A program made the position numbers and the translations under genes. A model generated the notes under the pieces. The model ran no database searches, was not told the origin of the DNA, and worked only from the letters and a program-made list of their open reading frames with translations. From a virus: DNA of 64,000 bases. Within the stretch, counting starts at the first letter, position 1. Every line of letters begins with the position of its first letter. The stretch is taken from positions 24,387 to 88,386 of IMG/VR virus record IMGVR_UViG_3300026097_001139. One strand, given 5' to 3'. Positions 1-64,000 of the stretch are shown piece after piece.

Positions 1-582
1 CCGGAGTTCGATATAGTGGATCCAGCTACGCAGTGTGCCATTCATGTACATGCGACTTTTAGTAAGTCCTTCGGGTAATACTGCACGAGCCTGTTCTTTT
101 GCAATGTTATTTTCAATGGCCCAGCGATATGCTTTACGAGCTTCGATAATCACACGCTCTTGTGCCAGTGCCCATTCTGTAGCCAGCTCTGTGTCAAGTC
201 TGTTGTCTTCGTCTAGCTCGATTGAATTTTGACGATTTGTTGTATCCTGTAGTCTGCATTCACGAATTTCGAACTCTAAATCCTTCACTGGATCTGCATA
301 ACGCTGTGAAAACTCTTGGAAGCTGAAACTGCGATGACGTAGGATTTGTCTAGCAATGTCTCGTGTGGTTTCGATCTCTAAGCAAGCAGATACCATTTCA
401 AACGGCGACCAGTGTGCATGCTTTGCAAGGTAGTTGAGTAGGCGAGTAGAGGTCTCTGTATTAAATTGATTCGATGGATTAGATACTCTAGCCGCATACG
501 CAATAAGATCTTGCACATCTTCAATACCTTCGTGTTCAAAGTCAGAGCTTGGTTGACTGTAACTTACAAGTTTTACTTTCAT
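1..582 (-). CDS. thyX: FAD-dependent thymidylate synthase (3' end truncated by window edge)
   Basis: Manual translation from ATG at 582 (ATGA overlap with upstream stop): MKVKLVSYSQ...AYAARVSNPSNQ...HAHWSPFEM...IETTRDIARQILRHRSFSFQEFSQRYA...AKEQARAVLPEG; ThyX RHRx7S motif. Absent from ORF track because it runs off the window. Confidence 0.95.
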   Translation of the reverse strand, partial: MKVKLVSYSQPSSDFEHEGIEDVQDLIAYAARVSNPSNQFNTETSTRLLNYLAKHAHWSPFEMVSACLEIETTRDIARQILRHRSFSFQEFSQRYADPVKDLEFEIRECRLQDTTNRQNSIELDEDNRLDTELATEWALAQERVIIEARKAYRWAIENNIAKEQARAVLPEGLTKSRMYMNGTLRSWIHYIELR

Positions 583-881
583 AATTTTTCTAATAATTCG
601 TCTGTTAAAGGTTGGACCATTTCAGCAACACGTTCAACATCAAGCGTGAACTTGATGCTGACAATTTCGCTGTCTAGTTCTATCATGGTTGTGTTTACAT
701 GATCTTCCACATCTTCGTAGCTTAACCCGTCAGTGATTAATTTTGTGACATTGATAGTTTTTTGTCGACGGCCTTCTAGCTTGAGTAGAATTTTAGCAAT
801 GCATTCAATGGGAATAGTTGTGACTTCAATTTCTTGAATCAAGCTTTCCCATCGTTCAACAAAGTCATCACTGAGATACAT
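579..881 (-). CDS. conserved phage hypothetical protein
   Basis: 100-aa acidic ORF, overlaps both neighbours in operon. Confidence 0.75.
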   Translation of the reverse strand: MYLSDDFVERWESLIQEIEVTTIPIECIAKILLKLEGRRQKTINVTKLITDGLSYEDVEDHVNTTMIELDSEIVSIKFTLDVERVAEMVQPLTDELLEKL

Positions 882-1509
882 CGGCGGTCTTTTTCTTTCT
901 AGTGGTAGTACGCTTTGGCTTCAATGCCTTAGCTTCGCTTTTCAATCGCTTGGCTTCCTCTAGTAGACCTTTTGCTTCTGCTTCCATTTTGGCAGCTTGA
1001 CTTTCGAAATTTTCAGCTAATGCCGAGTCAGACAGTCCTTCGTTTTGCTTCATTGTGTTGTTTGCGGCTTCTACAATTTCTTGTGCTCTGCGCTGTGCAC
1101 CGGGATCAACTAAGCCGCTGTTTTGATCAATTTCGGCTAGTTTTTGCACTGCTTCGCCGCCCTGTTCCAATTGATCTAGAATTGTGTTAAGCTCATCTAG
1201 TCTAACAGTGTTGTTTGGGCTAGGTGTCATGATCACTTGATTACTAGACACTTTCTTGATTTTACCTTCAACATGCAACACTTCCAGGATCGGACGGCCG
1301 TCCGGACTCATTGCTCGCTGAAGTGCTTCACCTAGATCAAGTGCTTGTTGCCCTGGCTCGCTTTCTACAGCTCGCATGAGTGCGTCCTGCATTTCTGTTT
1401 TAAGTGTTTCTGTGTAGCACACCAGTGCCATGTGATCTTCATTGGGCACTTTTCTAAACACCACAGCAACTTTGCGGTCACCGTGTTTTCCAATATGTTT
1501 TACAAACAT
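868..1509 (-). CDS. conserved phage hypothetical protein with C-terminal coiled coil and basic tail
   Basis: 213 aa, SD AAGGAG upstream; coiled coil AEAKGLLEEAKRLKSEAK and KPKRTTTRKKK tail. Confidence 0.8.
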   Translation of the reverse strand: MFVKHIGKHGDRKVAVVFRKVPNEDHMALVCYTETLKTEMQDALMRAVESEPGQQALDLGEALQRAMSPDGRPILEVLHVEGKIKKVSSNQVIMTPSPNNTVRLDELNTILDQLEQGGEAVQKLAEIDQNSGLVDPGAQRRAQEIVEAANNTMKQNEGLSDSALAENFESQAAKMEAEAKGLLEEAKRLKSEAKALKPKRTTTRKKKTADVSQ

Positions 1510-1512
1510 GTA

Positions 1513-1761
1513 TTACTCCTTAGATGTTTTTTTAGCAGAACGTGTAACCGACTGTTCAGGTTCGGCTTGTTCTTGTGAAATTTCTGCCTGTGGATTTGAC
1601 GCCAGCGATGACAAGAATAGGTTCAGTTTGTCATAGACAACGCCAACTGTGGACATTTCGTCTGGCTGGATAGCGCCGCGCTGACTCACTACTTCGATAA
1701 TACTCTTGATTACTGCAAGGTCTTCGACTTTTAAATTGATTTCTGATTCAGTGTTTTCCAT
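1513..1761 (-). CDS. small conserved phage hypothetical protein
   Basis: 82 aa (DLAVIKSIIEVVSQRGA...VGVVYDKL); TAAATA motif 7 nt upstream of ATG. Confidence 0.75.
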   Translation of the reverse strand: MENTESEINLKVEDLAVIKSIIEVVSQRGAIQPDEMSTVGVVYDKLNLFLSSLASNPQAEISQEQAEPEQSVTRSAKKTSKE

Positions 1762-1801
1762 AGTACGTTATTTAACCGCCTGTATGCCCGTGTGATAATT
1801 T

Positions 1802-3061
1802 TTACTGTGATTCGTATTTGGCCCAAGTGCCAAAAGGAGGCTGTGGATCATCGTTGCTGTGAATAATCCAAACAGTATCGCAGTAGTTTGGATCTCCCCA
1901 GCTACCAAATGGATATCCGTCTGTGAACACCACCAGTTTTTTAGGTTCAATGTCTGCTTCCTTGAGATAGTTGAATATACACTCAAAACTAGTGCCACCC
2001 CATCCCTGACACTGATACTCGGTGATGTCTGCGATGTTATCACTGTTGAAGTCTTGTGGATTGTAAACTTCTGTGTCAAAAGTAAACAAGTGAATTCTAT
2101 AGTCAGTGAACGTATCCATAATGCCTTGCACTTCGCTCAAGAAGTCACGGCCTTGTTCCTCAGAGATACTGCCGCTCATGTCAATTGCTACAGCAATATC
2201 AATAGCATCTGTGGTATCCATGCCTGGTAAAATAGCATCCATATGCCAACTGCGACGACTAACCTTTGAAAATGTGTAATCGTTCTTGATAATGCTTTGC
2301 AACTGCTGTTGTAACAATTCACGCCAATTCATTTTAGGTTCAGTGAGATTCTGAATCATGCGTTGAACGTTGCCTGGAATTTCACCTGCCTTGGCAGTTT
2401 GAGCGGCACTGATCATTGCTTCTTTGATTTCGTCTTTGATCTGTTGCCGTTCTTCTTCAGTGAGCTTAACAGGACCGGGCTTGTCGCCTTCCCCTTCTTC
2501 ACCATTGCCAGCACCTTCCATGATGTCTTCTAAGTGTTCATCTAACACTTTGTCTAACATTTTTTGTGCAGATGATTCGTCTGCATTTTCCAGCAAATCG
2601 TCGTATACTTGCTCAAAACTCCAATCTTCGTACTTGGCATCATACAAGCACTCTACAGTGGTAATAAATTCACCTACATTGTGTTTTTTAAGGTCACTGT
2701 TAACACAGTAGTCTTGTGCAATGTTGCTTAACATCCTGTCGCGGTCGCCTGTGCGAGCTAAGTGATCATATACTACATGTAGAACTTCGTGGCCGAATAA
2801 AAACTCGACTTCACGCGGCTTAAGCATTTTGATAAATCTTGTATTGTAATAAAAGTGACGACCATCAGTAGCGGCAGTAGGGCACCATTCATCGGCATTT
2901 ACCAGCTTGAGTCGGGTAGCAAGATTGCCAAAAAAGCTTGCACGGAGGAGCATGCCAATTCGTGCGCCTACAAGTATTTCTCGAACTTCTCTGTCCAGTG
3001 CTGGATCAGTAGGTCCGATGAGATCGGCAAATTTATTTTTGTCTTCTGCGGTTGTCGACAT
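1802..3061 (-). CDS. HExxH metallopeptidase-like plus VWA domain protein (MoxR partner; DUF2201-like)
   Basis: PTAATDG, HEVLH zinc motif, MIDAS DMSGS, GGTSF and FTDGY motifs; SD GAGGAG. Confidence 0.9.
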   Translation of the reverse strand: MSTTAEDKNKFADLIGPTDPALDREVREILVGARIGMLLRASFFGNLATRLKLVNADEWCPTAATDGRHFYYNTRFIKMLKPREVEFLFGHEVLHVVYDHLARTGDRDRMLSNIAQDYCVNSDLKKHNVGEFITTVECLYDAKYEDWSFEQVYDDLLENADESSAQKMLDKVLDEHLEDIMEGAGNGEEGEGDKPGPVKLTEEERQQIKDEIKEAMISAAQTAKAGEIPGNVQRMIQNLTEPKMNWRELLQQQLQSIIKNDYTFSKVSRRSWHMDAILPGMDTTDAIDIAVAIDMSGSISEEQGRDFLSEVQGIMDTFTDYRIHLFTFDTEVYNPQDFNSDNIADITEYQCQGWGGTSFECIFNYLKEADIEPKKLVVFTDGYPFGSWGDPNYCDTVWIIHSNDDPQPPFGTWAKYESQ

Positions 3062-3087
3062 GCTTGCTCCTCACTTTCTATACATAT

Positions 3088-3116
3088 AGTATAGTTGATT
3101 GGCGTTTATTTGTCAA
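3088..3116 (-). promoter_or_regulatory. sigma70-type (early) promoter for VWA gene
   Basis: TTGACA-17 nt-TATACT on minus strand. Confidence 0.85.
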
Positions 3117-3136
3117 GTTAAAACCTGATATAACCC

Positions 3137-3493
3137 TTATCCACATGCCAGTCTAAATAAACTTAATTCTCTATCACTGGCAATATAAATTCTCAAATCT
3201 CTGTAAGCATTGCTCCAGCTCCAGTGATTATTGACTGCCAGGGGCAGTGAGTTATCAAAATTTCCCGGACCTTGTGGTAGATTAAATTGATTACGCATAG
3301 AATAATGTGTTTTTATTTCTTGCCATATTCGAATTTCGGCACTAAATCCGTAGGTATCAATAAACCATTGTTGAGCTTCTATAAAATGTAAAGGACCTTG
3401 ATTTATTGTAATTCTAGCAGGAAAACTTATATGATATTTAAACCATTCAAAATAGTTAAACCTTTTATCAAGGCGTTGCACAGTGTATTTCAC
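3137..3493 (-). CDS. hypothetical protein
   Basis: 118-aa aromatic-rich ORF on coding strand. Confidence 0.65.
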   Translation of the reverse strand: MKYTVQRLDKRFNYFEWFKYHISFPARITINQGPLHFIEAQQWFIDTYGFSAEIRIWQEIKTHYSMRNQFNLPQGPGNFDNSLPLAVNNHWSWSNAYRDLRIYIASDRELSLFRLACG

Positions 3494-3513
3494 GGTCTAG
3501 TCCTAAATATTGT

Positions 3514-3807
3514 TTAATATTTAAGCTGAAACAGTACCGCGTCATGTGCGCACTTAAAGACAAATCGTACTCGCCATTCCGGTGTTTGAGTGTAGTTGTT
3601 GTACACAGCTACACTGTTCCACCACCAGCGTTTTCCTTTGGTACCAAACTCCTGGCGAATCTTCCATAAATTTTTTTTCAGTAGTTCGTCATTGTTGTTA
3701 TAATAACGTTCAACTGCTGGCAGTGTGCTGTCTTTCCACTCGTCTGGCGTTATAGTTAGTGATCTATTATTGTCCACTATTCCCATGGGAAATCGCCATC
3801 TTGCCAT
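3514..3807 (-). CDS. hypothetical protein
   Basis: 97-aa ORF; true start may be the internal Met (MGIVDNN). Confidence 0.6.
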   Translation of the reverse strand: MARWRFPMGIVDNNRSLTITPDEWKDSTLPAVERYYNNNDELLKKNLWKIRQEFGTKGKRWWWNSVAVYNNYTQTPEWRVRFVFKCAHDAVLFQLKY

Positions 3808-4904
3808 ACAGCATATTTGTAATATTCATTTACCGTTTGTATATCGTCTGTAGTTTCTATACACAATTCTTCGTTGGCAAAAAATAATTTCATGTTATTT
3901 TCTATTGCAAAATTGCATAAAAATTCCCTGCGATCTTGGTCTTCTGGCAGTGCAAAAATACTCAACATTATTATACCGTCAAATCTTTTAGTTATAAAGT
4001 TTTCAAGTCCCGGAAGCCAATCTATAAACAATGGTTCGTGAATTTGTTGTGGTAAAAAATCAACGCTTGCATCTGATAGATCAAACTTTCTTGAATATGA
4101 ATCTATAAAAGCTCTTTGCATGCCGAAAGGAATGTGTTTGGTAAATGCAGTACTGCGATTCAAGTAAACCAATAAATTAGAATTTTTGTCAATTTGTTTG
4201 CGTTGAGAATAGTCCCCGGGCAATCTAAAATACCCGCCAGGTACTCTTTGGAATGTTTCGTGACCTCTTATTAAGAATCTTGCATCGAAACTAAAACGAG
4301 TCTTTTGTGTAGTGTTGTTAATAGATCCGTGAACCCTTTCTTGATCAAATAACAAAAATTCTCCCGGACTTAAACACTTGTTCTTTGATAATTTATAGCA
4401 TTCTTCGTCGAATTTTTTTGCAGGCCACCGGTTTTCTATAAATTTTGATACTAGATCTCTACTAGGATCTAGATCTGCAATATAAAGTGAATTTGAATCG
4501 TACGCATCTGTAAGAGGTATCCAAGCAGTCATACTGCCTCGTCCACCGCCTACAAGTGCGTCGCAGTGGAAATTAACACGCTGTCCGTGTGCTTCTTGAC
4601 CAGGAATGACTACCCTTAGATTAGGTTGCCGTTGTACTAGATAATCGGTATGTTCAATTAAAGGTGCTACGTTATCGGCAAAAAACTTATCCAGCATGCT
4701 CATGTATTTTGTGCATTTACTGGTTTTATCTTGCACATATCTGGCTACTTGTGCAATCTCTTTTACTGACAAGACTTTGTGTATAGTACTTAGATCAGAT
4801 ACATTGGGCCACTTTTGTTGAATTGTGTCGAGTGTCCAAGTGGTAAAATCCAATTTTGCTGTATCATAAGACCCAACAAAGTCTTGCGGGATATTATAAA
4901 TCAT
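3777..4904 (-). CDS. 2OG-Fe(II) oxygenase fused to a 'sporadic carbohydrate cluster'-like C-terminal domain
   Basis: QRQPNLRV, HCD and distal HGSINN facial triad, TRFSFDAR; C-terminal IPFGMQR...GIIMLSIFALP...FANE block. Confidence 0.75.
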   Translation of the reverse strand: MIYNIPQDFVGSYDTAKLDFTTWTLDTIQQKWPNVSDLSTIHKVLSVKEIAQVARYVQDKTSKCTKYMSMLDKFFADNVAPLIEHTDYLVQRQPNLRVVIPGQEAHGQRVNFHCDALVGGGRGSMTAWIPLTDAYDSNSLYIADLDPSRDLVSKFIENRWPAKKFDEECYKLSKNKCLSPGEFLLFDQERVHGSINNTTQKTRFSFDARFLIRGHETFQRVPGGYFRLPGDYSQRKQIDKNSNLLVYLNRSTAFTKHIPFGMQRAFIDSYSRKFDLSDASVDFLPQQIHEPLFIDWLPGLENFITKRFDGIIMLSIFALPEDQDRREFLCNFAIENNMKLFFANEELCIETTDDIQTVNEYYKYAVWQDGDFPWE

Positions 4905-4913
4905 TGGAACTCC

Positions 4914-4969
4914 AAAAAAAACAGGGCTGGTCCAACATACGCCCTATGTTATTTACCGGACCAGCCCTG
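4914..4969 (-). terminator. intrinsic terminator after moxR-like gene
   Basis: 12-bp perfect stem CAGGGCTGGTCC/GGACCAGCCCTG followed by T8, 6 nt after stop codon. Confidence 0.9.
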
Positions 4970-4975
4970 ACCTGG

Positions 4976-6076
4976 TTACGATTCGTTTGCGGCTAAAATG
5001 TATTTGCCGTAACGTTCGTGAAACTCGTCGAAGTTTTTAAGTTTGGTAGGTTGAACAGGAAGTTGATAGTTGTTAAGAGCAACTCGGGCACCCATAACAA
5101 CCAATTCAGTTTCGAAGTTATCCATCATAAAGCGGAAGAACAGGTCGGCCATTTTGTGGAACTGTTTGTCGTCTACACTGTCGCTGTCGATAGCTTCGCG
5201 CAGTTCATAGCACATGGCAATAACTAAGCTGTACATTGCGCTAATCTCATTGATCTCCAGTGTTTTAACCTTGCCGGCTAAAATATCAGTAGGGTTAGGC
5301 ATTTGGCTTGCGACCTTGCGATGTGCCATAAACTTCACAGCAAGACCTTCGCCTACAGTACCGGCAATGAGATCAGTGAGGCTTTGCTCATCAAGATCGT
5401 TGTCTTCAATCAGCTCACTTACAAAGGTCCACGAACGTGGCGTAGCAAATGCTCTGCTGGCTGCTTTTGCGTCAAAATCATAGAGATCTTGTTTAGCAAA
5501 CGAAACGTAACCAATTACGTCTTTGTGAATGCCATTTTCGGTGGCCCAGTCTAGCCAGTTGGTATAATCCACGCGCATTTCCACGTGTACAAAGCGATTG
5601 GCAAGCGGTGTAGGCATGCGATATGTTACGCCTTTGTCGCTTTCGCGGTTGCCAGCGGCTACCACTACTACATTATCTGGCAACTTGTATTGTCCAATGC
5701 GACGGTTGAGAATCAACTGATATGCAGCGGCCTGTACACTGGGCGCAGCTACGTTCATTTCGTCTAAGAATAATACAACAACTGGATATTGACTGGCTAG
5801 CTCTTCTGTTGGAAGATCCACTGGCGGAGCCCATTCCATTTTGCCAGACTCTTTGCTGTAATAAGGCATGCCTCGCACATCAGTTGGATCCATTAGACCC
5901 AAACGTAGATCAAGAAGCAGACCACCTGATTCACTAGCAATGTCTTCTACAAGTTCTGATTTACCAATACCTGGAGGACCCCAGAGAAAGATAGGACGCT
6001 TTTTAGCAAAGCATTTTTTGATAAGTTTGCGAGCACCAGTACTGGTGACACTGCGATGTTCTGTTGCGGTGGACAT
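4976..6076 (-). CDS. MoxR-family AAA+ ATPase
   Basis: Walker A GPPGIGKS, Walker B LFLDEM, sensor AAGN, Arg finger PLANRF, TPRSW. Confidence 0.93.
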   Translation of the reverse strand: MSTATEHRSVTSTGARKLIKKCFAKKRPIFLWGPPGIGKSELVEDIASESGGLLLDLRLGLMDPTDVRGMPYYSKESGKMEWAPPVDLPTEELASQYPVVVLFLDEMNVAAPSVQAAAYQLILNRRIGQYKLPDNVVVVAAGNRESDKGVTYRMPTPLANRFVHVEMRVDYTNWLDWATENGIHKDVIGYVSFAKQDLYDFDAKAASRAFATPRSWTFVSELIEDNDLDEQSLTDLIAGTVGEGLAVKFMAHRKVASQMPNPTDILAGKVKTLEINEISAMYSLVIAMCYELREAIDSDSVDDKQFHKMADLFFRFMMDNFETELVVMGARVALNNYQLPVQPTKLKNFDEFHERYGKYILAANES

Positions 6077-6108
6077 AGGGCGTATCCTTTTTTAGTGAAT
6101 GTACAATT

Positions 6109-6137
6109 ATAATAGTTGATTACGCCCTTCGTGTCAA
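6109..6137 (-). promoter_or_regulatory. sigma70-type (early) promoter for moxR-like gene
   Basis: TTGACA-17 nt-TATTAT. Confidence 0.82.
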
Positions 6138-6138
6138 C

Positions 6139-8580
6139 CTATAGTAACAAATATTCTGCTACAGTGTCACTTATGTTGCGCATGTATATCCAACGTGGAT
6201 TGATAGGTTGATCTTTGCGCACTCGTAGTTTTCCTAACAAACCAATTGGAGCCCATTCCTGTCTTTTACTGCGAGGTGTGTATTCTACCTCAGGATCATA
6301 GTTAGGATTGACCTTTGGTGTCTGAAATGGTCTTCCGTCTTCGTCGTGGGTGGTTGCTGTGGCACCTTCAGGGATTTCCACGTCGTCTAAACTGGTTGCA
6401 GTTTGCTCTACTTGCTTGCCTTTCACAGTTTCTTTCCAGGAATATATGGTGTATTCTTGCATCACAGGACGACCAAAATCATCTGTGAGATACTTGCCTT
6501 GCCAGCTGTTTTCAGGTGCGTCACCTAGCACTCCTGGTACTGCACTTACTACACCAATTGGAGTCTCGTCTGATTGTGCAAGTCTGATTTTGTTAGCCTC
6601 TAGCACCACAGACATGCCAACTCTGTCCTCATCATCAGGATTGCCGTCGACCCATTCGAAAAATTCTGCATAGTCGCCGGCTGGTGTTGCCGCTACGCCG
6701 TCAAAACGCACATTCCCGCCGCTGTCTACCTGAAATACTGGATCTTGCGTAGGGCTGAATGCATCACTGTATGCACGGAAATGAATGTAAGGTTTACCTT
6801 TTAGTGCACCCACTTCGCTCTGCACGGCTGCACCGGTAAAGTTTGCATTAAGTGCCTGTGCTCTAACACCAACACCGAATCCTGTTGTGCTTGCATTGGT
6901 AGCACCTAGCACAGCACTACCGCCAATGGCGCCTGCTCCATAGTCGTATGAAGCAAATACACTGCCTGCTGCAGGAACTGGTGTTTGATCTGAGTCGCCA
7001 TTGATACCCAAAGATTCTTTATAAAAGCGTATACTATCTACATCGTCTTCAAAAGCAACTGCAATGTAAGGTTGATTTTCTGCTGGATTACTATCGTACC
7101 AGAAGCCGTTGTCTTCCGGGTAGGTAAATCTGTATGCACCGGCAACAATGTTGTCAACGCCAGTAAATGTTTTTCTGCCAGTAACAGTTTGTTCATCGGC
7201 TAACACCATGTCGCCGTCGCCACCGCCACCACCGCCAGTGGCACTGATGGTTACATCTCCAGTGGCACTGGATACACTTATACCTGAGCCTGCATTGATA
7301 CTGGTTACGCCACTGCCAGTGGCACTGATGGTTACTGTGCCGCCGCTTTCTGATACGTCAATGCCTGATCCTGCATTGATGCCAAGCACCCCGGTGTTTG
7401 TTACTGTGATAGTACCTGACCCTGTAATTGGCGAGCCTGACACCGAAATTCCAGCACCTCCGGCTACTCCTACACTGCTCACAGTGCCGTCTCCTGTTCC
7501 GCCGGTATAGCCAATGGAAATAGCCCCTGCAGAGTTTGTCACAGATATACTGCCTGAACCTGATATAGTGCCTTTGCTTAGTCCGCCGTTGTCACCTATC
7601 AGTAACTGTCCGTTGCCGTACACTGTTTCGCCAGTGCCACCGTTTGTCACTGCTACAATGCCGTTGACATTGTTGGCAATGCCAGCCAAATTGGCTGTGA
7701 TAACATTGGCATTGAAACTGCCTGCTGAATCTCTTGCAACCACAGTGTTTGCAAGGTTGCTGTCACTGGCATTCACGCTCCAGGTTTGCGCAGTGTTGGC
7801 GTTGTATACATTGCCGCTGATATAACTGCCAGGCGTTAAAGCATTTTCCAGTGTGCCCAAGATGCTTGCATCGCTGGCATAGGTCATGCCCTTTACAAGT
7901 TCTGTAAAACCAGTTGGACGATCCTCTGGAAGAATTATGAAATCTCTCTTGGCAACAACAGCTATAACAATGTTGTTAACCTTGCCAAGAATCACTGGCT
8001 CTGGATCTCCGTTGAGATCTCTTAGACTGGCACTTTCCCACAGTGTTCCCGGAAATCCAGTGGCAGCCGGAGGACCAATCAAGGACCAACTTGCACCGTC
8101 GCTGATGAAAAGCTGTTGTGATGTTTCATTGAAATAGAAGTCACCAGCCAGTCCAGCATCCGGGGCACTGGTTACAAAAGGCACACGATTATTTGTGATC
8201 CACTCTAATCCTCGGTCTGTCTCTGCGTATACCTTGACTTGAAAATTCACAGTGTCTAGCCATAACTCTCCAACCTTGGCTTCGACACTAGGAGCTGTGT
8301 TGCTCACATACAACCCGCTGACGTTTTTCCATTGAACACCTGTGTAGGTCTTTATGCATCCGTCTGATGTGTCATACCAGATTTGTCCTTCCAATGGATT
8401 TTCTGGGCTGTTTGCGTCAGCAAAGTTTTCTAAATGCTTTACAAGATTCTCAGTTTCGATTTCGCCGTAGGGTGTGACATTTTTTCCTACTAGGCTTAAA
8501 CTGGTAGCTTCTGTATCGGTAGTACCGTCCGGAATGACAGCAACTATTTCTCCGCGAGTGTTATTAATGATATATGGCAT
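6139..8580 (-). CDS. tail fibre/baseplate-anchored fibre with C-terminal peptidase G2 intramolecular chaperone domain
   Basis: N-terminal LSLVGKN...YGE...EN.VKHLENFA...PLEGQIWYD module; Gly/Ser/Thr-rich repeats; DYAEFFEW...IGVVS...YTPRSKRQEWAPIGLLGKLRVR autocleavage signature; late motif and SD upstream. Confidence 0.85.
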   Translation of the reverse strand: MPYIINNTRGEIVAVIPDGTTDTEATSLSLVGKNVTPYGEIETENLVKHLENFADANSPENPLEGQIWYDTSDGCIKTYTGVQWKNVSGLYVSNTAPSVEAKVGELWLDTVNFQVKVYAETDRGLEWITNNRVPFVTSAPDAGLAGDFYFNETSQQLFISDGASWSLIGPPAATGFPGTLWESASLRDLNGDPEPVILGKVNNIVIAVVAKRDFIILPEDRPTGFTELVKGMTYASDASILGTLENALTPGSYISGNVYNANTAQTWSVNASDSNLANTVVARDSAGSFNANVITANLAGIANNVNGIVAVTNGGTGETVYGNGQLLIGDNGGLSKGTISGSGSISVTNSAGAISIGYTGGTGDGTVSSVGVAGGAGISVSGSPITGSGTITVTNTGVLGINAGSGIDVSESGGTVTISATGSGVTSINAGSGISVSSATGDVTISATGGGGGGDGDMVLADEQTVTGRKTFTGVDNIVAGAYRFTYPEDNGFWYDSNPAENQPYIAVAFEDDVDSIRFYKESLGINGDSDQTPVPAAGSVFASYDYGAGAIGGSAVLGATNASTTGFGVGVRAQALNANFTGAAVQSEVGALKGKPYIHFRAYSDAFSPTQDPVFQVDSGGNVRFDGVAATPAGDYAEFFEWVDGNPDDEDRVGMSVVLEANKIRLAQSDETPIGVVSAVPGVLGDAPENSWQGKYLTDDFGRPVMQEYTIYSWKETVKGKQVEQTATSLDDVEIPEGATATTHDEDGRPFQTPKVNPNYDPEVEYTPRSKRQEWAPIGLLGKLRVRKDQPINPRWIYMRNISDTVAEYLLL
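7234..7335 (-). repeat. intragenic ~81-bp (27-aa) tandem repeat in fibre
   Basis: gccagtggcactgatggttac at 7234-7254 and 7315-7335; protein repeat INAGSGI.VS...G.VTISATG. Confidence 0.8.
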
Positions 8581-8597
8581 TCGTGACTCCTGTTACA

Positions 8598-8603
8598 TAT
8601 TTA
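8598..8603 (-). promoter_or_regulatory. T4-late-like promoter motif (TAAATA)
   Basis: GCTAAATA upstream of SD AGGAG and fibre ATG. Confidence 0.7.
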
Positions 8604-8612
8604 GCCTAGACG

Positions 8613-9320
8613 CTAGACCGGCTTGTGCAATACTAGATGGAGGTTGCCGTTGAGATCGTTGCGAATGCCGCTGTGAATATCTCGTGGCAGTTGATGATCA
8701 ACCACTATGGATCGGTTGCTCCATAAATTGAGAATTTCCAGAGCAAATTTTCCGGCATAAGCTAAATCAGGTATGCTAACACTGCGACTGTCAGTGTACA
8801 TCAACCATGTTTCGATGTTGGTGCTGATCCATGCTCGTCCTCCTGGTTTCAGCATGTCGTAAATCCATTCAATTCGGTTGTTCATTTCTGCAATGCTGGC
8901 AAAGTGAATACTGTTTACTGCTACGATTTTATCAAACAAGTTTTTTCTTTTACAACAAAACTCTTGATCAAACGTGTCAACAATGTCGGGATTCATATCC
9001 TCCCAACTGTCCATGCCAATCAAATTTGGAAAGTACTGCTTCCATGGATGTAATCCACAGCCAATATCTATAGCTGTGTCACTGTCTTGTATATTCAATT
9101 GACCAAGATAGTACCAGCTCTGCATATCAGTAATTTTATGATTCAAACAAAATTCTCTTGAATGGATATACACTGTGTCATTTAAGTATGCCCGTAAAAA
9201 AGTTAGGTCTTGATAGCTCCAGCAATAATGGTCTGTGTTGTTTTTTATCTGATCAGATTGCGGTAAAATATCCCAGCTTTGTTGCCAATACTGTATGTTG
9301 TAAGGGCGTTTGACTGTCAT
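8613..9320 (-). CDS. class I SAM-dependent methyltransferase
   Basis: IDIGCG motif I, FDKIVAVNSIHF, LKPGGR. Confidence 0.8.
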   Translation of the reverse strand: MTVKRPYNIQYWQQSWDILPQSDQIKNNTDHYCWSYQDLTFLRAYLNDTVYIHSREFCLNHKITDMQSWYYLGQLNIQDSDTAIDIGCGLHPWKQYFPNLIGMDSWEDMNPDIVDTFDQEFCCKRKNLFDKIVAVNSIHFASIAEMNNRIEWIYDMLKPGGRAWISTNIETWLMYTDSRSVSIPDLAYAGKFALEILNLWSNRSIVVDHQLPRDIHSGIRNDLNGNLHLVLHKPV

Positions 9321-10852
9321 GGAGTCCAGTTGAGTTTGTTGTTTATATAATTTGTTAAGATTCTGTCAATACGTGGATTATTCTTAGTGTGCTTTACTGT
9401 GTTATGTACTTGTCTTGACATACTAAACACTTCGTCTAATGGCAAGTAACTATGAGTATTAAGACTCCAATTATTCAGTTTATAACTTGAATTTTCCATC
9501 TGCTCTTTAGCATAAAGATCTGTAATTTCGTCGCATTCATGTACATTTGTTAAGTCACTTTCCCACATCCTTACCTTAGCACTGTATCCGACCGGTTCTG
9601 CAAACTCACTTTCTTTAGGACCATTTGAAAATGCATGTGCTGACTTTTGTTGTGCCATGTGGTCTCTTTCTGTTGGAAGTTCTCGGTAACCATACTTTTC
9701 GTAATTTTCGCATAGTTTACTTTTCTTTACTAAATCACCTAATACCAGTTCAAGTGTAAAGGCTTGCAAACTTTGATCAGACCAATGTTTTTTTGCCCAG
9801 TCCAGTGTGCCGAGCATGCTGTCAACTGGTTCTGCTGGCAAGCCATTGATCAACCCAATGGTACCGCTATAATAGCCTTTTTTATTGTTGTAGAAATAAT
9901 TCTTTACATCAAGTAAACCTTGTTTCAATTTGTCTGGGTCATATCCCTTGCCTATTAACTTTCCAGCTTCTTTGTGAAAAGTTTCGATACCATAGTAGTG
10001 TCCAACAAAGTTCATTCTGGCCAGTTCTTCGCGATCTTTGGGTCTTGCTACCAGCAGATCGGCACGAATAAAACCAGTGAACATTGTTTCGAAGTCTAAT
10101 CGTTCAACTACATCTGCAAACTTGGTAATTTTCTCTGTTCGGTCATTGAATGTTTCGTCTGCTACAGCGTATCGTGTTACACCAAATCTATCGTATGCAT
10201 TTTTTATGTCTTCCTCAAAATCATCAGCGTCACGAGTGTAGTCGCCTTTAACACCTAGTATTGGATAGTTACAAAATGCACATTGAAATTTGCAACCTCG
10301 AGAAAACTCTAGTGTTAATGCTTCTTCTGACGTTATAAAGTCTCTATCTTCGTATATTACTTTGAGAGAACGCATAGGGTATGCTGGGTATTGGTCGTTG
10401 CAATCAAGAACCTTGCGATTCAACTTATCTAACATGAGAAAAACAGGACGTGGCCCATTGCTGAATTCATATTCAAGTAGTTTAACTATACCAAGTTCTC
10501 CGTACCCATACAAATAGTAGTCAACATTGTTGCTTTTAAAGTCTGGGCCAACTGCAGACCCAATCACAGTCATTATATCGGGATTTTTTGATTTGATATA
10601 TTCAAGTAATCTTTCCCAACGCGGAACCCATTTCATCCACATAAGGCTAAGGCCAATCCATTTCACTGACGTGATGTCTCGGCTATCAACAAATTGTCTA
10701 AGTTGTTCATCGCTCCATTGATGGACATATTCCACCACTTCCACATCCCAATTGTGATTAGTTCTCAAATAATGGGCAATCCGGTGACTTCCCGATAATC
10801 GCGCATTAAAAATTTCGTGTCCAGGTTGGAAGAGTATTGCTCTATTTTTCAT
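9317..10852 (-). CDS. B12-binding-domain radical SAM protein
   Basis: EFSRGCKFQCAFC (CX3CX2C), GYGE, DETFND, GIETF. Confidence 0.85.
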   Translation of the reverse strand: MKNRAILFQPGHEIFNARLSGSHRIAHYLRTNHNWDVEVVEYVHQWSDEQLRQFVDSRDITSVKWIGLSLMWMKWVPRWERLLEYIKSKNPDIMTVIGSAVGPDFKSNNVDYYLYGYGELGIVKLLEYEFSNGPRPVFLMLDKLNRKVLDCNDQYPAYPMRSLKVIYEDRDFITSEEALTLEFSRGCKFQCAFCNYPILGVKGDYTRDADDFEEDIKNAYDRFGVTRYAVADETFNDRTEKITKFADVVERLDFETMFTGFIRADLLVARPKDREELARMNFVGHYYGIETFHKEAGKLIGKGYDPDKLKQGLLDVKNYFYNNKKGYYSGTIGLINGLPAEPVDSMLGTLDWAKKHWSDQSLQAFTLELVLGDLVKKSKLCENYEKYGYRELPTERDHMAQQKSAHAFSNGPKESEFAEPVGYSAKVRMWESDLTNVHECDEITDLYAKEQMENSSYKLNNWSLNTHSYLPLDEVFSMSRQVHNTVKHTKNNPRIDRILTNYINNKLNWTP

Positions 10853-11319
10853 TTAAATAAAATTACACTTGTTAGTTTGTCGGCTGCTGAACTTGCTGCC
10901 CATGCTTCCGGTTTGACTTTAGGTTCCGTGTTACACGTACCCTTGATGTATCCAACCGCTTGTTGAATTACAACACTACTGGCATATTTATCAGAAGTGT
11001 TTATGTCTAGGTGTACTTCGATGTCTTGAACTATGTAAGGATTGAGTCTTTGGTACATATTACTGGCTTTATATACCTCGGTCATCAATCGCAATGCCGG
11101 CCGATTAATCCTTTTATCAAAATCACGTTCACGAGTAACTTCGCCGAATATTTTGCATCCATTGCAACCATTGATGTGTACTACTACTGCAACAGTATAC
11201 TCTGCATACCATATATTGTTTTTAAAAATGCGAGCAGAGTCTGCTCCGAGATATATTTTAGTTTCCGGGCTTTGCGAATTGATATAGTCAATGACCTGGT
11301 CTAGGTTTATATCACGCAC
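10849..11319 (-). CDS. RNase H-like YkuK family protein
   Basis: IYLGADS, RLMTEV, EVHLDIN, KPEAWAASSAAD; GTG start. Confidence 0.85.
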   Translation of the reverse strand: MRDINLDQVIDYINSQSPETKIYLGADSARIFKNNIWYAEYTVAVVVHINGCNGCKIFGEVTRERDFDKRINRPALRLMTEVYKASNMYQRLNPYIVQDIEVHLDINTSDKYASSVVIQQAVGYIKGTCNTEPKVKPEAWAASSAADKLTSVILFK

Positions 11320-11357
11320 TGCCCGCTCTACCTTTGCCGGGCAACATTGTAAAGAGA

Positions 11358-11395
11358 CATTGAATACTCCTGTTGCTTGGAGTATTTAGCCAATG
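11358..11395 (-). promoter_or_regulatory. hairpin containing late promoter and sequestering an SD/ATG
   Basis: CATTG-GCTA-AATACTCC-AAGCAACA-GGAGTATT-CAATG; TAAATA at 11383-11388 lies in the 5' arm. Confidence 0.65.
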
Positions 11396-11401
11396 CCAGT
11401 G

Positions 11402-12136
11402 CTAGTTACTCCAAACATCGGCATAGTAGCCTTTGCCATTGGTATCTCCGCCGTTATTCTCAACTTCAACACCATTGTAATAGACATCAGTGATAGTGTC
11501 TTCACCATTCAAGTATTCTACAACATGAATTTTTAGTTTGCGTGGATCAAACTTTTCACCTCCAGTTATATGTATAACACCATCAAAAAACGTGCCTTTC
11601 TCTGCGCTGTACATCTGGGCTATGTATTCCACATCTTCCACTGGTTCATCACAACAGGAGTGTTCATTTATTTCAATAGCATCGTCGCCAGACTCTTCAT
11701 ATACTTGATCCACAAGAGCAGTTAATTCCGTGTAGGTGACTACAGTATTAAGGTGTGTTGAATTGTAATCATCGCCGTCTACTTCGGCAACTTCGATCCA
11801 CGCACTGTCGTAATTAACGCCGAATGTGTGCTCAATCTCGTTTGGCGGTTCATACCATGGTCTTGGGTCGCCATCTTCGTCGACCATAAATTGAGCAGAT
11901 TTTGGTATTTCACTGATGTATTCGAAAGCAAAATCACCGTCTTCTGATCCTATCATATATTGAACTAGATCATATTCACCGTGTTCTTCTTTTACACCGT
12001 TCCAAAATTCATGTGCTTGTTTGTTAATAGACAGGTATACAGATTCGCCACCGTATCCATTAATAGTAATACGATAGTAGCGATCTGGATTTTTAATTGC
12101 TTCGACCAGTTGCTCTTTCTCTTCAATTGTTGCCAT
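11402..12136 (-). CDS. acidic conserved phage hypothetical protein
   Basis: Likely start MATIEEKE; YRITINGYGGE...SAEKGTFF...DTNGKG. Confidence 0.75.
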   Translation of the reverse strand: MATIEEKEQLVEAIKNPDRYYRITINGYGGESVYLSINKQAHEFWNGVKEEHGEYDLVQYMIGSEDGDFAFEYISEIPKSAQFMVDEDGDPRPWYEPPNEIEHTFGVNYDSAWIEVAEVDGDDYNSTHLNTVVTYTELTALVDQVYEESGDDAIEINEHSCCDEPVEDVEYIAQMYSAEKGTFFDGVIHITGGEKFDPRKLKIHVVEYLNGEDTITDVYYNGVEVENNGGDTNGKGYYADVWSN

Positions 12137-12140
12137 GCTT

Positions 12141-13007
12141 TTACCCCAATGGTTTTGGTGGGTTGAATACACCATTACTTAGACTAGCAACTATAACATC
12201 GTTCACTACAAAATGTCTACCGGTCCATTCTATAACAAATTCCTTTTTGTATTCTTCTAATTGGGTGTGGTGTTCCATTAATTGAATACCAGTAATTGAA
12301 CTATAACTGACTGTAATTTTATTATATAAGGATAAATTAAATATTTCAGACAATGTGACACTGTTCATTGAACATACAGTATTATCTTTGTGATTGTCAA
12401 TGCCAAAGTAACTTAACCAATGATTAAATTTTGTAGGAAATAACAAAGTACAAGGTATATTGTTTGGTAAAAAAAGAGTAGAAATAAGCCTATAGTTACC
12501 TGGATGAATCATCAAGAAATTTTTCTTTTTTGCTCCTAAACTAAAAGGAGTTCTAAAAAAATCTGGAGGATTTGTGTAGAATTGATATAATTTTACCAGG
12601 TTATATACAGTATCTTTGTCAGTGTTATCGTGCTTAGGTGTATAGTCAACTGGAAACCGGAATACTCTTGGTGATTGGTCAGTTTTTAAAAGAGATTGCA
12701 TGGTATTTGAAAATTTATGCAGTAGAGGTAGTCGGCTTACCTGGTTGTAAAAATTTTTAAATTTTCCAGTGTCGGTTTGAACTACAAAGCTATCTTTTCC
12801 TGCAAAATGGCATACCTGCTTCATGTATTCAACAACTTCTTGAGTGTACCCTGGTGCTTTTTCATGCATTATAGTATGCAACGGATTGGGCTGTCGTAAA
12901 AGATTACTTCCTACATATGTGTCGATTTGATCTGGACATTTCCACGAAAAAGTGTAATTCTTGTTGCTACTACCTTGTAGTTGGTTACTTTTCCTGAATG
13001 TGTTCAT
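12141..13007 (-). CDS. hypothetical protein (paralog of 13014-13829)
   Basis: Shared NPPDFFRTPFS, IHPGNYRL, ITGIQ..EHH, IEWTG..F.VND blocks. Confidence 0.75.
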   Translation of the reverse strand: MNTFRKSNQLQGSSNKNYTFSWKCPDQIDTYVGSNLLRQPNPLHTIMHEKAPGYTQEVVEYMKQVCHFAGKDSFVVQTDTGKFKNFYNQVSRLPLLHKFSNTMQSLLKTDQSPRVFRFPVDYTPKHDNTDKDTVYNLVKLYQFYTNPPDFFRTPFSLGAKKKNFLMIHPGNYRLISTLFLPNNIPCTLLFPTKFNHWLSYFGIDNHKDNTVCSMNSVTLSEIFNLSLYNKITVSYSSITGIQLMEHHTQLEEYKKEFVIEWTGRHFVVNDVIVASLSNGVFNPPKPLG

Positions 13008-13013
13008 ATTTTT

Positions 13014-13829
13014 TTATCTTGCCGGCTCCAACGGAACAAAAATGCCATTTTTCAGTGTTGCAACTATAATATCATTCACTATAAATTGAGTCCCTGTCCA
13101 CTCAATTTTATATTCTTTTTTGTATTCAGGGAGGATAGGATGATGTTCAACAATCTGAATACCAGTGATATGGCTATACCTTATATCGGCCTGCGGCTGA
13201 ATAGTATCAAGATTGATTGCTTTTTCTAGAAGTTTGTATGGTGCTTGTAATATAGTCATTGTACGTTCGAAAGAAAAAGGCAGAATACTGTGCAAAACAA
13301 CGTCGTTGGTTTTAAAAAAAAGAGTACAAGGAATAGGATCTTGCAAAAACATTGTTGACATAAGCCTATAATTCCCTGGATGAATAAAAATTTTGTGACC
13401 TGAAACACTATTACCCCCGATGCTAAAAGGAGTTCTAAAAAAATCAGGAGGGTTAACAATAAACTCGTAAAGTTTTGTTAGATTATACAAGTTAGATTTA
13501 GTTGCTTGTCCAGACGGAATAAAATTGGGCTCGTAGCGGTATACTCTAGATTTTTCTGTCGGTGCTAATTTTTTTAGTGAATAATGGAAGCGGCGTGCAA
13601 CTGAATTTGATGTGCTATCGAAAAACTGCTTTAGTGAATGTGTGTCGGTGCACACAATATAACTATCCGTATTTGCAAATCTACAGCATGCTTTAAGGTA
13701 ATTTGGAATAAGGGTTTTTTTATCAGTGCCGAAAGATCGTCGAATAGTTAAATCTTCAGTGTCAACTGTGCTACCATTTGGTAGATACAATCTATCCGGG
13801 GTTAAAAATTTTAATTTTAAATCCGTCAT
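13014..13829 (-). CDS. hypothetical protein (paralog of 12141-13007)
   Basis: Same shared blocks; AT-rich. Confidence 0.75.
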   Translation of the reverse strand: MTDLKLKFLTPDRLYLPNGSTVDTEDLTIRRSFGTDKKTLIPNYLKACCRFANTDSYIVCTDTHSLKQFFDSTSNSVARRFHYSLKKLAPTEKSRVYRYEPNFIPSGQATKSNLYNLTKLYEFIVNPPDFFRTPFSIGGNSVSGHKIFIHPGNYRLMSTMFLQDPIPCTLFFKTNDVVLHSILPFSFERTMTILQAPYKLLEKAINLDTIQPQADIRYSHITGIQIVEHHPILPEYKKEYKIEWTGTQFIVNDIIVATLKNGIFVPLEPAR

Positions 13830-14791
13830 TGGTACTCACTGAGTTTAAATCCTGTGCCTAGCATGTAGTTGACACTGGCAGTAGGATCATTACTCCACAC
13901 CAGCACTTCTGGATCGTCGTAGAGAAAATCACAGTTTTTACAGTATTCAATGTCGTCAAATCTGCCTTCTCTGTGCGCAGATCTCAACTGTTCATATTCA
14001 TCGCCCCAGTAGATATCTTCGAAACTTTGATCTTCGAAGTGACCCAGCACACTGAGTGCTTCGTTAGGCGGGCCCATGGTTTGACAGCATGGAGTAACTG
14101 CACCTTGTTTGCCGTCTAATCCCCCTGCTCTCACTGTGAGTTCAGGAGCAAAAGGTCTGCCGCAGGTTTTTCTTTTCTCAGGGTTGCGTAAGTACAGTGG
14201 CTGATAGTTGCCACTCCAGTTGTGCATTTTCCAGATATATCCTATGCAGCCCACTGAGTCTATGAATGCAGTTTTATACTGCTCTATTTCGTAGTCTATT
14301 TGACTGTTGTCCAGTATAAGATGATAACTGCTGAGTTCACAGGCACTGCGGTGACGTTGTATACACTGTTTGGTTTCTATGGCATTGTCACGTATTTCGT
14401 AAAAACGATCTTGACTCATCCACTGCTTGTACAGAGCAGGAGTGTATCCTATACAGCTAAAGCGAATAAAATCGATGCCAGCGACGACTACGTCATTGAG
14501 AAAATCACCTGTTAAATTTGTACCGTTGCAGTACATGAAACTCTTTAGACCGCGGCGTGTGCAAGCCTCGATGTATTCAGGCAAGTCTTTGGCAAGAGTA
14601 GGCTCACCAGATCCCTCCAGGTTAATGATCGGAGTGCCGTATTTTGCTACAACCTGATCCAGCACAGACTCAAATAAATCAAGTGGCATTTTGCGAGTAA
14701 AATTTTGCCCGCGACCTGTGCTTTGTGGACACATATCACAGGAATAGTTACACCCGCCAAATACTTCAAGGACAACTCGTTCTAGCTTCAT
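13826..14791 (-). CDS. radical SAM/SPASM domain protein
   Basis: CNYSCDMC, GSGEPTL; C-terminal C...PCC...CKNC SPASM cysteines. Confidence 0.88.
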   Translation of the reverse strand: MKLERVVLEVFGGCNYSCDMCPQSTGRGQNFTRKMPLDLFESVLDQVVAKYGTPIINLEGSGEPTLAKDLPEYIEACTRRGLKSFMYCNGTNLTGDFLNDVVVAGIDFIRFSCIGYTPALYKQWMSQDRFYEIRDNAIETKQCIQRHRSACELSSYHLILDNSQIDYEIEQYKTAFIDSVGCIGYIWKMHNWSGNYQPLYLRNPEKRKTCGRPFAPELTVRAGGLDGKQGAVTPCCQTMGPPNEALSVLGHFEDQSFEDIYWGDEYEQLRSAHREGRFDDIEYCKNCDFLYDDPEVLVWSNDPTASVNYMLGTGFKLSEYQ

Positions 14792-14797
14792 GGAAAG

Positions 14798-14805
14798 TAT
14801 TTATA
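14798..14805 (-). promoter_or_regulatory. T4-consensus late promoter TATAAATA
   Basis: TATAAATA followed 6 nt later by ATG of radical SAM gene. Confidence 0.75.
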
Positions 14806-14824
14806 CGGTGTCAATTGTGCTCCG

Positions 14825-15103
14825 CTAGCATTCTACTTCGGCACCGTAGCCGTCTTCTGTGCTGTACAGTCTCACAATTGGCTTGCCATCAATCTTCATT
14901 CCTACGGAAACATATGGCCCGCCACTGGGATCAAACATACCAAGGTCGTCCATGTTGAGGCTGTCCTGTCCCTCTTTGCCGCCTAGACGACTGTACTTTA
15001 AACTGTCGCCGGTCATGCGAAACTGATACCGGTTTTCCGCAAGTACAACCCAGGTATATTCATCGCCGTATCTATTAGAATAAACTTTGCCTGCTTCAAA
15101 CAT
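14825..15103 (-). CDS. hypothetical protein
   Basis: 92 aa; MFDPSGGPYVSVG motif; TAATG-coupled to upstream ORF. Confidence 0.75.
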   Translation of the reverse strand: MFEAGKVYSNRYGDEYTWVVLAENRYQFRMTGDSLKYSRLGGKEGQDSLNMDDLGMFDPSGGPYVSVGMKIDGKPIVRLYSTEDGYGAEVEC

Positions 15104-15420
15104 TACAACTCCACTATCTCTACACTGTCACCGAACCGTTCTTTCAGTTGATTCCAAACACCAGCATTGCTCATACGTAATCCTTGAGATTCTTTCAACA
15201 AACGGTATGTGCTACCACTTTCTGTGGTTGCAGTAATCCATTCACTGTCAATGTCGATTTCTAAAATTTTAATAGGACTGCTCAAACGCCAACTATCACC
15301 GTCAAGATATCCACCACTCCAACCTGACAGAATCTTTTGAAACTGTTTGCCACCGTGGTTGACTTCGATAATCACCCAAGAGTTTGGAGCAATATCCTGT
15401 TCTGGTTCAAGGTTCATCAT
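15103..15420 (-). CDS. conserved phage hypothetical protein
   Basis: KILSGWSGGYLDGDSWRLSS..TESGSTY motif; likely start MMNLEP. Confidence 0.75.
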   Translation of the reverse strand: MMNLEPEQDIAPNSWVIIEVNHGGKQFQKILSGWSGGYLDGDSWRLSSPIKILEIDIDSEWITATTESGSTYRLLKESQGLRMSNAGVWNQLKERFGDSVEIVEL

Positions 15421-15608
15421 CTTTCCGGTATTCCTTATCCACATCTTCTATAAAACGTTTAACATACCCCATTGCCTCATCTGCGAGTTCAGGAGATACA
15501 TCGTAAGTTTCTATTATAGTCTCTAAATTTGTTTCAAACTGTTCTATAAGTTATTCTATTGTCAGCAAAGTCTAAGCACCAGCGGAATATTTTACGAATC
15601 TTTATCAT
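15407..15608 (-). pseudogene. small gene with apparent +1 frameshift (or sequence error)
   Basis: MIKIRKIFRWCLDFADNRIT in one frame continues as IEQFETNLETIIETYDVSPELADEAMGYVKRFIEDVDKEYRKDDEP* in the next; span 202 nt = 67 codons + 1. Confidence 0.5.
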
Positions 15609-15820
15609 ACTTGATCCATTGTGCGTTCGTGTTCTTCTTCATAGTAGATAGGATCCATTTCTAAACTGGCAGAATAGTCGAATATATTATAACCTTGAAG
15701 AGCGTACCAAGTGGCTCGCTTAGGTGTCATAATTAGCAATTTGTCTCGCACACTTCCAGCACTTGCCACACGAGAGTGCGGTTCAAATCTTTCAATGCTG
15801 TAGAGCCTATGTTCAATCAC
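15605..15820 (-). CDS. hypothetical protein
   Basis: 71-aa ORF with ATGA overlaps. Confidence 0.6.
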   Translation of the reverse strand: MIEHRLYSIERFEPHSRVASAGSVRDKLLIMTPKRATWYALQGYNIFDYSASLEMDPIYYEEEHERTMDQV

Positions 15821-16581
15821 AGTTCGGGTCCTTGCTTGCGAATCTGTTTATTATATGCTATTGCTTCTTCAATCAGCGTGAACGGCACATTTCTATCTCT
15901 ACAGAGTTTTACCATTGCGGCGGTATCTTTAGGAAAACAATGTCCTCCCCAACCTCGTTGTTCTGTGACATATGAATGATCAGAATTAATTCTACTATCT
16001 CTACAAACGCTTTCTCGAACATTTGAAAAATCAGCACCAACAGTTTCACACAAGTCATACAGTTGATTGAAAAAACTTACCTTCGTTGCTAGATAACTGT
16101 TTTCAGCATATTTTACAATGCTTGCTTCGATGTCTGATATTAAGTAACATTCGATATTTGGGAAGGCGATGTTCCATACCCTTTTCCAGAAGTCTTGATC
16201 TCCGCCACCTAGGATTACAAAATCTTGATTTTTAAAATCTTCATCTGCTGTATTTTGTCTTAAAAATTCAGGGGAGTATGTTATAGCATGTTCTGGGAAT
16301 TGTTTCTGGATCGAAATCACTCCATCTATGTCAACGGCACTTTTTATTACAACAGGGATCTCCGGTGAAACAGTTTCTAGGACACTCACAATCCTGGAAT
16401 AATCACAACTTCCGTCGGAACTCTCAGGGGTATTTACACAAATCACTACACCTATTACATCTGTATAATTAGCAACCGTTTCTGGACCTAGTTTAGGATC
16501 TACAACAACAATTTCCATGTGTTGTTTAAACTTATTTGCTACTGCGTGTCCGACAGATCCGTACCCAGCAATTGCTATCAT
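15817..16581 (-). CDS. UDP-glucose/GDP-mannose 6-dehydrogenase family (short form lacking C-terminal domain)
   Basis: GYGSVG, ICVNTP, VIKS, SPEFLR, KYAENSYLATKVSFFNQ, GWGGHCFPKD. Confidence 0.9.
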   Translation of the reverse strand: MIAIAGYGSVGHAVANKFKQHMEIVVVDPKLGPETVANYTDVIGVVICVNTPESSDGSCDYSRIVSVLETVSPEIPVVIKSAVDIDGVISIQKQFPEHAITYSPEFLRQNTADEDFKNQDFVILGGGDQDFWKRVWNIAFPNIECYLISDIEASIVKYAENSYLATKVSFFNQLYDLCETVGADFSNVRESVCRDSRINSDHSYVTEQRGWGGHCFPKDTAAMVKLCRDRNVPFTLIEEAIAYNKQIRKQGPEL

Positions 16582-16582
16582 C

Positions 16583-17059
16583 TTATTTCCTTGTGCAATC
16601 CATTTTGTGGATATGTTCTTTGTTTTCTCTCAAATCAGTTACCAATCCGCACTCATAACACTTAAACCAAACATCATCTGCCCAACGAATCTTTCTACCA
16701 CTGTGTTGTTCATACTTTGCGATGATGTCGTCGAACTCCCACAGTTCTTCTGTTTCAAAGTCATCTAACCAATCACCAAAGTGATTCCAATCTTCCGTTC
16801 GCATAGGTGCAACATCGTATTCGTGCCAACCGTTCCAATAATCATCGCCTGGAACATTCCGAATGTCGATACGACCTGTTGAATAATCTTCGGTGACTTC
16901 TTGTCGTTCAAAAGTGTCACCAACTTTATACCTACCCTTCTCGACAAGCACACTGCCCTCTTGAACGACATGTGTCACTGTTTTGGTAAGTCCACGCTCC
17001 TCATACCACTGCATATTAGCAACTCCCATCCAGTTAGTTGAATAACTTATAGCCATCAC
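16583..17059 (-). CDS. hypothetical protein
   Basis: 158 aa, C-terminal CxxC...H...C possible Zn site. Confidence 0.7.
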   Translation of the reverse strand: MMAISYSTNWMGVANMQWYEERGLTKTVTHVVQEGSVLVEKGRYKVGDTFERQEVTEDYSTGRIDIRNVPGDDYWNGWHEYDVAPMRTEDWNHFGDWLDDFETEELWEFDDIIAKYEQHSGRKIRWADDVWFKCYECGLVTDLRENKEHIHKMDCTRK

Positions 17060-17322
17060 TCACCTTTCCAGTTGATCAACACCTGTAAACATTCCCATTC
17101 ACCGTAAGTGAGACTAAACCGTTCAGTGCTGTTTTTGCGGTCAATCACAATGTCGCATCCTTCGCCATTGCTCCACTCAGTGACTTCCATGTAGTCATTC
17201 TCGCCAGCATGGAAACAGTAGGGTTTGAGTTGAGAGAATACTGCTCGTCTTTGTGATACTTCAATGCTCACGCCTTCTCTCCACAAAAATCTTAAGTGTA
17301 CCACCATCGTCCTGAAAATCAT
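17056..17322 (-). CDS. hypothetical protein
   Basis: DYMEVTEWSNGEG motif; real start probably the GTG near 17271. Confidence 0.6.
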   Translation of the reverse strand: MIFRTMVVHLRFLWREGVSIEVSQRRAVFSQLKPYCFHAGENDYMEVTEWSNGEGCDIVIDRKNSTERFSLTYGEWECLQVLINWKGE

Positions 17323-17452
17323 AGCGCAAGCTCTCGCCTGATCGAAAGTGGCGTGTATAACTGCGACCGTCTTCGTCGATTACTTCCAGTCGGTTAACCT
17401 TTGCTAATTTCTCTGTGGCAAGTTCTAACGCCATTTCATGTAGGTCCATCAT
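17261..17452 (-). CDS. hypothetical protein
   Basis: VNRLEVIDEDGRSY...QDDGGTLKIF motif typical of small phage proteins. Confidence 0.7.
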   Translation of the reverse strand: MMDLHEMALELATEKLAKVNRLEVIDEDGRSYTRHFRSGESLRYDFQDDGGTLKIFVERRREH

Positions 17453-17646
17453 TTGTCTCCAAATACATCAGGTGCAGATTCTGCCGCACGTTGCATATCA
17501 TAGTCCAGGGGATAGTGCTTCAAACACCTGCGTGCCTGTTCTCTAACATACTTGGGCACACGCGGCGTTTTCTTTGGATCTAGCAAGTCTTTCAAAAACT
17601 GTTCTGTGTTAATTACAGCATGTTTCCTTTCGACAGGCAGTGTCAT
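17449..17646 (-). CDS. small conserved phage protein
   Basis: MTLPVER...DLLDPKKTPRVPKYVREQARRCLKHYP. Confidence 0.75.
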   Translation of the reverse strand: MTLPVERKHAVINTEQFLKDLLDPKKTPRVPKYVREQARRCLKHYPLDYDMQRAAESAPDVFGDK

Positions 17647-17648
17647 AT

Positions 17649-18269
17649 CTAGGGTCTCTTCTCTACCACTTGATCTGCTAGTCCATATTCCACAGCTTCT
17701 TGAGCACTGAGAAAAGTATCAAACTTCATGTCTTCGTATAAGTCATCGTAGGTTTTACCTGCTGTGTTATGCACAGCATACAGTTCAGTTAACCTTTTGT
17801 TGATTCTCTTGCTTTCATCTAGATGTCGCTTTTGATCCTCAAACTCAAGCTCTTGTACGTGCACACTGCCTGACGTGCCGCGTGTACCAGAACTTACCCT
17901 GTGGATCATTGTGCGTGACTCGGGTAATACATAGCGTTTACCGGGCGCACCTGCCATTGCCAGGAACGATCCCATGCTGGCAGCCTGGCCCATTACATAG
18001 GTTGCTACATCAGGCTTGATAAACTGCATGGTATCATATATGCTTAATCCAGCAGTAACGCCGCCGCCTGGACTGTTGATAAACAAGCTGATTTCTTTTT
18101 CAGGATTTTCGCTTTCTAAAAATAACAACTGTGCTACCACAGTGTTCGCCATGTGATCTTCAACTACGCCGTTGAGCATCACAATGCGTTCTTTGAGCAG
18201 TCTACTGTAGATGTCATAAGCACGTTCGCCTTTGGCTGTGCTTTCTACTACCATTGGAATTAAAGACAT
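17649..18269 (-). CDS. clpP: ATP-dependent Clp protease proteolytic subunit
   Basis: Start MSLIPMVVE; [23 protein letters not shown] (Ser), MIH (His), [15 protein letters not shown]. Confidence 0.95.
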
Positions 18270-18284
18270 GTTTTTCCTTATAGT

Positions 18285-18359
18285 TGGAGCTACGGACAGG
18301 ACTTGCACCTGCATAAAACGGATTTGCAGTCCGTCGCCTAACTGTTCAGCCACCGTAGC
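18285..18359 (-). tRNA. tRNA-Cys (GCA)
   Basis: Acceptor GCTACGG/CCGTAGC, U73, encoded CCA; anticodon arm ACGGA-CTGCAAA-TCCGT; T-loop TGCAAGT. Confidence 0.9.
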
Positions 18360-18363
18360 ATGC

Positions 18364-18437
18364 TGGCACCGGATGACGGAATCGAACCGCCGCCAAGGGT
18401 TTTGGAGACCCCTGTCATACCATTAGACCAATCCGGC
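18364..18437 (-). tRNA. tRNA-Trp (CCA)
   Basis: Acceptor GCCGGAT/ATCCGGT, G73, encoded CCA; anticodon arm GGGGT-CTCCAAA-ACCCT; T-loop TTCGATT. Confidence 0.92.
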
Positions 18438-18637
18438 TATTTTTGTTCAACTTTTTGCAATTGCTCAACCATGTTCAAAAACTGATCAAACATTTGGTTG
18501 GTTTTGTCCTTGCCTGCAGGAATACAAATTGCCTTAGCATCGTGCACTCGCACCTGCTCAAGTGCTTCCTGACAAACATCTTTGCTAGCATATGACATTT
18601 CCAGTCCTAACGCAACCGATAAGAGCAAATAGGTCAT
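18437..18637 (-). CDS. hypothetical protein
   Basis: 66 aa, ATGA overlap with upstream ORF. Confidence 0.6.
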   Translation of the reverse strand: MTYLLLSVALGLEMSYASKDVCQEALEQVRVHDAKAICIPAGKDKTNQMFDQFLNMVEQLQKVEQK

Positions 18638-18873
18638 ACCACTGGCACCTCATGGTTGAATGCTTTGATGATGGCTTCTTGTTCAACCTGCTTTGCACGA
18701 CTGTTAAAGGTGTCAATCAAACTGTCCATCATGAAGTCGCTGAGTGCGTCACTGCATCCCAGCAGTGCGCCTTGTAAATTTGCCGTGGCGTACAAATAAG
18801 CGTCGCCGCCATAGAGATTTTTCTGTGCAGCTATCATGCGTTCAATTGCCGCTGACAGTTGGTCTTTTTTCAT
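18634..18873 (-). CDS. hypothetical protein
   Basis: 79 aa, SD GAGG, operon overlap. Confidence 0.65.
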   Translation of the reverse strand: MKKDQLSAAIERMIAAQKNLYGGDAYLYATANLQGALLGCSDALSDFMMDSLIDTFNSRAKQVEQEAIIKAFNHEVPVV

Positions 18874-19073
18874 CGTGTTACCTCTTTGATTGAGTTTTGC
18901 AACTCTTTGTCAATTACTTTTTTGAATTTTCTATATCGCTTGCCAAATGTCATGGGCTTGGAGAACACATCAATTTCTCCTGAGTCTCTTCGATAGGCAA
19001 ACATTTTGTCACCTTTAACCAAGTAGGTGTGGCAACGCAGACCAACAGTTTGTTCCAGCAATGCTTCCATCAT
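18870..19073 (-). CDS. hypothetical protein
   Basis: 67 aa, HTYL...F.KP..F....RKFKK. Confidence 0.65.
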   Translation of the reverse strand: MMEALLEQTVGLRCHTYLVKGDKMFAYRRDSGEIDVFSKPMTFGKRYRKFKKVIDKELQNSIKEVTR

Positions 19074-19462
19074 GCCGCCTCCAAATCAAAGTATTCTTCA
19101 TAGGGCAGAGGCTCAACATCATCTGGCAAGCCTTTTTTGCACTCTGCTTCCCAAGCCTCTGCGGCCTGCTCTTCCTCGAACTGAATACGCAGTTGAGCGC
19201 AGATGTTATCGTAGGTAGCCTCCATGTCCTCGATGCTCATCTCATCCCAGTCAAGGCGCAAGCGGCAACCGTAGAGGTCCTTGCTCGCATCGCTGATACC
19301 ATTGATCAACTCGTTGCGACGGAAGTCCTCTACAGTGTAGATGCCCATGTCATACCAATGACTCATATCGTCTGTGTACTTAGACATCCACAGACTAGGC
19401 TCCTGTTCCATCATCAGGTCAGCCTTAGCATTCAAACTCTCAATGTATTGTAACAAAGTCAT
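19070..19462 (-). CDS. hypothetical early protein
   Basis: 130 aa acidic; SD AGGAG; SDASKDLYGCR motif. Confidence 0.75.
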   Translation of the reverse strand: MTLLQYIESLNAKADLMMEQEPSLWMSKYTDDMSHWYDMGIYTVEDFRRNELINGISDASKDLYGCRLRLDWDEMSIEDMEATYDNICAQLRIQFEEEQAAEAWEAECKKGLPDDVEPLPYEEYFDLEAA

Positions 19463-19614
19463 ACTAGCTCTCCTTGATATTCTTTGATTTCAATAACTCG
19501 GTTGATCCACTGTGGTAGCAACGAAAACCCTTGTTGATTTGCACTCACGCACAAGCTGAACTTGTCGTTGAAAAAAACAAAAGTTTTGACCATTTGTGGT
19601 TTGCGCTTTACCAT
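19459..19614 (-). CDS. small hypothetical protein (51 aa, below ORF-track cut-off)
   Basis: MVKRKPQMVKTFVFFNDKF...EYQGELV*; overlaps both neighbours. Confidence 0.45.
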   Translation of the reverse strand: MVKRKPQMVKTFVFFNDKFSLCVSANQQGFSLLPQWINRVIEIKEYQGELV

Positions 19615-19721
19615 TTTGTAAACAATTCGCCTTTAACAGCAAGAGCAATTACCAGTCCAAGGACCGTGACTGCAAGACCAATTTCATCGGCATATGTAGT
19701 CTGGTAAACAAAATTAGGCAT
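19608..19721 (-). CDS. small single-pass membrane protein (37 aa)
   Basis: MPNFVYQTTYADEIGLAVTVLGLVIALAVKGELFTKW; SD GGAG, first gene after promoter. Confidence 0.6.
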   Translation of the reverse strand: MPNFVYQTTYADEIGLAVTVLGLVIALAVKGELFTKW

Positions 19722-19752
19722 TTGTGTACTCCATATCAAACCCTACATATAC

Positions 19753-19781
19753 ATAATACTAAAGCAGCGATGGTGTGTCAA
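19753..19781 (-). promoter_or_regulatory. sigma70-type early promoter
   Basis: TTGACA-17 nt-TATTAT with A-rich upstream element. Confidence 0.85.
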
Positions 19782-19814
19782 CCTTTTTATCAAAAAGAGT
19801 TAAATTTTTAGTAA

Positions 19815-20399
19815 TCAAGCAACCACAAGTTCGTAGATTTCCTTCCAGTTACGCACCCGGGTGATATTGAGATTGGTTGAATCAAACTCCAGGTTATGCC
19901 CGTGATCCATAAGCAAGCTGCGTAGCCCGCAACGTGATCCCTCCACAGCATTTTCTGGTTTGTCTTCTACCCACCAACAACCAGTGTTGGTATACTCGTC
20001 CAGTGCTTCGTCTTTGTCTGCACCAGTGTCCAGGTACACATAACGTTCAAACACACTGTCGCCAAACATTTCGCGAAGATTTTTGGTACGCAAGTGTTGT
20101 GCATACACTTCGTTGCTGAGACTGGTGATAGCATGGAAAATATAACCGTGTTCTTGATGCAGTTTTTTCACATAGTGAATTGCATCACGCAAAGGCGGTA
20201 GTTTGCGTATCTGTGCACTTTCGTTGAACATGCGAATCAAGCGTTTTGCTTCACTGCTTTCAATGCCATACTTGATGTGCATTTTGTATTGACCCAGTGA
20301 TTTCACAGTGTAACCGTGACGCTTCATCCACTGATCGAACGCATATTCCCAGTCCAGTAATACACCGTCGCAGTCTACCAATATTACTTTGTCTTTCAT
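19815..20399 (-). CDS. HAD-family 5'(3')-deoxyribonucleotidase-like protein
   Basis: LVDCDGVLLDW motif I, AITS, WVEDKPEN. Confidence 0.85.
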   Translation of the reverse strand: MKDKVILVDCDGVLLDWEYAFDQWMKRHGYTVKSLGQYKMHIKYGIESSEAKRLIRMFNESAQIRKLPPLRDAIHYVKKLHQEHGYIFHAITSLSNEVYAQHLRTKNLREMFGDSVFERYVYLDTGADKDEALDEYTNTGCWWVEDKPENAVEGSRCGLRSLLMDHGHNLEFDSTNLNITRVRNWKEIYELVVA

Positions 20400-20578
20400 T
20401 GTTCTTCCAAGATTACTTTGAATTGATTGTAGCTTGCACGTAGTTCACGCAACAGCATGCCTCTTGTGCTTGGCGATATTGTTTCCAAGAAAAGATCATG
20501 CACTGGTTCTGGATCACCGTGATGGTCGCCAATGCGATCAATCAGTTCTTTTACTAGTTGATCTGATGTTGCATTCAT
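20396..20578 (-). CDS. hypothetical protein
   Basis: 60 aa, SD AGGAG. Confidence 0.6.
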   Translation of the reverse strand: MNATSDQLVKELIDRIGDHHGDPEPVHDLFLETISPSTRGMLLRELRASYNQFKVILEEQ

Positions 20579-20591
20579 ATATATGCTCCTG

Positions 20592-20963
20592 TTAAGCTAC
20601 ATGCACACTGTAGCTGTTTGTGCGCGGTTTATAAACAAGTGTGTACCCTAGTTGCTCCAACTGCTGTATTGCACGCTGTTTGCGAATTTTGTGTTCCGAT
20701 ACAGTGTACTGCACAACACGATCATATTTTACTTCCGTGTGGGCTGGTTTGCGGCGTGTTGCTGGACGAGCAGTTTGGTATGCATTGGTGTAAGAAAAAA
20801 CTAGGTTGCGAAGGATATTGTCAACAGCAGCTACGTTTGCTTGATGTGAAGCACTGTCAAAAAGTGTGCGATTAGCGCGATATGCAGCACGAGCACGACT
20901 GTTAATGTCCATTACAGCAAAACGCTTGTTTACGGACTCGTTTGTGTCTTTTACTTGCAACAT
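20592..20963 (-). CDS. hypothetical protein
   Basis: Likely start MLQVKD with SD GAGGA; directly after promoter. Confidence 0.65.
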   Translation of the reverse strand: MLQVKDTNESVNKRFAVMDINSRARAAYRANRTLFDSASHQANVAAVDNILRNLVFSYTNAYQTARPATRRKPAHTEVKYDRVVQYTVSEHKIRKQRAIQQLEQLGYTLVYKPRTNSYSVHVA

Positions 20964-20995
20964 GCAGTTGATCCTCATAACTTCACTGTACATAT

Positions 20996-21024
20996 AGTAT
21001 ATGATCAGTTTGCAAAAAGGTCAA
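20996..21024 (-). promoter_or_regulatory. sigma70-type early promoter
   Basis: TTGACC-17 nt-TATACT. Confidence 0.8.
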
Positions 21025-21036
21025 CCTTTTTGAATT

Positions 21037-21240
21037 TTAGAGTTGAGGATCCGATCCTGGATATACATATTGCTCTGGATCAAAGTCTGATGCGCCACTG
21101 GCTGGCCCAAACAAAGCATCAGCTTCGTCTTTTACCCAGGTCAAGCTTACATCCAACTTTTTGGCAATCTGCTCCTGTGTGAGCTTGCCTTCGCGTAGAA
21201 GTTCTTGTATTTCAAATATTGTTGCACTCATAGCACTCAT
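21037..21240 (-). CDS. small HTH-like protein
   Basis: LTQEQIAKKLDVSLTWV helix-turn-helix pattern; start MSAMS with SD GGGAG. Confidence 0.65.
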   Translation of the reverse strand: MSAMSATIFEIQELLREGKLTQEQIAKKLDVSLTWVKDEADALFGPASGASDFDPEQYVYPGSDPQL

Positions 21241-21272
21241 AAAAATCTCCCAGTACACAACATAATACATGT

Positions 21273-21301
21273 AGTATACTTGGGAGATCCATCATTGTCA
21301 A
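21273..21301 (-). promoter_or_regulatory. sigma70-type early promoter
   Basis: TTGACA-17 nt-TATACT. Confidence 0.85.
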
Positions 21302-22257
21302 TGGGTATTTTCGATACTGTCTACCAGTCCTGGAGAAAACACAGTTTTTGCATGTGTCTTGCGGATTTCCGCTGCACGAGCATGCAATTCTGCTTCTTCT
21401 TCTTCGCTTAGGTAAACAATGTTAACACCTTCGCTTTCTAGCTTGCGTAGGTTTGTTTCGCCGTCTTTCAAGCTCAGTGCACGTTCGTTCCGCGCTGCTT
21501 GAATTGCCGCTTTGATGAACACATCCTGCACTGCCTGTGGCAAGCTGTTGAACCAATCTTGGTTAACAACAATGCTTGTAAGGAACAAACTGTGCTCAGT
21601 GTGAACAATACTTTCGATCCACTCGTCACAACGATCAGGATAAATTCTCTGCGTTACGTATTCTGCAGCCTGTACTTTACCATTTTTAGCTAGTTCCCAA
21701 GTTTGCTCTGTGTCAGCCGGAACAGCTTCGCCGCCTAGCATTTCAATAGCTTCTTGAGCTTGTTGACTTAGTCCTGCACGAATTGGCAAACCAGCTAGTT
21801 CGCCCAAGCTGGTTACACGCTGACTGCTTGGTAGCAATCTGTAACCACCACTGTAGGTGTAGGCTAGTCCTTTGATGCCACTGTCTTTGTCAAACTTGTT
21901 AAGAAGTTCTTCGCCAATTTCACCTTCTAGAACTTTTGCCGCATGCTCGTGATCGCGGAAAAGATAAGGCAAGTCAAGTACATGCATTTCTGGATTGAAC
22001 TGACGTGCAAGACTGGTTGTTTGCATCTGTGCAATCTGCACCTCGCCACTCTGTAGCAGTCTCCAGAGGTTGTGTCTATTAACTGGCACTTTTGCTTGGT
22101 GCTTTGCGTTGTATTCGTCGTCAGTGAGCACCTCGACATTGATGTCAAGATCGTCGCCTGCGTACTCTTTGACTAGGTTAGCAAAGTCTTCTGCTACTCT
22201 GTAAAAGAGGTATTTTGGTTCATGGGCAATAACCCAAGTTAGGTTGTAAGTTGTCAT
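21298..22257 (-). CDS. TRAP transporter substrate-binding protein (DctP-like), no evident signal peptide
   Basis: VLDLPYLFRDHEHAAKVLEGEIG, GLAYTYSGGYR, IVVNQDWFNSLP; start MTTYNLTW. Confidence 0.85.
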   Translation of the reverse strand: MTTYNLTWVIAHEPKYLFYRVAEDFANLVKEYAGDDLDINVEVLTDDEYNAKHQAKVPVNRHNLWRLLQSGEVQIAQMQTTSLARQFNPEMHVLDLPYLFRDHEHAAKVLEGEIGEELLNKFDKDSGIKGLAYTYSGGYRLLPSSQRVTSLGELAGLPIRAGLSQQAQEAIEMLGGEAVPADTEQTWELAKNGKVQAAEYVTQRIYPDRCDEWIESIVHTEHSLFLTSIVVNQDWFNSLPQAVQDVFIKAAIQAARNERALSLKDGETNLRKLESEGVNIVYLSEEEEAELHARAAEIRKTHAKTVFSPGLVDSIENTH

Positions 22258-22301
22258 AAGATCTCTCTCTAATATTGCAATACGAATGGTATTTAGCAAG
22301 G

Positions 22302-22904
22302 TTAATATTCAAACCCCAGGTATTCAAAGTCATCATGCCAGAATTCTTGTACAAGTAATTTGTGTTTATCTGTTAGTCTAGTGGTAATCTGTTTAGACAC
22401 GTTTACTTTGCGCAGGGAATAATCTGCTTCGCCAAAGTATTTGGTCATTAGTTCTTCATAGTCATTATCAAGTGAAGATTTGTTTAACACAATATTACAG
22501 TGTTTTGCCCAATACCACTGGGGTGCAAAAAACGCACCACAAGAACTAGTTTCAGTAATTGCTTTTATATGATCGACAAGCCATTGTGCAAAGTCTAGTT
22601 CAGATTTAAATTCAAGTTCGTTGCTTTTGCGTGCATAATCTCTGTGTAAGTACCTCCAAGCACTTGCAAATCTATCATATGGATGTTGTACTACACAAAA
22701 TCGATCTTTTGCTAATAGTTGTTTTTGAAATTCTGACAAATGAAACAAACTTGGATGCTGATTCTCGTCTGTAGTGTGCCAGTACATATCAAGCACCCGG
22801 TGCCTGTCATTTAGTTGTAGATTATGTACTATAGCACTTGATGCATTTTTGGTAATAGCAAAAAACGTTAACTGCGGTGTATCATTGCAAGAAAGCGTAT
22901 ACAT
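22302..22904 (-). CDS. sulfotransferase family 2-like protein
   Basis: 5'-PSB-like ITKNASSA, 3'-PB-like HPYDRFASAW, C-terminal DDFEYLGFEY. Confidence 0.75.
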   Translation of the reverse strand: MYTLSCNDTPQLTFFAITKNASSAIVHNLQLNDRHRVLDMYWHTTDENQHPSLFHLSEFQKQLLAKDRFCVVQHPYDRFASAWRYLHRDYARKSNELEFKSELDFAQWLVDHIKAITETSSCGAFFAPQWYWAKHCNIVLNKSSLDNDYEELMTKYFGEADYSLRKVNVSKQITTRLTDKHKLLVQEFWHDDFEYLGFEY

Positions 22905-22935
22905 GCTTCTACTTATAGTTTACAACTTAGCCACA

Positions 22936-23547
22936 TTAATATTCAAACCCTAGGTATTCAAAGTCATCTGCGTATATTTTTTGGATTATTTTTTTGTGAT
23001 AATGTTTTAACTCGACACTGTTTTTACTGTTTAAAACATTTTTCCTAGGTAAATTGTAAATGCCAGGCATTACATACTTTTTTAGTAAATTGTTGAAATC
23101 TTTGTCAAGATTATTAAAGTCGAGGTAGATATTGCAATGTTGTGCCCAGTGCCATTGTGGTGCATAAAAATAAAAAAAATTCGGGTCGAAAGTAGCGTGT
23201 TTATAATCCATGTGTTTTTCATAAAATCGTTTAAGGAGAAATTCCTCAAACGATTCATCTGAATCATACGAGTCAATATGTATTACAGAATATTGCCATA
23301 GACTTTTTGCACGCTCGTAAGGATGTCGTAAAACACATACTCGGTTATTTGCTAATGCTGGATACTCTAAATCTGATAAATTGTTTATACTTGCATGAGG
23401 TTTATAGCAAACTTGTTTGGTTTTGTATTTTTCGTGTGAGCTAAATGGAAAAGCATAATACAGTGCTGCAGATATTGATACACTAGCAGTTTTTGGAATC
23501 CAGAAAAATGTTAAGATAGGTTGATCGTTTCGTAAAATTGTATCCAC
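22936..23547 (-). CDS. sulfotransferase family 2-like protein
   Basis: IPKTASVSI, RHPYERAKS, IYADDFEYLGFEY. Confidence 0.8.
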   Translation of the reverse strand: MDTILRNDQPILTFFWIPKTASVSISAALYYAFPFSSHEKYKTKQVCYKPHASINNLSDLEYPALANNRVCVLRHPYERAKSLWQYSVIHIDSYDSDESFEEFLLKRFYEKHMDYKHATFDPNFFYFYAPQWHWAQHCNIYLDFNNLDKDFNNLLKKYVMPGIYNLPRKNVLNSKNSVELKHYHKKIIQKIYADDFEYLGFEY

Positions 23548-23643
23548 GCTCCTATTTATTAAAATTAAAATAGTAAAAACGAAAAAAAATAAATATTAGT
23601 ATGTTGCCGTTTATCAATAAATTACACCGTGTGATTACTACAT

Positions 23644-24789
23644 ATGATCCCGTTAGTTCCTAAAAGCAAATCATTAAATATCGATCAATTTTTTTCTATT
23701 CTTCATACATGGGAAAACTACCGAGACGTGTACAAATATTCCAGTAATCATTTATATACAAAATTCTCTTCTGACAGACAGTTTCCAATTTTTGATTTTT
23801 CCGAATCGGCTGATGTAATAAATTCAGATCAATCAAGCATCAAATTTCTTATAGAATTAAAAGAAGGAAGCCAAAAAATTCCAGACTGGATTGTTAGCGT
23901 CAATGACCTAGATTCATCAGTCCACTATGTCATCATAACACCAGATAAATTCAATGCAGAGCAATTAATTTTAAAAAACCAATTATCAGAAAAACTCAAC
24001 TACTCAGTAGTTTGGTTTCCTTACCATTTATATTGTTTAACGCCCGGCGACTTTTTTGCACCATTGTATAACTTTTGTTCAATGGACAATAACAAGTTTT
24101 ACAATTTTTCAAAAGAAAAAGAAATCAGTTTTTTAGCAATGTCAGGTACCAATCGGCCCGAGCGGACATACTTTACTATAAAGTTAAAGAAAAATTTTGG
24201 TGATTGCAGTGCTATTAGTTATAATGGACAAACATACGGTGTTACTGAAATTTTTGAAAAAGACTTTCAATTTCCGAGGGAAGTTCATCATTCGTCACTG
24301 GATTCAGGTGTAAGGACTGGAAATATATTTTCAGCTGGGGGTATAAAACAAGACGTTGGACATGCTGTGTCTGTAGATTTATTTGATTCAGCATACCTAC
24401 AAATAGTAAGCGAAACGCAAGCAGGTATTGACACTCATGACAATTTCTTTGTAACAGAAAAAACCACAAAAGTTTTGTTCACTGGAATGCCTTTTGTAAT
24501 CTTTGGCGCACGCGACTATTTGAAAAATCTTAGAGAACTTGGGTTTATGACATATGAGTCCTTGTGGAGTGAAGAATATGATTCTTTACCTAGTTGGCGG
24601 CAACGAGTAGGTGCAATTATTTCTTTACTTCACAAACTTAAAGAATTTGATTGGCAAGCAGCACTGCCAACTCTCAGAGAAATCCACTATAACAATCTCA
24701 TGGTTTTAGCAAATAGAAATAAAATTTTCCACAACTGTTTGCTTGAAGCTGAAAATTCAATAGCAAAAATTATCAAGGAACATGGATAA
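23644..24789 (+). CDS. putative glycosyltransferase-like protein (paralog of 24790-25935)
   Basis: IVSET...FFVTEKTTK.LFTG.PF...LRELGFMTY..LW.E.YD block, GT-B-like C-terminal domain. Confidence 0.6.
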   Translation: MIPLVPKSKSLNIDQFFSILHTWENYRDVYKYSSNHLYTKFSSDRQFPIFDFSESADVINSDQSSIKFLIELKEGSQKIPDWIVSVNDLDSSVHYVIITPDKFNAEQLILKNQLSEKLNYSVVWFPYHLYCLTPGDFFAPLYNFCSMDNNKFYNFSKEKEISFLAMSGTNRPERTYFTIKLKKNFGDCSAISYNGQTYGVTEIFEKDFQFPREVHHSSLDSGVRTGNIFSAGGIKQDVGHAVSVDLFDSAYLQIVSETQAGIDTHDNFFVTEKTTKVLFTGMPFVIFGARDYLKNLRELGFMTYESLWSEEYDSLPSWRQRVGAIISLLHKLKEFDWQAALPTLREIHYNNLMVLANRNKIFHNCLLEAENSIAKIIKEHG

Positions 24790-25935
24790 ATGACACATCT
24801 TCCATTTAAGTATTCCAGCAACATTGACAAAAGGAAGCATATCCAAGATTTAACAAATGCATATGATGTATGGCACGAAAACTCTAATTTGTATACAAAT
24901 GCACACAGGATTCCTGATTGTTTTTTAGATAAAAAATACCCAGCGTATCACGCTCAAGAATCGGCTGATGTGATTAATGCAGATCGATCTAAGATTAAAT
25001 TTTTTATAATAATCCAAGAGAGCTTGAGATTTATTGATAATAAAAAACCAGAATTAACTATACCTAGCTTGTCATATTTAAAAGCTGACTGTACATATAT
25101 CTTCATTACCGGGGACAACTTTAACGCTGATGATTTTCCTATTTACAATGGTAATGGCGAAAAATTATCTTATATAAACATTTACTTTCCATGGTGGATT
25201 TATTGGTTAACTCCGGTTGATTTTTCTGATCCTACGTATAACTACTCGTTGACTGGATATAACAAATTTTATGATTTTTACAGTAAAAAAACTGTAGATT
25301 TTATTTCATTAATGGGCACAATGCGACCAGAAAGACAATACCTTGTTAGAAAATTATACCCAAAATTATACAAAAAAATATGTGCAGTTTCGATTGCTGA
25401 TGAATTGCTTGGTCACACAGAGATCTTTGATCACGACTTTGATTACACTCCTCAACAGTTCTGGGGAGATCGATCGGTATTTAAAAAATTATCAGTGGCC
25501 CACAGTCTGCCAATTGATCTTTATAATCAAGCTAAATTAAATTTAGTAGTTGAAACACAAATTGCTTATGATAGTGTGGATAATTTTTTTGTAACAGAAA
25601 AAACCATAAAATCACTGTTTACTGGGATTCCGTTTATACTTTATGGCGCCAAAAACTTTTTATCGAATCTACGCAAAATAGGATTCAAAACCTACAGTAC
25701 ATTGTGGAATGAAGATTATGATTCGTTGCCTACACACAAAGAACGTGCTAAAGCTATTGTAAAACTTATATCAAATCTTGAAAATTTTGACTGGCAAGCA
25801 GCAATACCAGAACTCGAACGCATACATTATCACAATTTAAAATTACTCAATAATAGAAATAAAATTGTAACACCTGCTTTTTTAAACTTAGAACACAAGA
25901 TAATAGAAATTATTAACCAAGTAGAATCTGCATAA
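24790..25935 (+). CDS. putative glycosyltransferase-like protein (paralog of 23644-24789)
   Basis: LVVET...FFVTEKTIKSLFTGIPF...LRKIGFKTY..LWNEDYD. Confidence 0.6.
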   Translation: MTHLPFKYSSNIDKRKHIQDLTNAYDVWHENSNLYTNAHRIPDCFLDKKYPAYHAQESADVINADRSKIKFFIIIQESLRFIDNKKPELTIPSLSYLKADCTYIFITGDNFNADDFPIYNGNGEKLSYINIYFPWWIYWLTPVDFSDPTYNYSLTGYNKFYDFYSKKTVDFISLMGTMRPERQYLVRKLYPKLYKKICAVSIADELLGHTEIFDHDFDYTPQQFWGDRSVFKKLSVAHSLPIDLYNQAKLNLVVETQIAYDSVDNFFVTEKTIKSLFTGIPFILYGAKNFLSNLRKIGFKTYSTLWNEDYDSLPTHKERAKAIVKLISNLENFDWQAAIPELERIHYHNLKLLNNRNKIVTPAFLNLEHKIIEIINQVESA

Positions 25936-25942
25936 TTACACT

Positions 25943-27199
25943 ATGTCAAAAAAATTTCCAGTGAAAGGCGATACAGCCTGCTTGTTAAAATGGGCCTGGA
26001 GTACTGTATATCTCGGTCAAGGCACTAGCAGCAGTTGCCATAGAACAGATCAAGCACCTATTCCCTTAGACAACTTTGCCAGTTTCCATAATCTTCCCAA
26101 CAAAGTTCGCGCTAGGGAGATGATGCGGCGCGGAGAATGGCCGCAAGAAGGTTGCCAATACTGCGAAAAGATCGAAGCCGCAGGAGGAGTCAGTGACAGA
26201 CTGTATCAACTTCAAGCTGGGCACGATCTTGATAGAACTCCCGAGGAATTGTATGAAGATCCTGAAACCAACGAAGTAGTGCCTACAATACTGGAAGTTT
26301 ATTTTAACAATGTATGTAATATGGCATGTCTCTATTGCGGAGGGCACTTTAGTACCAAGTGGGAAGAAGAAACCAAACGCTTCGGGGAGTTCAAACACGG
26401 AAGTGTAGAAATCGCTAATTGGAGTCAGAAAAATGAAAATTATGATCAACAGTTGGCTGACTTTTGGCAGTATCTACACGAACACGACAGATATAAAAAA
26501 ATACGATACTACCAGATACTAGGCGGCGAGCCGTTTTTTCAAAAGGAATTTGATCTCAGCATAGACTTTTGGGAGAGTCATCCCAATCCGGAGCTCACGT
26601 TCAACGTCATTACCAATCTCAAAGTAGCACCCAAAAAGTTTCGCTCCTATATAGATCGATTCGAGCAAATGGTAGAAAACGGCGCACTTAAAAGATTGCA
26701 AATCACAGGCAGTTTAGACAGCTGGGGACCACAAGAAGAGTACGTTCGCTGGGGACTGGACCTCCAAGAATGGGAAGAAAACTTTACATATTTGTTAGAC
26801 AAACCCTGGGTGGTGCAGTGTGTAAATGCCGCTATCAGTCCTCTTACAATAAAAACTGCTCCTGAATTAGTAAAAAAAATCAACGAATGGAACGAGATTC
26901 GCCCGCCGCACAATCCTGTTAATTACAGTTTTATGACAGTGATGGCGCCCCCGCATATGGATCCTGCAATCTTCGGCGCAGGAGTGTTTGAAGATGATTT
27001 AGATGCTGTCATAGCCGAAATGAAAGATCACAATGCACAAGAACATATGCAAGGCATAAAAAAACAAATAAGTAACAGTATACGCAGAGTTGATAGGATT
27101 CGAGATTTACAGGCCTACCTTGATGAAATTGATCGGAGGAGAGGCACAGATTGGCGATCTCTATTTCCTTGGCTAGATTGTGAATGGAGACAGGAATAA
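25943..27199 (+). CDS. radical SAM protein with N-terminal twitch/SPASM-like Cys cluster
   Basis: CLLKW...SCH...CQYC, then CNMACLYC, GGEPF. Confidence 0.88.
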   Translation: MSKKFPVKGDTACLLKWAWSTVYLGQGTSSSCHRTDQAPIPLDNFASFHNLPNKVRAREMMRRGEWPQEGCQYCEKIEAAGGVSDRLYQLQAGHDLDRTPEELYEDPETNEVVPTILEVYFNNVCNMACLYCGGHFSTKWEEETKRFGEFKHGSVEIANWSQKNENYDQQLADFWQYLHEHDRYKKIRYYQILGGEPFFQKEFDLSIDFWESHPNPELTFNVITNLKVAPKKFRSYIDRFEQMVENGALKRLQITGSLDSWGPQEEYVRWGLDLQEWEENFTYLLDKPWVVQCVNAAISPLTIKTAPELVKKINEWNEIRPPHNPVNYSFMTVMAPPHMDPAIFGAGVFEDDLDAVIAEMKDHNAQEHMQGIKKQISNSIRRVDRIRDLQAYLDEIDRRRGTDWRSLFPWLDCEWRQE

Positions 27200-27234
27200 T
27201 CAATACCGAAATGCATTTAACAGATGAGTAAACC

Positions 27235-27879
27235 ATGTACGACTACTTTAACACTGTAGATAATATTTCTTTTGAGCTTAAACCTATAGATAGCAAGGTT
27301 TTACAAATATCTTTTGACAACGGACACTCACAGTCGGAAATTATTGCTGAGCTAGAAAAAGAAACTTGGAATCCATACGGCGTTGAAACCAAAATAGATC
27401 ATGACATGTGGGGTGGGTATCGCTACAAGGTGCACAGACCGGCAAGTCCTATGCTACAACAAACAGTACGCTATTTTGGTACAGATCAAGCAAAACGCAA
27501 AGTAATTGATGCACTGTACGCTCAGAAAGAAGAATTCACAAGCCGATGGGGCATGACACCTGACATGATGATGGATAACAGCCAACTCCATGCAGAGTTT
27601 ACATTGGACAAGCCTGGGTTTGAAAATGGTATTCACTGTGATTATAGATTGCTAATTGGCACCGGCATGGTGTACTTTACAGATCACGATAGCATAGATC
27701 ACTGTACTTTTTTCTACGATGATCCGAAAAGGAATAATCCACTTCAAGTACCTAGTGATTTCGGACAAGGGTGGTTTCACGCCAACGACTGGAACACCTG
27801 GCACGACGGCTGGAACCGTACCAGCCAAGATAGATATAGCATGTTATTGGGTCTAACAGTATTATTAAAAAATAGGTAA
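27235..27879 (+). CDS. 2OG-Fe(II) oxygenase superfamily protein
   Basis: IHCD and TWHDG facial triad, downstream R.S (DRYS). Confidence 0.7.
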   Translation: MYDYFNTVDNISFELKPIDSKVLQISFDNGHSQSEIIAELEKETWNPYGVETKIDHDMWGGYRYKVHRPASPMLQQTVRYFGTDQAKRKVIDALYAQKEEFTSRWGMTPDMMMDNSQLHAEFTLDKPGFENGIHCDYRLLIGTGMVYFTDHDSIDHCTFFYDDPKRNNPLQVPSDFGQGWFHANDWNTWHDGWNRTSQDRYSMLLGLTVLLKNR

Positions 27880-27882
27880 ATT

Positions 27883-28023
27883 ATGGCAGGAAAGAAAAAT
27901 TCAACAGCAGGCACACTAATTGCCGAGCGCAGAGTAAAAAAACGTACCAGTATTGGGCATAGTCCTTGTAGCAGTTATAAAGGAAAAAACTCAGTTAAGA
28001 AACGCTATCGAGGGCAAGGTTGA
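27883..28023 (+). CDS. small basic phage protein (46 aa, YRGQG C-terminus)
   Basis: MAGKKNSTAGTLIAERRVKKRTSIGHSPCSSYKGKNSVKKRYRGQG; below ORF-track cut-off. Confidence 0.75.
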   Translation: MAGKKNSTAGTLIAERRVKKRTSIGHSPCSSYKGKNSVKKRYRGQG

Positions 28024-28742
28024 CAAGGAAAAAAATATTAATAGTCGGCGACAGTTGGGCCGAGTCTATGTGGCGAATATCTGGTACAAAAACACTTGTC
28101 GATGATCATATAACTGGAATGCTTGAACAACACGGACACATAGTTTATAATTTTGGTTTTGTAGGACGTGGAAATGTAGAGTCATGGGAGAGCGCAGATA
28201 AATTCTTTACAGAAAACAAAGCAAACGGATATTGCTTGCCTGATTTTGTAATTTGGTTTCATACTGACGTTTTACGTGACTACGCAAGTGAACTTGTTGA
28301 TATTAAAAAAAACAATAAACCATGGACACTGACGCATTTAGTTACAAAGTCTGCAGAAAGAGCCTATGGTAAGATTTGCAAAATAATAAAAAGCCACAAA
28401 CTGACCAATCTTATATTGATAGAAGGTCAAGCTCCGACAGTTGAGCCAGAATTTTCAGAATATATCGACAAACCTTTACATACTGTTAAAAACTGGAGAA
28501 GTAAAATTGTAAATAAACACGATTTGCCCGAATCACAGTTGTTGACAGACGTCACGTTGTTCGAGTATGGCGAAAATCTTGATAGTATAGAATTCAGAAC
28601 AACCGAACTAGAAAAAATCTCAAAAATCCGCGAGGCAATGACCAATAGCTTGCTATTCCCAGACGATGCACATCCAGGACGCAAAGCACATGAGCAACTT
28701 ACCCAGCAAGTGTTAGACGTTATCCGTAAAACAAATTACTGA
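28020..28742 (+). CDS. SGNH/GDSL-like hydrolase
   Basis: IVGDSW block I, GN, C-terminal DDAHP (DxxH). Confidence 0.72.
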   Translation: MTRKKILIVGDSWAESMWRISGTKTLVDDHITGMLEQHGHIVYNFGFVGRGNVESWESADKFFTENKANGYCLPDFVIWFHTDVLRDYASELVDIKKNNKPWTLTHLVTKSAERAYGKICKIIKSHKLTNLILIEGQAPTVEPEFSEYIDKPLHTVKNWRSKIVNKHDLPESQLLTDVTLFEYGENLDSIEFRTTELEKISKIREAMTNSLLFPDDAHPGRKAHEQLTQQVLDVIRKTNY

Positions 28743-30483
28743 GACTCGCAGTGCCAAGGTTGTAATAGTCAACAGCTAACAATGCAATATCGCCCTGTGA
28801 GTACACGCCACTGTCAATGGCATTACTCCAATATGCCAAGTCGCCAGTGCTGATTTCTGTTCCAAACAGTTCTTTCCAGATTTTTTGCATCAACACACTG
28901 CTGTCGTCGCCACTGGTGAAAGAAGCGGCAGCAGCTGCAATCTCCTGCTTGCTCATGCCTTGATTGAGAAAATCCACACCAGTTTGCACTAGACCAAACT
29001 GTTGCTGTTCTTGATCTGTAAACAGTGTGTCTATGAGCTTGACCACCCAGCCTTGATCACTGCTGAGTGGTTCATGTTCCACATCGTCAACCAGCTGTTG
29101 CATGGTCAATGACCCTAGGTACACCGTGGCACGCTCACCCACATTCATTTCCCACCAACCTGTGTCCACAGGTGTTTCTTGTCCAAGCTGGATGAGATCA
29201 ACAAGCCCATCATTGTTCACGTCGTGATATACATTGAGGTTGTGCTCTTCAACGCCGTCTGTGAGTTGCACACCGTTTTCACTGTAGGCAAATTCGCCGT
29301 CAACCGGCGTAAAGCTAAAATTGGTATTGGTTGCTTGACGAAAACTGCCATCGCCATTGTTTAGCCAGAAAACCTCGTGTGCCTGTTGCCATTCTGAGTC
29401 GTTGTGAAATTCTATCCTGCGCTTGTCGATGATAAAGTCGATGTAGCCATCTTGGTTCAAGTCATCAAACTGCAAGTGCCCACTGACCGCATCTTGTGTA
29501 TTTGGAAAAACCTGATGTTCTACAAATTCACTGCGGTCATTTTGCAACAGAACCTGATAGTAGTCTGGAGACCCTGTGAGCCCACCGTCCCAATAAGCTT
29601 CGTAGATCACAATCAAGTCTTTAAGTCCGTCGTTGTTGACATCAATGTTGTAGTGATCAACTGCGCCACGTCGTGGCAATTGATCATAGCGACTGCTGAA
29701 TTCAAACTGCTGTGATTCTGGGTTGTATTCCCAAATTTCGTTGGCAGTGTTTGCATTTTCGTTAGCATAAAATCCCAGTGCTATGCCAGTGTTGCCGTTG
29801 GCTAACTCTACAAATCCTGTACCACTGGTTGGCTTGGCAGCATTGCCCTGGAACAAATCATCGTGTGTGGTCCAAGTGCCATCGCCATTGTTTTCATGAA
29901 TCACAGCTGCTTCACTGGAACTCTGATAGCCGAAGGTGGCTGTAGCAATGTCTAAATCACCATCTCTGTCGTAGTCAAAGAAGTCCGCAATATGATTGTA
30001 AGCTCTGGTATCACTGCCAAAAAAACCATCTGCCCAGCGCAGCCCTGACGCAGTGTTTTCTATGAAATGCAACTCACTGCCTGGCTTCTGGTCCGGAGTT
30101 GGATACAGTGTAGGATTTTCGAAACCAGGGTCAACAACCACGGCGTCGTCATCACCATCACCATCGAAATCTCCTACCATCATGTCTCGAGGAAATGCAT
30201 ACACGTTGCTGTTTTCATGATTTTCCATGATCTCAGCACCTTTTTCTTCATAGGTGCCAGTGCTGGCGTTCCACACCCAAACCAAGGGCTTGTTGTGAAA
30301 GCTTTCTCTCAGTGGTGCGTTGCCCTGGTTTGGAAACGTGATCAGGTCTGTGTAACCATCGCCATTGGCATCCAGCCTGGCAATGTATTCTTGAGTGAAA
30401 ACTGTTTGATCATCGTTGGCTCTTTCGGTGATGTTCCAGTTCTCATAGAACAAATTGGTGCTGTGATAGTTGAATGTCTTCAT
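28720..30483 (-). CDS. FG-GAP/VCBS beta-propeller protein with C-terminal DUF4214/S-layer-like domain
   Basis: Repeated DxN/DxDGxxD loops (DANGDGYTD, DFDGDGDDD, DYDRDGDLD, DVNNDGLKD, DLNQDGYID, DVNNDGLVD); C-terminal LAYWSNAIDSG. Confidence 0.8.
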   Translation of the reverse strand: MKTFNYHSTNLFYENWNITERANDDQTVFTQEYIARLDANGDGYTDLITFPNQGNAPLRESFHNKPLVWVWNASTGTYEEKGAEIMENHENSNVYAFPRDMMVGDFDGDGDDDAVVVDPGFENPTLYPTPDQKPGSELHFIENTASGLRWADGFFGSDTRAYNHIADFFDYDRDGDLDIATATFGYQSSSEAAVIHENNGDGTWTTHDDLFQGNAAKPTSGTGFVELANGNTGIALGFYANENANTANEIWEYNPESQQFEFSSRYDQLPRRGAVDHYNIDVNNDGLKDLIVIYEAYWDGGLTGSPDYYQVLLQNDRSEFVEHQVFPNTQDAVSGHLQFDDLNQDGYIDFIIDKRRIEFHNDSEWQQAHEVFWLNNGDGSFRQATNTNFSFTPVDGEFAYSENGVQLTDGVEEHNLNVYHDVNNDGLVDLIQLGQETPVDTGWWEMNVGERATVYLGSLTMQQLVDDVEHEPLSSDQGWVVKLIDTLFTDQEQQQFGLVQTGVDFLNQGMSKQEIAAAAASFTSGDDSSVLMQKIWKELFGTEISTGDLAYWSNAIDSGVYSQGDIALLAVDYYNLGTASLSNLFYG

Positions 30484-30683
30484 CAGTGACTCCACCTTGT
30501 TGTAGTGTCGGAAAATGTTAATCCAGGATTTTGGGCGTAATGTGCTTCAAGTTCTCGTGCAAATACAAGTTCTTGTGCCTTGAATGCAAGAAACACAACT
30601 TCTTGATCTGTCAAGTAGTCAGCACTGATATCTCCGCACAGCACTGCCTCAGCCACTGCTAACCGGTTGTCTGATAATTTCAA
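30483..30683 (-). CDS. hypothetical protein
   Basis: 66 aa, TTG start with SD GAGGA. Confidence 0.55.
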   Translation of the reverse strand: MKLSDNRLAVAEAVLCGDISADYLTDQEVVFLAFKAQELVFARELEAHYAQNPGLTFSDTTTRWSH

Positions 30684-30717
30684 GGTGTCTAGTCCTCTAT
30701 TTCAGTTTAGTACTAGT

Positions 30718-31104
30718 TTACTTGAAATTGTGTACACTGTCAAGCCATAGATCTGCTGAATCATAAAGACTCAGCATGCTTGCAGTTTTTTCGTCAAACA
30801 CCACAAGACACATGGTTTTGGGATTGCCGCGAGACACAAACCCATAAGGCCCTACTACATGTCGGCTTACTGCAAGAAGATCTTTAGGTCTTTTATCAAT
30901 TGTGGTGAAAGGAATGTACCAATGAGGACGTTTAAGGTCTTTGGTGAATACTTTTATACCCGGCCATGCAAGATGTAGATTGTTATTGTCTCTTTTGTCT
31001 TGCCACCATCTAGCCCAAGCTTCTGTCCAGGAACAATCTTTGGATTGCCATTGATCAAATGCTTCCCAAAATATTTCATTTTTCGGGGTAGATTTGTTCG
31101 CCAT
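30718..31104 (-). CDS. hypothetical protein
   Basis: Likely start MANKST; Trp-rich. Confidence 0.6.
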   Translation of the reverse strand: MANKSTPKNEIFWEAFDQWQSKDCSWTEAWARWWQDKRDNNNLHLAWPGIKVFTKDLKRPHWYIPFTTIDKRPKDLLAVSRHVVGPYGFVSRGNPKTMCLVVFDEKTASMLSLYDSADLWLDSVHNFK

Positions 31105-31369
31105 CACGCAAGAGGTATACAGAGAACAAGTCTGTATCAAATTGGTTGTTGAGTTTTTTTGCCAGGTTTATGGCATGTCCAGGATTGCTAAAGCTCACTT
31201 TTTTATATTTAGGCCCTGGGTATTGTGTAAGCAGATTAGATGTTTTAAGGTTAATAGGAGTACCATCGTAGAACACTGCCCAGATACCGTCGCTAGCAAG
31301 AACTTGCTCGTTTTTATAACTGTCTTTGTTGGCCTTTTCGGCTAACACCTGTGGTTTTGGTCTACTCAA
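31076..31369 (-). CDS. conserved phage hypothetical protein
   Basis: SRPKP.VL...GIWAVFY...GPKYKKVSFSNPGHA.NLAKKLN; TAAATA and SD upstream. Confidence 0.8.
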   Translation of the reverse strand: MSRPKPQVLAEKANKDSYKNEQVLASDGIWAVFYDGTPINLKTSNLLTQYPGPKYKKVSFSNPGHAINLAKKLNNQFDTDLFSVYLLRDGEQIYPEK

Positions 31370-31393
31370 TTTGATATCCTGTAAGCATATTTA

Positions 31394-31597
31394 TTACCAC
31401 TTTCCGCCTTGTAGCTGGACTTCAATGGTTTCCATTTGCTCTTTTTTACTTTGTTTTAGTTCATCTAAGTCACTTAGCAGTTTAAGCAGTTCAGTTTGCA
31501 AGTTTTTAGCATCGCGCAATGGCCAAGTAAAATCCTTGGCCTGTTTATTTTCCAATGTTTGCACTCGTTCTGCAAACCTTTTGATATACAAGCTCAT
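31394..31597 (-). CDS. hypothetical protein
   Basis: 67 aa ending IEVQLQGGKW. Confidence 0.7.
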   Translation of the reverse strand: MSLYIKRFAERVQTLENKQAKDFTWPLRDAKNLQTELLKLLSDLDELKQSKKEQMETIEVQLQGGKW

Positions 31598-32058
31598 ATT
31601 CTATCCTTGATGCTGCTGATTATTTCTTCTTTGGTGCGAAATGGTCCTCTGTGTTCATACCGATCTAGCATGATCAATTTCGGACATAGTATGGTTTTCC
31701 ATTTGGTTTTTTGTTTTACCTGATACCATCCCGCTGCAAACCAACTTTTGCTGTGCTCACCTTTGGTAAAAATTGGCAATTGATCAACAACATTGAACAA
31801 TGGATTGTATGGTTTACAGTTGGTTGGATACCCGTGTACTTGATGTTCTTGGTTTTGTATTTCCGGATCGCTGTCTACAAAACTAATAGGTGTAGACAGT
31901 CGTTCATTGATCATGTTCAGTGTTTTAAACTGTTCGATGCGTCCTTGCACTTTGAGGTTGTACACACCTTCACTGTTGAGCTCAATCTCGCCCACTTTAT
32001 CTGTATCGTTTTGCAGTATCCAATAGCGATCAGCTACCACTGTCTTAGCTCTTAACAT
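31594..32058 (-). CDS. conserved phage hypothetical protein
   Basis: LPIFTK..HSKSWFAAGWY...CPKLI.L.RY...GPF. Confidence 0.8.
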   Translation of the reverse strand: MLRAKTVVADRYWILQNDTDKVGEIELNSEGVYNLKVQGRIEQFKTLNMINERLSTPISFVDSDPEIQNQEHQVHGYPTNCKPYNPLFNVVDQLPIFTKGEHSKSWFAAGWYQVKQKTKWKTILCPKLIMLDRYEHRGPFRTKEEIISSIKDRI

Positions 32059-33055
32059 TCAATAAATCTCCTTGGTATTTGGCTGTTAGCCATTTAGCAA
32101 ATTGTTCTGCACTTTCGCTGAGCTTTGCTAAGTTGTGCTTGCCGCAAAATTTCATAAATCTCACGCCTACCTGTGGCACTTCCTTTTGTTCTAATTCTTG
32201 CACAATAGCTACATCAACCGCGTCCTTGATCTGTTGCGGTTGTGCTGTTAAGTCAATGAGAGCACGATTGCGTTCATAATCGTCTAGTACACGATGTTCT
32301 TCGCCGTTGTGATCAGTCCATCGACTTAGCATGAGATTGTTCCATGCATAGCCACGCTTTTCGCGATCTTCGTATGCTTCTAACAACCCCACCTTGTTTT
32401 TGGTGCCTTTTTTGCGTACACCGGGATATGCTGAAAAGATATTGTCACTGCTGTCGCCTCTCATGCATTTTTCGAAAAGCAACCAGCCTGGATCAGGTGT
32501 TTCCTTGGGAGCCTTGGTTTTCTTGTCAATGACAGGTTTTCCTTTGCCATCAAATACACCGTCTGTGGTGATCAATTGATCTGCAATACCATTGTACTGT
32601 GTAACACGATTGTTCAGCAATTGTACAAAGTCTGTGTCGCTGCTGACAATAACATGTTGATCTTCCGGATGCAGATCAATCCATCTTGCAATTACATCAT
32701 CCGCTTCTGCTTCTGGTTGACGGATAACACTGCAATTGGTCTGTGTACGCAGATACTCAATGAGATTGTCAAGAGTTTCCCAAAACATCTTGTCCTCTTC
32801 TAGTTCTGCGTCTGTGAGTGCTGCTCTTGCTACACTGCGATTCTTTTTGTATGGTTCGTAAACGTCTTTACGCCAACTACGACCTTCGAGTGCAAATACC
32901 ACATGATCTGCGCCAAATTGTTGAAATACCTTGTTTACACTGCTCATTGTGACATGCAGTGCCCAGCCTACTTTTTCTTCAGCATCAGCGGCTCTATATG
33001 CTGTGTGCCTTGCACGAAAAAACATGTTAGCAGTGTCAATAAGCAAATATTTCAT
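32045..33055 (-). CDS. rnh: RNase H / 5'-3' flap exonuclease (T4 rnh-like)
   Basis: LIDTAN, SWRK..Y..YK.NR, EADDVIA, VSSDTDFVQL, GDSSDNI. Confidence 0.9.
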   Translation of the reverse strand: MKYLLIDTANMFFRARHTAYRAADAEEKVGWALHVTMSSVNKVFQQFGADHVVFALEGRSWRKDVYEPYKKNRSVARAALTDAELEEDKMFWETLDNLIEYLRTQTNCSVIRQPEAEADDVIARWIDLHPEDQHVIVSSDTDFVQLLNNRVTQYNGIADQLITTDGVFDGKGKPVIDKKTKAPKETPDPGWLLFEKCMRGDSSDNIFSAYPGVRKKGTKNKVGLLEAYEDREKRGYAWNNLMLSRWTDHNGEEHRVLDDYERNRALIDLTAQPQQIKDAVDVAIVQELEQKEVPQVGVRFMKFCGKHNLAKLSESAEQFAKWLTAKYQGDLLNVKS

Positions 33056-33062
33056 ACTATAC

Positions 33063-33758
33063 CTAATATAGATTGTTAGTTCTTATATACTGTAACACAA
33101 TGTCAGCCCAATGTCTATGACCATCTTCGCCATAATGATAACTGTCAGGGTTCACTGTGCGCATACCAGCATCTTGTAATTGATTATGAAAGGTGCCTGC
33201 ATCCGAGTATGGGTCCATGTAACTACTACCCCAGTCTTTTTGCTGTTTTATATTGCTAAAACTGGTATTGCCATTAAAAAACACATGATCGATTCCAGCT
33301 TCATTTAGTTCCTCGTGAAAGTTCCAAATTTTTTCGTGTGCCTCGATAGTTTTTTGTTGCCAGTCCACATCTATTACGTATTGCTTATAGCGTTCTCTGT
33401 GACTTTCTGGCACTTCGTCTACGCCGCTGGCGTTAACTTGATAGTATACGTCGTCAATTAGCCACTCTTCTCGTTCCCAAGTGCTCCACTGAATTATTAC
33501 CAATGCCTGGTCGCGATTGCGTTCCATCCACTTGCGTGTAGTGCGGATGATCCTGTCATTACTACTGGCACTTTCGGCATCGCACATGAATTTACAAGCT
33601 AGCACTGTAGCTAACTGTCTCCCCCAACTCACAGACAGATTAGCAGGATGCGGACGACGCAACAAATGACCGTATTCTGGGTCATCTTCTGCAAATGCTG
33701 CTGGGTGTACTGCTTCTGCGGCAGCTGTATGACTGTCGCCATTTACATACAGTATCAT
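33063..33758 (-). CDS. SGNH-like protein
   Basis: YVNGDSH, SNDRI.RTT, IQWS, HYGEDGH. Confidence 0.7.
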   Translation of the reverse strand: MILYVNGDSHTAAAEAVHPAAFAEDDPEYGHLLRRPHPANLSVSWGRQLATVLACKFMCDAESASSNDRIIRTTRKWMERNRDQALVIIQWSTWEREEWLIDDVYYQVNASGVDEVPESHRERYKQYVIDVDWQQKTIEAHEKIWNFHEELNEAGIDHVFFNGNTSFSNIKQQKDWGSSYMDPYSDAGTFHNQLQDAGMRTVNPDSYHYGEDGHRHWADIVLQYIRTNNLY

Positions 33759-34429
33759 AAAATGCCTTCTCGTGTAGCATGGCTAAGCAGTCTATCTGCC
33801 CAAGCACGCTGGGCATCGCTGTCATAGTGATGCTGACCTGGTGTAATTTCTTTGTATCCGTTCTTGCCACACCATTTAATATAGGTCTCGCCGATGGTGT
33901 AAGGTTCAACAAAACTGCCGTGCCAATCCAGTTGATAGGCTTTTGAATAAATTCTAAATGTGTGAAAAGCATGGAAAAATATATGCGGAATTTTCATCCA
34001 CTGCAACATAGTATGCAAATTATAATACTTTTCATGCCAATACCATGCTTGACTTTCGTGGAAAGGTTTAGTAGTTTGCTGAAATTCCTTCCAATGATTA
34101 TATCTGTTACGTAATCCACTGCCGTCGATCATCGAATCGTCGACCATTTCAAGATTGTTTACCTGCATGTATTGTAATTCGCCGTACCACGGTACTAACC
34201 ATTCGCCTCGGCCCATTTCTGTAACACCAATAACAACAAAATCCGGCGTATTGTTTTGCAAGTATTCCATTGTAGTACGATAGATATAATCGTTGCTGGC
34301 ACCTGTAAAGGCATGATTTATAGTTTTGTTTGCTCTTAGTCTGCGTGATATTGTGCTAGCAATTGTAGGTTTGCCTGATTCTATTTCCGCACCGGCCATG
34401 TTGCTGTCGCCGTTGAAGTATATGTGCAT
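33755..34429 (-). CDS. SGNH-like protein
   Basis: YFNGDSN, GASNDYI.RTT, HHYDSDAQ. Confidence 0.7.
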   Translation of the reverse strand: MHIYFNGDSNMAGAEIESGKPTIASTISRRLRANKTINHAFTGASNDYIYRTTMEYLQNNTPDFVVIGVTEMGRGEWLVPWYGELQYMQVNNLEMVDDSMIDGSGLRNRYNHWKEFQQTTKPFHESQAWYWHEKYYNLHTMLQWMKIPHIFFHAFHTFRIYSKAYQLDWHGSFVEPYTIGETYIKWCGKNGYKEITPGQHHYDSDAQRAWADRLLSHATREGIL

Positions 34430-34800
34430 TATGTTACCTCTGTGTATCCGTCGCCAAGATCTCGTTTATTGCTAGGACCCTGTTGTGCTTGATCCTGTTC
34501 CCAGGTTTCCATAACAACGTGTCTACACACGTTCTGAAACCATTGATCTACAATGTCAGCATCTGTCTTACCCTGATAACCTGCTCTAACTAGATTAGCA
34601 ACAAACTTATCATTCCAGTCTAGTTCAAACGCTCCTTGACTGGGGTCCATTTCATCCAGTTCTAATCCAAGCACCGCTACATAAGGATCACCGCGCTCTG
34701 TGGCCAGTTCTTTTTCGGATTTCTTTGGTGTCTTTTTAGGTTTCTCTTGTGCTTCCGGTGTCTTAACAGGTTTTTTCTTTCCAAAAATTTTCTCAAACAT
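34429..34800 (-). CDS. conserved phage hypothetical protein
   Basis: GAFELDWNDKFV.NL..AGY...IVDQWF..VC. Confidence 0.8.
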   Translation of the reverse strand: MFEKIFGKKKPVKTPEAQEKPKKTPKKSEKELATERGDPYVAVLGLELDEMDPSQGAFELDWNDKFVANLVRAGYQGKTDADIVDQWFQNVCRHVVMETWEQDQAQQGPSNKRDLGDGYTEVT

Positions 34801-36211
34801 ATTCAGGATCCTCTTCTATCTTAAACAAGTATAACAGCAACGGCATACTTGGTTTTTGTCCATGTAGGTATTCAGTGTAAGGCACTTGTTTGATATCGTC
34901 TAGAAGATTAGGAATATCGAACTCTTGTTCTAGGACATTGTTGAGATTACTGGTATCCAAGTCATCAAATAAAGCCAAAAACATTTGATTGGTGAGATAG
35001 TTTCCTACCACGTAAAACTCTCTGCTGTTGTAGTGCTTTTCTAAAAAGCCCTGTACATCTAAGACTTTTATTTTTTTATCACCCTTGATAACAGCGTCGG
35101 TTCTGCCTCTCCACCACATTACCCCGTCGATGATTTCCAGTTTGTCTCCGACCTTGTACCACCGGTCACTGCCGATGGTTCTACAATCAAATGTTTGGTC
35201 GTCGATGTGAATTTCTGAACTGGGATTTTGTATTGGGAACCTATTTGGATTGTATGTGTCCGCATTATCTAGATCAGTGACACTTAAATAGAGATTACCT
35301 ACTTCTGTGTTGCCGAAGTTATGATATACACGTCGAGGTTTTGTTTTTGTAAGCAGTTGTTTCATTTCGTCATTGGTTGGACCAAGTATGGTAACCAAAT
35401 CGATATCATGATCAAACTCAAGATCTAAATCTGGAAGCCTGCGTATCCAATTGTAAACAACCATCCATTTTGTAATTTGATTTTTATTACAGTATTCGAC
35501 GGCCTTGGTTAGAAATTCGTCTCTACTTTCTTTCAAATGTGTTTTTTGTATACAGTGATGCTTGCTGGTCATCATCCAGCTGGGCAAACCAAAATTCAGA
35601 AACAAACTACCGTGATGCATAGTCTTGTGATGCAAGACCACGTCTTGGTTGTTGTGATCATACATTTCGATAATGGCTTTGGCGTTTTCTTGCACACTGT
35701 GATGTGAAATTTCTAACACTTTTGGAAAACCCGTTGTACCACTGGTATGTGTTTTTACCGCGGCTGTGGTAGGCTGTATTTCTACGTCTGGTATCTTGCG
35801 AGTTGCTTTCTGTATAGGCTTGATGCCGTCCTGTGTCAAAATTCTTTGAGCATGAATTATAGGACGTTTCAGCTCCAGCCTGTTGATTTCATAGTCCGTA
35901 GCATCTGTAACATAACAGTCAATGTATTCATAAAAATCTCTCCATGCAGGATGATTTGCTTGCAGTATGTTAAATTCGTGCTGTGCTGTTGCCATGCCTA
36001 GTCGCCATGCTGCCATGACCACCGGGTACACAATTTCAAGATTGTTTGGATTAAGCAACACGCTTTTGCCTAGTGTGTTGCCATCAAATGCAAGATAAAA
36101 CTGCTCCATGTAGTATTCAACTAAATCGTTGATCTGTTCTGGATATAGTATCTGATCATTGTGTTGAATTGTAATATCTGATCTACACAGATATGCAGTA
36201 TTAGTAATCAT
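34793..36211 (-). CDS. adenylate-forming (ANL/AMP-binding) enzyme
   Basis: A3 P-loop HTSGTTGFPK, A5 NFGNTE, A7 YKVGD, A8 WWRGR; likely start MITNTAY. Confidence 0.78.
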   Translation of the reverse strand: MITNTAYLCRSDITIQHNDQILYPEQINDLVEYYMEQFYLAFDGNTLGKSVLLNPNNLEIVYPVVMAAWRLGMATAQHEFNILQANHPAWRDFYEYIDCYVTDATDYEINRLELKRPIIHAQRILTQDGIKPIQKATRKIPDVEIQPTTAAVKTHTSGTTGFPKVLEISHHSVQENAKAIIEMYDHNNQDVVLHHKTMHHGSLFLNFGLPSWMMTSKHHCIQKTHLKESRDEFLTKAVEYCNKNQITKWMVVYNWIRRLPDLDLEFDHDIDLVTILGPTNDEMKQLLTKTKPRRVYHNFGNTEVGNLYLSVTDLDNADTYNPNRFPIQNPSSEIHIDDQTFDCRTIGSDRWYKVGDKLEIIDGVMWWRGRTDAVIKGDKKIKVLDVQGFLEKHYNSREFYVVGNYLTNQMFLALFDDLDTSNLNNVLEQEFDIPNLLDDIKQVPYTEYLHGQKPSMPLLLYLFKIEEDPEYV

Positions 36212-37301
36212 AAAGATCCAGCATCTCCCACGGTAAATCTGCTTTTCCAAAATGCCCATAGTTGGTAGTAGTGCGATAGATCGGACGGAACAATTGGAAT
36301 TGATCAATGATACCCTTTGGTGTAAGATCTACATACTCTCGAATGTTGTTTGTTAGTTTCTCGTTATCCCCGTTGCTTTGGACATACACACTCATTGGTT
36401 CTGTTTCGCCAATAGCATATGCAATCTGCACAGTGCATTCACTTGCTTCGCCGCTGGCTACAACGTTCTTCGCCAACCATCTAGCCATATATGCTGCACT
36501 GCGATCTACTTTACTAGGATCCTTGCCGCTGAATGCTCCGCCACCGTGTGGGCTGTACCCACCGTAGGTGTCTACAATAATTTTACGTCCAGTTACCCCT
36601 GCATCTCCGTCTGGCCCGCCGATGACAAATCGTCCTGTTGGGTTGATATAAAACCAGGTGCTGTCCAATAGATGCGGGGGAATGACACTGCGGATAATTT
36701 TTTCTACTTCGTGTTTGACAAATGCCTGCTCAGTTTCTTCTGTGTGCTGTGTACTGCACACAATGCGATCAATACCAACTGGTTTTCCATTGTTGTCGTA
36801 TTGCATGGTTACCTGACTTTTATTATCTGGGCCTAACCAGTCATAACCCGGCATTTGTTTACGGTAATCTGTCAAGGCTTGAGTGATTACATGACTCCAG
36901 TAGATAGCACTGGGCATGTACTCTTTGGTTTCGTCGCAGGCATACCCAAACATAAGTCCTTGATCGCCTGCACCAAATGTGTCTGTGCCTAGTGCAATGT
37001 CTGAGCTTTGGTCGTGCATGAGATTGCTGAATTCAAAATTCCTCCAATGAAATCCTTCTTGCTCGTAGCCAATTTCTTTTACAGTGTCACGAATTTTGGC
37101 TTCTACATAGTTCCAGTCTAGGTCCGGGCACTTGTACTCGCCTCCAATGATAACTCTGTTTGTGGTTACCATGGTTTCGCATGCACATCGCATGCTTTCG
37201 TCTTGATAGTCCATGATACAGTCAAGCACAGTGTCGCTGATTGCATCTGCAATTTTATCAGGATGGCCTTCGCTTACGCTTTCACTTGTGAAATAATACA
37301 T
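36201..37301 (-). CDS. metK: S-adenosylmethionine synthetase
   Basis: FTSESVSEGHPDK, GAGDQG, GGPDGDAGVTGRKIIVDTYGG, GGGAFSGKD. Confidence 0.97.
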   Translation of the reverse strand: MYYFTSESVSEGHPDKIADAISDTVLDCIMDYQDESMRCACETMVTTNRVIIGGEYKCPDLDWNYVEAKIRDTVKEIGYEQEGFHWRNFEFSNLMHDQSSDIALGTDTFGAGDQGLMFGYACDETKEYMPSAIYWSHVITQALTDYRKQMPGYDWLGPDNKSQVTMQYDNNGKPVGIDRIVCSTQHTEETEQAFVKHEVEKIIRSVIPPHLLDSTWFYINPTGRFVIGGPDGDAGVTGRKIIVDTYGGYSPHGGGAFSGKDPSKVDRSAAYMARWLAKNVVASGEASECTVQIAYAIGETEPMSVYVQSNGDNEKLTNNIREYVDLTPKGIIDQFQLFRPIYRTTTNYGHFGKADLPWEMLDLYDY

Positions 37302-37323
37302 TGTTTACCTTTTTGTTAGAGAT

Positions 37324-38688
37324 TTATTTACTTGCCAGAGATAAGAGCAAGTTTTGGTTGGGCTTCGGTTGATTGTCTTCTAGTTGGATATAATGAATGG
37401 AATCTAAGCAATTTTTGATATTATCTTCAATATCAATAAAGTTGCTGTATATGTGTTTATTTATCTCGTTAATATCTAGTTTATCTGCGCCGAAAACAAA
37501 AAAATGCAGTCTTTTGTTGATATAGTCAGGAACAATAGAATAGGACACATCCAAATAATCAGATAAAAATTCGCGCAAGCGACTAAGATCTATTAAATGA
37601 TTCTGTTTCTGGAATAGTGTCAACGGATTACTGATATAATATCCTGTTTTGTTTTTGGTAATCGTGTGCCGTAATTTGCTGGTACTGTTGTTTCTTTTAA
37701 TAACAGTTCCATCTACACAGTGTGTAAATTCTATATCTGTGTCAACGTCTTGCATGCCAAAAGGCACATATGATTCAATCAAGTGTTTGTCTATACAATT
37801 TGAAGCATACACTCCAGTTGAAGCTGTGTAATAAAAGCAGGTAATACTCGTTGCACCATGATCAGTAATTAGCGATTGTGCTGTAGGAATGTCTAGATCG
37901 GCACAGGTAACAAACACAAATTCTGTGCTGAACTCACTGGGTAATGCTTGATTTAAATTTTTTACACTTGATAGATATATGTGAGTGGCACCGATTTTTT
38001 TACAAAATAAGAATTTCTTATACAAATAATTTGTCAAGGTTGTATTGGCAGCAATGTCTGTGTCGTAATAGTGTGTTTTGCAATTAACCAATGCAGGTAA
38101 CGTATATGAAATTAAACTTTGCAACAATGTTCTTGTAGGATGCACTGGCATATCGCTGTCGGTGAACCCAATAGACTTGTTGGTGTACAAGCACTGGTCT
38201 AGGATATCTTTGTGCGTGAGATATACCAGTCCACTGGGATAAACACTGTCATCGCACTGCGTTATAAAGGCATTTTGATTGATGTTTTTTGATTCCGGGA
38301 ACACAGAGTGTACGTTTTCCCACGGTTGAACCACAAAAGATTCTTTAGTAGGAATAACTTGATCTGTTAAGCCAGTGTAATCTACAATTGTTCCAATCAC
38401 GCAATCAATAAAACTATAAAAGTTTCGATCGTGTTTTGATAGTTTTTTTGCATTCGGCATTGCACCGTAGTACACAGGAATACCGTGAGCCCAGCAAGCA
38501 GTCATTGCCGCTGTTGCTGTGAATAAATGATTGGTGTTAATGTACACACACTGTGGTTTTACTGATAAACTCTCTAACTGCTCGTAGTAATAATTTTCTG
38601 CAAGAGTTAAATGATCTCGAGTGTAAATCTTGCCTGAAAAATCAATAAATGTAAGATCTTTATGGAAAAAATCACTTACGCAATTCAT
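37324..38688 (-). CDS. degenerate AMP-binding-like protein (distant paralog of 34793-36211)
   Basis: Similar length and layout (AMTACW..GI, LTHKDI, YTLPAL, FL..Y....Y.IVPDY..KRL.F, KPN..LLL) but no intact P-loop; TGATG-coupled to queE. Confidence 0.5.
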   Translation of the reverse strand: MNCVSDFFHKDLTFIDFSGKIYTRDHLTLAENYYYEQLESLSVKPQCVYINTNHLFTATAAMTACWAHGIPVYYGAMPNAKKLSKHDRNFYSFIDCVIGTIVDYTGLTDQVIPTKESFVVQPWENVHSVFPESKNINQNAFITQCDDSVYPSGLVYLTHKDILDQCLYTNKSIGFTDSDMPVHPTRTLLQSLISYTLPALVNCKTHYYDTDIAANTTLTNYLYKKFLFCKKIGATHIYLSSVKNLNQALPSEFSTEFVFVTCADLDIPTAQSLITDHGATSITCFYYTASTGVYASNCIDKHLIESYVPFGMQDVDTDIEFTHCVDGTVIKRNNSTSKLRHTITKNKTGYYISNPLTLFQKQNHLIDLSRLREFLSDYLDVSYSIVPDYINKRLHFFVFGADKLDINEINKHIYSNFIDIEDNIKNCLDSIHYIQLEDNQPKPNQNLLLSLASK

Positions 38689-39557
38689 CAAGTTCCCCAT
38701 GCGTTTCCAAAGATGTCGACGTGGAGACGGGGCGAATATCTCCATCCCCGCTCCATTGCGAGCTCTGCCACTCTCTGTGTGTTGAGACTGTATTCTTCGC
38801 TACGACCGCCCAATGGCATAACATACACCGGGCACTGGATATTCTCTGCGGCATACTGTGATACAGCAGTGCCAACTTCGTCCACGTCCACTGCATCAGC
38901 AACCACAAACTTAAAATAAATGTCACTGTTGTTAACATCAGCATAAGACCTAGCGACTTCAGGGCATATCGCATCATCCCAGGACTCCCCACTGACTGTG
39001 AGCTTGGGAGAGCAACTCCAGGTGAGTTTAAAACTTCTTTCTGCTTCCAGGCAATCAAGTAATTCTCTCTGAAGAGGCTGTGTGCAATTTGTCTCAATCG
39101 TGACATTTTTCAAATCCTGCATCTTGGGATGTGCAAATAGTTCAGGCCAAAACCGTTGCCACAGCATGGGCTCGCCGCCTGTTAGTATGAGATGGACATC
39201 CTGTCCGCTGGACATGGTCCAACAACCTTCGGGCGTGAGACTGAGCAAGTGTTCTACTACTTCGTCTACGGTTTTATTCATCATGAATTTTTTAAATTCA
39301 GGATAGATACTAGCGTATGTATCACAGCCTGTGTGCACTATGGGTAATTCTTCAAAGGATATATCCCGCTTGTGCACGTCAGTGGCAATTAAGTCTGCTA
39401 CTTCTGGATTGTATTTTTCGCGTTGCCATCCTCTATCTAGACCGAACCCTTGACATCTAAAGTTGCAACCAAAGGTACGCAGGAACACACTGGGCACTCC
39501 TACGTATTGTCCTTCACCTTGTACGCTGTAGAATGCTTCGCTGTAACGTAGATTCAT
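38688..39557 (-). CDS. queE: 7-carboxy-7-deazaguanine synthase
   Basis: EAFYSVQGEG..VGVPSVFLRTFGCNFRC...GCDT, LTGGEP, IETN, SPKL, YSPRLH. Confidence 0.93.
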   Translation of the reverse strand: MNLRYSEAFYSVQGEGQYVGVPSVFLRTFGCNFRCQGFGLDRGWQREKYNPEVADLIATDVHKRDISFEELPIVHTGCDTYASIYPEFKKFMMNKTVDEVVEHLLSLTPEGCWTMSSGQDVHLILTGGEPMLWQRFWPELFAHPKMQDLKNVTIETNCTQPLQRELLDCLEAERSFKLTWSCSPKLTVSGESWDDAICPEVARSYADVNNSDIYFKFVVADAVDVDEVGTAVSQYAAENIQCPVYVMPLGGRSEEYSLNTQRVAELAMERGWRYSPRLHVDIFGNAWGT

Positions 39558-39994
39558 TTCCTGTTATACTTCACTGTGTATTCTTGACCATTGGTCCAAA
39601 ACGTGATGGTAGAATAACTATAAACTTCCATCTGCTGTTCCTCATAGCGGGTTTCGGTTTGGCATTGCGTAGTTGTACCACCAGTGGCATTGGAGTTGTT
39701 GTGGCCAATAGCGCCGCCGAGGATAGCACCGATTTCCGAACCTTTGTCGTGATCGATCTGGTGACCAATGATTCCGCCTAGGATTGCTCCTTTCAATGTA
39801 TCTCCTGTGCGATCTCCTGAAACTGCAACTTCTTTGCAAACTTCTACTGTATAAGGTCGCTGTTTGATCACAGTCTTGTAGTGATCCTGTGTTACACCTC
39901 TTACATTTTCTGCAAATGCAACACTGCTTAAAAAACTGCCGCAAAAAGCAACAACAGCCAAGTGAAAGTATAATTCTTTAAATTTCATATTCAA
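39554..39994 (-). CDS. glycine-zipper 2TM domain exported protein
   Basis: Signal-peptide-like N-terminus; GAILGGIIG...GAILGGAIG. Confidence 0.8.
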   Translation of the reverse strand: MNMKFKELYFHLAVVAFCGSFLSSVAFAENVRGVTQDHYKTVIKQRPYTVEVCKEVAVSGDRTGDTLKGAILGGIIGHQIDHDKGSEIGAILGGAIGHNNSNATGGTTTQCQTETRYEEQQMEVYSYSTITFWTNGQEYTVKYNRK

Positions 39995-39997
39995 TCC

Positions 39998-40552
39998 TCA
40001 AAGTCTCCACCAGTTTTCCCAAGGGAACACAATCCACACATCCTCTTCTAATTTGTTTATTGACTCTGCAATATAATTTACATCAAGTGTGTTTTCACTG
40101 GCTTCGTTGTTGTACAACACTGCAACACGCACATTGCGGTTCCATACAGCGTCCCAAGCTTCGGTTTCATTGGGCAAACATGTACTTTGCCAGTCTTGTT
40201 TGATCCAATTCAGCGTGTGCCCTGAATCGTTGATGTCGTCTACAATTAGAATATTTTTTCTATAATGCGGATCCCATCGCGCTCCGATAGTGGCTTGTTC
40301 TTCTGTGGGCACATATCCAAATGCCTCTTCACTCATCCAGCAGTTGGTTTCGCATTCCTCATGGTCACGCAAACTCACTTTAAGTGTTTGCATAGGCACA
40401 TCAAGATAGTGACTTAGCAGTGTTGCAGGAATTAAGCCACCTCGGGTGATCCCTACAATGTAGTCAGGCAGCCATCCATCTGCTTGAATTTGTCTGGCAA
40501 TCTCCAAGCATTGCCCTGTGACGTCTTGGAAATTTGTGTGTAGTTTTTTCAT
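39998..40552 (-). CDS. type I phosphoribosyltransferase (xanthine/guanine PRT-like)
   Basis: IVGITRGGLIP, PRPP motif ILIVDDINDSGHT, WIVFPWE; start MKKLHT. Confidence 0.9.
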   Translation of the reverse strand: MKKLHTNFQDVTGQCLEIARQIQADGWLPDYIVGITRGGLIPATLLSHYLDVPMQTLKVSLRDHEECETNCWMSEEAFGYVPTEEQATIGARWDPHYRKNILIVDDINDSGHTLNWIKQDWQSTCLPNETEAWDAVWNRNVRVAVLYNNEASENTLDVNYIAESINKLEEDVWIVFPWENWWRL

Positions 40553-41319
40553 AATTTCTTTGCTTTTACTAGTAGGTGCCAACCAAGATACTCTCTCACA
40601 GCATCTCGCATGATTTCAGGCATTGCTTCAAACCACGGTTCAAGTTCAAACTCGCCTGCTTTGTACTTGCTTACATTATACATGAAACAGTGTGCTTGTC
40701 GCAACCTTTCAATGGTCCATTTATCTGAGTCTAGCAACTGTTCAATCTCGTCATGTGTAAACGCTTCTGCATAAGGACAATCTGCTTGTGCTTCAAACTG
40801 ATCCAGTCCTTTGCGAATCATGGCATATTTCCATGAGTTTTTGGCATACACCATAAATCTAAACTCGCCTGCATCTGCTATTACACTGTGAACATTAGCA
40901 ATGGCTTGATCAATGTCAGGATAATGATGAATCACACCATAGCTGTACACTAGATCAAATTCGCCAAGATCACCTAGATCATCTGTGGCACTGTGATTTA
41001 CAAACCGACCTTCTAGACCTAGCACATCAAATCGTTGCCGGCAGATGTCAAGGCTTTGATCGCTGATGTCTATACCAGTATACTCTGCACCGTGACGTGC
41101 AAACTGTTCTGCATCTGTGCCGATACCGCAACCAACTTCAAGCACACGCTTGCCTCGCCACTGGTGGAAACCAGCAAAATCCAAAATATGTGGTTCTGCT
41201 TTGTATCGTTTTGCAGAAACTTCGTTGAAGTATTCTTCTGTGCCTACAGGCTGGGCACTGTGATTGATGTTACAGGGCTGTGCGTTCCAGTAATCGCGAA
41301 TTTTTTGTTCTATCATCAT
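40549..41319 (-). CDS. class I SAM-dependent methyltransferase
   Basis: VLEVGCGIG, GIDIS, FDLVYSYGVIHH. Confidence 0.9.
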   Translation of the reverse strand: MMIEQKIRDYWNAQPCNINHSAQPVGTEEYFNEVSAKRYKAEPHILDFAGFHQWRGKRVLEVGCGIGTDAEQFARHGAEYTGIDISDQSLDICRQRFDVLGLEGRFVNHSATDDLGDLGEFDLVYSYGVIHHYPDIDQAIANVHSVIADAGEFRFMVYAKNSWKYAMIRKGLDQFEAQADCPYAEAFTHDEIEQLLDSDKWTIERLRQAHCFMYNVSKYKAGEFELEPWFEAMPEIMRDAVREYLGWHLLVKAKKL

Positions 41320-42158
41320 AGTCTTGCCACCTGATTGTTAGGATCAAATTCGCGATCCATTCGTTCCCACGGATCCTGTTCTCCTGAGCATACACGTTCC
41401 CACCAACTCATGTCTCGTCCACGACTGTGCAATAACCATGCAATTTTTTGCGCATCTTCCTGTCTACGAGCATGCCATGTAGGGTGATTGAAATCTCTAG
41501 GATCCTGTGGATTGCCTTCCAGCATAATGCGTTTTTCAAAGGTTTCGTCGCCGTTGTTGCCAGTAAGGTCGTGACGATCATGTGTGACCTCTACGTCTAT
41601 GTTTTTCATTATGTCCAGCATAAACGCAACCTGACTGATCCAAGCATCGTTGATCTGATGCGGACTCAATCTACCAAACAGCAACAGCCAATCTCTGGGT
41701 ACAATAGGAAAGATAGCATACGGATGTTCATTGTGGGTGGGCATGCGCAGGATATTGAATTCACCTGTTTCGTCGGCTATACGTCGATCCCAACCTTGGG
41801 TATGCATGATGGCATCATCATTCCAAAACATGATCCAGTTTGCACTGCTACGCTGTGCAAGTCCACTCACATATTCATTAAGTCTTTCGTAGCCCATTCT
41901 TTGGAATTGAAAGATATGGATCGGCGATTGTTGTGCTTCTAGTTCTGGATACAGGTGTTCTTCGCACCATTTGATAGTTTCTACGTCATCGTCGTCCATG
42001 CCCAGCAGGTACTGAACTCGCAACGGCTCTTCTGCCTTTTCCATCAAACTCAGCAAACTGGTTCGCAGTGCTTCTGTGCGTCCTCTAGTGGGTAGTACCA
42101 CTGCAACATCATAGGGCAAAGGTGCCCACCAGGTGTTTGTGATTTTTTTGTCTGTCAT
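41316..42158 (-). CDS. GT-A fold (GT2-like) glycosyltransferase
   Basis: VVLPTRGR, MDDDD, FWNDD. Confidence 0.78.
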   Translation of the reverse strand: MTDKKITNTWWAPLPYDVAVVLPTRGRTEALRTSLLSLMEKAEEPLRVQYLLGMDDDDVETIKWCEEHLYPELEAQQSPIHIFQFQRMGYERLNEYVSGLAQRSSANWIMFWNDDAIMHTQGWDRRIADETGEFNILRMPTHNEHPYAIFPIVPRDWLLLFGRLSPHQINDAWISQVAFMLDIMKNIDVEVTHDRHDLTGNNGDETFEKRIMLEGNPQDPRDFNHPTWHARRQEDAQKIAWLLHSRGRDMSWWERVCSGEQDPWERMDREFDPNNQVARL

Positions 42159-42166
42159 AGTGTCCT

Positions 42167-42754
42167 TTATTGACTGTTTAGTCTATTCAGTAAATCTTGT
42201 GGCGCTTCCCAGTGCCACTTGGATTTCTGCGGTAGTACATCTCCGCTGGGCATTTTACGCTGTGCATCTGCTCGTGCAGTGTCTTGATCTACTTTACACA
42301 TTGCATCGTTGCGTTCATGCTCGTACACTCGAACACACTCTACATAACAGCGTCCGTTTGTAATCTTGTAGATATAGTGATTGACATGTTCCCAAATAAA
42401 CACACTGCTCATTTCCATGCTTACACCACTGGGTAGCACTCGCAGTGTACCCAGGATGCCTCCTGCTGATGTAAGTTCTTCTGGAATAGTGTTCAATCTT
42501 GGATCATCAGCGGGTAGTACTGTAACGTGATCAAAATAGTATTCCAAAAACTCTTTCACAGGTTTCAATCCACCAAACGGCACAATCCAACCATGTTCGT
42601 CTGGTTCGCCCGCGAATGTGAATTCTACACTTCTGTCATAACCATGCACCTGCGCACAATGTCCTGGCGTGCCGTCTTCGTTGGCATCAAACCATTGTGC
42701 ATGACCGCATGGTAAATTTTTGTATACTTTGGTTGATTTAATCTTAATACCCAT
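42167..42754 (-). CDS. queD: 6-carboxy-5,6,7,8-tetrahydropterin synthase
   Basis: GHAQ, HCAQVHGY, FGGLK..K..L...FDH, SME, VRVYEH..N. Confidence 0.88.
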   Translation of the reverse strand: MGIKIKSTKVYKNLPCGHAQWFDANEDGTPGHCAQVHGYDRSVEFTFAGEPDEHGWIVPFGGLKPVKEFLEYYFDHVTVLPADDPRLNTIPEELTSAGGILGTLRVLPSGVSMEMSSVFIWEHVNHYIYKITNGRCYVECVRVYEHERNDAMCKVDQDTARADAQRKMPSGDVLPQKSKWHWEAPQDLLNRLNSQ

Positions 42755-42781
42755 CTCTTGCCTCCTTGTGAGTAAGTTTGA

Positions 42782-42830
42782 TGGCAGCAGAATCTTTTAA
42801 GTGGGATGACGCCAAGGCCACTAAGTGGAT
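42782..42830 (-). ncRNA. candidate cis-regulatory pseudoknot RNA (preQ1-I-like architecture) upstream of queD
   Basis: P1 AGTGG/CCACT, 13-nt loop CCTTGGCGTCATC, A-rich linker TAAAAGA, P2 TGGCG/TGCCA; between TAAATA (42838-42843) and SD AAGGAGG. Confidence 0.45.
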
Positions 42831-42840
42831 GTGGAGATAT

Positions 42841-43254
42841 TTAGCATCCAGCATCTTCAACTTCAATATCTTCAGGAGCTTTTGTATAGTCTCCTTGACC
42901 GGCTACGCAGTGTCTAATGCCGCCACGTGGATTCTCTGTATCACCGTCTCGGCGCAAGATTAGATGCACATGCGGATACATACAGGTCTGACCGGCACTC
43001 TCGCCCATGTTTATGCCCACATTGTATCCTGTTACAGTGTTTGCATCACTGTCTACATTTTTATTGCCCATTTCTAGTGCATATCTAAAACACTTGTTAA
43101 TTGATGCTAGATCTGCAGATTTTGGCACAACCAGAGTGTGTCCTGGTGTTACAGGAAATCCATCGTTGTATACAACAAAATCAGTGGTATCTAGTACTTC
43201 GTCTGCCCAAGGGGCTCTTCCGTCCGCTTGTGCTCTTTCAAGTGTGTCAACCAT
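42841..43254 (-). CDS. HIT family hydrolase
   Basis: DGFPVTPGHTLVVPK, GYNVGINMGESAGQT, YPHVHLI. Confidence 0.9.
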   Translation of the reverse strand: MVDTLERAQADGRAPWADEVLDTTDFVVYNDGFPVTPGHTLVVPKSADLASINKCFRYALEMGNKNVDSDANTVTGYNVGINMGESAGQTCMYPHVHLILRRDGDTENPRGGIRHCVAGQGDYTKAPEDIEVEDAGC

Positions 43255-43421
43255 TCTTTGCGTTTTCCTTTCATGTCGGGTTTAACTTCTATGTGTTTTA
43301 ATTCACTTAAATGGAAGTCTGGGTTTTGTTCATAGAACTTTTCGCAGGCTTCAATGTGATTGGTTGCTTTGATTCTTTTTGGTGGTCTGCCTTTGGTAAA
43401 AAATATATAAGTGTCAGTCAT
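43191..43421 (-). CDS. hypothetical protein
   Basis: 76-aa ORF; long overlap with HIT gene. Confidence 0.45.
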   Translation of the reverse strand: MTDTYIFFTKGRPPKRIKATNHIEACEKFYEQNPDFHLSELKHIEVKPDMKGKRKEWLTHLKEHKRTEEPLGQTKY

Positions 43422-43728
43422 CGTCCTTGACCAATGAAAAGGTCCCGTTTTCGTTGTCTATCCATTTGAGATTGGTGCCCGGCTTCCAGCCTAGTTCTGT
43501 TAGTAGATGTTCCGGTAGAGGCATGATCAAATCACCATTGTCATCTTCCTCTAGCGTTACAGTGTCAGTGCTAGGTCGTTCTACAACTGTGGCATGCTCT
43601 CCCCACAACTGAGCCTGTTTTTCAGCATCTTCTAGCAAATCGTAGTACAGAATTTCAGGACCTTGTGGGCCTTCTTTGGTTACAAACAAGTAATCATCAT
43701 CAAATGGTACTTTAATTGCGTATTTCAT
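43414..43728 (-). CDS. hypothetical protein with C-terminal AbrB/MazE-like domain
   Basis: GDLIMPLPEHLLTELGWKPGTNLKW. Confidence 0.7.
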   Translation of the reverse strand: MKYAIKVPFDDDYLFVTKEGPQGPEILYYDLLEDAEKQAQLWGEHATVVERPSTDTVTLEEDDNGDLIMPLPEHLLTELGWKPGTNLKWIDNENGTFSLVKDDD

Positions 43729-43964
43729 TCTTGATTATTCTCGTCTTCCCAGCGCATGATAACATTTGAAAATCCCCAGTTCGTGGGGGAATACTCAGAA
43801 ACATATTCTTCCCGAAATTTTATAACTTCATCCATCTGTTCTGCTGTAAGTTCTAAAACATCTTCTACACCGTAGTGCTCGCACAAGTGTTCTTCTAAAC
43901 CTTCTGTGACATCGCGCTCGATATTTTCTTCCCACTTGTGCATTCTTGGCCATTCAAAACTCAT
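43725..43964 (-). CDS. hypothetical protein
   Basis: 79 aa acidic, ATGA overlaps. Confidence 0.65.
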   Translation of the reverse strand: MSFEWPRMHKWEENIERDVTEGLEEHLCEHYGVEDVLELTAEQMDEVIKFREEYVSEYSPTNWGFSNVIMRWEDENNQE

Positions 43965-44056
43965 AATACAAAATCCTGTACAAATCCTAATACGCCTAAA
44001 CTCAGTGCAACAAGTAAAAATACCTGTGCCAATCTTGCCGCAATATAATCACTCAT
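43961..44056 (-). CDS. small membrane peptide (31 aa)
   Basis: MSDYIAARLAQVFLLVALSLGVLGFVQDFVL; ATGA overlaps on both sides. Confidence 0.6.
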   Translation of the reverse strand: MSDYIAARLAQVFLLVALSLGVLGFVQDFVL

Positions 44057-44751
44057 CGTGGTGCAAACTCCTGTTGCAGTTTGATATTGTCCATAAACTC
44101 TTTCTTGGTTGCACTGTCTTCTTTAAACGCACCTTTTAACACTGTGGTTTGTGTAAGACTGCTATGTGCCATAATGCCGCGATTCTCGCAACAACCATGC
44201 GTGGCCTGAATATAAACGCCTACATCTCCCGAGCCAGTGGCGTCCATAATCTCTCGTGCAATGTCCATAGCAAGTTCTTCTTGCAGTGTTCCACGTCGAG
44301 CACACCATTGTGCAATACGAGTGTACTTGCTCAAGCCAATAAGTGTGTCCGCGGCAATAATACCGATATATGCAACACCTGTAACCGGCTGATGATGATG
44401 TGAACACACACTCTTAAGCTCGCTTCGAACTACCAACATACCGTCGTATGCGTCTTCTGTAACATTAGGAAATGCAGTTGCGTTAGGACGAGGATCATAA
44501 CGTCCTTGCATCAGTTCATTTATGTACATCTTGGCAAGTCGACGACCTGTGTCCATGGAGTTAGGATCAGTCTGCCTGTCAATAATTAGTGAATCTAGCA
44601 CACTTTCAAACTTTACGGTAAGTTCGTCAATCAGCAGTTCTTTTTCGCCAGGCTCAATCCACTGGCTAATATTGTCTCCAGCCCAGTAACGGCCGTACAT
44701 GTCACCGGCGATGCGGTCTCTAATAGTTGATGAAATAGATTTGTTTGTCAT
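44053..44751 (-). CDS. folE: GTP cyclohydrolase I
   Basis: SVCSHHHQP, IGLSKYTRI, ARRGTLQEEL, ATHGCCENRG, TQTTVLKGAF. Confidence 0.95.
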   Translation of the reverse strand: MTNKSISSTIRDRIAGDMYGRYWAGDNISQWIEPGEKELLIDELTVKFESVLDSLIIDRQTDPNSMDTGRRLAKMYINELMQGRYDPRPNATAFPNVTEDAYDGMLVVRSELKSVCSHHHQPVTGVAYIGIIAADTLIGLSKYTRIAQWCARRGTLQEELAMDIAREIMDATGSGDVGVYIQATHGCCENRGIMAHSSLTQTTVLKGAFKEDSATKKEFMDNIKLQQEFAPR

Positions 44752-44801
44752 TGTTTCTCCGAGTTATAGACGAGGATGTCTCGAACTATATTAACATTAA
44801 T

Positions 44802-44830
44802 ATAGTATGGTATTTAGACAATTTTGTCAA
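44802..44830 (-). promoter_or_regulatory. nested sigma70 plus late promoter for folE
   Basis: TTGACA-17 nt-TACTAT with CTAAATA (44811-44817) inside the spacer. Confidence 0.7.
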
Positions 44831-46763
44831 GTGGGTATTTTTCTTGCGGCCAATGATTAGTTTGATAGGCATAACCATTTTCAATTTGTGGAGTACATGT
44901 GATTTTGGTCTTGATTAGCCCTTGACGACGCAAGTGATACATGTCTAAACTAATTTTTTCCTGTAGATTTTCTGTTCTATCGCTGGTGTTGAGCTTTTCT
45001 TTGAGATTAGTTAGTGCACTTTCTTTGATACTTGGATGTGCTGTAATAACAGTGTGCACTGACTCGTAAAATTCCGGGTCAAACTCTGCTGTTATAGTTA
45101 AAGGATATGAATAAGATGGATCAAAGATTTTGGCTTTTTGCACTTCTAGTAGATTTGGATCCAGTCTTGGTACTAATTTTTTAGCTGTGTTCATAGCCAT
45201 TTTAAAGAACTTGTCTTTATTATTGTAGATAAATCCATAGCTCATGCTGTGAATACCGTGACCTTTTGCACCGCCTTTTAGTGTTTCATTTTCCAAAAGT
45301 TCACCGGTTTTCATATAATGATCTACAACATGGCGTAGACTGTAAAAATGCTTCATCACCCAATCTTGCGTTTGTATCTGAGCCCAGATATCATCATAGA
45401 ATGTTCTAAAATCTATATTGTGAATCTCTCGACAGTATCGTGCAATTACCTGAGTATACCCGGCTGCATGTAATTGAATTATCATCCAAGCATACATATA
45501 GGCATCGATTAATTCATCTCTGGACATTGTGTTAGTAGCAACCACAATTTCCATTTCTTCTTCAATTTCTCGCCAGTCGTCGGGGTGGTACAGTGGATAG
45601 TAATCTTTTACCACCTGTGTTTCGATGCCGTATTTTTGTCGATCTTCTTCAGTACCCAAAGCTGCACCTTTAAGTGTCTGTGCAAACCACATGTCAATAG
45701 CGTTGTGCTGTCCCATTTCTAGAATATCAGCCAAACCCTGCTTCCAACTTTCTAATGTCTCTAAAGGCAGTCCTAGAATAACCTCTGTATAAGTAGGCAC
45801 ACCGGTTCTATCACTGTGTTTCATAATATCGGTCATTTGGTTAATACGCATGTTATCACGCTTAATAGCTTTAAGTGTATCAGGATTCATACTTTGCATA
45901 CTCATTGTAATACCGCGCCCTAGATTGCCTAGTTTTTTTCCAATGTCATATACTACATCTGTGCTGTTTTTTGCGTATTGTAAATTAACAGCCTCTATCT
46001 TGCTTTGGCTAGCAACGTCAACAATGTGTTCTGCTATTTCAACATCTCGCTCTTTGAAAATACCAAAATTTGCATCAGCACAAATCAAATAGCTCACAGG
46101 TTTTCCGATAGCCCAATCTAGATCGGATTTAACTCTTTCTATAGGGAATACTTTGATTTTACTCATGGTCAGTCCTCCCCAGTCGCAGAATGTACAAGAA
46201 TACGGACAGCCTCTATTTGTTTCGAAAGTCATATTCCATTCAGCGCCAGGATTTTCTTCTATCATTTTATCAAACAATCCAATAGTGTAAGGACTAGGAA
46301 AATCAAGATCCTTGATACGTTCTGCTTTGTAAATTGCGTTTACTCGGCCTGTACTGTGGTAATCTTCCAGTAACTGTACAAAACTGACTTCACCTTCGCT
46401 AACGATTACTGAATCAATAAATGGATATTGAATTGGCATATTCACCGAAGACTGTGGTCCACCGAAAATTATTTTACAGTCAGGAAAAGCGTCTTTTACT
46501 GCCTTTGCAGTTGCCAAGCTCCACATTTCATTCCATACATAGCAACTAAAACAGGCAATAGCAGGATGATTCATCTTAGCAACTACCTGTTCCGGCGGTT
46601 CTCTCCGGAATCCTAATCCTGCAAGATTATAGTTATCATTGACAATGTCGAATTGTTGGGCATAAGACCATATACAACCAACACTGTACGGAATCCAATA
46701 AGCTGGTTTACCTCTGACACTTAGACTGTATTGCGCTTGATACAGGTAGATATTACGTTTCAT
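44814..46763 (-). CDS. B12-binding-domain radical SAM protein
   Basis: FSCYVWN, IIFGGPQ, SEGE, ETNRGCPYSCTFCDWG, DANFG, EVILGLPLET. Confidence 0.9.
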   Translation of the reverse strand: MKRNIYLYQAQYSLSVRGKPAYWIPYSVGCIWSYAQQFDIVNDNYNLAGLGFRREPPEQVVAKMNHPAIACFSCYVWNEMWSLATAKAVKDAFPDCKIIFGGPQSSVNMPIQYPFIDSVIVSEGEVSFVQLLEDYHSTGRVNAIYKAERIKDLDFPSPYTIGLFDKMIEENPGAEWNMTFETNRGCPYSCTFCDWGGLTMSKIKVFPIERVKSDLDWAIGKPVSYLICADANFGIFKERDVEIAEHIVDVASQSKIEAVNLQYAKNSTDVVYDIGKKLGNLGRGITMSMQSMNPDTLKAIKRDNMRINQMTDIMKHSDRTGVPTYTEVILGLPLETLESWKQGLADILEMGQHNAIDMWFAQTLKGAALGTEEDRQKYGIETQVVKDYYPLYHPDDWREIEEEMEIVVATNTMSRDELIDAYMYAWMIIQLHAAGYTQVIARYCREIHNIDFRTFYDDIWAQIQTQDWVMKHFYSLRHVVDHYMKTGELLENETLKGGAKGHGIHSMSYGFIYNNKDKFFKMAMNTAKKLVPRLDPNLLEVQKAKIFDPSYSYPLTITAEFDPEFYESVHTVITAHPSIKESALTNLKEKLNTSDRTENLQEKISLDMYHLRRQGLIKTKITCTPQIENGYAYQTNHWPQEKYPLDKIV

Positions 46764-46771
46764 TTATGACC

Positions 46772-47713
46772 TTATCTGTTGTTCCAGATATTTATGGTCA
46801 AATCTAATCCTTTGTCTAGGTCTACTTCTGGTTTCCATCCAGTGAACTTGTGTATCTTGTCGTATCCACTATTAAGCAAGAAGATCTCACCAGGTCTTGG
46901 TGGTTTCTCGTTCCACTTGATTGTGCCTTTCCAGTCTAACTTGCTAGCAATGGTTTGTGCGAGACTATCAATACTAAGAGCATTGGGCGGTCCAATAGTG
47001 AACAGTTCTGCTTTGTCTATGCTATCAACATTGTTAATCAAACTGATCCACATGTTGATCATATCATCGATGTATAAAAAATTACGCCATGGATGCTGAT
47101 AACCTAACTTGACTTCATCTGGGTTGTTTAACATTTGTGTAATGATTTGTTCTACTACAAAAAAATCATTGTCTTTGCGGCCATAGGTGTTGGTTTGTCG
47201 TACCATTGCGCTTGGTAGTCCAAAACTACGATGAGCATATTCAATGTATTTTTCGCAGGCATATTTGGCCACAGCATATGGTGCATTCGGATGCGGTTCT
47301 GTTGATTCGGTAAACACGGGCACTGAATTAGGAATACGCCCGTCTCTTACTGCGTCGGGGATACGTCTGTCTCTGATATCATCGCTTACTGGCTGCCAAC
47401 CATAAACTTCCATTGTACTGGCAAAGATGAAACATTTTAAGTTTTTTAGTTTTACAGCGGCATTCACTAGATTCACAGTGCCAACATAGTTGACCTGACT
47501 AAATGCAATCGGCTCATAAAAGCTTTTGCCAACTTCTGTTCGTGCACCAAGATGCACTATTACATCTGGATCTAGTGTGTATACTTCGTCACTGACATCC
47601 GCATAATCCAGTAGATCATTTTTAAGTTTGTATACAGTGTGTCCTTGTGCTTCCAGTTGCGGGCAGATATGCGACCCGATAAATCCTGAATGCCCGGTTA
47701 CAAGTATTTTCAT
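46772..47713 (-). CDS. NAD-dependent epimerase/dehydratase (extended SDR)
   Basis: TGHSGFIG, ASTMEVYG, PYAVAK (YxxxK), NTYG. Confidence 0.92.
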   Translation of the reverse strand: MKILVTGHSGFIGSHICPQLEAQGHTVYKLKNDLLDYADVSDEVYTLDPDVIVHLGARTEVGKSFYEPIAFSQVNYVGTVNLVNAAVKLKNLKCFIFASTMEVYGWQPVSDDIRDRRIPDAVRDGRIPNSVPVFTESTEPHPNAPYAVAKYACEKYIEYAHRSFGLPSAMVRQTNTYGRKDNDFFVVEQIITQMLNNPDEVKLGYQHPWRNFLYIDDMINMWISLINNVDSIDKAELFTIGPPNALSIDSLAQTIASKLDWKGTIKWNEKPPRPGEIFLLNSGYDKIHKFTGWKPEVDLDKGLDLTINIWNNR

Positions 47714-47714
47714 A

Positions 47715-48374
47715 TCACTCCATTATGGTTATTTGTCTGCAGTCTGGATATTTCTTCCAGTCTTCTTGTGTGTGTTTAAGATTGTTTGCTGCCAGTAAAT
47801 TTGCAGCATGTACAGCATCCTCGATACTGGGCTTGTAATGATAGCCAACAGAAATAGTTTTTTGCGATCCCCAGGGTTGGGACAGATTTCTGCCATCGTA
47901 TCTCTGTTTAACTATAGTTTCATAGGCACGTTTGTCATCTAGCAGTATTGCTCCGCCATGTCCTACTTCCAAGGGCTTGCCGTTGCCAAAGCTCAGACAC
48001 TGCATCATGCCGGTTCTATACATGCCTGGTTTGCACAGTCTAGCACTGTCCCAAATGCGTGTACGTCTGAAGTGATATTCTCCTGACCACTGTTGCAAAA
48101 CGTAGTTGTATTTTATATCTAGTTTGTGCATCAGCATAGGAACACTGATATACGTATAAGGAGTAAATTCTGTTTCTTGTACATTGTCATAGCGCAAACA
48201 CAGCTCAATAGCATGTGTGCAACAATCTGTCATAATAGCATACGGTGCACCAGTGTACTTGGCTAGTTGACATTCGAAAGCAAGTATACTGTCAAAGCTT
48301 GCATTAGATATGTTTGCAGGCGGTCTATTTTGAATGCCACTGCCAAGCGGTTTCAACCATAGTTTTGAGGTCAT
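47715..48374 (-). CDS. DegT/DnrJ/EryC1/StrS-family PLP aminotransferase (short form)
   Basis: FE..LA.YTGAPYA..TDCCTHAIELCL, WDSA, LSFGNGKPL..GHGGAIL. Confidence 0.82.
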   Translation of the reverse strand: MTSKLWLKPLGSGIQNRPPANISNASFDSILAFECQLAKYTGAPYAIMTDCCTHAIELCLRYDNVQETEFTPYTYISVPMLMHKLDIKYNYVLQQWSGEYHFRRTRIWDSARLCKPGMYRTGMMQCLSFGNGKPLEVGHGGAILLDDKRAYETIVKQRYDGRNLSQPWGSQKTISVGYHYKPSIEDAVHAANLLAANNLKHTQEDWKKYPDCRQITIME

Positions 48375-49251
48375 GTGTAGGTACCCAATCTGTTTTTGTT
48401 TCGAGCAGTGTGGTGTCAGCTTTTAATACATCAGGGTCGCCTGCTCGTCGCGGACCGTAAGAAATTTCTATAGTTCTATCTAGTACTGATTCAAATGCAC
48501 GTACAATGTCTAATACAGTGTAAGCATGAGGTCCGCCCACGTTGTATATACCAAAAGCTTGACTTTCTGCACATTTTCTTACTGCGCTGGCAACATCACA
48601 AACATGCACATAATCTCTGGTACAAGTACCGTCTTTGCCTCTGTAGTTGTTGCCGTTGATTTGCACAGGCTGATCGTTTTTTAATGCTCGTATAATGCTG
48701 GGTATAATGTGTGTTGCATCATCGGTCTGTCCGTGTCGTTGATCAAGGTCAGCTCCGCACACATTGAAAAATCTCAAACTGGTTGTTTTCATTCCATAAA
48801 TGTCAGAGTAGTCATGCAGTATTTGTTCAATCATCTGTTTGCTACGACCATATGGACTGATCGGATCAGCATTGCTTTGTTCAGTGAGCCATTCAGTGCT
48901 AGAGGGTTCGCCATATACTGCGGCACTGCTAGCAAAAATAAAGTGCGCATCTGGCACAGTATTGCGTATGTTTTCTAGAAATGTTATTGTTTTTGCAACA
49001 TTGTTATTGTAATAAGATCCTGGATCCTGCATGCTAGGACCCACCAAACTAGTTGCGGCACAGTGCACAATAATATCTGGTTTATCGCCTGACAAAAAGT
49101 AACTAACATCAGGCGATCCATAGTCTGACTTATAGCCGTGAACTTCCGATGTATCCAAGCCAACCGCGATGTAACCAGCGTCCTCGAACTCCAGGATGCA
49201 TTGGCCTCCGATGTAGCCACCTGCGCCGGTTATCCATACAGTTTTAGACAT
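48325..49251 (-). CDS. galE: UDP-glucose 4-epimerase
   Basis: TGAGGYIG, SLVGPS..DP..YY.NN, ASSAAVYG, PYGRSK, LRFFNVCGA, DGTCTRDYVHV. Confidence 0.9.
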   Translation of the reverse strand: MSKTVWITGAGGYIGGQCILEFEDAGYIAVGLDTSEVHGYKSDYGSPDVSYFLSGDKPDIIVHCAATSLVGPSMQDPGSYYNNNVAKTITFLENIRNTVPDAHFIFASSAAVYGEPSSTEWLTEQSNADPISPYGRSKQMIEQILHDYSDIYGMKTTSLRFFNVCGADLDQRHGQTDDATHIIPSIIRALKNDQPVQINGNNYRGKDGTCTRDYVHVCDVASAVRKCAESQAFGIYNVGGPHAYTVLDIVRAFESVLDRTIEISYGPRRAGDPDVLKADTTLLETKTDWVPTHDLKTMVETAWQWHSK

Positions 49252-49252
49252 A

Positions 49253-50455
49253 CTAGTCCTCGATTTTTACAACTTGGTATTTTGATCCAGCAACATGATC
49301 GCGGTATCTGTTCCCTGCGCGATTCCACTGTTCACCGTTGCCTGTAATAATGTCAATAATACGATCAATAGTTCCATTGTTCCAATCCGATATCAAGCCC
49401 ATGTTGTGATGTGCTGCAAACAGCATGTTTTGCACCTTGTGATATGCATCGTCAATGCTCCAAGGCACATACAATCGCTCTGGGTCATTGGAAAATGTTT
49501 CTGGGAAACTGCGATACGCTGGATAAACCACATTGCATCCAAGCGCATCTGCTTCACTAACAGTGTTGCTTACCCAATCCTGTAATGCGCAGTTGAACAA
49601 CACACGCGAATCATTTAGAATATCATAGTATTCATCTTTCTTGAGATTCTCGTAGATTGTCAACTTGCCTTCTGCTTCCAGTTGTCTTGCACGTTCGATA
49701 TAGCGTGGATTGTTGCTTCGTAGCTCTCCGCCCTGTAACACAGCAAACTCTACATCACGTGGCCCTTGGCTGTGGAACATTTCAATCAGATCCATGTAGA
49801 AGTCTGGTTGTTTTTCCTGATCAAACCGCGCAGCAAACACCACACGTTTTTTTCGTTGATCAAACGGAGCAACGGGCTTGCCCAGTCGTTCTTGTACTTC
49901 TGCCTTGCCAAATGCCAATCCTGATATGTTGTAAATAGGGGCAGTATACCCTGCGATGCGCATGTGGGCAACCATTTCTTCATTGGTAGCTAGAACATGC
50001 ATGCCCGGAATCTGGTTCACCATGCGTTCATATGTGCTCATCCATTCTGCCATGTTGCCCCATACATGAACAAAGTCATCAGGATCAATGGCCTGTGCTA
50101 GACAGCGTACATATATGCGTGGCCGATCTTGTTCTGGAATCTGATTGATAATGTAAGGCAAACTTTCAATACCAGGAGTAAACATGTCTTCAAAATAGAT
50201 CACGTCTTCTCCGCCACACTCACCGTTGCGCATCATCTGCACTAGATTCATCATCTGGCTCATTGAATAGTAACTGCGACCGTGGGCATCCAGTACCTGC
50301 CCTACAGAAATTGCTTTTGTGTCGTCAATGGTATCACCTGGCACGTAAACAACGTCTAACCCACGACGTTCAAATACTCTGCGGTTCCATTCTGTGAGTT
50401 GTAGGGTGTAACGGGCCTCATAGCTTTCGAGGCCCATGTAGAATAATTTACGCAT
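49253..50455 (-). CDS. GT-B fold glycosyltransferase
   Basis: VVFAARFDQEKQP, L.K.EYY..L..S.VLFN.ALQDWVSNTVSEADALGC. Confidence 0.85.
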   Translation of the reverse strand: MRKLFYMGLESYEARYTLQLTEWNRRVFERRGLDVVYVPGDTIDDTKAISVGQVLDAHGRSYYSMSQMMNLVQMMRNGECGGEDVIYFEDMFTPGIESLPYIINQIPEQDRPRIYVRCLAQAIDPDDFVHVWGNMAEWMSTYERMVNQIPGMHVLATNEEMVAHMRIAGYTAPIYNISGLAFGKAEVQERLGKPVAPFDQRKKRVVFAARFDQEKQPDFYMDLIEMFHSQGPRDVEFAVLQGGELRSNNPRYIERARQLEAEGKLTIYENLKKDEYYDILNDSRVLFNCALQDWVSNTVSEADALGCNVVYPAYRSFPETFSNDPERLYVPWSIDDAYHKVQNMLFAAHHNMGLISDWNNGTIDRIIDIITGNGEQWNRAGNRYRDHVAGSKYQVVKIED

Positions 50456-50458
50456 TGT

Positions 50459-50659
50459 TTACCTCGACGTGTCAAGGAACCACATGTCCTTGCAACGTTT
50501 TCCATTGATGTGTTTGTTGTACTGCTGCCATGCATAACTTTTCCAGTTATACAAGTCAGCTTCGTCGTAGCGATAGCCGAAAGTTCGGCAGAATTTTAAA
50601 TAGCTATCGAGGTCTTCCCAGACATCTCGAATCGCCGGAGCTCTTGATCTTTTAGCCAT
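50459..50659 (-). CDS. small conserved phage protein
   Basis: Likely start MAKRSR; VWEDLD.Y..FCR.FGY.YDEADLY. Confidence 0.75.
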   Translation of the reverse strand: MAKRSRAPAIRDVWEDLDSYLKFCRTFGYRYDEADLYNWKSYAWQQYNKHINGKRCKDMWFLDTSR

Positions 50660-51068
50660 GATCTTGGTCTCTTTGTTTTTGTTGATAGTTAATGAAGCAA
50701 CCATTTTCGTTATCCTCAGATACTTCGATCCATACAGTTCGGCCCGGATACTCACTGGCAATCTGCTCGTAGAGATCGTCGGCCATCATTTCGCAGCTTT
50801 TATAGTCTAATTCTAGCACTGCTGTGCTGCTTTCTACTTCTTCATATAGACGTTGACACCAGCGTTTGAATTGAATAAACTCAATGTCTCGGTCATTATG
50901 AAAAACTTCTATCCACACCCTAAAGTGGAAAATATGTCGATGCGGGTATCCTAAGAAACTGACATCGTCCCAGTCGCCTGTTGCTAGCTTTGGATCAGTG
51001 TCGGCGCCTGGATATCTGTGTATACCTTCTTTTTGGAAAGTAACCCAAATCATTCTATTATCTGTCAT
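50652..51068 (-). CDS. QueD-like T-fold protein, DpdL-like (putative CDG decarboxylase)
   Basis: EGIHRYP...FLGYPHRHIFHF (LxxxHRHxF)...DRDIEF...SCEM.A...VSEDNENG; start MTDNRM. Confidence 0.72.
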   Translation of the reverse strand: MTDNRMIWVTFQKEGIHRYPGADTDPKLATGDWDDVSFLGYPHRHIFHFRVWIEVFHNDRDIEFIQFKRWCQRLYEEVESSTAVLELDYKSCEMMADDLYEQIASEYPGRTVWIEVSEDNENGCFINYQQKQRDQDHG

Positions 51069-51069
51069 A

Positions 51070-52239
51070 TTAGTGCTCAAATAGTTCAGGGAAAGTTTGT
51101 GCGGCATTTGTGCCGCGACGGTTATCTAGTTGTTGTATTTGCGAATAAAATCCAATTCGAGGTTCGTTAACATAGTGCTTGTAAGGAGTGTTTAGCATTG
51201 CTTCGATTTCGTTCAAGTTATTAATGATACTAGGATATTTAAACCTGTCTTTCCACTCAGTAATTTTTTTCTTCGCATTATCCAAATGATCACCGGGTAG
51301 CTGGCGAGGATCGAGCCAACCTCCAGTGCCGCTGTTTACATACACAATGTTTATCATCATATCACGCTCAGGGTGGTTAATAAAATCTAGTTTACGTTCT
51401 GCCCACTCTAAAAACCGATCAAAATTATACATGTTCAGGGTATTGTATACACATTGGAAATGGTGAATGCTTAAAAGACGATTTTGATTTAACCAATCGA
51501 AATTTTCTTCGAATTTTTTCCAATTTCCCGGATAACGCATATAATTATATTGGTCTTCGACTGCTTCTGCACTAATCATAAATTTAACACGATCCATCTT
51601 TGTAAGCAACCGAAAAATTTTATTGTCAGTGTTCATCAAGTTGGTGTTTACCCAAACTTCGGCTGTTGGATTACGTTCTATCAACTGTTCTAACAACCAT
51701 TCGTTGTCTTTGATCATCAACGGTTCGCCACCTGCTAGATATACTCTCTGTAAATTTTCAATTTGATCGTTGATATAACTTTTTAGAGTGTCTAGTTGCA
51801 GTGTATCTATACGAGTTTGTTGATCTAATTCTTTAGCCCAGGTACTGCTACATTCAGGCCCGCAGTATACACAGGCAAGATTACATGTATTTCTCCATCG
51901 CAGATCGAGGTATTTTAGATTAAAGTTCTCGGGACTGTCGTATAATTTTTTATCAGTACTATCAAACCAATCCAGCATTGATTTTCGCAGTGTTGTAACA
52001 TCATTGGACACTGTACAATTTGTGCACCCAAATGGAAGTTTATTATTATACCGCATGTTGTGTTTGATTTCGACATTGTGGTCGCTGGCAATGATATCTT
52101 CAATATTTTCCTGCGGAGTATATCCAAGATTGCTATGACTAATGCAACAATGATCAATTCTTCCTGACGGATCAACGTACAGACTCACCCAAGGAGCTGG
52201 GCAAAATCCTTGATTATTCCGATATTCATGATTATTCAT
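51070..52239 (-). CDS. radical SAM protein with N-terminal twitch/SPASM-like domain
   Basis: FCPAPW...HCC...CTNC, then NTCNLACVYC, AGGEPL, NTN. Confidence 0.88.
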   Translation of the reverse strand: MNNHEYRNNQGFCPAPWVSLYVDPSGRIDHCCISHSNLGYTPQENIEDIIASDHNVEIKHNMRYNNKLPFGCTNCTVSNDVTTLRKSMLDWFDSTDKKLYDSPENFNLKYLDLRWRNTCNLACVYCGPECSSTWAKELDQQTRIDTLQLDTLKSYINDQIENLQRVYLAGGEPLMIKDNEWLLEQLIERNPTAEVWVNTNLMNTDNKIFRLLTKMDRVKFMISAEAVEDQYNYMRYPGNWKKFEENFDWLNQNRLLSIHHFQCVYNTLNMYNFDRFLEWAERKLDFINHPERDMMINIVYVNSGTGGWLDPRQLPGDHLDNAKKKITEWKDRFKYPSIINNLNEIEAMLNTPYKHYVNEPRIGFYSQIQQLDNRRGTNAAQTFPELFEH

Positions 52240-52741
52240 TTGTTAGTACACTATCATTGTCATATTTTTCCCAGTCTGTAAACACACGTCGGTCCATCAA
52301 TTCATGCACACTGTGTACCCATACGCCCGGATTGGATCCTTCGAATTCTCGGTCGTCTAACTTGAGACAAGCATTGTAGCCCAATTGGTTTATATAAGGC
52401 AGTTTTGCCGAAATCATTGCTATAAAGCGATGTTGTTCGGTAAACCCTGCTTCTAGTATCCATTCCACATGAGAAATATCAAAGTCTAGTGTAACCCAAA
52501 AGCCAAGGTCTAGTAGATTATCCACTAGAGTGTACCATTTTTCATCAGGAACAAAACTGCCATTGGCACCAAGATACACATGCTTGACATGATGAAATTC
52601 AATTTGGTCTAGTACTTCGCCAAATGGTCTGCACCCTACTACAAACAGTGTATTCATCTCGTATACTGGTGTATGCTCTACTTCTTTGCCTGTAAAGTAA
52701 TTTACATTCACATGACTTTCTCTGTTGTTAGTGGTCATCAA
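52232..52741 (-). CDS. conserved hypothetical protein within deazaguanine locus
   Basis: YFTG.EVEHTP...TLFVVG, HVYLGAN.SF, KLDD..F..SNPGVW.H. Confidence 0.8.
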   Translation of the reverse strand: MMTTNNRESHVNVNYFTGKEVEHTPVYEMNTLFVVGCRPFGEVLDQIEFHHVKHVYLGANGSFVPDEKWYTLVDNLLDLGFWVTLDFDISHVEWILEAGFTEQHRFIAMISAKLPYINQLGYNACLKLDDREFEGSNPGVWVHSVHELMDRRVFTDWEKYDNDSVLTNE

Positions 52742-52934
52742 ATTCTACCGTTTCGTGATCTTGTTCAAACTGCTTGCGCTTCCACATTTCAATTTCGTCT
52801 CGTAGCTGTAGCTTTTCCTTTTTCAGCTGATGCAATTCATAGTCGTCGTATACACCTGTGCTTTCTTTACCACGGATTTTTTTATCCAATTGATGATGTA
52901 ATTTTTCCAATTGTTCTATGCGTTTATGATACAT
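52728..52934 (-). CDS. DUF465/YdcH-like coiled-coil protein
   Basis: L...H..LD..I...LKKEKLQLRDEI; SD AAGGAG. Confidence 0.75.
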   Translation of the reverse strand: MYHKRIEQLEKLHHQLDKKIRGKESTGVYDDYELHQLKKEKLQLRDEIEMWKRKQFEQDHETVEFDDH

Positions 52935-52949
52935 CTTAACTTCTCCTTT

Positions 52950-52978
52950 AGTATAACAAAACTATTACGAAAAATCAA
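52950..52978 (-). promoter_or_regulatory. sigma70-type promoter
   Basis: TTGATT-17 nt-TATACT with extended -10 TG. Confidence 0.65.
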
Positions 52979-54422
52979 ACAAATTATTAAACTGGCGCTG
53001 AGCATTAACTGCTTTCTTTCCGCCCATGCCTCGTGCTCCTGAAATGCCCATCCAAAACTTGCTGTAATGATCTAAAATGTCCAGTCGTTCCTGATAGTCT
53101 GGTGTTGCAAACACTTGATTGATTATGTCACGTGATGTTGTACCGGAAAGATTATCTACCAGCATGCTTGGGTGCACACCGGCATCAAACTGTCTATTCG
53201 CCTGTTGTACAGCGTTTATATGGTGCCACACATTGTGTCCCATCATCAATGCGTAACTGAAGCTGTCCCAGGAAGTTTTTCCTTCCTTGCCAATCTTATT
53301 CACGTCGCCTGGTGCATATTTGCAAACGTCTTTTACCATGAGATTGGCACTGATTGGACTGTCGTCGAACACATTGTGAACGCCTTCTGCTAATACAGCA
53401 TCTCTAAAGCTTCTTGAGTCATTGGCTAATGCTTTGTTATCCACAGTTGCTTCCATCTTGTAACTCCACTTGCTGTGATGATCAGTTACAGTATTGGTAT
53501 AGATCTGCCCATTGGCTGTGGCAAGGAATGGACTTGCACAGTCAAATGAGATGGTAAAATTGGGATTGTGATGCTTGCGTACTGCACGTTGAATGTCAGT
53601 TAACAGCACTGCCCATTCCAGTTTGCTTGTGCCAAGAAAGTGCATCCAATCATGTTGTCCTTGTTCTAGCAAGCCGTCGTGTATGAGTGTAACAACACGT
53701 CTCAATGCCAGATGAGGATCAGCCATGTTAGCGCCTCCCATACTCCAGCCTCGGAAGAATTTTTCGTGGCGAGCTGGGTCACTGTAGTGCTTCATGAGAT
53801 CATACCAATCATCGGCTTCTTGATGATTGCCGCCCTGTAATACATTCAAAAATTTGGCTTTGCCTGACGAATGTTTCATAAAGTATTCGTGATTGTACTT
53901 GGTTGCTGTCACAGCATCCTGATAGCTGTGGATCCCGGACTTTTCTGCACATTCTGGTACGGTGTATGTCCAGGTTGGAATATCCAATGTCATTGAATAA
54001 TCACTTACATTGTCTAACCACTTGAGCACTGTGCTTCGGTATTTTTCTGCACGTTTACAGTTTGGGTTTGCCCATTCGCCTTCCCAGACACCTTTGGCAA
54101 TTTGAAATCCACCTGAGTCAGCAAGCAGTGTGGTATGATTGCCGCGTTCTCGAATCATTGCTTCTTTTGGACTGTGCTTGCTTAAATCCAAATTGGCATG
54201 CCCGGCACTGTACAGTCCCCAACGATATGTGAACAATCCTTTTTGATCATTGAAGAAGTTCATCATCTCCATGTCTTGTATGCTCTGCGGCATACGACTT
54301 TGTTCTACATATTCTTCATACTGCTGTCTGCCAATATAGTTGGCATAAAAGCTGCTGATTGCTGGCAGAAATACTGCATAATCGTTTTGCTTATTGGTTA
54401 AGTTATCTTGAAGATATTCCAT
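52965..54422 (-). CDS. dpdA: TGT-fold DNA-guanine transglycosylase (DpdA-like)
   Basis: LADSGGFQ, MTLDIP, NVLQG, GWSMGG, HFLGTS, SFDCASP; no Zn-binding CxCxxC of bacterial tRNA TGT; same locus as folE/queD/queE. Confidence 0.8.
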   Translation of the reverse strand: MEYLQDNLTNKQNDYAVFLPAISSFYANYIGRQQYEEYVEQSRMPQSIQDMEMMNFFNDQKGLFTYRWGLYSAGHANLDLSKHSPKEAMIRERGNHTTLLADSGGFQIAKGVWEGEWANPNCKRAEKYRSTVLKWLDNVSDYSMTLDIPTWTYTVPECAEKSGIHSYQDAVTATKYNHEYFMKHSSGKAKFLNVLQGGNHQEADDWYDLMKHYSDPARHEKFFRGWSMGGANMADPHLALRRVVTLIHDGLLEQGQHDWMHFLGTSKLEWAVLLTDIQRAVRKHHNPNFTISFDCASPFLATANGQIYTNTVTDHHSKWSYKMEATVDNKALANDSRSFRDAVLAEGVHNVFDDSPISANLMVKDVCKYAPGDVNKIGKEGKTSWDSFSYALMMGHNVWHHINAVQQANRQFDAGVHPSMLVDNLSGTTSRDIINQVFATPDYQERLDILDHYSKFWMGISGARGMGGKKAVNAQRQFNNLFDFS

Positions 54423-55450
54423 TATTGTACAATGTCTCTTAGACTAGCGCCAAAATCTACTAGTTTGCTATTTCTGTTTACAGCGGCTCTCAAAGCATCA
54501 ATTGCAGGTAAATGATCACTGTGAGCTATGTTGCCTATCACATCCTGACTGGCAAAATCTCGCCAGGTGCCCCAATCTTCCAATCTATGTACCACGCCTT
54601 GAAAGTTATAATGTTCACATAAATCAACGAAATTGTCTATGTCATGCCAGTTATCTGCCTGAAGAACAAATTTCAATAACACTTCTGAGTCAGTGTGCGT
54701 TAGCCAATTGAGATTTTCTGTGAGATTTTTCCAACGACCTGGCTGTCTGACCTGTTCATATACCTCAGCACTTCCTGCGTCAATGCTGATAAAATATTGT
54801 GTTATGCTATTTAGAATGTCTGTGCCAGGCAGTAGTTTTTTCATCAACAGTCCATTGGTAAACAGTCTCACTGTTTGATATTGACTGGGAACAAATTCGC
54901 GAATCAATGGACGCATGATGTGACTGGCCAATGGATCGCCGTTGCCGCTCATCACAATGTGACATGGTTGATCAAAGTCCTCTAGTAAGCTGATCAAATG
55001 GCGTACCTGTGCGATCTTTTCTTCAAATTCGCCGTGGTCTGGACGAATCATTCTACTTTCGGGCCTGCAACTTGGGCACGCTAGATTACAACTTTCGTCA
55101 ATATTAATACTCACAGTGTAATGATCCTTGATTAAGTCACTGTGTAGCACTCCGCATCTATCTACAGCACAATGAAAAAAGTTACCACGGTCGATGTCTT
55201 GTTGTAACTGTTGAGCTGTGTTACTGTTCCATATGTCCTCTAGTTGATCAAACTTGGATATATGCCCAACACTGATAGGCAACCATGCTTCGCATGGACA
55301 TACAAAACAGTTGCCCTGCCAATCAACAACTAGGTCTCGACTTGGACTGTTACAACGATATGTTGTGGTGTGCCCTAGCTGTGCGTTGCGAGGTATGCTA
55401 TCATAGTTGTGCTGATGATAGCTGGGCACTGGCAACATGTTTAGGGACAA
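54422..55450 (-). CDS. radical SAM protein with N-terminal SPASM-like Cys cluster
   Basis: CNSP...CFVCPC...HCAVDRC, then SCNLACPSCR, GNGDP, FTNG, SIDAG. Confidence 0.87.
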   Translation of the reverse strand: MSLNMLPVPSYHQHNYDSIPRNAQLGHTTTYRCNSPSRDLVVDWQGNCFVCPCEAWLPISVGHISKFDQLEDIWNSNTAQQLQQDIDRGNFFHCAVDRCGVLHSDLIKDHYTVSINIDESCNLACPSCRPESRMIRPDHGEFEEKIAQVRHLISLLEDFDQPCHIVMSGNGDPLASHIMRPLIREFVPSQYQTVRLFTNGLLMKKLLPGTDILNSITQYFISIDAGSAEVYEQVRQPGRWKNLTENLNWLTHTDSEVLLKFVLQADNWHDIDNFVDLCEHYNFQGVVHRLEDWGTWRDFASQDVIGNIAHSDHLPAIDALRAAVNRNSKLVDFGASLRDIVQ

Positions 55451-56027
55451 GTTGGTAGAGTTCGCTATTGGTAGTACTCCATGTTAATTGATCTTGTTCT
55501 AGCAGTTTAGAAGTAAAGGTTGTGCCGGTTTCAGTGTACATGCTCCAGTCTGCTACAAAGAATCTTTGATTCATATTGCTCATATGATAAAAATTAAAAG
55601 GCCTACAGTGTGTACAAGCACCCCATGCACCGCCAACCACAAGCCAATCTTGTACATGTGGTACCATGTTTTGCATGTGATATTCCACTGCGTCTGGAGT
55701 AAGCAATGCAAAACTGTGCTTATTATACACAATATCCTGTAGATCTCTGTGTGCTTCTCTTGTGCCGGTATACTGCATCAAGGGCAGAACAAATTCAGGC
55801 GTGTAGTTGTTAAGACTGTATTCGCTGATGGTGTTTAATAAACTTGTGTCATAACGCACATCTAGTGCTACTTCGTAGTTGGCACTGATAACACTGTCTA
55901 GATAGTATTTTTCTAGATTGTACATCATGGCATCTACCCAGCGATCTAGGTAGGGTTCATCCCAAACATCGATAAAAATTACTCCACGAATGTTGGGTTT
56001 GGTGTTGCTGTAACAGTCTTTTAACAT
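55401..56027 (-). CDS. hypothetical protein (weak isochorismatase/cysteine-hydrolase-like)
   Basis: VIFIDVW, LVVGGAWGACTHCRP. Confidence 0.55.
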   Translation of the reverse strand: MLKDCYSNTKPNIRGVIFIDVWDEPYLDRWVDAMMYNLEKYYLDSVISANYEVALDVRYDTSLLNTISEYSLNNYTPEFVLPLMQYTGTREAHRDLQDIVYNKHSFALLTPDAVEYHMQNMVPHVQDWLVVGGAWGACTHCRPFNFYHMSNMNQRFFVADWSMYTETGTTFTSKLLEQDQLTWSTTNSELYQLVPKHVASAQLSSAQL

Positions 56028-56030
56028 CTA

Positions 56031-56762
56031 TTATTTGCTCTGTGCTGGAAGGATATAGTTGTATTCAGCAATGCCACTGTTTACTGTGATCTGTGCTGCT
56101 CCGTCATCTGAAATACGCACAGTTTTATCGCCAGTGAGGTCCATGATACCAGCAAAGTGCTTCACAGGCCAGGCCCAACCACGCGACAGTGCGCCGCCTA
56201 CTGCTGGATGAAATACAAAATCTCCAGCGTGTGTGCTGTGGTCACCAAAGTAAAACTTGAGGTCCCCATCTTCGGTTTTAGCTACAAAGTTAGGCTCTTC
56301 GGAGTTGGCTGATATCTGCATCTTAAGACGCTGAATGCCTGCCACAGATGGTTCAAATTCTACATGCCAGTTAGCGCCTTTGAACTTGAAATCCTTTAGC
56401 TTTTGTGTGACAATTTCACTGCTCATAAAACGATAATCGTTTTTAAAGTCACCAGTGGCGTTTTCAAAATGCAAGCCCACAGGTACAGTTTCGCCGTTGC
56501 GATCCTGTTTGTTTACGGTGATTTCGGCATTTTCTCTGTATTCACCTAGATTCAACAATACCTTTAGTTTGCTAAGATTGGGCAATCCGAATGTGCCAAT
56601 AAATTCAGCAACTGGTGTAAGATATCGACCTTGCACAACCACACTGCGATCATCGGCCATGCCAACAATTGCAGTTTCTTTGTCATCGCCAGTGATCTTT
56701 AACAGCTCAATACAGCCAAGATCAAAAGTATGCTCTACTAGATCTAGTAAGTAGTCTCTCAC
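56031..56762 (-). CDS. putative DNA polymerase sliding clamp (gp45-like)
   Basis: 243 aa, two-domain size, FGL.NL.KL..LL, YRFM, YNYILPA C-terminus; two genes from polB; GTG start with SD AAGGAG. Confidence 0.65.
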   Translation of the reverse strand: MRDYLLDLVEHTFDLGCIELLKITGDDKETAIVGMADDRSVVVQGRYLTPVAEFIGTFGLPNLSKLKVLLNLGEYRENAEITVNKQDRNGETVPVGLHFENATGDFKNDYRFMSSEIVTQKLKDFKFKGANWHVEFEPSVAGIQRLKMQISANSEEPNFVAKTEDGDLKFYFGDHSTHAGDFVFHPAVGGALSRGWAWPVKHFAGIMDLTGDKTVRISDDGAAQITVNSGIAEYNYILPAQSK

Positions 56763-56787
56763 AGTATTCTCCTTGTGTATGTAGATT

Positions 56788-56816
56788 AGTATATGGGGTA
56801 TTTAGAAAAAAGTCAA
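56788..56816 (-). promoter_or_regulatory. nested sigma70 plus late promoter for clamp gene
   Basis: TTGACT-17 nt-TATACT with CTAAATA (56799-56805) in spacer. Confidence 0.75.
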
Positions 56817-56825
56817 CAGTATTGA

Positions 56826-57773
56826 TTATAAAGGCATTGGTTTAGCAAGAGTTTGCCCTCCGCGTAATGTGGTTAATTCGCCAGGTGCTGTGCACTCAAT
56901 ATATCCAAGTCCGCTGTTGTGCATGGTTTTGTATATAATGGTGTACCCTAGCTCTTCCAGTATGCGAACCACTTCTCTGCCTGGGGTATAACATCTTTGT
57001 CGCGCTTCTACAAACTGAACAGCAGTTGAATCATCACAGTCATTGAATGTGAAAGCAAGCTTGCCGCCACTGCGTAACAGTGTTATAAATTCCTTGAAGT
57101 ATTTTTCTAACAGTTCAATTGGCCGCAGTTCAAAAAAGTTTGTTACCAAAATTAAGCCAATCTGCTTTGGAGGCAAATCCTGCATCATGGTATCAATATA
57201 CTCAATGGTGTCGGCAAAGCACAATCTACGCTGGTATCGCTTGCCAAACTGTTTTATACCCGGTAGCATGCTGTCCTGATTTGTGTCAACTAGATACAAA
57301 GGATCACAGGCTACCATTTCCCTCATGAAATCACAGGCCTGTGGTCTAAATACCACACCAGGAAATTGCCAATCTGTGATGATGTTGATACGATTTCGCA
57401 CAAGATCATCGAATTCCGGGTCAGTTTCTAAACTGTCCAGTCCTTCTGAACTGTCTTTGTTGTACTGATAAAAATTACTGCTGGCAGTGTAATAGGTGCC
57501 TTCGTGTTCAAGCACTTCCCGGAATACTTCTTCACGCAGTGCTCTAAAATGCAGTGGCAAACGTTTTGCATGCTGTATTGCCGCGCTATAATCACAATCT
57601 ATAGGATGATAGTTGTCCCATTCAATGTTTTCCAACTTGTGCTCTTCTGCAACACTTTCTATCAGATAAACAATTTCTCTCACTCGTTGGTCAGACTCGA
57701 TGCTGTCTATTAGATTAAGATAGGCAACCAGTTTACTTAAACTATGTCGTGCACGTATTCTATCACTAAGCAT
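56826..57773 (-). CDS. methyltransferase-fold protein (degenerate SAM motif)
   Basis: DPLYLVD, LPPKQIGLIL..NFF, LLRSGGKLAFTFND. Confidence 0.6.
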   Translation of the reverse strand: MLSDRIRARHSLSKLVAYLNLIDSIESDQRVREIVYLIESVAEEHKLENIEWDNYHPIDCDYSAAIQHAKRLPLHFRALREEVFREVLEHEGTYYTASSNFYQYNKDSSEGLDSLETDPEFDDLVRNRINIITDWQFPGVVFRPQACDFMREMVACDPLYLVDTNQDSMLPGIKQFGKRYQRRLCFADTIEYIDTMMQDLPPKQIGLILVTNFFELRPIELLEKYFKEFITLLRSGGKLAFTFNDCDDSTAVQFVEARQRCYTPGREVVRILEELGYTIIYKTMHNSGLGYIECTAPGELTTLRGGQTLAKPMPL

Positions 57774-60420
57774 CGCCGAAGTCGAACAAGTCCTCGAATG
57801 TGTTTTGTGTGTTTGTTGCGCTGGACAAATCCCAATCCAGCACTCCTAACAAGTTGTCGATTTTGCCGTCGATCAACACAGTTTCCATTTCGCCGTCGTC
57901 GAACGGCATGTCTTTAAACCACTGTGGCAAATGCAGTTCATCTGTGGGATAAGCAATACTGGTCCATCCTAGTGGATTCTTTTTCAACTTGCACACAATC
58001 ACTTTCATGCCATCAATAACTGTCATGCTATAGTTATCACTGTTCATTTCTTTGAGTGTATTCCAGTTCATGCCTGCTCGTACATGCCCGGGCATATTGG
58101 TTTTGCCTTCGCGTTTTTCTTTTTTAACATATTTGGTCAAGTTGTTTACACGCTTGGGCGATCCTTTCTCCCAGCCTGGTCTTTCAGAAAACTCGTACTT
58201 GAATTCTCTAATGCGTTCAATCACACTGTCTCTAGTGTATCCTTGCAGAACCATGTCGAGGATTTCTTTGAGAAAATTTTGTATTACCACCGGAGTGTCA
58301 GAACGTTTTAGATCCAAGCCCATGGCTTTAACTTTGCCAGGTTTGCCTTCTATGTCAAGACGTTTGCCTTCTTGGTCATACACCATCACAGCATATCGTT
58401 TCTTGGTAATAAACAAGCCTTTGGTGCCAGTGATTTCTCTACCACCTCGAATCACACTACCGCGTTTGCGTGGGCAATGAAATGCTTGTTCCATAAAGCC
58501 TGGAAAGCTGTCGTTTACTTCATCTGAGATGCTTTCGTACAGTTGTACAGCAATTTCTTTGTTCCATTCGACATCTTGTTCTTTGATCTCAGGCCATGCA
58601 CTGAAATAACAACTATCTGTGTCGCCGTAAATGATTGCTTTTCCTATATGATCATACTCGCCTGTTATGCACTGATTAACGTATGCATCCATGTGTTTAG
58701 CAATACTTCTGCCAGTGAGTGTGGTTGATTGCCCGATGCGTTTATCAAAGAATCTACATCCAGGATTGAGAATTGCGCCATACAGGCTGTTCAAGTTAAT
58801 CTTTTTTACCAGCTGCCGCTTGTCCCAGTATTCTTCGTCTACTTTGTTTGTAGATTCTTTTAGTTGGGCCTGCATTTCTTTACGTTCTGCGTACCAGCGT
58901 TCCAGCAAACCAGGAATAACTGCTTCAACTTCGCCTGTAAATATAGTGCCGTTTGCGCTGAGCATCCAGTTACTGTGACTGTCAAAGATCATTTTCCATA
59001 CTTCTGCGGCACTATGCACACTTTCTTCGCCGTTGACCCAGCGTATGGTTATTTCTGTGCCCCGCTGTTGTTCCATTACAGCAGTGTATTCCAAGCTTGC
59101 AAACAAACCTTCCCAGGCGGCAGCAAAGCTTGCACCATTACGCATGCGTTCTTGAATGTGATTATCTGTCATGTAAGGAACAAGCTGTCCTACAATAGTC
59201 TCTGGTCCCATGTTCAGTGCACGAATTGTACTGGGATATAGACTGTTAATATCGATTGAACCCACCCACTCATGAATGCCCTTTTTGGGATATGCTACGT
59301 AGGCACCAGCTGCCTGTGTATCTTCATCTGTGAGTCTTTGTTTGCGATTTGGAACAACCATGTTTCGAGCATGTGCTTCATTGATAATAGCCTGCTCTGT
59401 TACTGCAACTGCTCCCATTGTGGTTGGCAATAGTACAGTATTTTCATGTGCCAATGTGTTAGCAAGATCCAAAAACTTGAGTTTTTTGTCAATGTTGGCT
59501 AGCAGTACAACGTCTTGTCGGTTGTATTCAATAAACGTTTTGAAATCTTGATTGTAAAGCTGATCCAGTGTACCTTCGTACACTGTTTTACTGCCAAGGT
59601 TTTCGTATTCTCCGATAGCATCGAGACTGTAACTATGCCGTTCTTCGTAGGTGTACTTGCGATACAGTTGCATGTAGTCCATGTGCACCCTGCCAATCAA
59701 GTCAAATGTGATATTTTCAGCACCATAGCGTTCAAAGGTTCGCTGTTTGGGCAACTGTCCCCACAAACAGAATCGTCTAGTGTCATCCTTGCTGAGTACA
59801 CGGATACAGCGTTGCACAGTGTAAGGAATATCGTAGCCTTCTGAGTTCCAACCAGTAAGCACATCGGCGTCTTCGATTATATCCAAGAACGTGCTGATCA
59901 TCTCACCTTCATCCCAGAACAGAAAGGTGTTATCAAATTCTTCAACTTGTTCCTGTGCAGTTTCCTTGCTCATGTGCTTGGGCGGCACTGCCAGTGTGAT
60001 CAGTTGATCCAGCCAGTCAAGATACACTGTTATTGATGTAATAGGATTAAATGGATCATCAGGTGAACTATAACCGCGTTCTTGGTCAAAGTCCACCTCA
60101 ATGTCAAAAAATGCAGTGTGCAGTTTGGGTGCATCAACACCCTGGTAATGATCTGCTAAACAACGGAACACTGGATTGATATCACTTTCGTAGATATTTT
60201 TTCCGCTGTTGATTTTAACTTCTTTGTGAAATTCTTTGCTGTTTTTTGTAGCAAATCTGCTGACACTTGTTCCGTAAATGCTCTGGAACTTGCCCCGGGG
60301 ATCATCATAGTAAAACACATATTCGGCAGGGTATTCTTGATATATCCGCTCGCCGTTTTGTCTTTCTACAATGTGAATTCGATCTTGATTGCGATCAAAT
60401 AGTGCGTCTACGTAGCTCAT
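57766..60420 (-). CDS. family B DNA polymerase
   Basis: ExoI FDIEVD, ExoII WNSEGYD, ExoIII YNRQD, motif A DINSLYPS, motif B KINLNSLYG, motif C YGDTDS, KKRY. Confidence 0.97.
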   Translation of the reverse strand: MSYVDALFDRNQDRIHIVERQNGERIYQEYPAEYVFYYDDPRGKFQSIYGTSVSRFATKNSKEFHKEVKINSGKNIYESDINPVFRCLADHYQGVDAPKLHTAFFDIEVDFDQERGYSSPDDPFNPITSITVYLDWLDQLITLAVPPKHMSKETAQEQVEEFDNTFLFWDEGEMISTFLDIIEDADVLTGWNSEGYDIPYTVQRCIRVLSKDDTRRFCLWGQLPKQRTFERYGAENITFDLIGRVHMDYMQLYRKYTYEERHSYSLDAIGEYENLGSKTVYEGTLDQLYNQDFKTFIEYNRQDVVLLANIDKKLKFLDLANTLAHENTVLLPTTMGAVAVTEQAIINEAHARNMVVPNRKQRLTDEDTQAAGAYVAYPKKGIHEWVGSIDINSLYPSTIRALNMGPETIVGQLVPYMTDNHIQERMRNGASFAAAWEGLFASLEYTAVMEQQRGTEITIRWVNGEESVHSAAEVWKMIFDSHSNWMLSANGTIFTGEVEAVIPGLLERWYAERKEMQAQLKESTNKVDEEYWDKRQLVKKINLNSLYGAILNPGCRFFDKRIGQSTTLTGRSIAKHMDAYVNQCITGEYDHIGKAIIYGDTDSCYFSAWPEIKEQDVEWNKEIAVQLYESISDEVNDSFPGFMEQAFHCPRKRGSVIRGGREITGTKGLFITKKRYAVMVYDQEGKRLDIEGKPGKVKAMGLDLKRSDTPVVIQNFLKEILDMVLQGYTRDSVIERIREFKYEFSERPGWEKGSPKRVNNLTKYVKKEKREGKTNMPGHVRAGMNWNTLKEMNSDNYSMTVIDGMKVIVCKLKKNPLGWTSIAYPTDELHLPQWFKDMPFDDGEMETVLIDGKIDNLLGVLDWDLSSATNTQNTFEDLFDFGDA

Positions 60421-60481
60421 TGTTCTCCTGTGAATTTTGGCTCACTGACCATGGTTCATGTAACTTACGGTTACGATTCGT

Positions 60482-60510
60482 ATTATAACACTGTGTAGGA
60501 TATTTAGCAA
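60482..60510 (-). promoter_or_regulatory. sigma70 promoter overlapping late motif upstream of polymerase
   Basis: TTGCTA-17 nt-TATAAT with extended TG; TAAATA at 60501-60506 overlaps the -35. Confidence 0.72.
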
Positions 60511-60549
60511 TAGATGCAGATACAATTTTCGTGCTCTGCATCCTTGGTT

Positions 60550-61455
60550 TTACTCTGGTAACAGTTCGGCTTTTAATTCTCTCCAAAACTTTTCCTGTGC
60601 CCAAAAGTGCTCCATTGTTTCTTCATAGGTTAAAGCTACTACTTGTGCTTCGTCTTGTGCCCAGTAAGGAGCACCCGCCTGCAAATGTTCTGTAAACATG
60701 GCGTGCAGTTCACGTACACGTTTTTCTGGAACGTCTGCGTCTGTCATGATCCAATATTCAAGATTGATGTCGGCAAACTTGGTAGCACCTTGATCAACAA
60801 AGGTAGCATTTCCTCGGACAGGTTCTGTACCGGTAGCACCCACAATACTGACTTTGCCTGCTTTTTGATGCTTTTCTGCTTCGTCAATGAATCCAACATT
60901 GAGATCCAAGCTGCCGCCGATTACATCAAGCATGGGCTCTACTGTGCCCTTGTAAGGTACCATGATCAAATCTGTGTTTGGCAATCCAGTTTGCACTGTG
61001 GCGGCAATAAGATTGGTCACTGAGCCATTGATCATACCAATTGTGACACTTTCTTTGTCCTGTAGATCAGCCAAGGACTGGTATTCAGGCTTGCCTACAA
61101 TCAACACTGGCTGGTTGGTACTGATGCGTACCACTGGTTGAAGATCTGCTACTGCATGGCTGTCCTCTGGATAAAACAACGGGCGAATAAAATAACTGCT
61201 GCTCACTGACAGTAGTTCTGCACCGTTTTGTTGTGCCACTCGACGTGCTGCAATTGCACTGCCAGCACCTGGCTTGTGTGCTTGGACATAACGAAAATCT
61301 GGATCTACATCTGCATCATTTACTGCATCCAGCAACACCCGCACTGCCTGTGCTTGCACGTTGCCGATGCTGAAAGGCCAATACACAGGAACCTGCGTTT
61401 TTGCCATTGCACTAGTAGTCAAGAGAGTTGTAAAAATCGCTGCTAAAAATTTCAT
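60550..61455 (-). CDS. Bug/TctC tripartite tricarboxylate transporter substrate-binding protein
   Basis: Signal peptide MKFLAAIFTTLLTTSAMA, WPFS.G, HKPGAGSAIA, MVPYKG...DVIGG.LD; SD AAGGAG. Confidence 0.85.
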   Translation of the reverse strand: MKFLAAIFTTLLTTSAMAKTQVPVYWPFSIGNVQAQAVRVLLDAVNDADVDPDFRYVQAHKPGAGSAIAARRVAQQNGAELLSVSSSYFIRPLFYPEDSHAVADLQPVVRISTNQPVLIVGKPEYQSLADLQDKESVTIGMINGSVTNLIAATVQTGLPNTDLIMVPYKGTVEPMLDVIGGSLDLNVGFIDEAEKHQKAGKVSIVGATGTEPVRGNATFVDQGATKFADINLEYWIMTDADVPEKRVRELHAMFTEHLQAGAPYWAQDEAQVVALTYEETMEHFWAQEKFWRELKAELLPE

Positions 61456-61463
61456 AATAAAAA

Positions 61464-62453
61464 TTACTCCTTGATTATTTGTGAAAAGTTTTTGGTTTGA
61501 AAATGTGTTACCACTGGTAGATAAGATCCACAATCGCAACAACCGTTCCATTCATATTTAAGTTCATCGCCTAGGACGTAGTTAAAAATTGGCAGTGTTG
61601 ATATGTTGCTAAACACTGTTTTGCCCTGCTTTTCGCCTGGATACACAAAGTCAATGTTCAAATGCCGCTGACCGTGTTTGCAGGTGTAAAATGTTTGGCC
61701 CATTTCGCTGCTGCCGTAGTATTCAGTGACCGGACACTGAAACCTGTCCTGTATTTCTTGTGTTAGATCTGTAGGCGTGCCTGTGATTATGATCAGCTTC
61801 ATTGAGTGCTGTATATATTTTTCTATGTCCAGTTCCAGCAAGCGTTCTATTTTTTGCCCATTGGTTGCAAACACTGTAATGCCATAATCTCGAATGGTTT
61901 CCAGTTTGCGTGTTAAACTGGTGCTACGCTCTGGCACCACTGTGGTACCGCACAACCAGCTGGCAGCTTCTTCAATGGTTCGATATCCAGCTTGCGTGCT
62001 ACCTGGATCTGTGGTCAACAACAGATCCGAGCTGTTTACACCATAATGCTTGAGACCTCTGCTGGCTGGTGTTACATATTTCAACCATCTATTTAAACTG
62101 AAAGGCAGTCGACGCTTGGCACTGGTACTACCACTGTTTTCCACCATTATTGGGCCAGGTTCAAACATACCGTATGGCGGATGCTTTCGTTGTAGATCAT
62201 ACAGTTCTTCTGGTGTATGATCAGGACTGTGATCCATTAATTGATCTAACCAGATAGGGTCTTTATTGCCAAATGCCCATGTGTACTGCGCTTCGCTGAG
62301 GCTGTCACGCAGTACGCAAAAATGCAAATGCTGTTGATCGCAAAGAGCTTGATCACTGACTGTGTGTACTTCTGCAGTACACTGTAGAGAATTTAGAAAT
62401 TTAGATAATTCTGTACTGTTGTCTGGATAAGCTGTTTGACTTGCGATTGCCAA
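61464..62453 (-). CDS. phenylacetate-CoA ligase-like adenylate-forming enzyme (short)
   Basis: NSGSTS P-loop, EYYGSSEMG, PIFNYVLGD, CDCG. Confidence 0.72.
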   Translation of the reverse strand: MAIASQTAYPDNSTELSKFLNSLQCTAEVHTVSDQALCDQQHLHFCVLRDSLSEAQYTWAFGNKDPIWLDQLMDHSPDHTPEELYDLQRKHPPYGMFEPGPIMVENSGSTSAKRRLPFSLNRWLKYVTPASRGLKHYGVNSSDLLLTTDPGSTQAGYRTIEEAASWLCGTTVVPERSTSLTRKLETIRDYGITVFATNGQKIERLLELDIEKYIQHSMKLIIITGTPTDLTQEIQDRFQCPVTEYYGSSEMGQTFYTCKHGQRHLNIDFVYPGEKQGKTVFSNISTLPIFNYVLGDELKYEWNGCCDCGSYLPVVTHFQTKNFSQIIKE

Positions 62454-63036
62454 AATAGGTTCCTGTTTCGGTGATGTTTTTTGTGATCACGCTGTTGGCC
62501 AAAAAGTTACACATGGGTGCAATGTGTTTTGTGTCTTCGTCTGTGATCTTTGGTCCTAGCACACTGCTTCTTGTGCCCAATGCGGTGCCTTCTCCTACAT
62601 GACAGTTGTTGACATACACATAACTGCTGACATGACAAAAGTCACTGATCTTCACATCTCGTCCCAGTTGGCAATAGCAACTTAATATCACATGATGGCC
62701 AATATGTATAGGCGACCCCAATAGATCATTGTAACTGTTGATAAATGTATTAACTCCAATTGTTACGTTAGGATCTATTAAATTTTGTTCACCTACAATA
62801 CTAAAAAAAGCCACATGCTTGCTTTCGAGAAAATCGACAATCTTCCTTTTTAGATCGTAATCTCCTGTAACACACATGAATTGGTGTCTTTCAAACCAGC
62901 TGTTGTCCATCGATTGGACCTGTTCAAAACTACAAACACGACTAGGTCTTGCTAGGTTTTCGTGCAACTGCTGATTAAGACCAGTATTGCCTACAAAAAC
63001 AATAGGTTTATAGCGATCATGTATGATCTTGAACAT
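62401..63036 (-). CDS. hexapeptide-repeat O-acetyltransferase (NeuD/PglD-like)
   Basis: Left-handed beta-helix repeats VTIGVNTFI, IHIGHHVIL, VKISDFCHV, VGEGTALG, NSVITKNI. Confidence 0.8.
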   Translation of the reverse strand: MFKIIHDRYKPIVFVGNTGLNQQLHENLARPSRVCSFEQVQSMDNSWFERHQFMCVTGDYDLKRKIVDFLESKHVAFFSIVGEQNLIDPNVTIGVNTFINSYNDLLGSPIHIGHHVILSCYCQLGRDVKISDFCHVSSYVYVNNCHVGEGTALGTRSSVLGPKITDEDTKHIAPMCNFLANSVITKNITETGTYFGNRKSNSLSRQQYRII

Positions 63037-63039
63037 ACG

Positions 63040-63300
63040 TTACAGTGTGCGACCTGCAGTTTCCAACAGAGTTTCTAGCAGTTCTTGCTCTTCTTGTGTT
63101 TTCTGTAATTCACACTTGTGCGCAACACGAATTGCTTTTTTCAACACACTTGGTTTCACATCTAATTCTTCTGCTACTGCTTTTACAGTGTCGTTAAGAC
63201 CTTCGTTGAGGCTGGCAACTTCTGTCATAACCTGCATGCCTTCGTTGATGATTTGAGTAATCTTGGCTTGCTCTTCTGGATTAAAAACTCGTCCGTCCAT
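63040..63300 (-). CDS. small dsDNA-binding/transcription regulator-like protein (T4 DsbA-like)
   Basis: EVASLNEGLNDTVKAVAEELDVKPSVLKKAIRVAHK. Confidence 0.65.
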   Translation of the reverse strand: MDGRVFNPEEQAKITQIINEGMQVMTEVASLNEGLNDTVKAVAEELDVKPSVLKKAIRVAHKCELQKTQEEQELLETLLETAGRTL

Positions 63301-63308
63301 TTTATTTC

Positions 63309-63917
63309 CTAGTGTTTGTTAAAGTAATCTACAATGTCTTGTGCAACGGTTTTGTTGCCTCGATCAGTGTAGTGATTAATTGTTCCACGTTCTTTTTGCC
63401 ATATATCACTATAGCATCTAAAAAACTGCGGTGTGTACAATTCTTGCCAGTCTATGTGTGCAATATGCAAAACTGGTATAGCGTACTCTGTAAGTGTACG
63501 TTCAATATGCTCTATTGTCAACCTGTGTTGAAATTTTGCATGTTCTAAATCAAAAAAAGTTTCAAAATATTCCTTGACACACAGCAATTCTGGATAGAGT
63601 TCATGGTGTGCTTCGACGTCGCTGTATAAAAAGTCACAGTGTCGATGCATGCTGTTACAGTCATAAGCAGGATGATGTGGTGCATACAAGCGGTATGGAC
63701 TGGTATGACTTACAACAACATAATCAAAGTCAGCAGGATCTACAGTTTCAAGCTGTCTAGCAATGCGGTATTCACTGCATCCACATTGCGATAGGTTGGT
63801 AACAGAAAATGATTCTTCTAAAAGTGTAGGCCAACCCTTGCTGTTGGGATAATCTTGACGCCAATCTGCGCTGAAGCTGTCGCCCAATATAAGTAATCTT
63901 GCCTGCTGCATTGTCAT
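63309..63917 (-). CDS. SGNH-like protein
   Basis: ILGDSFS, NLSQCGCSEY, NHYTDRGN; likely start MTMQQ. Confidence 0.7.
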   Translation of the reverse strand: MTMQQARLLILGDSFSADWRQDYPNSKGWPTLLEESFSVTNLSQCGCSEYRIARQLETVDPADFDYVVVSHTSPYRLYAPHHPAYDCNSMHRHCDFLYSDVEAHHELYPELLCVKEYFETFFDLEHAKFQHRLTIEHIERTLTEYAIPVLHIAHIDWQELYTPQFFRCYSDIWQKERGTINHYTDRGNKTVAQDIVDYFNKH

Positions 63918-64000
63918 ACTTACCTGCAACCCGATTCTCCTGCACAATTTTAAACATAAAATATGTACATTGTGCGTATCGTGCTAAATACTTATACAAC

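Follow-up and report, generated by a model that had tools for sequence, protein, structure and literature searches.

A conserved pseudoknot in the leaders of phage queD-like genes, probably a new riboswitch outside the known preQ1-I family

The leader of a queD-like gene in the window (the whole 64,000-nt stretch of viral DNA analysed here, which belongs to an 88,386-nt IMG/VR record with a CheckV completeness of 25%) contains a real and conserved H-type pseudoknot with covariation in both of its helices. This phage-restricted pseudoknot is probably a new riboswitch outside the known preQ1-I family, and the reading considered rather likely is that positions 42782-42822 (minus strand) form the aptamer of a small-molecule riboswitch that uses a preQ1-I-like fold and turns translation of phage queD ON. 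Computation establishes the fold, its conservation, its restriction to phages, its tie to queD and the strand that the aptamer shares with an alternative helix over the start region. The features generic to riboswitches are present, including a structured and conserved aptamer in the 5′ leader, covarying helices, unpaired nucleotides that do not vary and a steady link to one kind of gene. The motif was not found described in the literature searched.

The leader occupies an intergenic gap of 86 nt (42755-42840, minus strand) with a HIT-family gene upstream, and the features within and around it are collected in the table. The surrounding gene set (39998-46763, minus strand) encodes a B12-binding radical SAM protein (649 aa), GTP cyclohydrolase I, three small ORFs, the HIT protein and the queD-like gene onward, the last being followed by a glycosyltransferase-like ORF (280 aa), a SAM methyltransferase and a phosphoribosyltransferase, with these four genes tightly packed or overlapping. 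No QueC, QueE or DpdA is seen in this set, which from its gene content could represent an undescribed pterin or deazapurine pathway. The remark, made in an earlier reading of the sequence alone, that QueC is missing extends to the record as a whole, as homologues of QueC and of TGT/DpdA were looked for in all 88,386 nt and none were found, in a record that is ~25% complete.

Table. Features of the queD-like leader and its neighbouring genes, in window coordinates
Feature	Position	Strand	Remark
GTP cyclohydrolase I	44053-44751	minus	further upstream
HIT-family gene	42841-43254	minus	upstream of the gap
TAAATA	42843-42838	minus	T4-type late-promoter-like; overlaps TAA stop of the HIT gene; basis: sequence
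Two CCAC tetramers	42834-42831 and 42828-42825	minus	could pair with GUGG of P1
P1 5′ strand AGUGG	42822-42818	minus	partner 42800-42804
Loop CCUUGGCGUCAUC	42817-42805	minus	last base C42805
L1 CCU	42815-42817	minus	family consensus N-C-U
P2 5′ strand UGGCG-U-CA	42807-42814	minus	partner 42782-42789
L2 UC	42805-42806	minus	C42805 = candidate specificity base
P1 3′ strand CCACU	42800-42804	minus	covariation in homologues
L3 UAAAAGAUUC	42790-42799	minus	10 nt; consensus N-W-A-N-A-N-A-Y-U-C
P2 3′ strand UGCUGCCA (UG-C-UGCCA)	42782-42789	minus	also part of alternative helix over start region
Linker UCAAACUUACUCAC	42768-42781	minus	conserved in main subgroup
Shine-Dalgarno (SD) AAGGAGG	42761-42767	minus	outside pseudoknot; basis: sequence
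AUG of queD-like gene	42754-42752	minus	basis: sequence
queD-like / PTPS gene, 195 aa	42167-42754	minus	Pfam PTPS E 6.5e-15; phrog_2389 QueD-like E 6.8e-32

The sequence-only reading had drawn a preQ1-like pseudoknot in this leader, and all of the strings that it quoted are present on the minus strand at 42782-42843, where the UGGCG/UGCCA pairing that it proposed for P2 is possible through four Watson-Crick pairs and one G-U. Its P1, P2 and loop cytosine stand, with some refinement of the drawing: P2 is longer and continues past a U-C mismatch through C42808-G42788 and A42807-U42789, which reduces L2 to the two nucleotides U42806-C42805, and L3 has 10 nt rather than 13. The helices of the window's knot total approximately -10.4 kcal/mol (P1 -4.2, P2 -6.2). 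The single sequence proves nothing by itself, since the minimum free energy (MFE) of the leader (-13.7 kcal/mol) is unremarkable against that of its shuffles (-14.8 ± 2.8, z +0.4). Public sequencing runs were searched for the locus and no RNA run was listed with it.

A protein-based search of IMG/VR provided 34 loci with relatives of the window's QueD (50-83% identity), and a recognisably similar leader is found in 27 of these. The differences among the leaders are compensatory, with P1 occurring as GUGG/CCAC, GAGG/CCUC or GCGG/CCGC (with U-A, A-U or C-G as the middle pair among homologues collected through protein similarity) and the loop-to-tail helix in forms that include UGGCG/UGCCA, AGGCG/CGCCU, AUGC/GCAU, GGCAU/AUGCC and GACGC/GUGUC. 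An additional pair that was absent from the original drawing covaries perfectly (UCA...UCUG versus UCG...UCCG). The family structure is composed of a 5-bp P1 (A-G-N-G-G/C-C-N-C-U), an L1 of N-C-U, an L2 of N-C and a P2 in which a variable helix of 3-8 bp is accompanied by C-G and R-Y pairs, its 5′ strand consisting of the variable helix, then U, then C-R, and its 3′ strand of Y-G, an unpaired C and the variable helix.

Conservation and covariation were looked for in the homologous phage queD leaders, and both are found in three alignments. Among 22 distinct seed aptamers collected by protein homology, 89.1% of cells are paired compared to 74.3% in shuffles and 27-55% in slid controls, with a covariation score of 0.348 versus 0.119 in shuffles, and 81 distinct pattern-derived sequences give 92.8% versus 75.2%, although such shuffle-based statistics overstate significance because the sequences are phylogenetically related. 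As the DNA patterns forced some positions, a second sample was drawn by protein similarity only, and its 50 distinct sequences are paired in 95.0% of cells versus 71.6% in shuffles, a comparison subject to the same overstatement, with compensatory changes in 10 of the 12 pairs, P1 pairs 2 and 4 included. P1 was recovered independently by RNAalifold, and the G-C pair that closes it never varies in any of the three alignments. For the 307 distinct sequences among the matches listed, the R-Y pair is A-U 243 times, G-C 64 times and never a mismatch, with all four combinations permitted by the pattern. The variable P2 helix takes at least 100 distinct sequence combinations and has a mean length of 4.53 bp versus 3.25 ± 0.06 with shuffled partners, again among the matches listed.

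Several of the unpaired positions are also strongly conserved. The second position of L1 is C in every ungapped row (22 of 22 and 48 of 48), and a scan of IMG/VR demanding any other base at this position gave 0 matches. The L2 cytosine that precedes the 3′ strand of P1 is invariant in the samples free of RNA-pattern constraint, and in IMG/VR a non-C base at this position was found in one sequence, on 3 contigs, compared to at least 120 matches with C. In L3, the A residues at positions 3, 5 and 7 and the U-C at positions 9-10 are invariant or nearly invariant. Among the matches listed, the base before the L2 cytosine is U, A or C, with UC the commonest combination (186 of 307), and the first nucleotide of L1 is A in 156, U in 93 and C in 58 of 307. 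The sole non-C variant at the L2 position is a change from C to U (UCACU directly before CCAC) that is identical on the three IMG/VR contigs (L484:1968-2004, L485:7421-7457 and L486:6769-6805) and precedes a queD gene of the type found in the window. Either an altered ligand specificity or a neutral or defective allele could account for this variant.

The motif is widespread in IMG/VR, where three strict DNA patterns, one per P1 variant, gave at least 120 matches each and at least 307 distinct sequences combined, with chance matches estimated at only a few per pattern. A covariance model built from the 22 homologous leaders (R1) scores the window motif at 52.2 bits (E 1e-9), which is the sole significant match in the 64-kb window and in the 88-kb record, and detects a single copy in every one of 100 loci. 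When another QueD subfamily was sampled by protein similarity alone (80 loci) and R1 was applied with filters off, the motif was located immediately before the gene in 62, with 2 further copies cut by contig ends; approximately 80% of the genes of that subfamily carry the motif. The closely related queD genes without it, about one fifth of the total (L021, L028-L030, L032-L034 and 16 of L404-L483), have a bare promoter and SD or are translationally coupled to an upstream ORF, and the element is therefore readily gained or lost. A subgroup with P1 AAGG/CCUU and a 7-nt L3 (CUAAUUC), the length of which is nearer to that of the preQ1-I L3, was observed in L406, L409, L424, L436, L443, L449, L457 and L479, where it sits at approximately 340-380 in the full-length loci and at 19-58 in the truncated L436 and scores 17-22 bits with R1.

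The motif is almost confined to uncultured phages. In 185,579 prokaryote genomes (one per species), a tightened pattern for the GUGG variant gave 3 matches, of which 2 are real and the third is a GC-rich chance match. The two real matches (L401:2515-2552 and L403:2961-2997) combine the motif with a queD-like gene on contigs of 5.5 kb and 6.3 kb from GTDB MAGs, a Bacteroidetes bin and a Crocinitomicaceae bin; these contigs are probably phage fragments binned with their host, and may as such serve as host clues. A blastn search of the gene region and leader against 50,697 GenBank phage records gave nothing useful. In the closest cultured QueD homologues, from Pseudomonas phage pf16 and Rhizobium phage RHph_I1_18, queD overlaps the upstream ORF and has no leader, so neither of these phages provides a cultured model.

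The genes that follow the motif connect it to a single enzyme family. Among the matches listed, an ORF starts approximately 20-45 nt past the motif in 298 of 307 sequences, and a Pfam PTPS match was obtained for 140 of 145 sampled downstream ORFs, which fall into approximately seven divergent QueD subfamilies (19-52% identity) with both CxxxHGH and CxxxHGY types. The motif was never found before queC, queE, queF or transporter genes in the sampled loci. The genes located after queD are heterogeneous, with UvdE in 14 of 38 IMG/VR loci, IscA-like Fe-S assembly proteins in 10 and radical SAM proteins in 7, followed in rank by sugar epimerases and methyltransferases, and the families frequent in these 38 loci do not include QueC or TGT. 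As the PTPS ORF is constant and the genes after it are not, QueD itself appears to be the controlled target.

Promoter-like elements are found directly upstream of the motif in many loci, with TAAATA ending 6 nt before GNGG in 26 of 303 loci and a sigma70-like -10 element ending 7-10 nt before GNGG in approximately 90 of the 303, both among the matches listed, and the aptamer is therefore usually at or near the 5′ end of the transcript. In the window, TAAATA ends 16 nt before the GUGG of P1 and, from its sequence, may act as a promoter. A further suggestion of the sequence-only reading, that an upstream CCAC forms a mutually exclusive hairpin with GUGG, was rejected as a family feature: the fold amounts to -2.8 kcal/mol, CCAC repeats between TAAATA and P1 are confined to the window and the two loci most closely related to it (L006 and L009), and other loci often carry a promoter at this place.

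For the expression platform, the SD, whose place outside the knot went unremarked in the sequence-only reading, lies approximately 15-35 nt downstream of the 3′ strand of P2 across loci. In the window, CCAUC (42784-42780) can pair with GAUGG (42755-42751), CUU with AAG, and CUC with GAG of the SD, and in the MFE structure the P2 3′ strand together with AUC pairs with GAUG and the bases after it, CUU/AAG and CUC/GAG(SD) forming the inner pairings. The resulting sequestor hairpin (-10.3 kcal/mol) is similar in strength to the helices of the knot. Across loci, the duplex between UCYG plus the P2 3′ strand plus 4 nt and the region -16 to +12 of the gene has an energy of -8.34 kcal/mol versus -6.15 and -5.73 in shuffles (p 1e-37, n=298), its pairs with the start region are concentrated on -2 to +5, and complementarity past AUC/GAU extends to 3.62 pairs versus 3.15 ± 0.06 (103 sequences). 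The duplex of the window's own aptamer with its ribosome-binding site (RBS), at -10.6 versus -8.2 ± 2.2 kcal/mol, is equalled by 13% of shuffles and is not significant. In ensemble calculations, RBS accessibility is 0.475 with the native aptamer and 0.471 with a shuffled one, showing no difference, and the rise from approximately 0.48 to 0.64-0.65 on blocking the aptamer is therefore a generic effect; swaps with non-cognate aptamers change little. The complementarity of the P2 3′ strand to the start-codon region suggests an ON switch, a reading that is plausible and moderately supported. Should the ligand be a product of the pathway, ON control of a biosynthetic gene would be unusual.

A cmscan search of the 81-nt leader against Rfam 15 at E ≤ 10 gave no family, RF00522 (preQ1-I) included, with the same outcome for locus L020, and the leader was likewise unmatched by preQ1-II (RF01054) and preQ1-III (RF02680) at E ≤ 10. 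The latter two classes are HLout pseudoknots of approximately 77-100 nt, whereas the phage motif is a 45-nt H-type knot. The only Rfam matches at gathering thresholds in the window are two tRNAs, which are adjacent genes at 18288-18437 (minus strand; 62 and 54.9 bits), and permissive searches give chance-level matches. On the 88-kb record, RF00522 gave three weak matches (17.9, 11.6 and 9.6 bits, with a gathering score of 39 bits), none of them at the motif; the first of these (56917-56978, minus strand) lies inside a 315-aa ORF (56826-57773) and was dismissed as chance. Considering that RF00522 finds nothing at the site and no Rfam family matches the leader at E ≤ 10, the description of the element as a variant class, offered from the sequence alone, is a fair one.

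The likeness to preQ1-I raises the possibility of a divergent member of that family, which would bind preQ1 or preQ0 and exert ordinary feedback on the first committed enzyme of the queuosine and 7-deazaguanine pathway. The H-type layout is shared, as the sequence-only reading had recognised, and comprises a small pseudoknot with a 5-bp P1 closed by a conserved G-C pair, a loop that ends in an invariant C, an A-rich L3 and a P2 formed between the loop and the 3′ tail. The P1 sequence (GUGG/CCAC in both, with the phage form GuGG/CCaCu) and the AUAAA with which the tail begins resemble the Rfam PreQ1 consensus, and both elements are linked to preQ0 and queuosine, here through queD, a gene of the preQ0 pathway. 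The cytosine directly before the 3′ strand of P1, which is the equivalent of C17, is preceded by U, A or C in the manner of preQ1-I types I-III, where UC or AC is found at this position (PMC11625349), and the phage motif shares with type I both the UC and a conserved C in the 3′ tail. Type I of Carnobacterium antarcticum binds two stacked preQ1 molecules (PMC11625349). Membership in preQ1-I is nonetheless unlikely given that RF00522 matches neither the leader at E ≤ 10 nor the site in the whole record, and the details of the aptamer differ. The L1 of the phage motif is N-C-U and does not open with the conserved U of preQ1-I (U6), a ligand contact in all class I types (PMC11625349), and it stands in place of the UU motif found atop the P1 5′ strand in type I. 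L3 is longer than in preQ1-I, with 10 nt (7 in one subgroup) and a conserved Y-U-C end of which the U-C is invariant, and P2 is also longer at 5-10 bp, with 2 fixed pairs, a mismatch and 3-8 variable pairs. In addition, SD bases are buried in P2 in all known preQ1-I types (PMC11625349), and P2 of preQ1-I sequesters the SD or a terminator to turn expression OFF, whereas in the phage motif the SD is outside P2 and the complementarity of the P2 3′ strand to the start implies ON. The gene context also differs from that of preQ1-I, with the phage motif standing only before queD/PTPS genes, almost only in uncultured phages, never before queC, queE, queF or transporter genes, and with mostly non-queuosine functions (UvdE, Fe-S assembly, sugar epimerases) encoded after queD.

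Pseudoknots in phage leaders can also serve as protein-binding translational operators, as in the mRNA of gene 32 in T4-like phages, where a knot in the 5′ leader nucleates cooperative binding of gp32. An operator of this kind, through autoregulation by QueD or a phage repressor, would fit the placement of the pseudoknot, with which the leader opens in T4-like and other phages, the strongly conserved loop nucleotides, which a protein could also read, and the association with one gene family only. The comparison extends to the H-type fold, the location at the 5′ end of an mRNA leader in a T4-like phage and the action on translation, but gene 32 has gp32 as its partner and the queD motif spans many phage types. 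A common protein partner is hard to name because the same RNA core precedes all of the divergent QueD subfamilies in phages with very different neighbouring genes; the size and architecture of the motif match known metabolite aptamers, and the invariant C with its natural C-to-U variant recalls the recognition of purine-type ligands, all of which makes a protein operator quite improbable. A constitutive structural element without switching, for instance one that protects the 5′ end from RNases or enhances translation, would be in line with the location at or near the 5′ end of the transcript and with the ensemble accessibility, which shows no specific sequestration by the native aptamer. This explanation is very unlikely, as a stabiliser needs neither the invariant unpaired C, A and U-C nor a strict tie to one enzyme family, and the complementarity between the P2 3′ strand and the start region exceeds that expected by chance.

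For the small-molecule riboswitch, we infer from these features that a ligand is bound, in which direction it acts and of what kind it may be. The aptamer in the 5′ leader of the queD-like (PTPS family) mRNA folds as an H-type pseudoknot, and the ligand, a guanine-like heterocycle of the 7-deazaguanine or pterin type, would be read at its Watson-Crick face by the invariant cytosine of L2. Without the knot, the hairpin of the P2 3′ strand and AUC would cover the SD and AUG, and the ligand-stabilised knot would take the P2 3′ strand away and thereby turn queD translation ON. The more specific proposal of a phage-confined new riboswitch class, which would keep the preQ1-I fold, bind another ligand with a guanine face and switch queD ON by withdrawing the anti-start strand, is put forward tentatively. 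Candidate ligands are 7,8-dihydroneopterin triphosphate, which is the substrate of QueD, or another pterin, and also 7-deazaguanine intermediates such as CDG or preQ0. The rare natural replacement of the specificity cytosine by U hints that ligands of a second kind may be recognised.

If true, this would be a widespread riboswitch restricted to phages, in which a fold like that of preQ1-I serves another expression logic (ON). Phages rarely carry riboswitches, and the literature found describes only glutamine riboswitches of marine phages and, in a cyanophage, a putative riboswitch linked to psbA (PMC9004378). At approximately 45 nt, the element would offer a compact ON-switch scaffold that is easily probed, crystallised and engineered, and a test case of how one small fold diversifies in ligand and wiring. 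QueD is the first committed enzyme toward the 7-deazaguanines, bases that some phages put into their DNA against restriction, and the identity of the ligand would reveal the signal that phages monitor when committing to 7-deazaguanine chemistry.

What the first reader, a model, noticed from the sequence alone, without database searches (positions are those of the whole stretch)
52965..53006. DpdA-like transglycosylase ends in the same putative clamp-binding peptide as the DNA polymerase
Seen: the DpdA-like protein ends ...NAQRQFNNLFDFS and PolB (57766-57810) ends ...NTQNTFEDLFDFGDA, a shared Q-x-x-F-x-x-L-F-D-F after a flexible linker. The putative clamp gene lies between them. Known: T4/RB69 gp43, gp33 and gp55 bind the gp45 clamp via C-terminal hydrophobic peptides (SLDFLF/LFDMFDF type). 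Inference: the base-exchange enzyme is tethered to the sliding clamp, so deazaguanine is inserted into nascent DNA at the replisome. I am not aware of this coupling being described for DpdA.
Basis: partly seen in the sequence, partly recalled or inferred. Interest (0 to 1): 0.85.

Follow-up and report, generated by a model that had tools for sequence, protein, structure and literature searches.

The report
Polymerase-type clamp-docking tail on DpdA-like enzyme
In this uncultured jumbo phage, an enzyme of the type that swaps guanine in DNA for a 7-deazaguanine ends in the same short peptide as the phage's own DNA polymerase, and the gene between them folds as a sliding clamp, so DNA modification is probably hooked to the replication machinery; binding is predicted, not measured.

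Summary
The 485-aa protein (52965-54422, minus strand) ends NAQRQFNNLFDFS. The T4-type PolB (57766-60420) ends NTQNTFEDLFDFGDA.

The gene between them (56031-56762) models with pLDDT 96.8 as a PCNA/gp45-type clamp.

The 485-aa protein belongs to the TGT/DpdA superfamily. Its catalytic and base-binding motifs align to E. coli Tgt, and folE, queD, queE and a DpdL-like gene lie nearby. It is too divergent for Pfam and fits none of the named DpdA subfamilies.

The core F-x-x-L-F-[D/E] is kept in all 63 distinct PolB tails examined. About 92% of 176 DpdA-like homologues have it, and the other 14 carry an LF-type motif at the very C-terminus. It is also present in distant cultured relatives (PA5oct, Vibrio phage 2.275.O, Phosso) and almost absent from other ORFs. 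Rare changes in the core sometimes occur in both proteins of the same phage.

Best reading, about 0.65: a clamp-binding peptide recruits the base-exchange enzyme to clamp-loaded, newly replicated DNA. No binding data exist.

I found no paper that links DpdA to a clamp. The closest phage precedent, T4 alpha-glucosyltransferase with gp45, is contested. This scan has already reported the same theme on other DNA (83 notes, at least 76 genomes).

The parts
52965..53006 (-). C-terminal tail of the DpdA-like protein, NAQRQFNNLFDFS plus stop; proposed clamp-binding peptide (core F-N-N-L-F-D-F)
   Evidence: Translation. The core is conserved in 176 homologues: F at position 0 in 165, L at +3 in 155, F at +4 in 174.
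52965..54422 (-). DpdA-like DNA-guanine transglycosylase candidate (TGT superfamily, 485 aa)
   Evidence: Local hhalign against E. coli Tgt gives P=0.0016 over 295 collinear columns. It aligns DSGGFQ, LDIPT, LQG, MGG and FDCASP with the Tgt active-site motifs. PF01702 hits 8/49 homologues, best E 8.5e-5. TIGR00449 gives E 0.027.
56031..56762 (-). Sliding clamp (PCNA/gp45-type, 243 aa)
   Evidence: AlphaFold2 model from a 118-sequence alignment: pLDDT 96.8, pTM 0.92. Foldseek top PDB hits are PCNA, E 4.7e-11, TM 0.68. BFVD hits include phage sliding clamps. A homologue is found in all 80 first-set loci, in the same locus as the DpdA-like gene and, in 77 of them, PolB.
57766..57813 (-). C-terminal tail of PolB, NTQNTFEDLFDFGDA plus stop; presumed clamp-binding peptide
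   Evidence: Translation. T(-6), T(-1), F0, L+3 and F+4 are invariant or nearly so in 63 distinct PolB tails, always 1-11 residues from the end.
57766..60420 (-). T4-type family B DNA polymerase (884 aa)
   Evidence: phrog_262 at E 8.9e-194, covering residues 7-880. Pfam DNA_pol_B and the exonuclease domain also match.
50652..51107 (-). T-fold protein, homologue of phiST DpdL (proposed CDG decarboxylase)
   Evidence: tblastn hit to phiST CGPG_00067, 31% identity, E 2e-7. Hits at 61% to PA5oct and Phosso genes next to their clamp or DpdA-like genes. DpdL is defined in PMC10516641.
44053..44751 (-). GTP cyclohydrolase I (FolE)
   Evidence: PF01227 E 2.2e-39; phrog_2197.
42167..42754 (-). QueD-like 6-carboxytetrahydropterin synthase
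   Evidence: PF01242 E 6.5e-15; phrog_2389 E 6.8e-32.
38688..39557 (-). QueE-like radical SAM (7-carboxy-7-deazaguanine synthase)
   Evidence: phrog_2076 E 3.3e-52.

Best explanation
The 485-aa protein is a divergent TGT/DpdA-type transglycosylase that exchanges guanine in phage DNA for a 7-deazaguanine. The base is made by the phage's FolE-QueD-QueE(-DpdL-like) pathway. The enzyme's C-terminal peptide (QFNNLFDFS) copies the hydrophobic-acidic peptide that ends the phage's T4-type PolB (TFEDLFDFGDA). By analogy with T4/RB69 gp43, gp55 and gp33, both peptides dock on the phage's PCNA/gp45-type sliding clamp, encoded between the two genes. The enzyme would then be recruited to clamps loaded on freshly replicated duplex and could scan DNA in one dimension. 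Shown here: the shared motif, its conservation and specificity, the clamp fold, and the TGT-type active-site motifs with their pathway context. Inferred: peptide-clamp binding, DNA as substrate, and timing relative to the fork.
For: (1) Both tails are as described.

(2) PolB tails: F-x-x-L-F is invariant in 63 distinct tails. DpdA-like tails: [KR]xVNAxT[QM]FNxLF[DE] in 162/176 homologues, and the other 14 carry an LF-type motif at the extreme C-terminus.

(3) Specificity: 3/3812 other ORFs in 80 loci match. In five contigs of 144-262 kb, strict FxxLF[DE]F lies within two residues of the end in the four PolB hits and 34 residues from the end in one DpdA-like protein. The only two other hits in long ORFs (197 and 317 aa) lie far from the C-terminus.

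(4) Distant cultured relatives keep the pairing. PA5oct: PolB ...HFDSLFGW, DpdA-like ...SFNSLFDV. Vibrio phage 2.275.O: PolB ...NNTDLFDW, DpdA-like ...NNNDLFGW, both having lost F0 and gained a terminal W. Phosso: PolB ...FNDLFTF, DpdA-like ...EGLF.

(5) Rare core changes are shared within a phage: LFK/LFK, FFD/FFD, NKFF/NKFF. Fisher p=0.014 at +3.

(6) The clamp fold is confirmed. PolB, clamp and DpdA-like genes lie together in 77/80 first-set loci, with PolB upstream of the DpdA-like gene as in the window, and the clamp is present in all 80.

(7) In T4, the gp43, gp55 and gp33 tails are interchangeable clamp ligands, and an internal position is tolerated (PMC2988020). That fits the mostly internal motif in DpdA-like homologues.

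(8) PA5oct DNA resists enzymes in a way that suggests a modified G (PMC12191111).
Against: There is no binding or complex prediction, and multimer modelling was not available. The DpdA-like protein itself could not be modelled, so I have not shown that the tail is exposed and disordered. The stretch before the motif is conserved rather than variable. At the flanking, variable motif positions there is no within-clade covariation between the two proteins (p about 0.8), and the shared core changes are few. In T4 the only proposed clamp link for a DNA-modifying enzyme (alpha-GT with gp45) was not reproduced in a recent preprint. No late-transcription or other replisome protein with the motif was found as a positive control, but the contig is only about 25% complete.
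Confidence: 0.65

Rival explanations
1. The shared peptide is a real docking motif, but its partner is another replisome component to which both PolB and the DpdA-like enzyme bind. Candidates are the clamp loader, the single-strand-binding protein or the helicase/primase, rather than the clamp.
For: Conservation and specificity show there is a shared partner but do not identify it. In Phosso the DpdA-like gene sits among DnaE-like, primase and DnaB-like genes rather than next to the clamp. T4 gp43's tail has more than one binding site on gp45 (PMC2988020), so tail interactions are not simple.
Against: The PolB is T4-type, and its family profile runs to the end of the protein. In T4/RB69 that tail is the clamp ligand. 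The clamp gene is the most constant neighbour: a homologue is present in all 80 first-set loci and in 78 second-set loci.
Confidence: 0.12
2. The motif in the DpdA-like protein is an intramolecular or DNA-contacting element of the enzyme, for example a terminal amphipathic segment next to the basic GKK patch. Its likeness to the PolB tail would then be convergent or coincidental.
For: The preceding GxRGxxGK[KR]xxNA segment is conserved like part of a fold or a nucleic-acid-binding element. There is no covariation at flanking positions. No model of the enzyme was obtained.
Against: The motif's distance to the C-terminus varies from 1 to 42 residues. Some lineages carry a second copy at the extreme end (LFDFGD) after a variable linker. 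Distant lineages change the motif in the same way as their own PolB. The pattern is nearly absent from other proteins.
Confidence: 0.1
3. The tail does bind the clamp, but its role is not to deliver base exchange during replication. It might instead compete with PolB for the clamp as a regulator, or the enzyme might act on RNA (tRNA) with the motif serving an unrelated localisation role.
For: TGT-family enzymes are primarily tRNA enzymes. Substrate was not tested, and the Zn site of tRNA-type TGT is missing, so the chemistry cannot be read off.
Against: The gene sits with a deazaguanine pathway including a DpdL-like gene, as in phages with modified DNA (PMC10516641). The homologue-bearing phage PA5oct shows G-dependent restriction resistance. 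A DNA clamp is an odd platform for a tRNA enzyme.
Confidence: 0.08

Closest known systems
T4/RB69 sliding-clamp ligands: the C-terminal tails of gp43 polymerase, gp55 and gp33 that bind gp45
   Same: A short hydrophobic-acidic peptide at or near the C-terminus, very like the cognate polymerase's own tail. T4 gp43 ends ...EEKASLDFLFG. There is a PCNA-type trimeric-clamp fold. In T4 the tails are interchangeable and work when internal (PMC2988020).
   Different: The client here is a DNA base-exchange enzyme, not a polymerase or a transcription factor. The motif consensus is F-x-x-L-F-[D/E]-[F/V] rather than L-D-F-L-F. Binding is not demonstrated.
Phage DpdA families (DpdA1-4) that insert 7-deazaguanines into DNA (PMC6884629; PMC10516641)
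   Same: TGT-superfamily active-site motifs. Co-location with folE, queD, queE and a DpdL-like gene, the same QueC-less gene set as the phiST/DpdA3 type. DNA modification as the likely role.
   Different: About twice the size of phiST DpdA3 (485 vs 259 aa) and only marginally alignable to it (hhalign P=0.005). Not detected by Pfam TGT on the window protein. phiST DpdA3 has no LF tail, and phiST uses a DnaE-type polymerase. No clamp link is reported for any DpdA.
T4 alpha-glucosyltransferase with gp45 (proposed replication-coupled glucosylation)
   Same: The idea that a phage DNA-modifying enzyme is tethered to the sliding clamp so that modification accompanies replication.
   Different: That interaction rests on older in vitro data. 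A 2025 preprint using C-terminally His-tagged enzymes did not reproduce it (10.64898/2025.12.06.692756). No polymerase-like tail motif is described there. The evidence here is a conserved sequence motif.
Eukaryotic PCNA clients that modify or repair DNA through PIP-type motifs (for example DNMT1 and UNG2; from general knowledge, not checked here)
   Same: An enzyme acting on newly replicated DNA is recruited by a short clamp-binding peptide.
   Different: Different motif grammar (PIP is Q-x-x-[LIM]-x-x-[FY]-[FY]), different clamp lineage and different chemistry (base exchange).

Membership tests
TGT/DpdA superfamily | Catalytic Asp nucleophile in the FDC motif (E. coli Tgt D264) | tested here: met
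   SFDCASP (D294, invariant in A1) aligns to MFDCVMP of E. coli Tgt.
TGT/DpdA superfamily | DSGGFQ motif with the general acid/base Asp (E. coli D89), plus base-binding Asp, Q and GG motifs | tested here: met
   LLADSGGFQIA aligns to ILTDSGGFQVF. LDIPT (D147) aligns to FDECT. LQG aligns to IQG. MGG aligns to VGG. D102, D147 and Q196 are invariant.
TGT/DpdA superfamily | Statistically significant profile match or TIM-barrel TGT fold | tested here: inconclusive
   The window protein has no Pfam hit and TIGR00449 gives only E 0.027. PF01702 hits 8/49 homologues, best E 8.5e-5. hhalign against E. coli Tgt gives P=0.0016 over 295 columns but probability only 16%. There is no PDB sequence hit.
TGT/DpdA superfamily | Zn site CxCxxC...H of tRNA-type TGT | tested here: not met
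   The region aligned to E. coli CDCYTC contains no Cys cluster. This argues against a canonical tRNA-guanine transglycosylase, not against superfamily membership.
TGT/DpdA superfamily | Genomic association with 7-deazaguanine synthesis genes | tested here: met
   FolE, QueD, QueE and a DpdL-like gene are in the window. QueF, YhhQ-like, QueC and FolE lie next to the Vibrio phage homologue. QueE lies near the PA5oct homologue.
TGT/DpdA superfamily | DNA guanine-exchange activity | not testable with these tools
   Needs biochemistry or LC-MS of virion DNA.
DpdA3 subfamily (phiST CGPG_00065 type) | Clear sequence relationship to phiST/CP220 DpdA3 | tested here: inconclusive
   tblastn at 1e-5 finds only PA5oct-like phages, Vibrio 2.275.O and Phosso. 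hhalign against phiST DpdA3 gives P=0.005 over 213 columns and shares the MHFLG motif. The length differs about two-fold.
T4-type sliding-clamp ligand (clamp-binding peptide client) | Short hydrophobic-acidic motif at or near the C-terminus resembling the cognate polymerase tail | tested here: met
T4-type sliding-clamp ligand (clamp-binding peptide client) | Motif conserved across homologues while its position and surroundings vary | tested here: met
   All 176 homologues carry a motif. Its distance to the end is 1-42 residues, and some lineages have a second terminal copy. The proximal 'linker' is nevertheless conserved.
T4-type sliding-clamp ligand (clamp-binding peptide client) | A cognate PCNA/gp45-type clamp is encoded by the same genome | tested here: met
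T4-type sliding-clamp ligand (clamp-binding peptide client) | Physical binding of the peptide to the clamp | not testable with these tools
   There is no multimer prediction tool. It needs ITC, fluorescence polarisation, pull-down or a co-structure.
PCNA/gp45 sliding clamp (for 56031-56762) | Two-domain clamp fold | tested here: met
   pLDDT 96.8. Foldseek gives PCNA at E 4.7e-11, TM 0.65-0.71. Sequence-only methods failed.
PCNA/gp45 sliding clamp (for 56031-56762) | Trimeric ring, and a clamp loader in the genome | not tested
   Only a monomer was modelled. The contig is about 25% of the genome, and I did not look for a clamp loader.

The most novel reading that the evidence does not exclude
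A DNA base-exchange enzyme is a bona fide sliding-clamp client. The phage clamp carries the DpdA-like transglycosylase along newly replicated DNA, which would explain how a post-replicative transglycosylase can reach very high or complete guanine replacement. More generally, phage DNA-hypermodification enzymes may join the replisome through polymerase-mimicking tails.
Probability: 0.55. Interest if true: 0.8.

Novelty: new variant of a known kind. Interest (0 to 1): 0.7.

Why it matters
7-Deazaguanine DNA modifications are described as post-replicative, made by DpdA acting alone or, in bacteria, with DpdB (PMC10516641). How some phages reach very high replacement levels is unexplained.

A conserved polymerase-like docking peptide on a large, widespread family offers a concrete and testable mechanism: the replication clamp delivers the enzyme. 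The family has more than 7,700 metagenomic members and includes the cultured phage PA5oct. This would add a new class of client to phage sliding clamps.

It also bears on the contested T4 alpha-glucosyltransferase-gp45 question. C-terminal tags, as used in the recent negative study, would block exactly this kind of motif.

In practice the tail is a handle. Deleting it in a tractable phage such as PA5oct should change the modification level and the sensitivity to restriction.

Tried and rejected
- **Single-sequence AlphaFold of the clamp** gave an unusable model (pLDDT 36) and cost one of two structure jobs. As a result the DpdA-like protein could not be modelled.
- **Sequence-only identification of the clamp failed.** There was no Pfam or NCBIfam hit, no PDB hit with profiles, and hhalign against T4 gp45 gave only 15% probability. 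Only the fold search settled it.
- **Several sequence searches with the DpdA-like family found nothing.** There was no PDB sequence hit, no PADLOC DpdA hit, and no Pfam hit for the PA5oct, Vibrio or Phosso homologues.
- **A third motif bearer was considered and rejected.** Radical SAM 51070-52239 ends QTFPELFEH, but its paralogues end in the related FPxL..W family tail.
- **Fine-scale covariation at flanking motif positions** between DpdA-like and PolB tails was tested and not found.
- **An N-terminal MSFQALFDFE** in an ORF of a related contig (L092) looks like chance.
- **The acidic-tail motif LDxxKLDxLE** was searched for in neighbouring proteins and found only in the DpdA-like family.
I used the search for related loci instead.
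- **The genome search could not supply a diverse TGT set**, because a W handle has no relatives.

Full report
**Observation.** The window is the right-hand 64 kb of an 88,386-bp IMG/VR viral contig, about 41% G+C and estimated about 25% complete. On the minus strand lie, in order of transcription:
- PolB (57766-60420, 884 aa);
- a 315-aa ORF that overlaps the PolB stop;
- a 243-aa ORF (56031-56762);
- a 208-aa ORF;
- a radical SAM/SPASM gene (54422-55450);
- a 485-aa ORF (52965-54422).

The 485-aa protein ends NAQRQFNNLFDFS and PolB ends NTQNTFEDLFDFGDA, exactly as reported. In the whole contig these are the only real ORFs with such a C-terminal motif. A look-alike at the end of radical SAM 51070-52239 (QTFPELFEH) is the conserved FPxL..W tail of that paralogue family, so I discount it.

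**What the three proteins are.**

PolB is a T4-type family B polymerase. phrog_262 matches at E 8.9e-194 over residues 7-880, so the family profile reaches the tail. Its nearest cultured relatives are jumbo phages such as Phosso, Atu_ph07, Vibrio phage 2.275.O and the 121Q/GAP32 group, at 42-46% identity.

The 243-aa protein had no informative sequence match. A single-sequence fold failed. With 117 diverse homologues from a full-library profile search, AlphaFold2 gave pLDDT 96.8 and pTM 0.92. Foldseek then placed it with PCNA (yeast PCNA E 4.7e-11, TM about 0.68) and with phage and giant-virus sliding clamps. It is a PCNA/gp45-type clamp.

The 485-aa protein has no Pfam or PHROG hit, but several results place it in the TGT/DpdA superfamily:
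- TIGR00449 matches weakly (E 0.027).
- PF01702 is hit by 8 of 49 close homologues, best E 8.5e-5.
- One source names a homologue queuine/archaeosine tRNA-ribosyltransferase.
- An Atlas cluster at score 0.93 carries PF01702 on 17% of its members.
- A local hhalign of a 274-sequence alignment against E. coli Tgt gives P=0.0016 over 295 collinear columns.

That hhalign alignment pairs the window's motifs with E. coli Tgt as follows:

| Window protein | E. coli Tgt |
|---|---|
| DSGGFQ (D102) | DSGGFQ (D89) |
| LDIPT (D147) | FDECT (D143) |
| LQG | IQG |
| MGG | VGG |
| FDCASP (D294) | FDCVMP (D264, the nucleophile) |

These residues are invariant or nearly so in the family. The residue roles are from my knowledge of TGT. 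The Zn-binding CxCxxC of tRNA-type TGT is absent.

The genomic context fits DNA deazaguanine modification. The window also encodes FolE, QueD and QueE. It also has a T-fold protein (50652-51107) homologous to phiST CGPG_00067, the proposed CDG decarboxylase DpdL (PMC10516641). I noticed no QueC in the part of the contig I annotated, but I did not search for it.

The family is large, with more than 7,700 database proteins, many on contigs of 200-350 kb.

**Is the shared tail more than chance?** I fetched 80 related viral loci and later 78 more.
- PolB was found in 77/80 of the first set, upstream of the DpdA-like gene as in the window, and the clamp in 80/80.
- In 63 distinct PolB tails, T(-1), F0, L+3 and F+4 are invariant and T(-6) is nearly so. 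The motif ends 1-11 residues from the C-terminus. The consensus is T-x-x-x-N-T-F-x-S-L-F-[D/E]-F.
- In 176 distinct DpdA-like proteins the consensus is [K/R]-x-V-N-A-x-T-[Q/M]-F-N-x-L-F-[D/E]-x, with F0 in 165, L+3 in 155 and F+4 in 174.
- The 14 DpdA-like proteins my pattern missed all carry an LF-type motif at the very end, such as GLFDFGD, NLFDFGD, LFEW or IFEE.
- A strict pattern occurs in 61/79 PolB and 61/81 DpdA-like ORFs, but in only 3/3812 other ORFs of those loci.
- In five contigs of 144-262 kb, FxxLF[DE]F lies within two residues of the end in the four PolB hits and 34 residues from the end in one DpdA-like protein. The only two other hits in long ORFs (197 and 317 aa) lie far from the C-terminus.

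The window's arrangement, with the motif at the extreme end, is the minority form (about 14%). Most homologues continue with a 22-37 aa acidic tail containing LDxxKLDxLE. One subgroup has two motif copies.

**Distant relatives.** The pairing holds in cultured phages at 28-37% identity.

| Phage | PolB ends | DpdA-like tail |
|---|---|---|
| PA5oct | HFDSLFGW | SFNSLFDV, then an acidic tail |
| Vibrio phage 2.275.O | NNTDLFDW | ends NNNDLFGW |
| Phosso | FNDLFTF | ends EGLF |

- In PA5oct and Vibrio phage 2.275.O the gene order runs PolB, clamp, DpdA-like, with one or two small ORFs between the clamp and the DpdA-like gene.
- In the Vibrio phage both tails have lost F0 and gained a terminal W.
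- The Vibrio phage locus continues with QueF, a YhhQ-like transporter, QueC and FolE. PA5oct has QueE nearby.
- PA5oct DNA resists G-dependent restriction enzymes (PMC12191111).
- PA5oct was said to carry a deazaguanine synthesis/incorporation system (PMC7824862).

**Co-variation.** At the variable flanking positions there is none (p about 0.8). Rare changes at core positions are sometimes shared by both proteins of one phage: LFK/LFK (L134), FFD/FFD (L136, L141) and NKFF/NKFF (L178). Fisher p is 0.014 at position +3, not corrected for relatedness. I treat this as suggestive only.

**Mechanism.** In T4 the hydrophobic-acidic C-termini of gp43, gp55 and gp33 are the gp45-binding epitopes. They are interchangeable, and the gp55 epitope still works when made internal. 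The RB69 clamp was crystallised with the polymerase's last 11 residues (PMC2988020). T4 gp43 ends ...ASLDFLFG.

The PolB here is of that family and its tail sits in the equivalent place, so clamp binding by the PolB tail is a strong inference. The DpdA-like tail shares the F-x-x-L-F-[D/E] core, and in this phage also the following Phe, so the simplest reading is that it uses the same site.

Clamps remain on duplex DNA behind the fork. A tethered transglycosylase would therefore be concentrated on new DNA and could scan it in one dimension, as gp55 does. Binding, substrate and timing are all inferred.

**What is known.** Full-text searches found no paper linking DpdA or deazaguanine DNA modification to a sliding clamp, PCNA or the replisome. 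The DpdA literature describes the modification as post-replicative (PMC10516641).

The nearest phage precedent is the proposed T4 alpha-glucosyltransferase-gp45 interaction. A 2025 preprint using C-terminally His-tagged enzymes failed to reproduce it.

phiST DpdA3, which gives complete G replacement, is 259 aa, has no LF tail and sits beside a DnaE-type polymerase. The tail is therefore a feature of this jumbo-phage subfamily, not of DpdA in general.

**Earlier scan notes.** This scan has raised the same theme before on other DNA: 83 notes in at least 76 genomes, several with follow-ups reaching similar verdicts. I used them only as leads (PMC2988020), not as evidence.

**Verdict.** It is a new kind of client for a known kind of docking motif. 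The limits are that there is no complex model and no model of the enzyme, and the contig is a fragment.

Noticed in passing
Homologues P0003-P0120; loci L001-L080 (for example L019:9992-11515): Most DpdA-like homologues continue past the LF motif with a 22-37 aa acidic tail that holds a second conserved motif, [L/F]D-x-x-K-L-D-x-L-E. In the fetched loci this motif is found only in this family (38/81 against 3/3812 other ORFs). The window's protein lacks it. It may be a second docking peptide for another partner.
   Followed up: partly
L102-L105 (for example L103:10001-11581): A subgroup of DpdA-like proteins has two motif copies: QFDxMFDLD near the fold and NLFDFGD at the extreme C-terminus. 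They are separated by a conserved EEARLIMKP linker. Their PolB ends STFGNLFEF.
   Followed up: partly
window 50652-51107 (-): This T-fold protein (HRHIFHF motif) is homologous to phiST DpdL, the proposed 7-carboxy-7-deazaguanine decarboxylase. It has 61%-identical copies near the DpdA-like gene in PA5oct and near the clamp gene in Phosso. Together with FolE, QueD and QueE, and with no QueC noticed, it points to a phiST-like 7-deazaguanine (dDG-type) base, perhaps decorated further.
   Followed up: partly
window 52232-52741 (-): A 169-aa ORF of unknown function lies immediately downstream of the DpdA-like gene. A homologue is found in 78 of the 80 first-set loci and 61 of the second set. It has no Pfam, PHROG or NCBIfam hit and may be an accessory of the transglycosylase.
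   Followed up: no
window 56826-57773 (-): A 315-aa ORF between PolB and the clamp overlaps the PolB stop by 8 nt. It has only a weak methyltransferase-like hit (UbiE-type, E 0.033) and is present in about half of the related loci.
   Followed up: no
window 51070-52239 (-), and paralogues elsewhere on the contig: Many radical SAM/SPASM paralogues have the SPASM-like domain at the N-terminus and a shared C-terminal FPxL..W tail. One of them ends QTFPELFEH, which superficially mimics the clamp motif.
   Followed up: partly
L081:2614-7840 (PA5oct): The PA5oct PolB is annotated in two pieces split by a Hef-like homing endonuclease gene. Its clamp homologue is annotated 'structural protein' on the basis of virion mass spectrometry.
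   Followed up: no
L092 (G003:C1:108851-108871, -): An ORF of at least 197 aa in a related 236-kb contig begins MSFQALFDFESALAKYTGAPY, so it has the strict motif at its N-terminus. This is probably chance, since it looks like the start of a sugar aminotransferase.
   Followed up: no
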